Source: Leidyana gryllorum EB-2025a (lineage: Eukaryota > Protista > Apicomplexa). Taken from it: DNA of 64,000 nucleotides. Below, one piece after another: positions 1 to 64,000 of the stretch. The translations under genes were made by a program, and so were the position numbers. Positions within the stretch are counted from its first letter, which is position 1. Each line of letters begins with the position of its first letter. The notes beneath the pieces are model-generated. The model ran no database searches and was not told the DNA's origin. It saw only the letters and a program-made list of their open reading frames with translations. The DNA is taken from positions 372,001-436,000 of the forward strand of contig JBLWGC010000043.1 in the NCBI GenBank assembly GCA_048772705.1, written 5' to 3'.

Positions 1-144
1 CGGCAGCGGTGCGAGTTCGACTTTCGCCAACCCCCATACAGCAGATTCGCAGCCCTTCTAATGCGGAAATTCACAATGCCGAAAGCATAACTTTCAATCA
101 TAGCAAACAATGTTCAAGCTTAACTAATCTCGACTAAAAAATAC

Positions 145-2822
145 TCAACCACTGCAGGCGTGACAAATCTCGTCATCCGGATTATACTGATAACCAGGCT
201 TCTTCCTTGGACAAGCGAAAGGCACTTCTGCTGAGTTCTCCTTGTTATCGCCAACTGCTGTGGTGGCGTGTGATGGAGGGGCTTCGGCGGGGACAGTGGG
301 TCTATCCGTCACCTTAGCCTGCTGTACCGTAGCCTTGTCCACCGTGAATTTGATGGCGTCGACTGCTGCTTGCGTTCGCAAGTAGTACATTCCAGTCTTG
401 AGACCTGCGCGCCATCCGTAGAAGTGCATGGAGGAAAGTTTAGCAAACGTGGGGTTCAGAACGTAAAGATTCAAAGATTGGCTTTGATCAATGAATGGAC
501 CACGCGCGACCGCGAGATCAATCAGAGTCCGTTGCTTGATCTCCCACACAGTCTTGTAGATCTGCTTCATGTCATCACCAATCTCAACTATGTTCTGAAT
601 ACTGCCATTATTAGCAATCAGTCGTTGCTTCATTGCCTCATCCCACAGTCCACGTTTGATCAGGTCACGGAGGAGATGTGGATTCACAACAAAGAACTCG
701 CCGCTAAGAACCCTTCTCGCATAAATGTTTGATGTATAAGGCTCGAACGATTCGCAATTGCCCAGAATCTGAGAAGTACTGGCAGTGGGCATCGGCGCTA
801 GCAAGAGACTATTCCTCATGCCGTGTTCCTTGATTTGTTCTCTCAACGTGGCCCAATCCCACATTCCACTGAGCGCAATAGGAGCGAACTCAGATGGTAA
901 TGTGCCCTTTTCGAGTGCCTCATCGTACGAGCTGCCAGGATTCAGCCGTTCGTATTTCTGACGTCGTTCCTGATTCCACATGTCGAATTGGAGAATTCCT
1001 TCGCTTGCGGGACTTCCTTTGAACGTACTGTAGGGACCTTCCTCCTTCGCCAGCTCCATGCTCATCTCGCAAGCGGCAAAGTATATTGTCTCAAATATCT
1101 TCTTGTTCAGCTCCATTGCCTTCTCACTCTCATATGGGAGCCTCATCAACATCAAAGTATCAGCAAATCCTTGTACGCCCAAACCAATTGGACGGTTTCT
1201 CATGTTGGAACGATAGGTCTCGGGAACAGGATAGTGGTTCCGATCGATCACGCGGTTGAGATTTCGAGTCACTACTTTGGCGACTTGGTAGAGGCGGTCG
1301 TAATCAAATTCTATATTGTCTTGCTTATCCGCCAAGTCGTTTAAGCTCTCCTCGACCTTAACGAACTTCGGCAAAGCGATACTAGCTAAGTTGCATACTG
1401 CAATTTCGTCCGGGCTGGTGTACTCCACAATCTCGGTACACAGGTTGCTGCACTGTATTGTGCCCAAATTCTTCTGATTGGATTTCCGATTGGCGCTGTC
1501 TTTATATACCAGGAAAGGATTTCCGGTCTCTATCTGGCTCTGTAGTATAGCGAACCACAGCTGTTGTGCTTGTACAGTCCTCACTCCACGTCCTTCCCTC
1601 TCATATCTCGTGTAAAGCTCATTAAATTCTTCTCCGTGTGCTTCCGGAAGACCAGGACACAAGTGAGGACACATCAGCGTCCATTTGTCATTCGTCTGTA
1701 CCCTCTCCATGAATAAATCACAGACCCACAAAGCGTAGAATAGATCCCGGGCTCGCGTTTCTTCTTTGCCATGATTCTTTCTCATGTCCACGAACTCGAA
1801 GACGTCCGCATGCCAAGGCTCCAAGTAGATAGCGAAAGAGCCTTTGCGTTTCCCTCCTCCTTGATCAACATAGCGAGCGGTATCATTGAAGACCTTGAGC
1901 ATGGGTACGATACCATTGGAGCGGCCGTTGGTTCCAGCAATGTAAGTACCTGTAGCCCTGATCTTATGGATGGCGAGCCCAATCCCTCCTGCCGACTTGC
2001 TTATCAACGCACACGATTTCAATGTGTCGAAAATGCCCGCGATGGAGTCTTCAGTCATTTGCAAAAGGAAGCAGCTGGACATTTGGGGTTGCGGGAGACC
2101 ACTGTTGAACAAGGTGGGAGTAGCATGTGTGAAGAATTTCCGACTCATCAGCTCGTAAGTCTCAGCAACTCGTTCCATATTGCCGCAATGAATTCCACAA
2201 GCTACCCTAAGGAATAGCTGTTGGGGCCGCTCCACCACCACGCCGTGCATCCTCAACAAATACGACCTATAACGATTTGACGGGCAAAAGAGAAGTCATT
2301 TACCTTTCCAATGTCTTGAATGCGAAGTAGTCGAACTCGAAATCGCGCGAGTACTGAATGATCTTGTTCAATGAAGCGCTATTTTCTTGTATGAAATCGT
2401 GAACATCTTTGGCAATCAATGATGCACTCCTTCCTTGCTTATCTTGATATTGATGAAGATCTCTTATGACCTTGGCGAAATCGTCGCTCGTGTTCTTATG
2501 TAAATTTGACACCGAAATACGGGCGGCAAGCTTGGAAAAATCAGGATGGGTGGCAGCCATGTAAGCACATGTTTGTGCCGCCAAATTGTCTAGTTCAGAC
2601 GTTGAAATGCCACTGAACATCTGGTGAGGGTCGTGAAAGCCAAGTAGATCCCTGACAACTCACCCCATTGATCACAGCTTGCGCCACCTTAGTAGGGTCG
2701 ACCAGAGGATGTAATCCTTCTGCTAACTTGGATATCCGCATAAGAATCTTGTCGAACTTGACCGGTTCGCGATCGCCATGACGATTGATGACAAACATTG
2801 ACACAGGCTGAATTTCAGACAT
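145..2822 (-). CDS. RNR1: Ribonucleoside-diphosphate reductase large subunit (class Ia); 3 exons, introns 2621-2663 and 2267-2303
   Basis: N-terminal ATP cone ([17 protein letters not shown]), [21 protein letters not shown] catalytic loop, [24 protein letters not shown] and C-terminal CxxC (CHACSG). Both GT-AG introns join the ORFs in frame. Confidence 0.98.
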
Positions 2823-2834
2823 TGTTTGCAAATC

Positions 2835-2842
2835 GCGCGAAA
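2835..2842 (-). promoter_or_regulatory. E2F-type site TTTCGCGC in the RNR1/DHHC divergent promoter
   Basis: Exact match to the TTTSSCGC consensus, 12 nt upstream of the RNR1 ATG. RNR genes are classic E2F targets. Confidence 0.45.
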
Positions 2843-2907
2843 GACACGGTGTCTCGTCTCGAAGGCATATTGTGCCTTTTGGCTACGATACTCAAAAAAA
2901 ATTGCCT

Positions 2908-4042
2908 ATGTGGATGGCACAGTGGCGGCCACTCCTTTTCCGGCTTGCACGTCCATTACTTTACATTTTGGCACCAATAGCACGCATACTGTTGGTGAGC
3001 CCAAATTGATCCATTGCCAAGTCGTTGAGTAGTACTTGATAGAGAACAGCGTGCGAATACTGGGTCGTTGTCTAGTAGGTAGTTGGTTTGACGCTCGCTG
3101 AATCCCTCCTCAGATCGTGCTGGCAGTGGTGCTGATCGCTTTCCTGACCCTTCTAACTCTACGTATCAGGAGAGGATTTTTCTTTGCGCTGCCACATGGG
3201 CCGATCTGCCTGCTGGCTGGGACGTACCTCCTGGTTAATGTGATAGTATCCTACTTCCGCATCGTGACCACTGGTCCAGGATGGGCCCCACTAGCAGATG
3301 TACGTAGTGTGCTTTCGACGGTGAAGTAATCTGAATCTCCAGGAATACCCGTTGGTGCCCTTTCGGATTTGCACTAAGTGTGAGTGAGCATCTGTGGCGT
3401 CGGAATGCTCCACCTTTTAGGCGATCCTGGGCGGTTGCGCGCCCCACGAACACATCATTGCAGTGTCTGTAGCAGATGCGTACGCCGCTTGGATCATCAC
3501 TGCCCTTGGATCAATGGCTGCGTCGGCGAAGATAATTATCATTACTTCCTATCCTTCGTCATGTGGGCCGCAATTGGGGCTATTTACGTTGCGTCACTGT
3601 TACTGTGGCCCTTCTGGGAGATCATCGTACAGGTAAGGGCCTGCGTGTACATTCATCTCCAGCACAGAGCCGGGAGACATTCGGGTCTTTGTCAGACCGC
3701 GAAGAAGAGTTCTTACTACTGGCTTTCAGTCTGTCTTGTGCTGTAAGTCTTGATTATCCTTTCGACATTTACCCAGTTGAGTGTGACGCTGTCCATCCTG
3801 GGCATATTTCACGTTTACCTGACACGGACTAACCGGACAACGCTCGAATTTCATCTACAAATCCCTGTAGACCCGGCGGCACCCACAGTAAGCTGCGGAC
3901 GGTGAGAAGCACACGTGTTCGGCACAAACAGATCGTTGACACTGTGAAAGCAAGTGGTGTTTTTCGGTGGCCTCGCGTTCTGTGGAGCTCTGCAGCAGGT
4001 ATGTTTTCAGACAAGGCTATTCAAAACCCCCTTTGCCCATAG
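2908..4042 (+). CDS. DHHC-type palmitoyltransferase (multi-exon; 3' end approximate)
   Basis: RAPRTHHCSVCSRCVRRLDHHCPWINGCVG..NY.YF cysteine-rich domain, upstream TM helices and TGPG, downstream NRTTLE (TTxE) motif. Confidence 0.92.
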
Positions 4043-4117
4043 ACTACTGCCAACCCGTGCCCCCGGTTGAGATCGAAGTTGTCTCCCACGCAGTTTGATA
4101 GAAAAATTGACAATAAC

Positions 4118-5310
4118 ATGCAATCTAAGATGGTCTTGAAGGTGCAGAATATGTCTGTGGCAGGTTCACTCGGGCCATTCCGATTGGGTTTGTGCTCTGT
4201 GAGAAAGCCTTTCTTTACCCCTCAAGGGAGTGCTTTACGGTCAATAGCTCTGCAACAACCGAAATGGCTCCTGCCCAGGATCTCAACCTGGCAAACTCCG
4301 CGATTTATGAGTGACGAGCAGTTGCGGAGTACAGCTCCCGCTCCCCCCAAGCACTTCATGTCGCGAGGAAATGACAATCCTATTGCCCGCACTACTCCGA
4401 GGTCGGACATTGCCCGTGAAGAGGCGGATAAGCATTGGTAGGTAGGCTGGCTGATGCGCACAATGTTGCTTGCAGGGAGAGTGAGACTAAGGTCACGTTG
4501 CCGCATCCTGTATGGAGCACAGAGACCGTGCAGGCTGTCCGGTAAGAACATAGTCTTCCCGGTGACGAATATTCACAGAGAAACACATTACCGACCGAAC
4601 CGAATCCATGATCTCCTAGCCTACGTGTCTGTCAAGGCATTACGTACCGGATTTGATCTCATTTCGGGTTATTCCTTAGGACTGGTCGACGAAAATGGTT
4701 GGCTAAATCGTATCATTTTCCTCGAAACGGTAGCCGGAGTTCCAGGTGAGCTAGAAGGCCAATCGGAACATCCGCTCGTCAGGTCTCGTGGCCGCAATGG
4801 TCCGACATTTGAGATCACTGCGTCGCATGGAACGAGATTACGGATGGATTCACACTTTACTTGAAGAAGCTGAGAACGAACGGATGCACTTGATGACTGC
4901 ATTGCAGTTAAAGAAGCCTGGACTATTCTTCCGCTTGTTTGTGTTATTCACTCAAGGCGTATTCTTACCTTTCTTTACGACCGCGTATCTCCTATCACCG
5001 AAGTATGCCCACCGATTTGTGGGCTATTTGGAGGAGGAGGCTGTACATACTTATACACACTTGCTTGACTGCATCCGCGATGGGAAATTGCCCGTTTTCA
5101 GCAAGCTCGAGGCGCCCGTTATCGCCAAACAATACTGGGAATTGGCAGATGATGCCAGTTTCAATGATTTGATATATGCCATCAGAGGTAGGGATGTTCT
5201 CATGTACCTGCTATACGTTATCAGCCGATGAGTCGCATCATCGGGATGTGAATCACACATTCGCCTCGATGAGTAGCAAGGATCCCAATCCTTTTGGCCC
5301 TGGTGCTTGA
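4118..5310 (+). CDS. AOX: Mitochondrial alternative oxidase
   Basis: LETVAGVPG, LEEAENERMHL, FVGYLEEEAV and spliced IRADESHHRDVNH di-iron motifs; basic N-terminal presequence. Confidence 0.97.
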
Positions 5311-5362
5311 CTTCCTTAGTAGTATGCTACATTTTCGGTTAGACACTCAAACAGATTGTAGA

Positions 5363-6222
5363 TTACACGTTACTAGCTGGACATACATCGCGACAACCTG
5401 TGAAGGCTGTGGGGAGGCGGGGATCTATATTTCCATGGAATCTCTGGGGGGGGAAGTCTGCTCGATTTGACACCCACTGTCTTTGCGATACGACTCTTGC
5501 ATTGCGTAGCCTGGGGTCGTCCGGAGTCATTCCGGGAGGCAAGACTAAGGTGTGGATGTGCAAGGCTTGTTGGGTGCCCAAATCCTAATCCTGCGAGTAT
5601 GGTGACCGCTTACTAAATATGGCCCACCTGTATTTGTGCGTTCCATTCATGCCTTGGCTGACAATCGGTGGCACAGCCTGGGGATGGCTGAGGTTTTGGT
5701 GCCTCTTGAGGCATATTCCCAAGCCCTTGCCCGTGACCCCCACTAGCTGCAGGCTCTGCCTGAACGTAACATGGGCTCGGGGGAGGCTCGGCGTGGTAAG
5801 CGACGCCTCTGAAAACAGGCCGGGAGGGGCCCTGTGCAGGCAGATCGCACCACTGGCAGTCAGTCCGTCGAACTGGTCGTCGTTCCACATAGTATGTTAT
5901 ATCCTCATAACGGTCTCTATACCTAGGATACGTTTCAGTGAGCGGTTCGATTATCTCACCCGGGCGTATACTCCACTGAGCAACAGCACAATGTGTCTTG
6001 AACGCACTTGTAGGTCTGTTGAATTATCCTTTTAATACATTTGCTGGCGCTTTGACAAAGAGTCTGACCGCTGTTGCGGTACTTGAAGGTCAACCACGGC
6101 TTTCGTGGGAATCTTCGATCGCGGCATTCATCACAATCCGAGCAGTAATCGGGGACGTCTTGATCAGCTCTGATGCATTCCATCGGGTGCCGACAGTACG
6201 GGCATTCGCATCGGTGTTGCAT
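5363..6222 (-). CDS. Hypothetical Cys-rich protein (about 3 exons)
   Basis: A GT-AG intron joins ...CCCSVEYTPG to YRDRYEDITYYVERRPV in frame; several CxxC/CxC pairs; no recognised homologue. Confidence 0.5.
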
Positions 6223-6320
6223 TCTGGACTTCGTATAGGTTGCACTACTTTTGCACGTGTACGGCACATTATCTGCTTGACCATGTCGGCACGCGAAGTC
6301 TGGTACTATTGTGATCAAAC

Positions 6321-9300
6321 ATGGCTTTGCGGCTGTTCTGGGCGTGTGTACTATTGCCAACGGCAGCCATAAGGCTCGATCCGGGCGAGCGAAGGATGCC
6401 TCCACTGGTGGCTGCTCGTCTGGGCCACGATGCCACACAAGAGCTGACCGTGTCTCCGGATGAACTGGAAGATTTGCGAAATCTCTTGGAGCTTCTACCG
6501 GAGGAACTATTCGGGGGTAATGCCGAGTTCGGGTCCTCTGAGGGAGGCTTGGGAGAGAATGGCGAGTTTGATGCCGAACGGGAGCTTATGAAAGAGCTTG
6601 GCTTGATGTCTGACGCATTTGATGACCTGAACAATTCTGAGGACGAGGTATTGGACCAAATGCTCGCCCCTCAACTCGACATCGATGAAGAAGGCGCGGT
6701 GATCGGGCCATTAGAGTCCGGATTTGTGGGGCCCACTATTGAAGGGTCTGCAAATCTGCGAGAAGCCAAAGCAGCTGCGTGTCAACAAAGCAATCTCCAG
6801 CATTTGAATGATGCGATAGCACATGAAGCTGCTCTCGAAGCAGAGCAAGATTTGGAGGAAGTGCGAGCCGCGGGATCTGCTGTGACACCCGTTGCACGAC
6901 AGCCATCTGCCCCAACCACAATTACGCCTGAGCAGCAAGTAGTCCATAGTGCCAACGATGGTGCTTTGAACCCTGTTACCGGTGTGATAGCCCCCACGGA
7001 GCTGTCAAATAATCCAGAGGCCATTCCCAATGGCTCGCTGCGACCTAAAGGGGGGTCACAGAGCAGCAAGGCAGACTCTACACATCCGAACGGCCCTGCA
7101 AGTTCAGCCGAGTCAACCGGGTCGAATGAGTTTCGAGCCGAAGAAGATTCGTATGAGGCCATTCAAGCAGCCGTTCTCCCGAAATGGGATACGGGCTCGT
7201 TGTTGAACTGGAGCAATCTGACTATCGCGGAAGCTTGGCGCGCCTTGCTGGGTCAGAATGTGTTGGCCGTAGACGGTCCGATTGATCCCAGACATTTGCT
7301 TTTGCCGTTGACGAGCAAAGCATTCAACGATAAAAGCTCAATGGTTCCTCCGATGCCCAGCGGCATTCCGGCTAACCGATTTGCGTTACCGAATTCCAAT
7401 ATCCTCTTCAATTCATCGGTAGAGAGTGTTGCGTCTCGGCTATCAAGGGATGATGTGCAGTATATGCCCAATGGTTGCGTGTTACTACCCTACGAGGCGC
7501 CCATGTCCACCTTTCCAGATCTGGATGGCCTGCTGTCGGCCGATGGAAGTATCGAGCTATGCTCCAGTGGTGTTGGGAGGTGGATTCCCGCGTCCCCCGC
7601 GCCCTCGGCGAGGTTCGCTCAAGTCCGGAAAGGAGATGACAAACTTGAAGAAGGCGTAGATCTGGACAAGAAGATATTCAAAAAGTCACCCGCTTGGAAG
7701 GTGGATAAGAAGAAGAAGAAAGATCCGAAGTCTAAGAACGATGACAAGGAGGTCGACGCTGAGAAGACAGCTTCAAGTGCAGACACCAGACGGAGGTTAT
7801 TCAATAGGTCGAGGGCTTGGATCCGTCGCTGGTGGAGTCGGTACGGATCCAGGAGGTCTCGGACGGCAGATTTCGCAGCCATTGCCACCAGAGCAGTAGC
7901 GGAGGTAAGAGAGAAGTTTGATACCTGAAATTGAGTGGATGTTGTTAGTACTGGTACACTGGACAATGTCAGCGGAACTTTGGCTTACAGTGCCCTCTCC
8001 ATTGGACTTACAATGAGACGGGCCGATATTGCTACGCACCGGCTGGGTACAAAGGGAACTGCGGGAAGCTTAGACTAAGTTGGATCAAAAACCGGTGGAG
8101 CTCATGGACGAGAAGTTATCTGAACCGTGTAGCCACGAGGTGCTTAGTTGAATGGCCGTGCCTACTCCCATATGAGAGACAACTGGACAACGACACCGCG
8201 TGTCCGATGTATTGGACCCATTTGTACACGGACGATACCATCAACCTCTGCTTGGCTCCGGATGGTGTCCGTTCGTGTTCTCCGGTGTTGGAGACCCGCA
8301 GTATGTCGCCTCTTAATCGTGCAGAGTGGGCAGAGAGCTGCGACGAAGATTGGCCGCTGACCGCTGATGCAATGGAAATAGCTATGAGCAGACGGGAGTT
8401 GTGGTGGGCAGATCCGAGCAAATATACCCCGGGAGAGTTGAGTGAGGCTTTGGCGGGTTTAAAGGGGTACAGCCGAGGGGTCTCGGAACACCTTGCAGTC
8501 TCTGCGAACGGTCCAATAGATTGGGTGACAGGCAGTGTGGTGGACGCTGTGGGTTCTTTTCCCTTGGAGCAATGAGAAGTAATCTAGCTGGGTTCGAAGA
8601 GCGAGCAGCGAACAATGCTGCGATGCTCAGAGACACTGTGAGAGTTTCCATCCACTGACTGACTGACTAACGTGCATCAGCTGTTCATTTCTGTGGCGAT
8701 CGGTATTCTGGTGGGCTGGTTGTGGGCCCTGTTCGGTAAAGCGTAAGCGCGAGGGTTGTTGATGTTGGCAGCACAAGTTGTGAGGGCTGCAGAGTGTTCA
8801 TATGGCCCCAAATCCTGTATCGATGGGTTCGGGCCCGTCGGTCGTCAGCGGCCGACAGAGCAGTGACGGGACAGTCATCGTCGAGTTTGGCGAAGCGAGA
8901 GGGGGTGGCGAGTAGCGGTTCGGCCGAAGAGAGCTATTTTCCTCCACTGGAAGTGCTGAAGAACTGCTGTTGTAACAATGCAGACGGTGAAAATGTGAAC
9001 CCGGCTGGAGTACCTCCTACAGGTCTGGCTGCGAACGGAATGTCAGTAACGTATCCAATATTCAATTCTGGCATGGGGACAGGGCAGCTCCTACGCGGGC
9101 GTAGTCGTTCCCAGTCTCAGGTGTCGATTCCAAGTACTGACTCGGAGGAAAGCCGCGGGTTGTGCCTAATCACCGAGAGCAGGCGGTCAGAGGTGGTGGC
9201 GAGTGTTTCGGGTCCGATTTTTGCCTGCGAGACTACGAGGGCGAGGAGCGAGAGTCGGTGGACGAGCACGATGAAGGCAATTAGAAGGGGTAATGGAAGG

Positions 9301-9321
9301 ATAAAAAGCGATGAGAAATGA
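6321..9321 (+). CDS. Signal-peptide protein with long acidic/low-complexity N-terminus, two CPW-WPC-type domains, a TM helix and a cytoplasmic tail
   Basis: Signal peptide MALRLFWACVLLPTAA. An intron at about 7905-7948 extends the 535-aa ORF into CQRNFGLQCPLHW...CYAPAGYKGNC...CLVEWPC and CPMYW...CLAP...WAESCDEDWP. TM helix LFISVAIGILVGWLWALF; a further intron joins ORF 8794-9321 in frame. Confidence 0.7.
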
Positions 9322-9407
9322 TGAGCAACTGCAGGTTTGTTGTGGCCAAGGCGAAGGGTGGAGCACGAAATCGAAATCGTCCCCATCACTTCACCTTGCC
9401 CAGTATA

Positions 9408-9441
9408 GTGAGTGAGTGAGTGTTAGTAGTTAGTTAGTTAG
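9408..9441. repeat. (GTGA)n/(GTTA)n microsatellite in intergenic/3' region
   Basis: gtgagtgagtgagtgttagtagttagttagttag read directly. Confidence 0.7.
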
Positions 9442-9638
9442 CGGACAAGAATCCTTTGGAAGTGTCTATGATCAAGCACGCTTTTGGGACACCGTGGATG
9501 TGTAAAATGATTCGAGTCCCCAAAATTCCTTACTAGCCGCTTGCAAGCTCTCGTCGTTCCTACTCGGTAACTGGCAGTGCTTTTCTTTGAGCAGCGCTTC
9601 GGTGGCGAATTTTTCAGTTGGCGAGACGAAACCCTGAG

Positions 9639-11189
9639 ATGGCGACTGTAGCAGCAGCAGATCCGCCCACAGCGACGGGTGGAGAGAATCAGGCTGGAGC
9701 CTCCAACAATACGACTTCCACCTCCTCTTCCAATCCTCCTCAGGTGGCTGCCCCGGCGCCCCCCAAGGAGACTTCTACAACCACTCCAGCGCCCGCAGCA
9801 GCGCCCCCGGCTACAACCGCACCGAACGCCCCTACTGACAATTGGGCTGAACGTGGCAAACCCAAGCCTCGTGATGTCCGCGTCCGCACCGAGGACGTGA
9901 CCAAAACTCGCGGCACTACCTTCGACGAGTTCTTCCTCAAAAGGGAGCTTCTAGTTGGCATATATGACATGGGTTTCGAAGTTCCCTCCCCCATCCAGGA
10001 GGAGTCGATCCCGCTGGCACTCGCTGGCCGCAATATCCTTGCTCGAGCCAAAAATGGTACTGGCAAGACTGCCGCCTTCGTCATCCCGATGCTGGAGAAA
10101 GTGAATACAGCCCAGAGGAACATCCAGGGCCTGGTTCTGGTCCCGACTCGCGAGCTGGCCCTCCAAACATCATCGGTCGTCAAAGATCTCGGCAAGCACA
10201 TGGGCATTCAATGTATGGTTTCCACTGGAGGCACCTCACTTCGAGAGGACATTCTGCGTCTCTATAATCCGGTCCACATTCTCGTGGCGACTCCTGGCCG
10301 TATCTTGGATCTGGCCAACAAACAGGTGAGCGAGCCTTCGGGGTGGCCGTTGCTTATTTCATCTTCTTTTCTTCACTTCAGGTGGCGGATCTTTCCAATT
10401 GCTCCATGTTGGTTATGGATGAGGCGGACAAACTGCTCTCTCTGGAGTTGCAGCCAATTTGTGAAGAGTTGTTGAGCTATCTGCCCGCGGAGCGTCAGAT
10501 CTTGCTATTTTCGGCAACCTTCCCGGTCACCGTGAAGGACTTCCGGGACCGCTACTTGGAAGACGCCCACCAAATCAACCTCATGGATGAGCTCACGCTG
10601 AAGGGTGTCTCACAATTGTACGCCTTCGTCGAGGAGAGACAGAAAGTTCACTGCTTGAACACCTTGTTCGCCAAGGTAAGCTGACAAAACAGGTGCCGCT
10701 CACCGGTTTCTTATTCTTGTGCAGCTACAAATCAATCAAGCAATTATCTTCTGCAACTCCGTTGCGCGTGTCGAGCTGCTGGCCAAGAAGATCACGCAGT
10801 TGGGATATTCATGCTTCTTCATCCACGCCAGGATGATCCAGGCCCACCGAAACCGAGTCTTCCACGACTTTAGGAACGGAGCATGCCGCTGCTTGGTGTC
10901 TTCGGGTAAGTAATTGACTGACTACTCGAGCCTCCATGCCGCCTCTTCAGACCTCTTCACCCGCGGTATCGATATACAATCCGTCAACGTTGTGATCAAC
11001 TTCGATTTCCCCCGCAATGCTGAGACTTATCTTCATCGTATCGGACGTAGTGGCAGATTCGGCCATCTGGGTCTAGCCATCAACCTAATCACTTACGAAG
11101 ACCGCTTCAACCTCTACAGGGTCGAACAAGAGTTGGGAACTGAGATTCAGCCGATTCCTTCCCAGGTCGACCCCGCCCTCTACACCTAG
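9639..11189 (+). CDS. DHH1: DEAD-box RNA helicase DDX6/Dhh1/DOZI (4 exons)
   Basis: [43 protein letters not shown] and [12 protein letters not shown] motifs; introns at about 10326-10381, 10676-10724 and 10906-10950. Confidence 0.97.
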
Positions 11190-11790
11190 ATCAGCTCGTT
11201 TCTTCGGGGGTGACCGACCGTCGGCGCGATCCCGCCTGGCTTAGTCAATCCTAGAACCCTAAGGGTGCCAATGCTCACTTATTCGCTTCAATCAAACAAG
11301 CCCATCGAGAATTCCGCTCCAACAAAACTCTGAGAGCGGCGACATCAAGATAGCAAGCTGCCGCGATTTATCCATGCTTATCGTGTGCAAACGATCGTTG
11401 CCTTCCATGTTGCCATTTTCACTTCCCTTCGACACCATGTTACATATTGATGATGATGCTGACCGAAGACAAACAACTTCGAACGTTCCCATAATGGACA
11501 CTCACAAACACATTAGCTCTCTGCCGTAGAGGGTCAGTTGTTCGATCGATAAACCGCGGGGGGAGGGGCGGCGTTAGCAGAAATGCTGATGGGTGGTGCA
11601 TGTGTCTGTCCACATCTGTCCGTGTCCACCGTGTTTGTCTCTCTTTACCCTCCGAATTCTAGCGATACCTAGCTGCTGACCGACTAATTTGTGGATCGAT
11701 AGGGAGACAAACGTTTTGATACAATGAAGGGAGGAGTAGGAGGGGAAGTTATGGTATGGTGTTGTGGTAGACTTGACCACTTCACTCCGA

Positions 11791-12825
11791 TCAGAAGACC
11801 AATTCCACTCTTCGGAGTCGCTTGACGACTTCTGTGTTTTCGCTTGCTTTGCACTCCATATTCATGGCGAGGACGGCCCAGACCATCAGGAAAGTGACGC
11901 CAGCCGAAAGCAAAAACCAGACAATGCCGTAAACTCTGGCGGAGCCTCCATATTCCTCAGCGATCATCACAGCGTCACTCTTTCCTGTGAATCAGTCAGT
12001 GCCGCTTGGTCGAGGATCTGGGGGGACGCAGTGTCTCACCTTGTTGTTCATTGCTGATTTTGTGGCAGACTGTATCATGAATGACATCATACATTGCATA
12101 ACAAGTGCATAGTGTTCCAATGACCAACAGGCTGATTTGCAGCGGATCGATTTTCGGGCTTCGCTTCTGATCCCAGATCCAGAAGCCAACCATCATTGCA
12201 CCCAACAACCAAATAGACACAGCCAGAATAAAGCCTTTGACGTGCTTACAAGACGTCAAACGCGTATTCTTCATACGCAAGAAAATCGGGGCCAGAACAC
12301 ATAGCGCGATGAAGATGGTCGCACCCACGTACTTGGCTACTCCCCAAACGGCAAATACCATGAAGATACATCCAAAGAAAACCGTTCCGGGGTAGCCCGC
12401 TTGCAGTATTAGCCATCGTTTACCCCCAGTCGTGAGAGTTAGGCCTCCAAATTTCTCGTCAATCTAATGTGGAGAAAGAGATTTAGTAAAGAGGCAGAAT
12501 GTCGCCGGAAGGAGGGGGGTGTTCGTTGTGGGTGCGCACTCGAACGGGTGTTGTCAATGACATGCACCGAGCGACATTGCTCAGTCGGGACGCATTTCGT
12601 GACCGGGCTCAAACGTGGGGAGAGGAGGCTCACCTCGATACCTTTCACCTTTCCCCCAGTAACGATGGCCATGAGAGCGTGACAGCATTCGTGTATGAAA
12701 ACAATGACCAACTTGAGGGGGGCTAGGAGCGTGAAATGGAAGAGGAAAATACTTAAGGTCGCTGCAATGGAGATGGTGGTGATATCCACTATCTGCCTTG
12801 TATTGCAGCAACAGAATTGTGGCAT
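11791..12825 (-). CDS. Peptidase M50B-like membrane metalloprotease
   Basis: VFIHECCHAL (HExxH) followed by TGGKV.GI, AGYPG, several TM helices, YD..D and SDA motifs across spliced exons. Confidence 0.8.
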
Positions 12826-12886
12826 TGACAAAAGCTAAGAAAAGTCGGGAAGCACGCTTTATGTAACATGTGACCCCACACACGAG

Positions 12887-13970
12887 ATGTCCTCAAGCTC
12901 CACAGGTGGACCAGCCTCAGGAATTGAGGCTGGACTCGAGACTTTGGAGAACAATCTTCAAAGACTCGATGAAGGAGATATTCTTGAACCTATTGACGAC
13001 AAAACTGCTAATGGCGAGGTGCAATGGTTAGGCCAGGAGCCCGCTTATCATGACCTTGAAGTTGTTTCATACACCAAGTACGATGCCCAGGTACGTAGAT
13101 TCCCCCCACCCGACACCAGTGAAACCGTTCCTCTTGCGTAGGAGTGGATGGGCCGTATCAAGAAGTACAAAGTGGAACTCTGTCAACAAGGTGGCCGTGT
13201 TCGACGCTTGGAGTTGGAAGTGAAGAAACTCAAGGAGGAACTCAATGAACAGACTCTGTCAATTGAAGAAGGCCAGAAAGCCATCGAGGAGATCTTTCAG
13301 AGGGTGAACGAGGCTCAAGCGGTGCTTCAGGAAGAGCAGGAACGCAAGCGCAATTTCGATGTCGAGAACAGCACTTTGCAGAGACATCTTTTGGACGGGT
13401 AGGTTTAGTTAGCCTCACGAAAGCTTCCTCCATAACAGCCTTTCTTCACCTCCAGACGGAAAGCCACTGAGCGGATGAACATCCAGAGTACCTACTTTTT
13501 CAACAGAATGCGAGCTTTAGAAGCTGAAAATATGCAAAGCCAACAGCGCTACGAGGCGTGTCTCGGAGAGAAAGAGAGATTGCGGCTTGAAAGAGAGTGG
13601 TTCTTCCGGGAGAGAATTTTCCTGGAGGAGACCACCGCTCAGGAAGAGCGAGATGCGGTGTGGGACGAACTGAAACTGAGATTGGCTAAACTGCGGCACT
13701 CCATGCATCGGGCATGGACCGACGCAAAGGTAGGAACTGAAAAACGGGGGTGTGAATGATGAATGTGACCTGCAGAGAGACGATGTGAGAGGCCAGTTGC
13801 GGGCAGCCAGATGGTCACCCCTTCGGGAAGAATGGTTCGCGAGTCGCAAGCGCATGTACCCTGCCCGGCCAAACGTTGAGTTTGAGCAGTCGGGCGGCAG
13901 TGGCAGTGGACCGCGGGACGAATCCGAAGGACAGACAGCGTCGCAACCCGAAAGCTCATCCAAATCGTGA
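12887..13970 (+). CDS. Hypothetical coiled-coil protein (multi-exon)
   Basis: Successive E/K/R/Q-rich heptad ORFs separated by short GT-AG introns. Confidence 0.65.
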
Positions 13971-14044
13971 ACCAGCTAATTCATACTCGAGTTGTTTGAG
14001 ACACGGAGAAATAGCAATCATTTAGGAGCACATCACCAAATACC

Positions 14045-14374
14045 TCAACGCAAAAGAGGGATAGCAGAATGTGAAGTTGTGTGAGTGTAGATCGGTTGGG
14101 GAAGGTAATTCCGTAGGGCGTCGCGGGAGATCCGTACTTCGAGAGGGACCATGAAAGCGGGCACCAAACTTGTCGAGTATAAGGGAGTAAAACCATGAGG
14201 CCAAGACGATACAGGCGTTGCACCAACCGGGGTGTATTTCGCGCTCGACTCGGCAGTGTAGCTGAAGGATGTGTAAGTTTGGGTGTTAGTGGGCTGGCCG
14301 GGAACAAATGAGCGGGTCATGGGCACAGCACCGTAAGATCGCGCAAGAGGCACAGTGCTGCTCATGGGTCGCAT
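14045..14374 (-). CDS. Possible small hypothetical protein
   Basis: ATG-initiated 109-aa S/T/P/Y-rich ORF filling the gap between neighbouring genes; no homology recognised. Confidence 0.3.
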   Translation of the reverse strand: MRPMSSTVPLARSYGAVPMTRSFVPGQPTNTQTYTSFSYTAESSAKYTPVGATPVSSWPHGFTPLYSTSLVPAFMVPLEVRISRDALRNYLPQPIYTHTTSHSAIPLLR

Positions 14375-14522
14375 CGATCAAGTAACAGAGAAGAAGGCGC
14401 TTGGTAGTATGAACCCGCGAAGTCACTTGCTGTAAAGAATTGCTTTCAAGGGCTATAGAGTGTGTGCATCGCCCCGGCACACGCGAGATTGGCAATCCCT
14501 GCCTCCCAATTTTTTTAGCGTC

Positions 14523-15644
14523 ATGCCGCGGTCTGGAGGGCGTAGAAAGAAGACCCGCACGCATCGTCCGACAGACGAAGGCAGTGCGCTTGTTCAGCCC
14601 CCCAAGTCGTTCGTCGTACGGAAAGGGAAGACGGTGAAGTCCGTCTCCCAGCTGGCCAAGGATGTGCGAATGATGATGTTGCCATATACGGCCAAGAATC
14701 TGAAGGAGCGGAAATCCAATACCGTCAAGGATTTCGTAGCGGTTGCGAGTCCCCTGGGAGTGACGCACATGTTGGTGCTCTCCCAGAGGACGTCGAATGT
14801 GTATCTGAAGATGGCCAAGTTGTCCAGAGGTCCGACCTTTGTCTTTGAGGTGCTTCAATATAGTTTGATGAGAGACGTGCGAGCCAGTCAGAAAGCTCCC
14901 CGAACTACCATGGCAGACTACGCTAAATCGCCTCTGATGGTGCTGCACGGGTTTAAAACGTCCGCGGCAGCCATGTCAGTAAAAAACGAGGAGGACATGG
15001 AGGAGGCGGCAAATTCGACCTTCAACTGCTCAGCTGAAGCGATCGAGCGAATGAAGGCATATTTCGTGTCAATGTTCCCTTCGATTGATATTCGGGAAGT
15101 AAAGGTAAGGCTATTGTGAGTAAATGTCTCCTCCATGTGGGTTGCGCCAGATTGACCAGGCGTCCAAACGGGTAGTACTGTTTCACCAAGTGGCACCGGG
15201 CGTAGTGGAATTGAGGCAGTACGCTGTCATTCGGGAGTACTCTGGGGTCAACAAGGCTGTGGCTTCGTTGTACCAGCAATCTCGTAGCCTGAAATCGAAG
15301 CGGTTGAACTTAGAGGAGATAGCACAGATGGCTGCTGACGTTAAAAAGGTCAAAGAGGAACCCCTAGACTCGGATCACGAACAGCAACAACAGCCACAAC
15401 AACAGCAACAACCCAAGCTGGAATCTTCGTCGACCATTGAAATTGACAACATGGAAGTCAAATTATCGTAAGTTTCACAGAGTCATTTTCATGAAGCTAA
15501 TATCCATCATCACTCAGATTGACCGAGCTGGGGCCGCGATTGAAATTAAAGTTGGTTAGAATAGAGAGTGGGTGTTGTGGAGGGGAAAGTGAGGAGTTTC
15601 CAGATTACGACAAGATGAAGGGGGAGATGGCGGAAGAAGGATAG
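14523..15644 (+). CDS. SSF1: Brix-domain ribosome biogenesis protein (Ssf1/Peter Pan family)
   Basis: RRKKTRTH...PKSFVVRKG, PYTAKNLKERKSN.VKDFV.VA.PLGVTH, GPTF.F, MFPSID, spliced LTELGPRLKLKLVRIESG. Confidence 0.92.
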
Positions 15645-15734
15645 ATTGATCTTGAGCAGCGAGCAGCGTCCTGTACAGGGCTGAACGCCCAATGGGTGCT
15701 TGAGGAAGGAGTTCTTTAGTTTATATCAAATACA

Positions 15735-17366
15735 TCATTGCTCGTTCGAGAGACCAAAGTATCTGCGAGGTAGTAGCCTCTCGTCCAAGAAGAGCAGTAT
15801 GACATAAAACAGACCAAAAGTACCTAGTACACCTACTCCGACGCCGATGTAGGACTCCAACGGTGTGTGGTAAAATGCGGCCGTAGCGAAAGCGGCGTAG
15901 ATCATTAGACTGATGATGACGAGGTCAGCTAACGTTAGGGCATAGAGCATCACGCTGCCCATCAGCGCTGGACTTTCAAACTCCGTCGTGGGGACCAGTG
16001 GGTCTCGTCTCTTGCCTTTGGACATTCGTCGAAATCGCCACAGGCAATATAGCTCCGTTGATATGACGAAGCAGAGCATAGTATACAGGACGATATGATC
16101 GCTGAAGTCCACTACTTCTGCCCCGGATCGATCAAACTCCCGCAGGAAAGCTTGGACTCCGGGGAAGCGCTCGATCGCTCCGAGCAAGCTGTAGAGAACC
16201 AGCGCTCGCCAGATCCCCCAGGCCACATACGTGAGTAGACGGGGTACGTGGATGACGAACCATGACTGAGCGGTATAGAGTGAATGACACCAGGTCACCA
16301 GGATGATGAAAATGGTCCAGAGTGGGTTGCGCACAAGGCGTTCCAGTACGGCTTCTAAGGGATAGTTGGGAGTGATCAATCCATTTGACCGATCCACCAG
16401 TGGCGACAGCGATCCCTCGAGGTCTTCTTTCCAATATACGCAGATCCGTTGGAGCTTCTTACTCTTCAATGGTTGAAACTGCAGCAAGGTGAAATTCTTT
16501 GGCGTCTGAATGAAGCCTTGAAGATCACAGCTGACTTCTTCGTCCGCTACTGGCAATGGTGGCTTGTAGAGACAACTTGACATTTCGGACTCCGCCGACA
16601 GCTGAGGCACTCCGTCCCACCGGAGAGAAGAGCACAGCAGGACCTCCGAGAAGGCCGCGAGGGCGTAATTCTGATCCTGTTTGCGCCTCTGGCGGTAGGC
16701 TCGCTTGTCGTCTCCCAGGACGTAGAAGCTCCAATGGCGGTTTTCATGCATCAAGGGACCAACAGCGTCGCGCACAGCAGCCCCAGCCACTACGTGCGGA
16801 GTGTCGAGTAATCGCTTGGCAATATCAAAGTCCAGGCCAACTCCTTGTTCGATACCCGGATAGCTTATACGATGTAAGCGAGGCGAAAGAACGCTCCATT
16901 TCCGCTGACTGAAGGTCGAGCCCAAGAATACGGCCCACCAGAGCAGCAGGATAACAACCAAATGGAGTCTCAAAAGATGACCCCAGGGACTGTTCCATAT
17001 TGATTTTCTGACAGTAGTAGTCGTCGAATTTTGTCTTGCACTCGATGGGGCTTCGGTAGACGAGACGGCCCATGTTGCCGAAGCTGAACTCGCCCGTCGA
17101 CGATACGTGCCGAAATCAGATACAGAATTGGAATGAAAATGGCATCGCTGGTCAAGATTTGGGCTGGTCAAGACAGAGTGCGACCGCGAAAGCCATGGTC
17201 GTGGACTGTCGGAAAGCCGACCAGTACTCACTTCTGGGACGGCTGCTGGCTCGTGGACCGTCGTTGGCGCTCTCCAATGAGACACAGGGTCTTCCAATGA
17301 CAACGGTTCGGCTAGCAGATGATTCCTGTCAGTTAGAGCATCTGCAAATTTTAGTTGCCCCTCCAT
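15735..17366 (-). CDS. Multi-pass membrane protein with FIT/Scs3-like (PAP2-fold) catalytic motifs
   Basis: 543-aa ORF with about 6 TM helices; VDFSDHIVLY and TAAFYHTPLESYIG resemble the FIT2 motifs FDISGH and YFHxxxEKxxG. Confidence 0.6.
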   Translation of the reverse strand: MEGQLKFADALTDRNHLLAEPLSLEDPVSHWRAPTTVHEPAAVPEVSTGRLSDSPRPWLSRSHSVLTSPNLDQRCHFHSNSVSDFGTYRRRASSASATWAVSSTEAPSSARQNSTTTTVRKSIWNSPWGHLLRLHLVVILLLWWAVFLGSTFSQRKWSVLSPRLHRISYPGIEQGVGLDFDIAKRLLDTPHVVAGAAVRDAVGPLMHENRHWSFYVLGDDKRAYRQRRKQDQNYALAAFSEVLLCSSLRWDGVPQLSAESEMSSCLYKPPLPVADEEVSCDLQGFIQTPKNFTLLQFQPLKSKKLQRICVYWKEDLEGSLSPLVDRSNGLITPNYPLEAVLERLVRNPLWTIFIILVTWCHSLYTAQSWFVIHVPRLLTYVAWGIWRALVLYSLLGAIERFPGVQAFLREFDRSGAEVVDFSDHIVLYTMLCFVISTELYCLWRFRRMSKGKRRDPLVPTTEFESPALMGSVMLYALTLADLVIISLMIYAAFATAAFYHTPLESYIGVGVGVLGTFGLFYVILLFLDERLLPRRYFGLSNEQ

Positions 17367-17395
17367 CGACTATCATTCTCGCCCCAAAATATTCA

Positions 17396-18610
17396 CTACT
17401 CCAAAAGTGGAGGCCCTGACGGTGCACCCAATATTCGGTCGCCCAATACGCGATTCTTCCAGTCCTTTCTGCTGCCAAACCCGCTGCCAACCCAGAACCC
17501 CTCGGGCCAGTTAGACGCTGATTTGTACTTCATGGCTGTCACCAACGCTTCCTGATCCACCACTTGACGACAAGGCATCCGCGTTTTACATTCCTGAAAG
17601 AATTTGTTCCGCAACATGGCACTTTGGCCCCTGAAATTCGGCCCCGTCGTAGCACAACTGCCGCCTGGAGCCGCTGCTGCTCGTGCATCTCGACAACTAC
17701 CATCGTGGGGGTTCAAAACGTAATCAACCGGACAATCGGCGTCCAAGTCCTGTTCACAAGTCTCAGCGCCCTCTTCCAGATTGCAGCTGAATGCAGCTGA
17801 AACAACGGGGGTGCCAGTCATCTCCTCGCGTCCTCTTTCTCTCTCTCACCGTTACAGATCGTAGCAAAAACCTCCTTTCTCGCTGGATCCAGGCCTCCCA
17901 GATCATAAGTGCCTTGGCAGGGACCACTTGAGTGACTTTGTCATGGCGGCCGAGAGAACCAAATATAGACTCACTGATACGACATTGGTGCCATACAAAC
18001 CTCGCGAGACCCAGAATGGATGATTTCCCACCCCTTTGGGCACTGATGAAGCGAAATGAAGTGAAGATGGTGCAGCAGACGGGCCGGCGGCCTCACTGGT
18101 AGTGTGAACTGCTGGGAAGATTTTGCATCGCACATTGATTTAGCACACGGGAAAGACGCTCGGCACTGTTCACTCTGACGGATTGTGTCGGAGCGAAAGT
18201 CCGTTATGACACTGCAGGGGCCCGTGTAAGACTCGAATGCGTGGCACAGACCACTGGGCAGTTGTTGCCAGCCTGTGGGACAGGGGGCTCGCCAGTTCCG
18301 ACTACACAACCAGTCGACGGGCGCTGGAGATGGGTGACGGAGGGTGTCATTTAACTCCTCAGCGTCCATCAGGGCCTCCAGACTGCCCGAGAGGAGTAGA
18401 GTGGCTGGCAATCACACCTTACAGATCGGGCGGGGGCAGAGGCGCTTGATTGAGAAGATCTGCCTCGTCATCAGGTGTGGCTGATCGCAAAGCATCGGCT
18501 AGTTCGTCTTCCATTGCTATCTCGGAGTCAATGGGCTGGTCAGACTCGTCGTCGTCATCAGCTGTTGCTGTCCACAGTTTGATCACCAAAAGTGCGAACA
18601 CACATCTCAT
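17396..18610 (-). CDS. CPW-WPC family secreted protein (multi-exon)
   Basis: Signal peptide MRCVFALLVIKLWTATA; three repeats such as CSRNWRAPCPTGW...C.A..SYTGPC...C.ASFPC, CPKGW...CMAPMSY and CEQDLDADCPVDY...ECKTRMPC. Confidence 0.85.
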
Positions 18611-18616
18611 AGAAAG

Positions 18617-19703
18617 CTAGTTGAAATCCAGCCAGGTCTCGGCAGGCAATGCGGCAGTTTGATATTTGTCCTATGATCAATAGATGTGTTAGGGGAGACG
18701 CAGGTCTCACCTTGAGGTATCTGACAATTTCACTGCTTTCAAACATTCCGACTTTGCCGTTGGGGTCATACAGATAGGGGATTTTGATGAAACCCAAACG
18801 CTTGCGCAGGGCACTGATGTCCTTCTCGTGCTCTTTCAGAAATTCCTTTCTCTTGCCGACAGAGCCCATCGGTACATTATGTAACAAGTAAGGCAGTTCC
18901 CTGACGAGTTGAGAAAGATGGATCGGGCACGGCCACGGCGGTCTGCTGCACTTACAAGACACAAAGAGTTTCACGGACGCGACGGCAGGGCCCGGACGAT
19001 TCATGTCCCCACAGTTCGAGAGGCTGTTCGGCAATGCGAGCGGGTGCTCTCATCCATCCCATATCGAGTGACGGGCCTGGAAAGGGTTGTGATGGGACGA
19101 CGGCGGGTCGACATTGAACGAGCTTACGGAGGAATATGGTCAGCCACATACTGATGTCCAACCACGGCTGGCTGAAGGCAATGCGGTAGTTGAGGGGCGC
19201 TTTGGCGTGCTCTCCATACGTCTTCCACAAATAGGCCATGATTTCGTTGGAGTGGTACATCTTTTGGTTTGTGTTAGCTGCATTGGGGGTTTGGGGGAGA
19301 TCAGAAGGTATTGTCGTCGCTTACGATCAACTAAGAATGGGAACATTGCCGTTCCACCGTCTTTCTTCACTTCTGGGCGGAACCTGGAATTCAGACACTT
19401 GCCGTATCCGTTGAAGGTTTCACGTGGGCAGGGATAACACTCATAGTCGATATCCAAGACAGCCAGGGTCTCGCGAACCCGACGACAGTAGGGACAACCT
19501 TCATACTCGTAGAGCCTCAGGGGCTTTTCGGGCCGGTTGCATTTCTCAATGCCTTGAGCCACCTTGCGGCCTGGGGCCAATCGCACCAAGTCGACGAGTG
19601 CGAGTGTTAAGAGGTCTATGAAAGCATATAGCCACGGCAGGTAGGTTCGGAGTGCTTGGTAGAAGCAGTCTACACTGTAGTAGACAAACTTGGAGTATCC
19701 CAT
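18617..19703 (-). CDS. Tandem GST-N/thioredoxin-fold protein (glutathione S-transferase family)
   Basis: LRLYEYEGCPYCRRVRETLAVLD...FPFLVD...YHSNEIMAYL and a second copy LELWGHESSGPCRRVRETLCVL...PYLYDPN...FESSEIVRYL. Confidence 0.88.
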
Positions 19704-19764
19704 GTTACTACTGGACGGATTGATTCGTTTTTTGGGGAGACAGTGCTAGTCTGGAAGGTTTCAA

Positions 19765-20904
19765 TTAGTGTGCATTGGTGCGCTTATCAGTGGTAGCTCT
19801 GGGCAAACCCTTGTAGAAAAACCGGGGTTTGGCGAAGCTCCCAGCATGAATCTCAGGCGAGTAATAATTGAGAGTTTCCGACATCTCGTCAATTTCGGCA
19901 CTACGTTCTGCTGCGATAGCCCGGATGCTCTTCGGCCCCTTGGATCCGGTCACAAACCCAATCAAACCGCAAGGGTACACGGGAATAGAGATGTTGTAGT
20001 AGTCAACCGAGTCGAAAATGGCTTTGCACGCCTCCAGGCTCTTGCCAATCGTCGTCGGATGCAGCCACATGCATTCACCCTGGAACACAGCGAAACCCGA
20101 CGGGGTGAGAGCCTTGTGCACCTTCTGGTAGAACTCGGGCTGGAACAGAGGCTGGTTGGGACCGATGGGATCACTGGAGTCGCAGATGATCACATCGTAG
20201 TATCCTTCCAAATTGTTCCGAGACAAATAAGCATTGCCGCACTCGTGCTTCACAATAACTCTTGAGTCGTCCAGAGCACATGCGATGCCATCGAAATACT
20301 CGCGACTCAGCTCCGTCACGCGTCTGTCAATCTCCACGAGGTGAACCTCTTCGACGGTCTTGTGCTTCAGAGCCTCTGAGGGGGACGACAAGTTGTGGTC
20401 ATTCACCGTGGTGGGAGGGCGGCAAATTGGGAGACAGCGGGGCTAAACGACCATTTGGGTTTTGAATCAATCAGCCAATTAGCCGTTGCAGGACGGACGA
20501 TCTGAGACGTTTTCGGTGGCTTACCGCGAACAATGCCTCCATCACCGCCTCCGATGACCAAAACTCTCTTGGGGTTAGGGTGTGCAGCGAGAGGAACGTG
20601 GGCCATCATCTCGTGATAGGCAAACTCGTCAGCCTCAGTGTTCTGGAAGACATCGTCCAGTACCATCAAGTTGCCAAAGTCAGTGGTCTCATAAATCTTG
20701 ATGTTTTGATAGGGAGTAGTTTCGTTGTGTAGAAGCCGCTTGATTCTGAAGCAGTGGCGCAGGCCGACGGCCTCGAAGTCGCTTCCCTCCGACACCCACT
20801 CGTAGTCTACGCGAGATACGTCAGATCAACGGGTTGTTACATTGTTACATACCGTCCTTGGCGGCATGCCCGGAGGCCGAGATAGTGTTAGAGGCTGTAC
20901 TCAT
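19765..20904 (-). CDS. SPDS: Spermidine synthase (3 exons)
   Basis: [56 protein letters not shown]. Confidence 0.96.
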
Positions 20905-20941
20905 GATTTCAGTTCGCTGGAAGGAAAAATTTTAAACGAAA

Positions 20942-22312
20942 TCAACTCGTCCAGTCTGTTTTGTAGACATCATTGAACCACGGATGATTCAACATTTCCT
21001 CAGCAGTACAACGACACTCCGGCGCGTAGGCCAGCAGCCTGTAGCGATTATCACGTAGATCACAGACGAAATGTTGACTTACTTGTCCAACAAGTCCTTG
21101 GCATCGTCCCCAATGCACTCGTCTGTCCGAAGATGATCGAACCGGTCCGAACGCCGCCTCCAGCGAGGCCACTGGGCTTGGAAGCTCGGCAAACCGCCCA
21201 ATCCCGGCCAGTCCTCCTCTGTTGGTGTGCCCATCATCTGAAAGGTCTTGAAGAGAGTCTCCATCTCCGAGTCCCCAGCGAATATTGGCCGACCATACAG
21301 CAGCTCTAGCATAATGCATCCAAGAGACCACATATCGATGCTGGTAGTGTAGTGCTCAAACCCTAGAACTATCTCAGGCGCTCGGTACCACAACGTTACC
21401 ACCTCGTGTGTGAGAGGACGGACCGGAAGAGGGTAGATGCGAGCCAATCCGAAATCAGCAATCTTCACCTCGAGACACTGCAATATGACCGCCACAGCAT
21501 AGTCCGATATCTGACCCGATCTATCCACACCATTATCAATGACAGCCAGAATGTCGTCTGTTGTCCAGGTCGGATCAAGATGGCCAGCATACTGGAGCTC
21601 AGCCGGGAGTCCATGGTTATCCCATGTCGTGTCGGGGATCCGAAAGTCCACCAACACATTGCTTGGCTTCATATCTCGATGCATCTGACACGATCGCAAT
21701 GTGATGGCCCGAACAAAAACGACAAACTTACGATCTGACGCTCGTGGCAGAATGCCAGGCCTTTGGCCATCTGGTACATAATCATCTTGACAACCGGCAG
21801 AGGTAAGCGACGCTTAGGGAAGCGTTTGGTAAACTTGCGAAGGTCGCACTCGTGATAGTCAAACTCCAACAAGAGCAGCGGGAGCCCCCGAGGGCCCATC
21901 TGAGGTTCCACGAATATACTGTTCAGGGATACGATGTTTGGGTGCGATAGGCATCTGCAGGACAACAAGAGTATGACCCCCAGCCTGAGAGGACTGCTTA
22001 CTTCAGTAGCTTGATTTCGCGTAGAGAGGTAGCAGGAAGTCCATCATCAGGATTGTTGGTTCTTATCTTCTTCAGAGCTACGATGCGGCCTGTTGCGTGC
22101 TCCAGCGCTCGATAAACCACCCCATAAGTTCCCTCTCCAATGATCTGGAGCAGCTGATACTTGTCGCGATGGTTCTTGAAACTCGCTGGTGCCACTTCAG
22201 CCGACACAACACCTTGGTCAGTCGTCAGGACCTGGACCGGTGCCTGTGGATAAGCTGATGACCGGCATCGTTTCCGATTAGCAGAAGCCCGATCCATGGT
22301 GATGGAGCCCAT
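20942..22312 (-). CDS. Cyclin-dependent kinase-related kinase (4 exons)
   Basis: [22 protein letters not shown] (PSTAIRE variant), [28 protein letters not shown]. Confidence 0.95.
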
Positions 22313-22388
22313 TTGACCTCAGTCGCGGTCGGGTTAGGAGGAATACAAACACGACTCTACAGACAATGGATGTCTTGCCTCTGGTCAG

Positions 22389-25300
22389 TCAGCCCATTCC
22401 CCCATCCAGACTCCCGCAGTTGAAGCTCCGGGTGCTCGGTGAGTAATCAATCACCATTTGAGGCAACACGGAACCCCGCAGTGTATGGAACCATCCTTTC
22501 GATCCTCTCGGTCTATGGGTTTCTTTGGGTAAGCTCGTGAGATACGATAACCAATACTGGTACCACGGCATAGTTGGAAGATTTCCAGTCATCGGCCTTG
22601 TTGATCCCCCCCATCGTGTTGTGCTTGGTGATACATCGAGTCCCTACCGTAAGTCCACAGCAGCCCGCCTTCGTTGTCGGATTCCAGACCAGACAGCTGC
22701 TTTGGGAGCCTTCATAGTAGCTTCCTTGTTAGCAGCGGTTGTGGATGTGGCCCTTGCAGCCCAACTTTTGTTCATCATACGTGGTACGCACTCCTGCCGG
22801 CAGTGGCGATCAGCACTCATGGCACTCCTTACACGGGTACAGGTAACGTAGTGGACGCCAGCAATCACACCAAAACGCTACTAACCTTCTGGGTAGTACA
22901 ATTCTCCCTACTGGTGAGATATAACCGACAACCTTTGCAGTGATGTGGCGTCCTCTTCCTTTTCTCGCAGTGTATGACCAGTTACAAGGCCCATGAGCTC
23001 CACCGGAAAGTGGAGTCGGAGGCTCCCGATTTGCTTCGGGGAGAGCCCGCCTCTGAAGCGTCTGAGGAAACGCGAGCGTTTCTCGACTCTCAAATTCCCA
23101 CCGAGAAGTGGACTCCCTTTTCCGGCGCCGCCGTCTGTGCGGAGAGTGACTTGGAGGTGGGAAGGAATGCTGAAGAATGACAATCCTCTCAGAACTTGAG
23201 CCTTCACTGACTGACGAAACTTTGCCTGCCATTGACCAAGTCGACCAAAAAGCCGGTGCCATGGAACATGCGCATAGCGACGACGAGCCGAGCCAGATGT
23301 GCCATGTGATTTCTTTCCTCAGCGGGCAGCAAGTCCGCGAGGACGTGTTGGAAGGCAGTCGAAGCGAAGCGGTAAAAGATGGGCGTTCCATCTGGTTGGA
23401 AGCCATAGGTCTGTAACCTCTCTTTGAGCAGCTGATCTGTAAGTCGATCCACACTTTCCTTCCCGGGATCGGGCCCCAGACTTGCGCGCGGGGAGACGCC
23501 TTCCCGCGCGTGGCCGACTCTGCGTGGATACTTGGGTGAGTCCGAGAACCCTGCCATGCCCTCTTCCCATCTGGGCACTCCATTCTCAATACTGCTCGGA
23601 CTGCGAGCGCGTCGACCCGCTGGCTCTTCTCTGGGGTCTGGAACAGCGCCAATTAAATAGTTGGAGACAGCAGAAGGATCCGGCAGAGGTCCAGTGGGTC
23701 GGATGGGTCCTCGGGCACGGAACTGGTTCTCGACGGCGGACCGCGAGGGACTAAAGGATTGCGTCTGCGCAGTGTTCAGCCGCACTGCGGGTTCCAGAGC
23801 CCGGGCCGAAGCCGCTGCATCCCGATAGGTCTCTTCTTCATCCATCATCTCGAACCGCGTAACTCTGTCCGGATTCGCGATACTCGGTAACCCCGGACGT
23901 CTCATGATGCCAGTGAGATTCGCCTGACTGCTGCTGTTGAGAACTCCGCTCTCATTCACGCCCGCGGTCCCCTCGTGACTCAATTCGGACGCCGATTGAG
24001 AGAGGCTATGGCTCTGATACAAAAGGGCCGTTGGATCATTGGGAACTGGTGGTTGCTCATAGATGGCGTTTGCATCCGTAGCATATGCCGCCCTGTCATT
24101 ATATTTATCGTGTGCTGCGGTGGTTGTTGTTTGCTCATAGAGGATGTCAGGCTCCTGTGACGTGCCCGCGTCATGCGAGACTTCATCGCCGTAGCCCGAA
24201 TGCACTCCGTCTTCCAATACATTGTCTACAGAGGATTCTCCAGGGACGTGGTCTGGCCGCTCAGCTTTATACTTGATGTCGTGTTCAAAGATCGGCCGAT
24301 GCGTCCGCGCGTACTCGACAGCTTCCCAATAACTCGACTCCTCCGACTCGTCGTCTGCGAGAGGTCCTTTTGTGGGAGAGAGAGAGGGAGACGAGGACAA
24401 CAGAGGAGAGGACAAACTTACAGGTCAATCTACTACGGGAAGTAGCCGGTCGTCGCGCGCTCAACTGTCCACCCTGTGAGCTATAGCCGGAGGCCAATTG
24501 GGCATCGATGATCTGATAGGTCCAAATGACGTCAAGTAGGTCATTTTCATCCATTTCCTCTGGTTCCGGCGCCGGACAACGTTCGAGGAGATCCCGTTTC
24601 AGTAAAGCAGATATAATGGTTTCCAGACTGAAGCGATACGGTGGTGGGGTTGTTAGTGTGGTGATATCATGCAGAACAGCCAATCTGTGACACGGGTGGA
24701 CGCACCTTTGAAGGGGCATAGTACGAGGATAAACTGCAGCGATCTCATAGAAACAGAAAGGGAGAGTGAAAACGCTCGCCGTCTTGGCAACCAACTGTTC
24801 ATCTGGCTCCATCGCTTCTATCAGGAGCATTGTGGCAGCACGGAGCTGCGGTACGTAAGGGACAGTGGCGAGATCTTTGGCAATGGTCACAGAGTACTTT
24901 CGGCGTCGCCTTCGGGCACTCCCAGCACGATTATTCCTCCTCGCGAGATCTGCCAGAATCTGAGACCGTTTGTAAAAGTTGGCAAGACCCGAGTCTGGTC
25001 CGGTCACGGCTCGGTTGGGCAGCTTTGTTCGGACACTGTTGCCTTCCTCCTTGGCCGCAAACTCCAACGGCCCCGGTGGCAAATGGAGATAACGTCGCTT
25101 CTTACCCGCCGTCTCGACGACCGGCGGGTCTTTCTGTGCTGAGAGAGCCGAACTCTGCCGAGTCAACGAATGCCGAGCGCTGGTCGAGTTGCGCGTCATG
25201 ATGACGTCTTTCGATGCATCGAACGACGGAACTGAATTGATATGGGGAGAGGTTTCCAGAGCGGCCACTTTCCGCATGAGCTCATGCAGCAGCCGATCTT

Positions 25301-28300
25301 CCTCCTTGGCTGCCCGCTCCTCGTCATCCGAGTCAGAGGTATCATCAGAACCGGTCGCTTCTTTGAGATTAGGTAGTTTTCGTTTGATCCAATACCCCTG
25401 GTGGTACATTATATCTCGTTTGATATGACAACCACGAAGTTGGGCAACTTTTACATTGACCGATTCAAATTTGTAAGTAACCTGAACATCCGTACACGAG
25501 AAGAAGAGCTCCCTTTTCTGCCAAGTAGCGATCCATTGAGGGACGCTCACTCTCAAAAGGCTCACCATCTTGCTGACTTCGGGGTCTTCTTCCTCGGACT
25601 CGTCAGTGTCTCCCTCAACCTCACTACCTAAGTCGGAGATGATGTCGGCGTCCTCATCATCGGAGTCCCCAGTTGTCTCGATAAGGATAGCTCCATGATG
25701 CAGTAGCTGACGCGCGGTCAGAGCGACATATATCAAAAAGCCAGCAGAGACGCGGTGGACGTATTCCACCAACTCCGGAGGGAGATCACGTTTGGAGAGT
25801 TGCAGACAATGCGCGAGGAAACTACGCGTTTCTGCTTGACTGAGTTTAGCTGCGATACAGAAAGCAAAGTGACCGTTCTCCGCATACTGACTAACCCATT
25901 TGCATGTATGTGCCGCATTCTTGAGCCCATGATATAACATTCTGCTGCTCCAGAATATGATCTGTTGACTCTCTGCAGACACTCAAAGTATGCAGCCACC
26001 GTCGAGCAAGGAGGAACCTACGTGGCAATCAAGGCCAAGACAAACGGCGGGAAGTAACGACTCGGCGGGGGACGGCATCTATTAGTCCACTTAGTCTTGA
26101 CCCATTCCCCGGTCACGGTTTGGTAGGTTGGAGGCAAACCTTTACACCAAGCGCATTGCCAACTGTGCTTTCGTCGCCATTTACGCAGGACCTGGAGATC
26201 TGTTTCGATCCTCCTACGTCTCCGCAACATAGCCATATGTCCTAGTAAATTCAGAACACGCCAACTCTCTGCATCCATCTGCAAATACGACGCTAAGTCG
26301 AAACGCTGATGCCAAAATCCCCCTCACCGAAGCGAACAAGGAAGTCCCACTTCTGACGTGCAGACACACGATAGTTGGTTCATACATTGAGAATCCATTG
26401 ACCAGCGAGCATACGGCCGGAACCACCGCTCCACTCTGATTGAAAGCCTCATCTTGGGATAGAGCTTCGAGCGTAAGATCAGCAGTGGTTCCAGCTGGTT
26501 TCGTTTTGGGGCTATCAGATGGCGACGGATTTGCTGCAGCTGACCACGCTGTGTCTATGGCACATACTTTCTCCTTACAGCTCTTTGTGACAAATAATCG
26601 CTTGATCTTTCCTCCAATACTCCCACTCCTCCGTACATTCTTTGTCGATGCTAAACACACAGATTCCATATGCGTGCCGGACTGCGTCTTACATAGTTCA
26701 TTAGGATACTTGTGCTCAAATTTGCCGAGTGGTTGATTTTCTGGAACCTCTCGTGGTAATACTAACCCATGGATGACAGACTTCATTGCACAAAGTCGCC
26801 TGTGTGGAATCAACGCATGAAGAGAGTGCTGTTCGGTCAGCCAACCTCACCAGTGGAATAAGGGATGGATCAATTCTTTCGCCAGCCCATATACAGAGTT
26901 ATCTTGTTCTACTTTGGTAAGGGCGCGGGCTTCACGACCGGGAGCCGTGCGCCAACGTTCCACCATTTCGGTGCACAGTTTGCGCCAAGCCAGAAGAGGT
27001 ACATTGGAGATCGGCAAATAAGCAGATTCCGGCTGAGGAAGTAGACACACGCAGTGACACACACTACCGAGACACCGGAACTTACCATATTGCTGCACAC
27101 GAAAACATGCTTCTCCGAGGCCTCACCAACTGATTTCAAGTGGCTGACGAGTTCCAAAGTCCCTTCAATTTCCTTTCCCTTTATCATTACAACGCCACCT
27201 ATTGATCATCATTATTCATTAAGCAAAAGCTGTGACTACAGCATACCCAATTCGACTGTGTGCTTTAACACAGGTAACCATGGGTCAGCAATTTCCCAAG
27301 GCATAACAGGCCCGAAGCATTGAGGATAATCTAGTGCTGGCTGGTCAAAGCCAAAGACAAATGGGCGGTATCGTTCTTTGGGTAGAAAGATGCGACGTAT
27401 CATCCGTGCATATCGCCATTGCGGCCATTCAACAATGACGGGGTCCTAATGGAGAGTGGAATGAGTGAGAGTTGACGGTGATGCTTCTTACAATGCCTGT
27501 CCGTTCATCCGCCCGTTTCAAGCGGCCGGTTGGTTGATACATCGATACGGGTTTCGCTTTTCCCTTCATTTTGACTGGCTCCAAGGCTTTAAACTCAATG
27601 GCCGGGTCACAGAGGTCTCGAGTTGTTCTGTTGAGACGAAGGCATGATTTCGAGGCTCGAGAGAAGCAGGAAGTCTCACTGATCTACGTTAACTTCGAAG
27701 TTGCCCGTCTTCTGCATTAATCGAGCAGCGAGATTAACGGTATCTCCCAAAGCTGTGTACTCTTTCCTTCGGTCGCATCCAACAGTCTGTTGCAGAAATG
27801 TTTGATTGAGATTTCAGGGCCTCAAGGTGGCTCACCCCGACCCATACACGGCCTGTGGCAACTCCAATACCACCAGTGACACCCAGTGAAGGCAGTCCAG
27901 TGATAATCCGCATTGATGTGAGTACGGCTCGAATAGGATCGTCCAAGTGATAAACGGGCGGTAAACCGAACATGATCAATACTACCACGCCTTTGTCGTC
28001 AACGGAGAATTTATTAACACTCCCTTCCTGTGGAGCAGTTTATAGAGGAGGCGATCCCGATATATATTGTACCATAATGTATGCCGCCTTCTGAGCGAAT
28101 TGCATGAGCTTATGGGCTGCCAGGGATCCTCGGTCCGTCGAGACGTCCAGTCCCCGAACGGACACGAAGACCACAGACAGTTGTCGCAACTCATTGGTGA
28201 AAACATTGTAACCAGCAGTCAGGCGTTTGAAGATGGCAGGAGGAATAAAACTGATAGATGGTGAGTTTCGGCGTTGCCCTCTTTAGCGAGTGGACGTACC

Positions 28301-29174
28301 GTCGAAGGAGTTCAACATCGGTCTCCTCGAGTTGGATTGCCATGAGAGGGGGTGGAGCTTCTACACGCGGCCCTCTGAGATCGATGAGTTTGGCAAAGTC
28401 ACTATGGGGGGCTTCCAGAGGCTCTATTTCTGCTCCTTGCTGAGTTTGGATTGAGGTGGAGTAGTAGAAGAAGTGCTTACCTCGCCCCCCAACGCTTCAA
28501 TGACAGCAGGGGACAGTACAGTCTCTCCAGAGGCCGCGAGCGGCTCGGCCACGGAGATCTGTTCCATTGGCGGGCCAGCCACCACATACTCCCAACGATC
28601 CAAACTGCCGCCGACCTGCAGGATGGTGATTTTGCCGAAGCCGACGCCAATGTGAAGCGTGAACACTTTGTCTTCCACACCGGTAGCAAATCCGCTTAAT
28701 TTATCGTGTAAGTCCAAACAACATTGACAGGCCATTTGGCAAGCCTTCAATTTATCTATGATGAAACGGGGTCCTCGAGAGTCCTCTTCCTCAGATTCTC
28801 GACCTGATCGGGTGTGATGTGTTGCCTGAAAAGGGTCACCTACTGTCGGGAGGGCCCACGTCCGCTTCAGGGTCGTCGCAGCCCCAGACGACGGTTACTG
28901 CGTCGCCGGCGAACTTGATGATGTCTCCACCCCAGTAGTCGACGACCTCGATCAGATTACGGAAAAAATCATTGATACAGTTGCCGAGGCGTTCTGCCCC
29001 GTCTTCTTCCTGTGCCAAGGCTTCCGTCACGGCGGTGAAGCCACTGGCGTCACAGAAGACGACGGCGGCCATACACCGGTCAACTATGATATCGAAATCA
29101 TCAGAGTACTTGATTTTTCCGTCAACAACAGCTTCAAGTACTGCACGAGGCACGAAGCACGAGAATTTATCCAT
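22389..29174 (-). CDS. Soluble-type (sAC/AC-beta-like) class III adenylyl cyclase with two catalytic domains and a C-terminal STAND-like region; many exons, both ends approximate
   Basis: C1: VFCDASGFT, GGDIIKFAGDA, LHIGVGFG, RWEYVVAG. C2: NKFSVDDKG, FGLPP, GVATG, EYTALGDTVNLAARLM. Downstream MDAESW, AKTASVF and YRFASTAFQHVLADLL..ER motifs. May splice further upstream to the ATG at 29514. Confidence 0.85.
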
Positions 29175-29546
29175 TGCGAAATATCGTCCGAGGTGTTCGG
29201 CGACCCGCCGACTCGGTTGAGCTCGTCGATGTGTTGTCTGAAAGCCTCTTTCACTCTTGTATGTTAGCCACATCCAATTCTGAAGGGCATTTGAGCATAT
29301 GTGCGCTCTGGAACTTACGTACTTCCGCCAGTGAGTCCTCTATCCGATTAGTATGTTTGAGTTGGGGGGCTCTGACCGGCGCACATCGAAACTCTTGACG
29401 ATCATTTGCTCCATAGAATTGATCATGTTGGGCAGTGTAACTGGAGGGATCTGGACGACTCCGACTGTCTTGGCTGGCCTGTGAGGCACCTTCTCTCCGA
29501 CGCGTCTCTGACATGATGGAGAAAAAAATTCCTCTCCACTTTGGGA

Positions 29547-32500
29547 ATGTTCAGCCAGCAAGGGGGCTTCGGGGCTGCAAACAATGCGTTCGGTCAGCCC
29601 CCCCAACAGTCCACCTCGATGTTCGGACAACCCGCCACAACGCAATCGACCACATCAGGGGGCCTCTTCGGTAACACTTCCAACATCAGTCCCTTCAGCC
29701 AAACCCCGCAACCCAGTAAGTGGTGTATCAGGACGACTTTCAACCCTCTTCTCCCTCACAGCGGCCTCTCCATTCGGCCAGCAGAGTACTTCTGCCTTTG
29801 GTGGCACTAACACCTCAACATTGGGCGGCGGAGGATTATTCGGCCGTCCCTCCACATCCACAACAGGTTCAGGACTTTTTGGCGCCACAACCGCCCCCAC
29901 TAACACTGGCGGTTTGTTCGGCCAGCCTGCTGCTGCGAGTCCTTTAGGAGCCGTCACGCCTCTGGGTAATGTCTCCACCGGAACGGCGGGCTTCAAGCCA
30001 AGTGACATTCATGACTCCACACTTGGCGGTAAAATGACCAATATAATGTCTCTCCCCGCAATCAATGAGAAGAATAAGGTATGCACGACCCTCAATCACT
30101 CTTCTATTACTGTCATTGCCTCAAACTGCAGTCTCTCGATATGCTGAGATGGGAGGATTATCAGAATCCGAATCAAACTAACACCGCCCAAGTGGGAGGA
30201 GGGGGCGTCTTTGGTCAGACTGCAACTCCAGCCACAGGAGGAGGGGGGCTGTTCGGATCCACCAACAACACCTCCAACACCATGCAGGGCGGCCTTTTCG
30301 GAGGCCAAAAGCCCGCCACCGGGGGCCTATTTGGAACCACGAGTACCACCGGTACCACAAGCGGAGGACTATTCGGAGGCCAAACTCAAACTGGAACCGG
30401 CGGACTCTTTGGGAGCACCCCGGCTCAGCCAGCTGCTGGAGGGATGTTCGGAGCTCAAACTCAGAATGCGCCTTCTGCGGGCGGTGGGCTATTTGGGGCC
30501 CAAAACAATGCACAACCGACGACTGGTGGACTCTTTGGCGCTACCAACACTACGAACACCACCGGGAGCAGTGTCTTTGGAGGATTGGGTAACACATCGC
30601 AAACGGGAGGACTATTCGGAAGTACACCCGCAGCCCAGCCACAGGGATTATTGGGTACGGCGACCCCTCAACAGAACACAGGAGGCCTTTTCGGGAGTAC
30701 AAACACTGGAGCCACCGGAGGTCTCTTTGGGGGCGGAGGAACGACTAACACTGGAGGCGTCTTTGGCGGTCAAACGCAGGCGACGGGTGGTCTTTTCGGC
30801 CAAACTGGCCAACAACCCGCCGCAACTGGGGGTCTATTCGGGAGCACCAGCCCTGCACAACAACAACCTGCGACCACAGGCGGTCTGTTTGGCGGACAAG
30901 GAGGAACCACAGGAGGACTGTTCGGCGCCACCGGCACCACAAGCGCGTTCGGAGCACCGAATCAGACGCAGCAGCAGCCCCAAACCGGCGGTGGGCTCTT
31001 CGGAAGCACTACGCAAACTAATACTGGCGGCCTCTTTGGAAGTACGGCTCCCAAGACCGGAGGACTCTTCGGCAGCACCACTCCTACGGCGCCCACCACG
31101 GGCGTGGGTCTCTTTGGCTCGACCGGAACCGCTGGAACGGGCGCGGGCGGTGGCCTGTTCGGTGCGACGACTAATACGGCGCAACCAAGTGGAGGAGGCT
31201 TATTCGGGGCAACTACCACACCCACTACAACGGGAGGCCTTTTCGGCGCCCAAAATAATCAAACGGCCCAGCAGCCGCAGGCAGGCGGAGGGCTTTTCGG
31301 CGCTACGACGACACCCGCGACGGGTGGTCTATTCGGCAATACAGGTGCAGCGGGCACTGCTACTGGCGGTCTGTTCGGGGCCACACAAGGCACCCAACAG
31401 CCCGCCCAGACTACAACGGGCGGACTGTTCGGATCTACGCAACCCAATGCAACGACTGGTGGCCTCTTCGGCTCCACCGGGACGGGCACTGGACAGACTG
31501 GAGGTCTTTTTGGAGGCCAACCAGCTCAACAGCCCGCGGCTACCACCGGGGGTATGTTTGGCAACACCGGCGCCACCGGACTGACCGGGACCGGCACAAC
31601 TGGAGGTTTCTTCGGTAACACCACTCAGCAGGCTGCTGGGCAACAGCCACAGGCCGGCGGTGGAATCTTCGGAGCAACGAACACACAGAACCAAACCGGC
31701 GGGCTCGGTTTCGGGGGCGCCTTTGGTGCCCAGCCCACCACCTCTGCAATGGGCGGAGGTATGTTCGGCAATAACGCCACTCCGTTCGGTGGCCTCCAGC
31801 AGCAGCAGCAGCCACAGCAGCAGCAGCAGCAGCAGAACGCAATGCAACAACAAGGAGGTTTGGGTACTGTCTCTGCTGCGGCCCCACAAATGGGCTTCAA
31901 CGGGATGATGCAACAACAGCCGAATATGAATATGCAGAATATGCAGAATATGGGTCAGTTTGCCCAACCTATGACAGCTTTCCAAGCGGCTTACAGTGGT
32001 CAGTTGGGCCCTCTGATGCCGGGTATGGGCGTAACAGCCGTTTACGGAGCGAGTGGGCCCTTCTTTGCCGGGCTGCCTCCGCCTGATCCATATGGAGTAT
32101 CAAGGCTCGCTGTGGCCAACGCTGCCAGTCTAATTTGGGGTCGACCCTTTACCCCCACAATGCCGAAATCAGAACCCACATTGATTACTGACACCGACAT
32201 CACAAGTCTGAACTGGCGTCCTTTGCCCCGTGGAGGGTACGGAAAGGATACGTCCAAAGAAGCAGCTGCCGCTCCGCGTGAGCCGCAGACCCCGCAGAGA
32301 GCGGCTACACCCCCGATACAGCGTCCGGCTGCGGGAGGAACGGACCGTCCAGTGTCTCCATTCGCCGGCAGTACGGCGGCCTTAGCCAATGAGCCGTCTT
32401 TATCACACCGTCGAGTGTCTGTCCAAGCATCTGGAGCTGAATCTCGCGATGCTGCAACTCCCGAAAACGTATTGGCAGTGGCTCCTGTGGAGTCGACTGC

Positions 32501-35500
32501 AATGGTGCTGGCGCGGCCGTCGGCACAAGACGACTACGTGCCTTGGCTTCAGGCCATAGCGGCCGCCAGTCCGACGGGCAATCGACAAAAGCAATTGGTG
32601 CAAGTAGAAGATTTGACATTGAGTGTAGCCGATCCGTCTGGAGCCGGCAATCGAGTGATCCCCGTTTCGTCTTTGAGGACCACTGCCTCGCGGGTTTTGA
32701 TTCCCAAACTCCGAAATAAGGAGTACAGCACTCGTCCGACCATTGAGGCGCTGTCGGGTTTCACTGAAGCACAACTAGCAGAAGTGCAAGACTTTACCGT
32801 CATACGCGACGGACTGGGCGATGTGGTGTGGCCAGGCTACACTGATGTCCGAGGGCTCGACATTGATCTCATCGTGGACATCACTCAAGGGGCCGTGGAC
32901 GTCTATGGTGCTAAGTGGGAAAAGGAGATGAAGGCTCGAAAAGTTGGAAAGAAGGTTGCTGACCTCACCCCTGAGGAATTGGATTCCATCCCGCTCGAGC
33001 ACCCTACGGTCGGAACTGGACTGAACAAAAAGGCGGTCGTCACCCTTTATAACTGTCTGTAAGTCGATCTAAATGTCACCACTTTGTGTGTCCACAATCC
33101 CCTTCCGCAGTGTCACCTCGGCTGACTATCCGTACCCCGTCTCCTTCTTGGACGTTGTTGAGGCGCTCAAGAGCCATTGCACACAGCTGGGTGCCGAATT
33201 TGTCTCCCTCACTCCGGATTATAAATGGAAGTGAGTTGGCAGAGACGTGTGGGCTCGTTTGGCTAAATGTGTGCTTCTTTTTGACAGGTTCGCGGTTGAG
33301 CACTTCTCTCGGTACGAGTTTCCTCGGCGATATTGGGGTAAGGAGCGGGCCTTGGCGGCGAAAAGGAGGCGACCCCGGCGAATGCAGCTTGATATGAGCT
33401 CACATCTCCTCTGTGAGCGGTTCTCCAAGGCGGAAGGTTTACCCCAAGGCACCCACAAGATGACCAAACTACTCTCGGCTAATCGTGAGCGGTTGGAAAC
33501 AATGCTGGAAATGGCCCAGACTGCTTTCGTGCAGTTACAAAGAATGATGGGCGATGCTCAGAACAAATCAGAGACAGTGAAGAGGTGGATGTCTTCCGGA
33601 GTTGATACCCAACTGGCCCTCAAGCTGCCGGGTGCAGATACTACCGACAAGGATTGGTTACCCCCACCTAATGATTTATGGACCGTCGAAGAGCCCCAAC
33701 AGGGACCCAAAAGAGACTCACGCATACTGCGATTGCTCGATGAGGGAGATACAACAGAACTGTCCGGTGACGGAACGCTCTCACGAGGCGTCCTCCAGCA
33801 TCTAGCCGAACTCATGGCACTCCCACACAGCCGACTCAACAGACTGAGCATCCAGGCACGCATACTGCAGATTGTCAACGCTTTCACCGAACACAAAGTC
33901 GCGGCCTCAGACGACATCGAAGTGTACACCTCAGAGCTGCAATACGGCCTGGCTTTGTTATCACATGGCTCCCGCAAGATGGCTGCCACAACCAAATGGC
34001 TCACTAGACGATGCCTCGAAGAGGCCGAGAAGATATACCCCAATGGCGAGGTCGAACGAGAATCACTCGCCGATAGTTTACGAGCTGCAATGCTTTTCAT
34101 CTTGGCCCAACAGGTAGCCTGTCATACGTCTCAGTAATCCAACTATCGAACACCCTTGCAGGAAGACTGCGCTGCTAATATCCTCATCGGCGAATCCCTG
34201 TCCAACGAGTACACACCCCCGCGTGCGGAGTTAGCTCTGCCTCGCCTGGGCGCTATCGTACAAGCATCCGCTGTCAAGCGACAAGCAATCCCTTCCTTGG
34301 CAGAACAGCTCAAGTCCATTCAATCTGACCCTGCCGCCATGAACGCCTACGACCAATCGGTCTTGGACTTGATGCTTCTTCTGACGGGCCGGATAGACGT
34401 ACGCATGATACTCCGAATGCCCTCATGGCACTTCGTCTTCCAAGCAATCTTGACCTACTCATGTGATGCATCCGGATTGAATTCGCAAACGGATGTTCTC
34501 ATACACACCGAAGTGGTAAGTCATAGGCATCCTTACCTCTCCCTTCCTCCTGAGTCTGGCTCCTGATCACCGGCAAGGTAAGTTGCGCAATGCGCGAAAG
34601 GATATGCACATCCGCGCGTATAAATCTGTGCTCGAGTATCGGCTTTGCACTTAGCGTTGAGCTTTTTGTGCAAGCTCATGTGCACCGATTATGCTCCGAG
34701 GTATCACGCAGCACCCACCGGTTGCACACAGACTGCAATTCTCTCTGCAAATCGGTGCACACGATGTGCATCTCGTGTGCCAAATCCGTGCACACACTTT
34801 GCATCTCGTGTGCCAGTCTCGTGTGCCAATCTCGTGTGCCAATCTCGTGTGCCAATCTCGTGTGCCAATCTCGTGTGCCAGTCTCGTGTGCTAATCTCGT
34901 GTGTCAGTCTCGTTTGTTACTGCCGATCTCGTCTCTCATTCTCGTGTTTGACTTCTGCGTCGTGGTGTAACACGTCACACTCTCGTGTGACTCTCGTGTA
35001 ACACACTCGAGTATCACTCTCCGTGGAAGCCTCTTGTGTGAGTTCTGCTCTTCTCGTGTGCCAAATGGCGTGTGACTCGTGTGTCAGGTGCCCATGTCTC
35101 GTATGTGCCATCTCTCACAGTATGTGCCATCTCTCACAGTGTGTGCCATCTCTCACAGTGTGTGCCAACTCCCGCACTGTGTGTGCCAACTCCCGCACTG
35201 TGTGTGCCAACTCCCGCACTGTGTGTGCCAACTCCCGCACTGTGTGTGCCAACTCCCGCACTGTGTGTGCCAACCCTCACAGTGTGTGCCAAGCCGCACA
35301 GGGTGTGCCAACTCCCGCACTGTGTGTGCCGTCTCTGACCAAGTGTCATTTTGTCGTCACTTCCTCATCTTCCGAGTGGGTTCCCCATTGTCTGGGTTGT
35401 ATTGTTTTGGGCACATCGGTGCTAATCCCTTGTGTCTCTCCGCGCTTCACGGTCCGTTCCTTCACTCCTCTTGTGCTTCAAGTCCTGTTTAATTTCCGCT

Positions 35501-38500
35501 ATCTTGTTGCTTTTCTATGTCGCGTGCAACCCTACATTCGTTTGTGTGTCGGTCCTGTAGTCGGTGGTCACCTTCTCGCTGCTGAGTGGGTGACCTCCCA
35601 GGACGCGCGTCTCTTCTACTTTCGTCGTTCCCCACCCGTGTGCTGTGAGGGTTGTGACAAATGTCGTCGGCCTCGTATTTTACTGGCCCTGTGTCAGCTC
35701 CACTTTTGTGCTTGTCGTTGGTTCACCGATCGTTTGTCTTGTTTGGTATCTGTTGTACCTTATCTTTCACTTCTTACCGCCCTCTCTCACGTGTCTATGG
35801 GCACTTCACGTTTTGAGGTGGCGTCGGTGCTCATGGGACCGTGCCACCAATTGGGAGATGGTGATCGCGAGGCTGAATATCGAGGCTGTTGGCGACTGCG
35901 AAGCTTAAGGTACTGTACATCTCTGGGGCATGAAGACTGACTTTAATGGTGCCGTTTGTGCTTCCCGGCGAATGTTATCGATACGAGAGGACAGCTTGCC
36001 CGTCGTTGGGCGACTCAGGATTTGTGCAAAAGCCATTTTGCACGAATCCATAGCACTAGTCGCCTATGCACCGAGCGTGCACGGCTGGATGCACATTTGA
36101 GGATCAACTATCGTAAATGAGGGGTCTCGAGGAACATGAAGAGGTTGGGAAGTTCTCCATCCCAACGATCTCAATCCTTCGATTGAGTAGCTGGCTCAGC
36201 TTGAAATAAGAAATCGGCACATAATGATGCATCTGGAGACCAATCAAACTTTCTAACGCAAAGAGTCAATGGTGGTGTGTTGGTGACACGAGCCAGAAAT
36301 TGCAAGTGGATTGTGCTGACGGGGGTTCGGTTGTACACTGTGACGATGTAAGAGACAGACGGGCCGCCTGGTTACAAACCTGTGTGATACCCGTGGATGA
36401 GGGCTGGTGGTGGATGAAGGCTCATGGGCCGTCTCTGTCTCTAGGAGGCACAAGACGCGCAGAGAGGCGCATTTGCACACTGCTCATAGTGCCACGCGCA
36501 GACAGCGCACGCCATGCGCACAAGACACATAGTGGGCAAGCAAAAGTATTGCGCGGCTGATGCGCTATGCTAATGGGATAGGTGCATCTCAGTGTCAAGC
36601 ACTCTGCAGATGAGAAGCACAATGATCTGATTATCAGTCTTGTGTGCGCACATTCGGTGCGCTAATGCACCGAGTGCGGGTTGCAAACTGTGATTATATC
36701 ATGCGCAGAACTTGCGTAGAGTTCGCGCAGCATGAAAACTCTGTCGCAAATCCATTGCTCACAGCCGTGCATTTATGCTATGCACTGTGATCCAGACACA
36801 GTGGATCTTGCGTGGAGCCGGTCTAAGATGATCAATCAATACTGTGTCCTGACAAGTTGCTCTGACCTAGGAGGGCAAGTCGATGATTAGGAGCCAGGAC
36901 GTCCAACTTTCTGTTGCCTCTCCCCTATCTTCCCATTTCCCACATTTGCTAATGATTTCTTTGTTTCCAGTTGCGCGAGGCTTTGAGGCAATTCGATAAT
37001 TTGATGCTGATGTTGTCTGAGCTCCCTTCGGATGCGCGGCCACGATGGAGAGACGCATTTCAACGCCACACCCCGTGGGACTTTCTGCTTTTGAAGTAAG
37101 TTGTTTGATGGTTTGGAGTTCGGCAGTATGTGGTTATGACTCTGTTCAGGGTGACGGCAGGTGCAATGACCATTTCAGAGTTCGCTCGAAGTTTGGTCCC
37201 ACCTGTATCGAGTTCTGAACGTGAGAAAGAAGTCGCTCGGTTGGCAGCTTTAACGGGAGTCGTGATTGCGGGGCTGATTGAGACGCAAGCACATCTAAAA
37301 CGTGAGTCGATTAGGTTGTATTCAGATGGTTTGTGTCTTTAAAGAGAGCACTGTCCTGGAGTTTCTTGGCCAATTGGCATCACTATTCGAAAAAGGTAGT
37401 TGGTCCGATCGAAGACGGATCGAAGATCTATGGCGAGGCTGTATGGACTATGCAGTGGACTTACCGTGGAATTACACGGTCATTTGGGAGATAGTATCGG
37501 GGATAGTGTCCGGCAAAGAGGCGGAGAGCACCCTGAACCACGTTCAGACTGCTCTCGGAGAGCACGTGTCCGCAAAAGAGTTGGAGAGTCTGGAGGTCGT
37601 GTGTCTGGGTGGGGGGCGGGAAGGAGTGAGTGATGCCATGGAGGATTTGGTGGGGACGCTCGGTTTCCCTGAAGTGTTTGTGGTAGCGGCGATGGCAAAG
37701 TGCTTAAGCAATAACTCTCTGATGGTGGCACAGCTGTGGTGGGCAGCCTATGTGCGTTGTTCCACTGAGCCACAGGGTTTCGGAGGTCATTCCCCTCATC
37801 GAGAAACTTCGTGGTACCGGACATTGATGCAGAAGTGTCACGCTCCGGGCGAGTTTGTCAAGTCGGCGGGTGGATGTGTGTTGAAAGTTATAGAGTCACT
37901 GACTGTTCGTCCGTCGTCTTATTTGCCGACGTTGGTGAAGAACATATGGAGTCTGTCATTCTGCGACCTGAGTGCTTTGCCGCAGATGGCTCTGACAGTG
38001 CATAATTGCAGCCGTATTGACATGGGGAAGTGGCTGACAGAGACTTTCTTTGACATGCTGACACGTAACTATCTGAACACAGCTTTGCCGTATGACTTGG
38101 TGCAAATTGTGGAGGGAGTAGCGGTCGTTGGTCACGAGAGATTCGCGAGTTTATATTGGATTGACGGCTGTCCGTTTGTGACGAAGGACAGATTCCGGAG
38201 ACGTGGGGTAGACACTTTGAGTGTGGCGGATGTGGAAGAAGACGGAGAGTGGCGGCTGATCTACGAGGAATATTACACCAAAGGGGGAGTTCCTTTGACT
38301 CAGTATTTGGTGTGGATAAAGAATACGCTGAGTCTGATATATTGCGAGCAGACGGAGATGATGGACGCAGATTTGAAGCTGTTGACGGCGGATGGGAAAG
38401 TGGCGTTCGAGAAGCTGGAAGGACAGGCGCGGTTCAGCGAGGCCTATGAGGCGACGAACGCTGCGTTGGATTTGTTGGAGACGCCTGAGAGTGTATCTTT

Positions 38501-39086
38501 CATAGCGATGGCCGACGCCTTGGCAAAGCGAGACGACTTTGTGCGGGGCGCGAATGAACCAGCAGTGAACAGAGAGTTGTATGCCAAGTTGGAGGAGATG
38601 GAGAAGCAGCGGCTGCCGACTGACACGTGGATGAGTATCGACTTTTGGAAATGGGTCAACAGCACCGAGTTGTTCCTGAATTACCTTCGGAACCCTCATT
38701 TGTGGTCGCGGGCGGATGACTACACTCGAGAGGTGATCAGTTCAATTCGAGTGCAAGTGTGGTTCATCTACACTGTGGCCATCATGATGGCCAACACTGC
38801 TGCCAAATATCCGCCGCCCTCAGCGAGAGGTCGTCGCCCTCCAATGTCGAACCCCGGGAGCAGCGTGAGTGTGCTGCCGGGCGCGTCGTCCCCGGCGGGT
38901 GTGCAGGATGTGATCACTGAAGAGAAACTCGTGAGGGAGTTTGGACTCGTCAAAGAGTGGGACTACAGTGGCAAGGACGGAGAGGAAGTTGGATTGAGAC
39001 GGCCGCGAAACACGCAGGGCGTTGAGCGGTTGCTGGAAGGGTGTTTCAGATATCTGAATATTCGTGTGGATGCTCGGCGTCTTTGA
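29547..39086 (+). CDS. NUP98: Nup98-Nup96 nucleoporin polyprotein (multi-exon; includes giant intron 34516-36970)
   Basis: About 30 GLFG repeats; GLEBS-like motif (NIMSLP...SLDMLRWEDY); autoprotease domain (YSTRPT...GLNKKAVVTLYNC...WKFAVEHFSRY) with HF/S at 33301-33309; helical Nup96-like remainder joined in frame across 34515/36971 (HTEV-LREALRQF). Confidence 0.88.
34804..34907 (+). repeat. Tandem array of 8 x 13 bp (TCTCGTGTGCCAA)
   Basis: Eight consecutive near-identical units with degenerate copies on both flanks. Confidence 0.95.
35101..35330 (+). repeat. Tandem array of 19/21-bp units (GTRTGTGCCATCTCTCACA x3; GTGTGTGCCAACTCCCGCACT x5 plus variants)
   Basis: Read directly; shares the TGTGCCA core with the 13-bp array. 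Confidence 0.95.
35990..36810 (+). ncRNA. Candidate structured intronic RNA segment (hairpin cluster), family unknown
   Basis: Hairpins at 36018-36049, 36144-36166, 36170-36187, 36189-36201, 36648-36677, 36702-36729 and 36783-36803, some with G-U pairs on the + strand. Confidence 0.4.
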
Positions 39087-39137
39087 ATGTGGAAAAAAAC
39101 TTTGACTTGTTTGTGAGAAATAGCGCGCGAGCGAGAA

Positions 39138-41479
39138 ATGGGTGTCAAGACGATTGCTGTGTCGGTGCCAGAGACACCCCTCACAGCGACCCGTTTGCTC
39201 GCTGCATTGGTTACAGAGACTGAGAATAACAAGGATGTCAAGTTGAAAGTAACCCGTAACAATGACGGTGTCATCGAGATAGACGGAGTCAAGTATGACG
39301 ACTTTCAAGCAGCCGCCCATCTGTTGTCTCAAACCGTTGCAACCCGAACGTTGATGCTGCCGAGCACTTGGCAGCCGCTGGTGTTCCCCAGTGACCCCAA
39401 GGACAGAAGTCTGATGGGCAAATTGGGTCCTCTCAACAAACAGTTGCAGTACACTCCCTATATTGAGGGCTATCGGCTCTCTCTCAGTGACATTCTCCAG
39501 TTCATCAACTTGGGTCTGACTGTGAATTTCGACATTGCCAAACTCCCCGGAAAGAACGCCTTCCCACACGTCTTCCGGTGGTTTGACTTTATGGCCGGCT
39601 TCAAGTTTGTCATCGACCACCTCCCAGCGGCCGCTGACGCGAAAAAGGACACCGAGGGCGCGGACAAAGCCGAAACCAACAAAAAACAGACCGCCCCCGC
39701 TGCCCCGCAGCAAACCGAAGAGGAGAAATTCAGAGAGATGGAGGCGAGTTTCGCCTCCCGACTGCCGGGAGCCAAGATGGGCGAAGTGGTCACCCGATTC
39801 CCTCCGGAACCCTCGGGATATCTCCACATTGGCCACGCTAAGGCCGCGCTGCTCAATTCGTTCTACGCCAAATACTTCAACGGCAAACTCTTAATCCGCT
39901 TCGACGACACCAACCCGTCAAAGGAGAAAGCCGAGTTTGAACAAAGTATCATCGAGGATCTGCAGCTGTTGGGTGTCGAGCAGGTGCAACACGTCAGCTA
40001 CACCTCCGACTATATGGAACAGCTCCAGGAGGCCTGCCGAAAGATCCTCGAGGAGGGCAAAGCCTACGTCGACAACACTCCCACCGAACAGATGCGCGCC
40101 GAACGCTTCGACGGCATCGAGAGCGCCTGCCGGAACCTCGAGGTCGCCGAAAACCTCCGCCGCTGGGACGAAATGCTCAAAGGCTCCGAGGAGGGACAAA
40201 CGATGTGTGTGCGTGTCAAGATTGACATGAAGAACCCCAACAAGTGTATGAGAGATCCCGTCATTTACAGAACGAACGTTGGAATTCCCCATCACCGGAC
40301 TGGCACGAAATACAAAGCGTATCCGACATACGATTTTGCGTGTCCGTTGGTTGACAGTTGGAGTGGAGTATCTCACGCCCTGCGTACCAATGAATACGCG
40401 GATCGTATCCCTCAGTACTACTTTATTCAGGACCTTCTTGGCGTCAGACGCACCACAGTCTACGAGTTTAGCCGTCTCAACTTTTGCAATACTGTCCTCT
40501 CCAAACGTAAGCTGCAGTGGCTCGTGGACACTGGAGTCGTGGACGGCTGGGACGATCCTCGCTTCCCCACCGTGCGCGGCATGAGAAGACGGGGTCTCCA
40601 GATCCAGACACTGCACGAGTTTGTCATCGAGCAGGGCCCCAGCAAGAACACCAACATGATGGAGTGGGACAAGTTGTGGAGTAAGAACGCCCGAGTCATC
40701 GACCCCGTGGCCGTGAGGTGCATGGCTGTCAGCGCGGACGATCCAGTCGTATTGGATCTGAGCAGCGCCGAGAACGCCGAGCAGCTCGGCCAAACCAAAT
40801 CCCGCAAGCGTCCTCTCCACCCCAAGAATCCGTCACTGGGCGAGACAGAGCTCAACTTTGCCTCCAATGTGTACCTCGAGCGCGAGGACGCCGAAGCCAT
40901 CGCGGAGGGCGAGGAGATTACTCTGATGCGCGTGGGCAATGTCGTAGTGTCCAAAGCTCACAAAGGAGCCGATGGGAAACTCGTGCGTCTGGAAGGACAG
41001 CTGAATCTGAGTGGAGACGTCAAGAAGACCAAAAAGAAGATCCATTGGGTCGCTGCCGAGGAGCCCAACAAACTGCTCAAATTCAAACTGCGCGAGTTTG
41101 ACCATCTCATCACCAAAAAGAAGCCCGAAGATGGCGACGAAATGAAAGACATTGTCAACGCCAATTCTGTCTTTGACACGTGGTGCTATGGAGAGGACTA
41201 TGTGAGAAGTTTGACCAAAGGTGAGAGTCCGGAATAGAGCGGTGGTCGTTGTAACTCGCGGTGTAGGGACTGTGTTGCAGCTGGAGCGTCGTGGATTCGC
41301 AATCGTCGACAAGGCCGATCCCACCGACACTGTTCTGATAAAGATACCGGTGAGTCTTGTGGCCAAAGGGTGGTGACATTTAATTGTTGCAGGACGGTCG
41401 CATGAAAGCAATGTCTGTGCTAAGCACCAAAGTGGACGCAGCCAGTTTGATGAAAGGTGGAGCAGTGGGGACTGCCTGA
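39138..41479 (+). CDS. EARS: Cytosolic glutamyl-tRNA synthetase with GST-C-like N-terminal domain
   Basis: VVTRFPPEPSGYLHIGH, RFDDTNP, PTYDFACP, HALRTNEY, VLSKRKL, WDDPRFPT; two short 3' introns, then LQLERRGF. Confidence 0.97.
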
Positions 41480-41614
41480 AGCGTCTCTCTGTTTCAATAA
41501 CAATTTTTCGTTCTTTCCTCTCGACAACTGGAACTTTGCTTTGCTTTGCTTTGCTTCACTTTACTTTGCTTAGACTTACACTTTCTTCTCACTGATCCAT
41601 CCCTTTGCTGCTCG

Positions 41615-43245
41615 ATGGTCCATCTATCTGTCGTCTTATGTACTGCCGCCATCGCACTGGCGGCGCCGCATGTGCCGGACGCTCGACCCCCAATAGATCG
41701 CCGGAACTTCAACAACGAAGCTGTCGAGACTTACATTGAGACCGTGGCGGCGGAGATAAGAGATGAGGATTTGGCCCAGATGTGGCGAAACACTTTCCCC
41801 TCTACACTGGGTGAGTGGCTGGGCACAGATAGTTTCAGCCAATAAGAGTTCCGCAGATACAACATTCCATTGGCATAACTTCGAGGAGACCGAATGCCCT
41901 CTCGAGCTCTTCAGATCGCCATGTCCTCTCGCGTTCATCATCACTGGAGGTAAGTCGATGATGGTGGCTGCGAAGGGAAAGTGAAATTCTTCTTTGGGCA
42001 GATATTCCCGCAATGTGGCTCCGGGACTCCACCAATCAGATCGTCCACTATGCAAACTTAATTCAAACTGACACCACTGGCGATATTGCCAAACTGTTCC
42101 TCGGAACAATTAACATGCAATCCTATTACATTCTACAGTATGTGTGGGCTAACGCCTTCAAGAGCCCGGACTGGACCGGACACGATTCGGGGGCCAATCC
42201 GTGGTCTCACGATGACATTGTCAAACCTGCATACGATGACTCCCTCGTCTGGGAGGCTAAATTCGAGGTCGACTCTTGGGCCGCACTCTTCCGTCTCGCC
42301 GTCGTCTTTTGGGAGAACGCCAGTGCCACCCAACGACCCGACCTGTGGGACGGCCCCTTCCTTCGAGCGCTCACGGCCATCGTTATGGCCGCTAACACGA
42401 TGCAGCCCGGAACCAAAGACGAGGATTGGGAAGCACCCTACACTTTCACACGTCTTGAGAGAATGCCCACAGAAACACAGTTTGTCGCCGGACAGGGCAA
42501 CATTGTCAAGCGCACCGGAATGGTCCGCTCTGCCTTCCGCCCCTCGGACGACGCGACCGTCCTGCCGTTCCTGGTGCCTTCCAATATGATGTTCGGTGCC
42601 AATCTGGCGAGAGTGGCAGAAATACTGAGAGAAGGAGGTCAACAGACCAACATTGCTCGCATGTGCGAGACTCTGGCGGAGCAGGTCAAAGAGGGCATCC
42701 AAAACTTTGCCATCGTGGAAGACAAAGACTGTGAAGACTCCACCTCCTGTGCCCACTATGTCTTCGAGGTCGACGGCTATGGCGGTGTCACCGATATGGA
42801 TGACTCCAACGTCCCCAACCTCCTCTCTGCTCCTCTATATGGCTACACCACCATCGACGATCCCATCTATCAACGCACTCGCGCCCGCTCACTCAATCCC
42901 GACACCAACCCGTGGTACTTCCGCAACGAGACCACCGGCATTGAAGGCGTGGGCTCGCCGCATACGGGATTGAAACGAGTCTGGCCCATGGCTGTGGCGA
43001 GTCAGGCAATGACCACCCGCAATCGAACTGAGATCGAAAACTGCTTAACAGTCCTCCTGGATATGCAGGCCGGCACGGGCCTCATGCATGAGGGAGTCCA
43101 TGTTGACAACCCTCGCGATTACACTCGTCAGTGGTTCGCCTGGGCAAACTCTGTCTTTGCACAAGTCATTCAATACCTCTACAACGACGAAGATCTCAGA
43201 CAAATCCTACAGGACTATGTGTACGAGCCAAGAATTCAAGTTTAG
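41615..43245 (+). CDS. Secreted glycoside hydrolase family 125 (exo-alpha-1,6-mannosidase-like); 3 exons
   Basis: Signal peptide; NTFPSTLDTT, IITGDIPAMWLRDST, WEAKFEVDS, SAFRPSDD, FEVDGYG, MDDSNVPNLLS, GSPHT, WPM, FAWANS. Confidence 0.92.
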
Positions 43246-43389
43246 TCCCATTTTTTATCCCAACCGCACGCAGAACACACAGAGGGGAGCTGAAAGTGTT
43301 CTTGCTGTACATTCAATCAATCAATAACACAAACGCACGCACGCACATTCGTATCAAAACAAAACTCGAGTGGCAAATTCTCAATACAC

Positions 43390-45492
43390 TCACTCAGTCA
43401 GCCCATATAAAGGCTGCGCAATCCACGTTTGGTGTCGCGACGGCGGGACCTGGCCCAATAGATCAGGGAGAGGATGCCCTAGAGGCAAGGGCAATGCCCC
43501 GCTCCTAATCAACCATCCTCTGCCGTGCTGCCCCCGCCCGCGCCAATACTTCCAACCCTTCGTGCGCCACACTGAGCGTCGAGACTTCCGTCCGCGCCTG
43601 GATCTCCCACCCTTCGTTCGCGACTTTCGCCCGCGCCCGCGCCTGGACTTCCCACTATTCATAAGTCCATTAAACGGTAGACCTATCATCGTACAGAACC
43701 CAGTTTCTCGACTGTTAATTTCCGCGACTGGTTGAGCCTGGGTGGTGGTCCGCAGAAGAAGAGCTTCTGGCGGAGTACCACATACCTTGGATATAGGCTC
43801 ACAAGTTGGTTTCGAATTAGACACCGCCTCCTCCAGCAACGGGCGAGCAGAGCTCTCCGCCAAAGCAGCTCGAAATCTGTCATTGGCAACGGCAACTTTG
43901 AGCTTAGCCGAAAGTGGAGGTGAGATCGCGCGTGTGCTCGCGTGTGTGCTGGCCCCTCGATCTGGAGAAGTGCTGGTGCCGGTGGGTAATAGGACGTTGT
44001 CAGGTATCTGGCTGACTTTACCGTCCGGAATCTGGCGGTGGTGCTGTCCTGCGGCGGCAGGTTCTGGGGTCTGAGGATCGGAGGGAACCGCCACCGATGC
44101 TTGGAGCTGCTCGGTGGTCGCCCTCGTGAGCTGATGGCAGTTGCTGGAGACGTGCTGTCCAGCCAAGACATTTGACTGCCGAAACCTTTGATAGTTCTTG
44201 TGTAATTGGAGGTTAGCGACTTCCTTGAAGTGTGAGAGTGAGGGAAGATCGCTTGAGTCGAGAGTTTCGGATGGGACCGGGGGCTTCTTGCAACGCCGGT
44301 TACTCAGTGATCCGAGCTTCCAAACCCCATCAGTGCGGCTGTAAGCGGTGGTGGAATAATGGTAATCGCCGATCTTGAAGTGTACTGTCATTTTGTTGGC
44401 GACCCGCCATTCTACACTCCACCCCAGAGCTTCTACCGCAGCAATAAAGTTCCCAGTCATTTCAATGTGGTCTGTTGCAAGATCCCACAGCTCCATCGAC
44501 AGAGGCACTTTCGCTGGCAGACTGTCGACGCTTGTATCGACCATGAGGACGTACATGGGTCGTCCGGAGGGGTCGGCACAGCTGAGAGCCACCCGTTGCC
44601 TGCCTCTGGACCTTCTATGCGTCACGACGCTCAGGCGTGTACCAGAGGGCGGTAAAGAGTGATTCTTGATCGCTTGGCCCAACTGAGCCTCCAAGAGATT
44701 CATGAATTGCTCCTTTTCCTCGTTCGTGCAGAACATCTGTGGTTCAATAACGTATTCACACACGAGTCCTGGTAGCTTCACGTGGGCACTGGTGCAGTCG
44801 TCAGCGACAAATAGTGTCGGGATGGCGCACTCGGGGCCGTGTGGGGCCCAACTCCCTTCTGTCGGCCCCGCGGCATGTCGTTGTACACTGGTTGTCGCTA
44901 CTTGCTCCTCTGAACTTGCATGATGAGTGATAAGCGAAACGAGCTCTTCCTTGACTTTCTCTAAAAGGTATTCGGATACCTGCGAGTTTGAGCTTTCTTC
45001 CGCTATGACGCTCGAAAGCTTCGAGATGATCTCTTTCCACTTGGTCGAATTGGGGAAGTCAAAACTGCCCGAATCCGGAATGGGTGAGTGCGAATTGTCA
45101 AGAAGGCAGCGCACCCCTCGCACTGTGCAGGTGGAGCCCCGCAGAGAGTACTCCACCGCAAGGCAACGGGGGAGAGGTAGCAGATAGGTGGAATCCCCTT
45201 CCTTTTGTTTCAACAGCCCTGGCCCAACCCAATCGTGATAAGTGCAGACCTTTTCTAGAGCTTTGACAGTTCTGTGGGCCCAAACAATGGGGGCCTTGTG
45301 CGCATGGCTTTCTTGGGCGACTGCAGTCTGGAGGGTGGTGGCTTGTGAGCTGCCGCTCAAAGAGGCGGGCTCTGATAGCGGGTTTGTCTCGAGATAGGAG
45401 GAGGACGACGGTACGCCGTTACCAACAAACGCCAACGGTACGACATGGAGAAGCTGCTTTCTCCTGGTGTGACGCAAACGCAGCCCACCCAT
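43390..45492 (-). CDS. Hypothetical protein, paralogue A of tandem unknown family (intronless)
   Basis: Long open frame from ATG 45492; shares the WVGPGLL, LPPSGT, MYVL and KVPL blocks with the two adjacent ORFs. Confidence 0.8.
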   Translation of the reverse strand: MGGLRLRHTRRKQLLHVVPLAFVGNGVPSSSSYLETNPLSEPASLSGSSQATTLQTAVAQESHAHKAPIVWAHRTVKALEKVCTYHDWVGPGLLKQKEGDSTYLLPLPRCLAVEYSLRGSTCTVRGVRCLLDNSHSPIPDSGSFDFPNSTKWKEIISKLSSVIAEESSNSQVSEYLLEKVKEELVSLITHHASSEEQVATTSVQRHAAGPTEGSWAPHGPECAIPTLFVADDCTSAHVKLPGLVCEYVIEPQMFCTNEEKEQFMNLLEAQLGQAIKNHSLPPSGTRLSVVTHRRSRGRQRVALSCADPSGRPMYVLMVDTSVDSLPAKVPLSMELWDLATDHIEMTGNFIAAVEALGWSVEWRVANKMTVHFKIGDYHYSTTAYSRTDGVWKLGSLSNRRCKKPPVPSETLDSSDLPSLSHFKEVANLQLHKNYQRFRQSNVLAGQHVSSNCHQLTRATTEQLQASVAVPSDPQTPEPAAAGQHHRQIPDGKVSQIPDNVLLPTGTSTSPDRGASTHASTRAISPPLSAKLKVAVANDRFRAALAESSARPLLEEAVSNSKPTCEPISKVCGTPPEALLLRTTTQAQPVAEINSRETGFCTMIGLPFNGLMNSGKSRRGRGRKSRTKGGRSRRGRKSRRSVWRTKGWKYWRGRGQHGRGWLIRSGALPLPLGHPLPDLLGQVPPSRHQTWIAQPLYGLTE

Positions 45493-45703
45493 CGGCTCCC
45501 CAAAAAAAGTGTGGTACGAGCCGGATGCTTTATGTCGAACTTGCAACCGGTTCGAGGGGATGAACACAACGTGTGTCACACTCTGCTGCCTAATGTGTTT
45601 GTCGCGTTACACAATATGTATTCTTCTCGTAGTCGTCGAATTCTATCAAACTAAAACAATTGCGGTGGGAGACGCATTATGCAGATGACCTAAAGTCTCT
45701 CTC

Positions 45704-64000: not shown

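What the first reader, a model, noticed from the sequence alone, without database searches (positions are those of the whole stretch)
34516..36970. Giant NUP98-96 intron whose two ends can zip together through a 19-nt RNA helix
Seen: most introns in this window are about 27-55 nt, but this one is 2,455 nt and restores the Nup96 frame exactly. CTGGCTCCTGATCACCGGC (34556-34574, 40 nt after the donor) is complementary to GTCGATGATTAGGAGCCAG (36879-36897, 73 nt before the acceptor): 16 Watson-Crick pairs, 2 G-U pairs and 1 mismatch. The G-U pairs work only on the transcribed + strand. Inference: a long-range RNA clamp loops out about 2.3 kb so that a spliceosome tuned to short introns sees roughly 110 nt. 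This would let an essential gene carry a large cargo.
Basis: partly seen in the sequence, partly recalled or inferred. Interest (0 to 1): 0.85.

Follow-up and report, generated by a model that had tools for sequence, protein, structure and literature searches.

The report
Giant intron clamped by split hairpin
In a gregarine parasite whose introns are mostly about 50 letters long, one old intron of a core nuclear-pore gene has swollen to 2,455 letters, and its two ends can pair up, probably because extra DNA landed in the loop of a small hairpin; similar pairing is known from yeast and Giardia, where the loops are much shorter.

Summary
The intron and helix are real. The genome is a gregarine. 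An orthologue has an intron at the equivalent codon and phase, only 36 nt long, so 34516-36970 is an ancestral intron about 70 times longer here. The 19-nt helix (16 WC, 2 G-U, 1 mismatch) is the best helix among intron window pairs, has P about 3e-4 for a given intron, and pairs at 0.9-1.0 in full-length folding. The G-U strand argument is uninformative (2 versus 1). The arms are single-copy with no outer target-site duplication, so they are not a TIR family. Just inside the 5' arm lies the intron's strongest donor (AAG|GTAAGT, 34578). A 6-nt direct repeat at both inner arm ends (P about 0.02) suggests a 2.3-kb insertion into the loop of a former 40-nt hairpin. Best reading: a zipper-like clamp inherited from that hairpin, possibly with two-step nested splicing. 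No RNA reads or close relatives were available, so function is untested. It misses the strict yeast zipper geometry (94 versus 85 nt or less). The scan's notes report similar stems on other long introns of this genome (unchecked).

The parts
34162..34515 (+). Upstream exon, inside the Nup96 core; ends in phase 0
   Evidence: Matches a Nup96 profile at positions 363-435 of 743 (E 7e-4) and the orthologue L018 (34%, E 1.6e-5)
34516..36970 (+). 2,455-nt GT..AG intron at an ancestral position
   Evidence: Frame restored; orthologous 36-nt intron at L018:13861-13896, same phase, 21 codons after the shared AIL motif; single copy
34516..34521 (+). Outer donor GTAAGT
   Evidence: Donor score 6.1, typical for this genome
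34532..34538 (+). Anti-donor CTTACCT, complementary to either donor
   Evidence: Duplex -9.1 kcal/mol with the outer donor, -10.6 with the inner; function inferred
34556..34574 (+). 5' arm of the long-range helix; also covers a possible 23-nt stop-containing microexon 34555-34577
34572..34577 (+). GGCAAG, left copy of a target-site-like direct repeat
   Evidence: P about 0.02 for this geometry
34578..34583 (+). Inner donor AAG|GTAAGT, 3 nt inside the 5' arm
   Evidence: Score 8.1, highest in the intron and above the 90th percentile of predicted short-intron donors; AGGTAAGT occurs only twice in the 64-kb window
34590..34800 (.). Cluster of TGCAC/GTGCA palindromic motifs, local hairpins
34803..34913 (+). 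13-nt tandem array, 8.5 copies, TCTCGTGTGCCA core
   Evidence: the tandem motif recurs only in a kinesin gene on C133
35101..35330 (+). 19/21-nt tandem array with the same TGTGCCA core
36000..36800 (.). Second TGCAC-rich, hairpin-rich block; purine-rich half of the intron
   Evidence: folds about equally well on both strands
36857..36878 (+). 7-bp hairpin abutting the 3' arm; its loop holds a weak inner branch/acceptor (CTGAC, TAG at 36870)
   Evidence: Core pair probability 0.9-0.98; acceptor score 0.3
36874..36879 (+). GGCAAG, right copy of the direct repeat; ends in an AG that could close the inner unit
   Evidence: acceptor score -2.0, weak
36879..36897 (+). 3' arm of the long-range helix
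36949..36970 (+). Presumed branch CTAAT (A at 36952), pyrimidine tract and CAG acceptor
   Evidence: Sequence; branch assignment inferred
36971..37095 (+). Downstream Nup96 exon
   Evidence: Open in phase 0; its 3' intron (37096, phase 2 after LL) has a counterpart at L018:13974; last exon matches L018 (E 3e-8)

Best explanation
34516-36970 is an ancestral short spliceosomal intron of NUP98-96 that grew to 2.45 kb (shown by orthology). Its pre-mRNA can form a 19-nt helix that loops out 2.3 kb and leaves about 113 nt between donor and acceptor (predicted). The arms most likely began as a local 40-nt intronic hairpin; about 2.3 kb was inserted into its loop, leaving a 6-nt duplication (inferred). 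The insertion was tolerated because the old stem still closes around it and brings donor and branch region together, as a zipper stem does (inferred, untested). The spliceosome then joins 34515 to 36971, either directly or after first using the inner donor.
For: Same intron position and phase, 36 nt long, in a related gregarine; two neighbouring intron positions also correspond. The upstream exon ends inside the Nup96 core and the gene is single-copy. Helix P about 3e-4, pair probability 0.9-1.0 in the full 2.5-kb fold, about -12 kcal/mol net after opening local structure, before loop cost. Whole-intron fold is about 4 SD below local shuffles. Removing the insert plus one GGCAAG copy leaves a tight hairpin. 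Precedent: PMC12350175 and PMC6679479.
Against: No RNA runs were listed and no close relative exists for covariation. The residual 113 nt is about twice the usual intron, and the donor-to-branch linker of 94 nt exceeds the yeast limit of 85. The antisense strand also folds about 3.4 SD below its shuffles, so the structure is not strand-specific. With the 5' arm shuffled (one replicate) the ends still pair through other stems. The repeat footprint is only P about 0.02 and was found post hoc. A small, unvalidated set of 75-700-nt predicted introns showed no general excess folding. [quoted passage not shown]
Confidence: 0.5

Rival explanations
1. Nested two-step splicing. The helix holds an inner GT..AG unit (34578 to 36870 or 36879) in its loop; that unit is removed first, leaving a 153-162-nt outer intron with a hairpin, which is removed second. 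A variant uses AAG|GT at 34577/34578 as a zero-length recursive site. All routes give the same mRNA. This is compatible with the clamp.
For: The inner donor is the strongest in the intron and sits 3 nt inside the arm, leaving the U1-pairing region free (P about 0.004 for a GTRAGT within 12 nt). Its opening cost falls from 7.3 to 3.9 kcal/mol once the arm is occupied. A donor carried by the insert plus an AG from the duplicated site is a known introner layout.
Against: All inner acceptors score weakly (0.3, -1.4, -2.0, against a median of 3.5). The TAG sits in a stable hairpin loop. The scoring matrices come from unvalidated gene calls.
Confidence: 0.2
2. The helix is a neutral relic (a split hairpin or the last copy of a dead inverted-repeat element) or chance, and the intron is spliced without needing it.
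For: Three transition differences between the arms are what neutral decay would give; no strand asymmetry. With tens of long introns in the genome, P 3e-4 each gives a chance expectation of roughly 1-3% (inference). Other stems also bring the ends together in the model.
Against: The arms are still 16 of 19 Watson-Crick while the insert has no recognisable relative in the genome, which suggests maintenance. No arm family and no outer target-site duplication.
Confidence: 0.2
3. Poison-microexon control. 34516-34554 is a normal-looking 39-nt intron, 34555-34577 a 23-nt exon with an in-frame stop, and the helix hides that exon so that full-length Nup96 is made only when the helix forms. This could tune Nup98 against Nup96.
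For: The ab initio model picked the 39-nt intron; pyrimidine tract 19 of 20; the 5' arm covers 19 of the 23 nt; inclusion gives a stop after three codons. Precedent for structure-controlled poison exons: PMC10789245.
Against: The acceptor is GAG, whereas the other NUP98-96 introns called end in CAG. In the model, taking the arm into the helix makes this acceptor and the inner donor more open, not less.
Confidence: 0.07
4. Split transcription. The inner unit holds a terminator and a promoter, so the two halves are transcribed apart and joined in trans through the arms, as in Giardia split introns; or the locus is two genes or a misassembly.
For: Mirror-image pyrimidine/purine composition. TGCACCGA occurs 4 times where about 0.05 is expected; GTGCAC-type words are ApiAP2 motifs in Plasmodium (PMC11417369). 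Intron pairing is proposed as the step before fragmentation (PMC6679479).
Against: The halves are adjacent, colinear and on one strand; the orthologue is one gene; the break lies inside the Nup96 core; the downstream exon has no start codon of its own.
Confidence: 0.03

Closest known systems
Yeast zipper stems (RPS17B and others; PMC12350175)
   Same: An intronic stem between the donor and the branch point that shortens a long intron; starts 10 nt or more from the donor and ends 20 nt or more from the branch.
   Different: Linker of 94 nt against the defined 42-85; loop of 2.3 kb against long introns mostly of 400-500 nt; a strong second donor just inside the arm; no probing data here.
Base-paired long cis-introns of Giardia, Spironucleus and Trichomonas (PMC6679479)
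   Same: A compact parasite genome with short introns in which a long intron folds to bring its splice sites close.
   Different: There the folded span equals the short-intron length (25-45 nt); here 113 nt remain against about 50. The intron is far longer and the lineage (Apicomplexa) unrelated.
Introners with a carried 5' site and a 3' site taken from the target-site duplication (10.1101/2022.06.06.494994, Fig. 2C)
   Same: The inner unit starts with a perfect donor after an AG-ending duplicated hexamer, ends at the second copy, and has no TIR of its own.
   Different: Single copy, 2.3 kb, and inside an existing intron rather than an exon; splicing of the inner unit is not shown.
Nested, recursive and twin introns (PMC5126111; stwintron abstracts)
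   Same: An internal donor, and an AG|GT junction, inside a long intron.
   Different: The inner unit does not interrupt the outer donor, branch or acceptor, so it is not a stwintron; only 62 nt precede the AG|GT site; the inner acceptors are weak.

Membership tests
Spliceosomal intron at an ancestral position | GT..AG ends, frame restored, position shared with an orthologue | tested here: met
Spliceosomal intron at an ancestral position | Junction reads 34515/36971 | not testable with these tools
   No run was listed, so read laying had no input
Yeast-type zipper stem | Stem of 6 bp or more, 10 nt or more from the donor, 20 nt or more from the branch | tested here: met
   18 pairs, 40 nt and 54 nt away; branch position inferred
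Yeast-type zipper stem | Total linker 42-85 nt | tested here: not met
   40 + 54 = 94 nt with the branch at 36952 (definition)
Yeast-type zipper stem | Forms in vivo and promotes splicing | not testable with these tools
   Needs chemical probing and mutants
Giardia/Trichomonas-type folded long intron | Folded span equals the organism's short-intron length | tested here: not met
   113 nt against 46-57 nt for neighbouring introns; further small stems could shorten it
TIR DNA transposon or MITE with the arms as TIRs | Other copies bounded by the same arms | tested here: not met
   No other hit within 2 mismatches of the 19-mer; 14-mer hits at about chance level; insert single-copy
TIR DNA transposon or MITE with the arms as TIRs | Target-site duplication outside the arms | tested here: not met
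   The flanks differ; none among the direct repeats
Introner | Multi-copy family | tested here: not met
Introner | Splice site carried at the end, other site from the duplication | tested here: inconclusive
   Layout present, P about 0.02, acceptor weak
Stwintron | Inner intron interrupts the outer donor, branch or acceptor | tested here: not met
   The outer signals are intact in the sequence
Intron-hosted known RNA or protein gene | Rfam or Pfam match, or coding signal | tested here: not met
   the 305-codon ORF is within chance (P 0.11)

The most novel reading that the evidence does not exclude
An introner-like 2.3-kb element landed in the loop of an intronic hairpin and is removed as an intron within an intron: the old stem clamps the RNA, exposes the inner donor and orders two splicing steps. 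This would be a structure-gated route by which short-intron genomes take up kilobase insertions in core genes, and a possible stage on the way to split, trans-spliced introns.
Probability: 0.15. Interest if true: 0.75.

Novelty: new variant of a known kind. Interest (0 to 1): 0.47.

Why it matters
If the clamp is functional, it extends structure-assisted splicing of long introns to Apicomplexa (my literature search found no such report) and to a loop several times longer than the yeast and diplomonad cases. It would also give a concrete origin for such stems: an existing hairpin that lets an insertion survive. The ancestral state (36 nt) is known from an orthologue, so the locus is a clean test case. 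It is one locus without RNA data, and the principle is established elsewhere.

Tried and rejected
Sequencing runs: none was listed, so no reads were laid. The ferlin element noted by the scan could not be located. Synteny through the neighbouring GluRS gene failed. Pfam Nup96 did not match the exons; a profile built from fetched homologues matched only the upstream exon. The self-trained gene finder overfits and is unreliable for long introns. Rejected: TIR transposon family; long degenerate inverted repeat (z 2.1 or lower); relic duplication of the flanking exons; Helitron or solo LTR (no matching ends by eye); hidden protein gene; known RNA family; the G-U strand argument. Other short direct repeats near the ends (7-8 nt) were not used, because nine repeats of 6 nt or more were seen where about five are expected. 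The spliced model was searched exon by exon only; the joined search was left out.
Full report
Setting. The window is contig C43:372001-436000 of a 15.5-Mb assembly. The neighbouring glutamyl-tRNA synthetase is closest to Gregarina sp. and Blabericola proteins at 58-59% identity, so the organism is a gregarine apicomplexan with no close relative in the databases. The gene has FG repeats and the S59 autopeptidase, followed by HFS and a Nup96 part. It is single-copy.

The intron is real. Donor 34516 and acceptor 36970 join two open frames in phase 0. The exon before it matches a Nup96 profile at positions 363-435 of 743, so the protein has to continue. A Logan contig of another gregarine (L018) is colinear with the exons on both sides and has only about 465 nt where this genome has 2.9 kb. 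It carries a 36-nt intron 21 codons after the shared AIL motif, in phase 0, as here. The introns on either side also correspond. This is strong evidence for an old intron that is about 70 times longer here. Junction reads could not be checked because no run was listed. All searches were made exon by exon; the joined model was not searched.

The helix. The pairing is as described, -29.8 kcal/mol. A pairing this good between the two 120-nt ends occurs in 2.7e-4 of shuffles and 3.7e-4 of random genomic pairs, and it is the best of 595 window pairs inside the intron. A gapped duplex energy over the same ends is not significant; the signal is the contiguous stem. In the full 2.5-kb ensemble its pairs have probability 0.9-1.0. 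Opening local structure costs 7.9 + 9.5 kcal/mol, leaving about -12 before the loop cost. The whole intron folds at -871 against about -817 for local shuffles and about -830 for shuffles that keep 4-mers. The antisense strand also beats its shuffles by about 3.4 SD, so this excess is not strand-specific.

Not a TIR family. The intron has no other copy (the tool warns that counts of repeats are lower bounds). The arms have no other match within two mismatches, and no duplication flanks them. There is no long degenerate inverted repeat and no relic exon copy. The interior holds two minisatellites with a TGTGCCA core, two blocks rich in TGCAC words, and a pyrimidine-rich then purine-rich composition. 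It has no Rfam, tRNA, Pfam or coding signal. The cargo is therefore unidentified.

What lies inside the arms. Three bases inside the 5' arm is AAG|GTAAGT (34578), the best donor in the intron. GGCAAG occurs at 34572-77 and again at 36874-79. Removing the insert plus one copy leaves a hairpin of about 40 nt with a short loop; this geometry arises in 2.2% of shuffles. The simplest history is therefore: short intron, then a local hairpin, then a 2.3-kb insertion into its loop. An insert that carries the donor and ends at an AG of the duplicated site is a described introner layout, but this element is single-copy and its possible acceptors are weak. I noted the inner donor and acceptor before seeing that the scan had also listed an inner GT..AG unit. 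The 5' arm also overlaps a possible 23-nt stop-containing microexon behind a GAG acceptor. A CTTACCT element can pair with either donor.

Mechanism. Shown: intron position and expansion, arm complementarity above chance, single copy, inner donor. Predicted: helix formation and a 113-nt residual span. Inferred: origin by insertion into a hairpin loop, and a role in bringing the splice sites together. I put the clamp at 0.5, nested two-step splicing at 0.2 (compatible with the clamp), neutral relic or chance at 0.2, poison exon at 0.07, and split transcription or misassembly at 0.03.

Comparison. It works like a yeast zipper stem (PMC12350175) or the folded long introns of Giardia, Spironucleus and Trichomonas (PMC6679479). 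It fails one defining measure of each: linker 94 nt against 42-85, and folded span 113 nt against about 50. It is not filed as an introner, stwintron or TIR element. A search for an apicomplexan precedent found none. Notes of the scan suggest that many longer introns of this genome are folded; my small, unvalidated sample did not show this, and the genome-wide test could not be run.

Verdict. This is a new variant of a known kind; interest 0.47.

Noticed in passing
L002:1466-1629 (minus strand; G000:C133 near 153150-153250): A probable 164-nt kinesin intron carries tandem copies of the same TCTCGTGTGCCA word on its sense strand, the only other such array found in the genome, and has a short stem joining its ends; overall fold not above shuffles and boundaries unverified.
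   Followed up: partly
G000 genome-wide, including C216:5002-16060 and C43:547670-550589: At least 42 U1-like loci with a wide range of scores (40-69 bits), including a tandem array on C216; suggests a diversified U1 family.
   Followed up: no
window 34681-36673: TGCACCGA occurs 4 times in the intron where about 0.05 is expected; GTGCAC-type words are ApiAP2 binding motifs in Plasmodium, so the insert may hold a DNA-level regulatory cluster.
   Followed up: partly
window 34532-34538: CTTACCT resembles the U1 5' end (from my own knowledge) and can pair with either donor; it could order their use.
   Followed up: partly
window 35023-35940 +: 305-codon Cys/Val-rich ORF across the repeats; no Pfam match, non-coding score, length within chance.
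   Followed up: yes
L020-L039 (G000:C43:1-200000): Largely tRNA-like gene arrays and repeats with many long inverted duplications.
   Followed up: no
L017 / P0126: A Nup98-96 record labelled as the fly Condylostylus ranks among the gregarine hits; probably parasite DNA in the host assembly (inference). It appears to lack an intron at this position.
   Followed up: no
window 34581-34588 and 36969-36976: An 8-nt direct repeat (AGTTGCGC) links the start of the inner unit with the true acceptor-exon boundary; unexplained, possibly chance.
   Followed up: partly

Follow-up and report, generated by a model that had tools for sequence, protein, structure and literature searches.

Gregarine genomes are gene-dense, and their introns are very small (PMC9250747). 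The locus described here prompts us to ask how a genome of this kind copes with, and splices out, an intron of 2.5 kb in a nuclear-pore gene that is essential. We analyzed a window of 64,000 nt of genomic DNA from Leidyana gryllorum, a gregarine-type apicomplexan, in which the intron lies within a Nup98-96-like gene. A frame check of our seven-exon model of this gene (positions 30081 to 39086) gave a single open frame of 2098 codons. The predicted protein carries FG repeats and an S59 domain (Pfam), and the HF/S autocleavage motif is encoded in exon 3. The intron and its flanking exons are laid out as follows.

34162 to 34515, forward strand: upstream exon of the Nup98-96-like gene, with a phase-0 end (...ACC GAA GTG) and a positive coding score
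34516 to 36970, forward strand: outer intron, 2455 nt, GTAAGT...CTAAT...CAG
34516 to 34577, forward strand: 5' outer piece, by itself a full 62-nt intron candidate (GTAAGT, pyrimidine tract at 34533 to 34550, CTGAT at 34562 to 34566, AAG acceptor)
36871 to 36970, forward strand: 3' outer piece, 100 nt, pyrimidine-rich, with CTAAT at 36949 to 36953 and CAG at 36968 to 36970
36971 to 37095, forward strand: downstream exon (LREALRQF...), in which a frame check found the upstream exon's frame carried on

Read directly, the outer donor is GAAGTG/GTAAGT at 34516, and the outer acceptor is TTTGTTTCCAG, with a pyrimidine tract of 55 nt and its last nucleotide at 36970. The five sister introns of the gene measure 52, 57, 48, 54, and 43 nt, and one of them (37302 to 37344) also uses an AAG acceptor. 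The outer intron is the longest non-coding-like stretch in the window; the runner-up, at 544 nt, is about 4-fold shorter.

A first-pass annotation had proposed that a second complete intron lies just inside a pair of complementary arms within this intron, and all of its coordinates were correct when we reread the sequence.

34556 to 34574, forward strand: left arm of the inverted repeat, 19 nt, partner of the right arm
34578 to 36870, forward strand: inner unit, 2293 nt, with a consensus donor at its start and a branch/acceptor motif at its end
36849 to 36870, forward strand: inner branch/acceptor, with CTGAC at 36849 to 36853 and at 36862 to 36866 and TAG ending at 36870
36879 to 36897, forward strand: right arm of the inverted repeat, 19 nt, partner of the left arm

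The inner donor, CCGGCAAG/GTAAGT (that is, AAG/GTAAGT), is present at 34578, 3 nt (AAG) inside the left arm. The inner acceptor, comprising CTGAC at 36849 to 36853 and CTGACCTAG ending at 36870, lies 8 nt (GAGGGCAA) before the right arm and, unlike the outer acceptor, has no long pyrimidine tract. The annotated in-frame stop is TGA at 34564 to 34566, and excision of the 2293 nt leaves, as proposed, a 162-nt remainder, whose predicted fold (-43.0 kcal/mol) contains the arm helix and the hairpin loop that the annotation gave. GTAAGT occurs 18 times on the forward strand of the 64 kb but within the intron only at 34516 and 34578. Acceptor-like ends of the form CTRAY..YAG occur at 0.0016 per nt, and the inner acceptor is one of seven in the whole intron. 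The chance of a donor and an acceptor each falling within 10 nt of an arm's inner edge is 0.0028 x 0.016, or ~5e-5, a post hoc figure before multiple-test correction.

The arm duplex comprises 16 Watson-Crick pairs, 2 G-U pairs, and 1 C-A mismatch (as DNA, the arms are complementary at 16 of 19 positions), and its predicted pairing probability is 0.90 to 1.00 in the ensemble of a 2515-nt transcript. Shuffling gave a duplex of equal quality between the two flanks in 10 of 2000 trials. An inverted repeat of similar quality somewhere in the intron is, as plain DNA, no rarity (blastn E = 0.75); what stands out is where the arms lie. The 19-bp arms are the sole significant end-to-end inverted match. 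In the genome they were not found as a repeat family or as family ends, and the arm pattern occurs at chance level.

Between the arms, the inner unit is a mosaic of the following segments.

34578 to 34800, no strand assigned: left TGCRC/GYGCA-rich palindromic module, 14 motif matches in 223 nt, TATAAAT at 34620, fold z-score of -2.89
34748 to 34913, no strand assigned: minisatellites, a 33-nt repeat (2.1 copies) and the 13-nt ATCTCGTGTGCCA (8.5 copies)
35101 to 35330, no strand assigned: 19-nt and 21-nt minisatellite arrays with a TGTGCCA core
35341 to 35900, forward strand: A-poor, T-rich, AG-poor unique tract, within a 1.1-kb AG-poor zone at 34716 to 35815
35901 to 36870, no strand assigned: right TGCRC/GYGCA-rich module, 25 motif matches and many short hairpins

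The AG-poor zone contains 0 to 3 AG per 100 nt, compared to 6.3 in the window. An intron on contig C133 contains a second array of the 11-nt minisatellite core, CTCGTGTGCCA. TGCRC/GYGCA motifs reach 63 per kb in the left module, compared to 2.7 elsewhere in the window and 1.9 in other non-coding runs. They are absent from both outer pieces and attain that density from 6 nt past the inner donor; at the right end they occur at 26 per kb, stopping 90 nt short of the inner acceptor. The right module folds similarly on both strands (z-scores of -3.35 on the plus strand and -2.54 on the minus strand), a symmetry that suggests palindromes at the DNA level and not a strand-specific RNA. In the 15.5-Mb assembly the inner unit has a single copy: the whole unit and both of its halves match only themselves. 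It matches no Rfam family, and its six frames hold no coding signal and no Pfam or transposase remnant.

The anatomy, the single-copy status, the non-coding nature, the predicted helix, and the frame logic of the locus are established here; that the block was inserted, and that the inner sites are used at all, is inferred. The reading that we favor, to which we give slightly less than an even chance, is that the 2293 nt are a non-coding block inserted into an ordinary intron of ~160 nt, clamped by the arms and removable by several routes. The first-pass annotation had offered nested splicing, recursive splicing, or an inserted element with its own splice sites. The last fits the anatomy best because, at 2.3 kb, the unit exceeds the sister introns 40- to 50-fold in length, its composition changes sharply at both edges, and inverted repeats bracket it; the first two are mechanistically possible. 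In favor of our reading, TGCRC-rich modules like those of the inner unit are also found in other over-long introns of this genome. One such intron, of 786 nt in a CK2-beta-like gene, has its module set between the arms of a perfect 15-nt inverted repeat and of a further one of 19 to 22 nt; another is 255 nt long. Against it, the modules share no alignable homology.

The block may have gone in at the apex of a 40-nt palindrome, or the 19-bp inverted repeats may have come with it as its own termini. A 6-bp direct repeat, GGCAAG, is found at 34572 and 36874, and an empty site based on it would regain an 18-bp stem with a CAAG loop. A competing junction repeat, AGTTGCGC at 34581 and 36969, would put the insertion boundaries elsewhere. 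These two internal repeats were the only junction repeats found; outside the arms there is no target-site duplication, the flanks CCTCCTGAGT and GACGTCCAAC being without a direct repeat of 2 to 10 bp. No collection searched held a relative close enough to provide an empty site or an orthologue. We also considered a non-autonomous DNA transposon with terminal inverted repeats. Such repeats are present, but a target-site duplication, other copies, and an autonomous partner were not found. Since there is no target-site duplication and the arms are not the ends of a repeat family, a transposon origin is unproven.

How might an inserted block leave the transcript? If the arms pair, the insert would be tied off as a closed loop, and the inner and outer pairs of splice sites would each be brought to within ~100 nt, a distance that should be manageable for a spliceosome used to introns of 45 to 60 nt. 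Judged from the splice signals and the frame, the insert could then leave by any of three routes, all giving the same mRNA. The outer intron could be removed in one step; the inner unit could leave first, followed by the 162-nt hairpin remainder; or the 62-nt mini-intron (34516 to 34577) and the segment from 34578 to 36970, which abut at a zero-length exon, could be removed in either order. A fourth combination, using the acceptors at 34577 and 36870, retains 100 nt and shifts the frame, so the inner sites are partly a liability.

The strongest rival is that this is an ordinary long intron with decoy motifs. The intron would then be spliced in one step from 34516 to 36970, with the inner GTAAGT and CTGACCTAG never or rarely used and the adjacency of the arms functionless. 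We regard this as unlikely, though with a substantial minority chance. The outer sites, with their long pyrimidine tract and CTAAT branch motif, are at least equal to the inner ones in quality, and the modeled arm helix would benefit the outer pair as much as the inner pair. Across the 15.5 Mb, the tandem layout GTAAGT-N35-65-AGGTAAGT is not a recurrent strategy of long introns (6 matches versus 6 in the reversed control), and the other introns with a TGCRC module (of 786 and 255 nt) have no second donor. A decoy origin does not, however, account readily for a perfect donor and a branch/acceptor placed 3 and 8 nt from the arms (the joint chance given above, post hoc and uncorrected). Moreover, an unused AAG/GTAAGT 62 nt past the real donor would compete for the acceptor and bring in the stop at 34564 to 34566; selection should therefore erode it.

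The second alternative is 5' recursive splicing, in which the 62-nt piece would be removed once transcribed, regenerating GTG/GTAAGT at a zero-length exon that is then joined to the acceptor at 36970. This piece is complete as a local intron of normal length, with GTAAGT, a pyrimidine tract, and CTGAT 12 nt before AAG; AAG/GTAAGT matches the recursive-site consensus (Y)nNCAG/GTAAGT except for A in place of C (PMC5126111). The regenerated donor would be identical to the original from -3 to +6, and the correct mRNA would result whichever step came first. Recursion would, however, discard the left arm and with it the helix (predicted probability of 0.9 to 1.0) for the 2393-nt second step. The ratchet would sit 62 nt from the start, without usefully subdividing the intron, the pattern is not recurrent in the genome, and later use of 36870 would yield a frameshifted mRNA. 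We consider recursion improbable.

A more far-reaching proposal takes in the TGCRC-rich modules of the other over-long introns. The inner unit might be a mobile or once-mobile intron cassette with full splice signals, using its inverted repeats as an RNA zipper and imposing obligatory two-step splicing (inner, then outer), and the other modules bracketed by inverted repeats might be its older, decayed relatives. We hold this proposal to be doubtful, about as improbable as recursion. If true, it would mean that a parasite with a spliceosome tuned to ~50-nt introns tolerates kilobase insertions and that an introner-like system exists in Apicomplexa.

GTGCA is among the known motifs of ApiAP2-type factors. 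The TGCRC clusters could accordingly be candidate protein-binding sites for such factors, and the inner unit a regulatory or transcription unit, either an internal promoter driving the 660 C-terminal codons (ATG at 37004) or a non-coding gene nested in the intron. The 8-fold enrichment of TGCRC in both orientations at both ends of the inner unit, the ~20 like clusters in non-coding gaps elsewhere in the genome (including at least one between apparently divergent genes), and the TATAAAT at 34620 all fit this idea. But the motif is absent from most non-coding gaps in the window (1.9 per kb), so it is not a general promoter mark, and two other clusters lie inside introns too short for a gene. The inner unit holds no open reading frame with coding signal and no known RNA, and its flush splice signals would be left unexplained. 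We give a regulatory unit a slightly lower chance than recursion or a cassette.

The weakest alternative dispenses with the intron, positing two genes, one ending at TGA 34564 to 34566 and the next starting at ATG 37004, with the 2.4 kb between them as intergenic DNA. Right of the giant intron, the exons that would encode the Nup96 part matched nothing in Pfam, PDB, atlas, or sequence searches, and a single-sequence fold model of their protein was uninformative (pLDDT of 37). With no detectable homologue or Pfam domain, their Nup96 membership is not established by sequence. Although these findings and an in-frame ATG 11 codons past the acceptor would suit two genes, this alternative is very unlikely: a donor that fits the consensus and an acceptor with an excellent branch motif, pyrimidine tract, and CAG fall exactly at a phase-0 join that keeps a 2098-codon frame open, the Nup96 part would be only ~390 residues without the right-hand exons, far short of the roughly 700 to 900 of known Nup96/Nup145C, and no other spacer in the window exceeds 544 nt.

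What the locus means depends on whether the arms and inner sites are used. If they are, the locus would offer a natural test case for nested or structure-assisted splicing in an organism that relies on intron definition. It would reveal how inserted DNA becomes or stays spliceable and would be a first indication that Apicomplexa carry mobile DNA resembling introns. With the inner sites unused, the locus is simply an unusual long intron.

One option in the first-pass annotation was twintron-like splicing. In the stwintrons of filamentous fungi, the inner intron interrupts the outer donor, branch point, or acceptor, making two steps obligatory (PMC8469720, PMC6616335). In that strict sense the term does not apply, because the inner unit (34578 to 36870) interrupts no outer splice signal. 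We therefore rejected a stwintron: the outer donor (34516 to 34521), CTAAT (36949 to 36953), and CAG (36968 to 36970) are all intact, and removal in one step is possible. The likeness lies in a canonical U2-type intron nested in another, here a candidate read from sequence; the fungal examples include sister stwintrons of the Hypoxylaceae that are internally symmetrical (PMC8469720, PMC6616335). As in stwintrons, inverted repeats would draw donor and acceptor together, and integration is seamless, with no obvious target-site duplication. The repeats here lie outside the inner splice sites, whereas theirs lie inside, and the 2.3-kb unit is single copy, whereas theirs are ~100 to 200 nt long and belong to a sister family.

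The intronic acceptor-donor juxtaposition AAG/GTAAGT resembles the recursive sites of Drosophila and vertebrate long introns (PMC5126111), and splicing to it would likewise recreate the original 5' splice site unchanged; the sequence form (Y)nNCAG/GTAAGT is found at 34577/34578 with AAG in place of CAG. Known ratchet points are conserved and subdivide introns of tens to hundreds of kilobases (PMC5126111), unlike a site only 62 nt into an intron of 2.5 kb, which achieves no useful subdivision.

Introners are families of sequence-similar introns, of 5 to >2000 copies and median lengths of 30 to 654 nt, that create new introns in exons (PMC9860276, PMC12130899). Like them, the inner unit is non-coding, has inverted repeats at its ends, and bears splice signals by which it would be removed from transcripts, GTAAGT beginning at its first base and CTGACCTAG ending at its last. 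We rejected a multi-copy introner, as the unit is single copy, 2.3 kb long, and inside an existing intron. The maize elements Ds and dSpm, which are spliced out via sites near their ends, can be recognised as transposons, occur in multiple copies, and have target-site duplications. An insert tolerated by means of splice sites near its termini, here candidate sites, would be similar; unlike those elements, this one has no copies or target-site duplication that we could find. Yeast intron zippers form within single introns of ~300 to 500 nt, in the stretch that runs from the 5' splice site to the branch point. The Leidyana arms are likewise complementary segments near both ends of an intron, predicted to pair and to shorten its effective length, and, like the yeast stems, the modeled long-range helix would cut the effective distance between splice signals.

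The giant intron of the Nup98-96-like host gene is best read as containing an inserted, intron-like block of 2,293 nt, the inner unit. On re-reading of the sequence, the coordinates in the first-pass annotation all proved right, and the elements of the locus (slashes mark splice junctions) are as follows.

34516 to 36970, + strand: outer intron, 2,455 nt; donor GAAGTG/GTAAGT at 34516, acceptor TTTGTTTCCAG/ closing at 36970
34516 to 34577 and 36871 to 36970, + strand: outer pieces
34556 to 34574 and 36879 to 36897: left and right arms, a 19-nt inverted repeat with 16 Watson-Crick pairs, 2 G-U pairs and 1 mismatch
34578 to 36870, + strand: inner unit; donor CCGGCAAG/GTAAGT, first base 34578; branch/acceptor CTGAC at 36849 to 36853 plus CTGACCTAG, last base 36870
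34578 to 34800: left TGCRC/GYGCA module, 14 motifs, 63 per kb
35901 to 36870: right TGCRC/GYGCA module, 25 motifs, 26 per kb

As had been described, the inner sites lie just inside the arms, 3 nt from the left arm and 8 nt from the right, and the in-frame stop claimed between the two donors is present (TGA at 34564 to 34566). Deletion of the inner 2,293 nt left the expected 162-nt outer remainder, which folded at -43.0 kcal/mol into the arm helix with a loop of AAGGAGGGCAA. In the thermodynamic ensemble of the entire 2,515-nt transcript, the arms were predicted to pair with a probability of 0.90 to 1.00. The + strand of the window has 18 GTAAGT hexamers, and the two donors are the only ones within the intron; ends of the form CTRAY..YAG occur at 0.0016 per nt, with only seven inside the intron. 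The joint probability, calculated post hoc, that a donor and an acceptor-like end would each lie within 10 nt of the inner edge of its own arm is ~5e-5. As an inverted repeat anywhere in 2.5 kb, the arms are ordinary (E = 0.75); their distances to the intron ends, 40 nt and 73 nt, are unusual (10 of 2,000 shuffles). The layout GTAAGT..AGGTAAGT was not recurrent genome-wide (6 matches versus 6 for the control), and only the 34578-36870 locus has such signals flush with its arms.

The junctions of the putative insert can be read in several ways. A GT...AG block may have been inserted seamlessly at CAAG/GA, a proto-splice-like site, or the insert may be bounded by a 6-bp duplication, GGCAAG, at 34572 and 36874. 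Under the latter reading, the empty site would have been a CAAG loop closed by an 18-bp stem, and insertion would have occurred at the tip of the palindrome. The expected empty allele, with an intron of ~160 nt, would read ...CACCGGCAAGTCGATG... or ...GGCAAGGAGGGCAAG.... A third candidate boundary is the 8-bp repeat AGTTGCGC (34581 and 36969); the ancestor would then have been a 67-nt intron ending GGTAAG/TTGCGC (GGTAAG/TTGCGCGAGG), and the right arm would have been brought in with the insert. One copy of this repeat directly follows the GTA of the inner donor (34581 to 34593), and the other spans the junction of outer acceptor and exon (36969 to 36981); the two match at 8 of 8 positions and, on extension, at 11 of 13. 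The match represents either chance (about 0.6 to 4%, depending on the number of site pairs allowed) or an alternative insertion junction. Alternatively, the arms may be the terminal inverted repeats of an element; however, a target-site duplication is absent outside them.

Four combinations of splice-site use (P1 to P4) were worked out from the sequence. Splicing could proceed in a single step from 34516 to 36970 (P1), or 34578 to 36870 could be removed first and the 162-nt hairpin remainder next (P2). In P3, the 62-nt piece 34516-34577 and the segment 34578-36970 would be removed in any order, the two abutting at a zero-length exon. The 62-nt piece is a complete, normal-sized candidate intron, with GTAAGT, a pyrimidine tract and CTGAT 12 nt ahead of an AAG acceptor, and the donor regenerated in P3, GTG/GTAAGT, matches the original from -3 to +6. 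Use of both acceptors, 34577 and 36870 (P4), would leave 100 nt in and shift the frame, while P1, P2 and P3 give an identical mRNA by frame logic. P1 and P2 would be favored by the zipper helix formed by the arms, since it is predicted to bring both site pairs to within ~100 nt; the left arm is lost in P3. That the inner pair is used often enough to be detected is possible but somewhat doubtful, and its being the obligatory route is unlikely.

The 15.5-Mb assembly contains one copy of the inner unit. Neither the unit, its halves nor the flanking exon, searched as a haplotig, revealed a repeat family, the arms do not form the termini of any repeat family in the assembly, and Rfam gave no match to the unit at E up to 1. 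A nested protein gene was rejected on negative codon-usage scores in all six frames and open stretches that held no Pfam remnant. The intron has no similarity to the neighboring exons or the rest of the window, so the unit is not a decayed tandem duplication. TGCRC/GYGCA motifs are absent from both outer pieces and almost absent from the middle of the unit, against background densities of 2.7 per kb (remainder of the window) and 1.9 per kb (other noncoding runs). The right module folds better than shuffles on both strands (z = -3.35 and -2.54), a symmetry that points to DNA-level palindromes, not a strand-specific RNA. The middle holds a 13-nt array, 19/21-nt arrays and a tract poor in A and AG. 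Across the 1.1 kb from 34716 to 35815, A makes up 9 to 17%, AG occurs 0 to 3 times per 100 nt (6.3 in the window) and GT 14 times per 100 nt; in effect, AG is excluded from this zone, which lies downstream of both donors. An 11-nt core, CTCGTGTGCCA, is common to two intronic minisatellites of unrelated genes, one in the window at 34803 to 34913 (13-nt unit) and one at L002:1493-1602, in another stretch of the assembly (G000:C133:153149-153243; 20-nt unit); elsewhere in the genome, the core occurs at chance frequency.

Palindromic TGCRC/GYGCA modules of 250 to 500 nt form a genome-wide class, for which the following were recorded in stretches inspected elsewhere, in addition to the two in the window.

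L029:3780-4260: module
L032:3640-4030: module
L037:4090-4230: module

Outside the inner unit, a triple-TGCAC pattern picked out about 20 nontandem clusters genome-wide, coinciding with noncoding gaps of 250 to 550 nt. At least two modules lie within over-long introns of other genes. A CK2-beta-like gene is interrupted by a 786-nt intron (L032:3387-4172; G000:C202, about 280386-281171) lying between ...FCSLRGHEILVE and VDNEFIQDGFNLYGL. Two inverted repeats enclose the TGCAC-rich core of this intron, one perfect and 15 nt long (arms at 3656-70 and 3962-76) and, outside it, one of 19 to 22 nt, making this a putative second long intron closed through end-to-end pairing. One cluster sits inside a 255-nt intron and another between apparently divergent genes. 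The modules share motif content with no alignable homology among them, and no second donor was found in the clusters inspected. By this survey, over-long introns of this genome are accompanied by sequence of this kind, and the inner block is the largest example. Possible identities for the modules are clusters of protein-binding sites, foldback elements that have decayed, and sequence that compacts the RNA. Another 2.2-kb intron (L028:2447-4619; G000:C43, about 287446-289618, minus strand) holds a 668-codon same-strand open reading frame (ORF) beginning 14 nt past the host donor (GTGAGAACAGAGAGATG); this leaves no promoter room 5′ of the ORF, so an alternative coding exon formed by intron retention seems a better description of it than a nested gene.

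The host gene was searched exon by exon, and its six hand-checked introns (52, 57, 48, 2,455, 54 and 43 nt) served as the reference set, automated calls in the window being too noisy for splice-site matrices. Pfam placed FG repeats and the first two-thirds of the S59 autopeptidase in the ORF at 30081 to 33058, and the HF/S motif lies in exon 3. The seven-exon model gave a single open frame of 2,098 codons with a stop at 39086 in a local frame check. That the exons on either side of the giant intron belong to two separate genes is very improbable: for those to the right, neither a homologue nor a domain was detected and the fold model was unusable, but the splice consensus and continuous frame argue for one gene, and a split would cut Nup96 to just ~390 residues. 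A single-sequence AlphaFold model of the right-hand exon was unusable (pLDDT of 37), and ESM atlas and PDB sequence searches with it were blank. The ~1,060 residues past the HF/S autocleavage site (33288 to 39086) had no detected relative among 1.84 billion representative proteins and no match in Pfam, PDB or the atlas; this region, if Nup96, would be extremely divergent.

The best matches to the neighboring glutamyl-tRNA synthetase (GluRS) are gregarine sequences (Gregarina sp. and Blabericola) at only 59% identity, which indicates an apicomplexan of gregarine type whose sequenced relatives are all distant. Just 51 nt (39087 to 39137) separate the nucleoporin stop from the GluRS ATG, and about 88% of the window scored as coding. 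Gregarines typically have small introns and gene-dense genomes (PMC9250747), and against that background an intron of 2.5 kb in an essential gene stands out. A word search with the 579-amino-acid exon found no match. Exhaustive protein search returned three matches (E of 4e-5 or weaker), rejected as spurious and all nonnucleoporin: two held FG-GAP repeats and one a secretion-sorting tail. Metagenome pattern and protein scans gave no match to the host gene. On one relative's contig, the genes upstream of GluRS had no similarity to the host gene; this comparison covers one contig only, since on the second contig GluRS begins 384 nt from the end. No haplotig lacking the inner unit was found in the assembly when searched with the flanking exon.

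In stwintrons, the inner intron interrupts an outer splice signal (PMC8469720, PMC6616335). The inner unit interrupts none, which rules out a stwintron. The first-pass interpretation is partly supported: of its options, an inserted intron-like block is the one we favor, and nested or recursive splicing is a candidate route. Introners are multicopy families with median lengths of 30 to 654 nt (PMC9860276), a definition that excludes a single-copy unit of 2,293 nt. The 34577/34578 junction matches recursive sites (PMC5126111) in sequence form but not in their position and recurrence. The closest likeness is to a transposon-like insertion tolerated because it is spliceable, combined with a predicted zipper helix.
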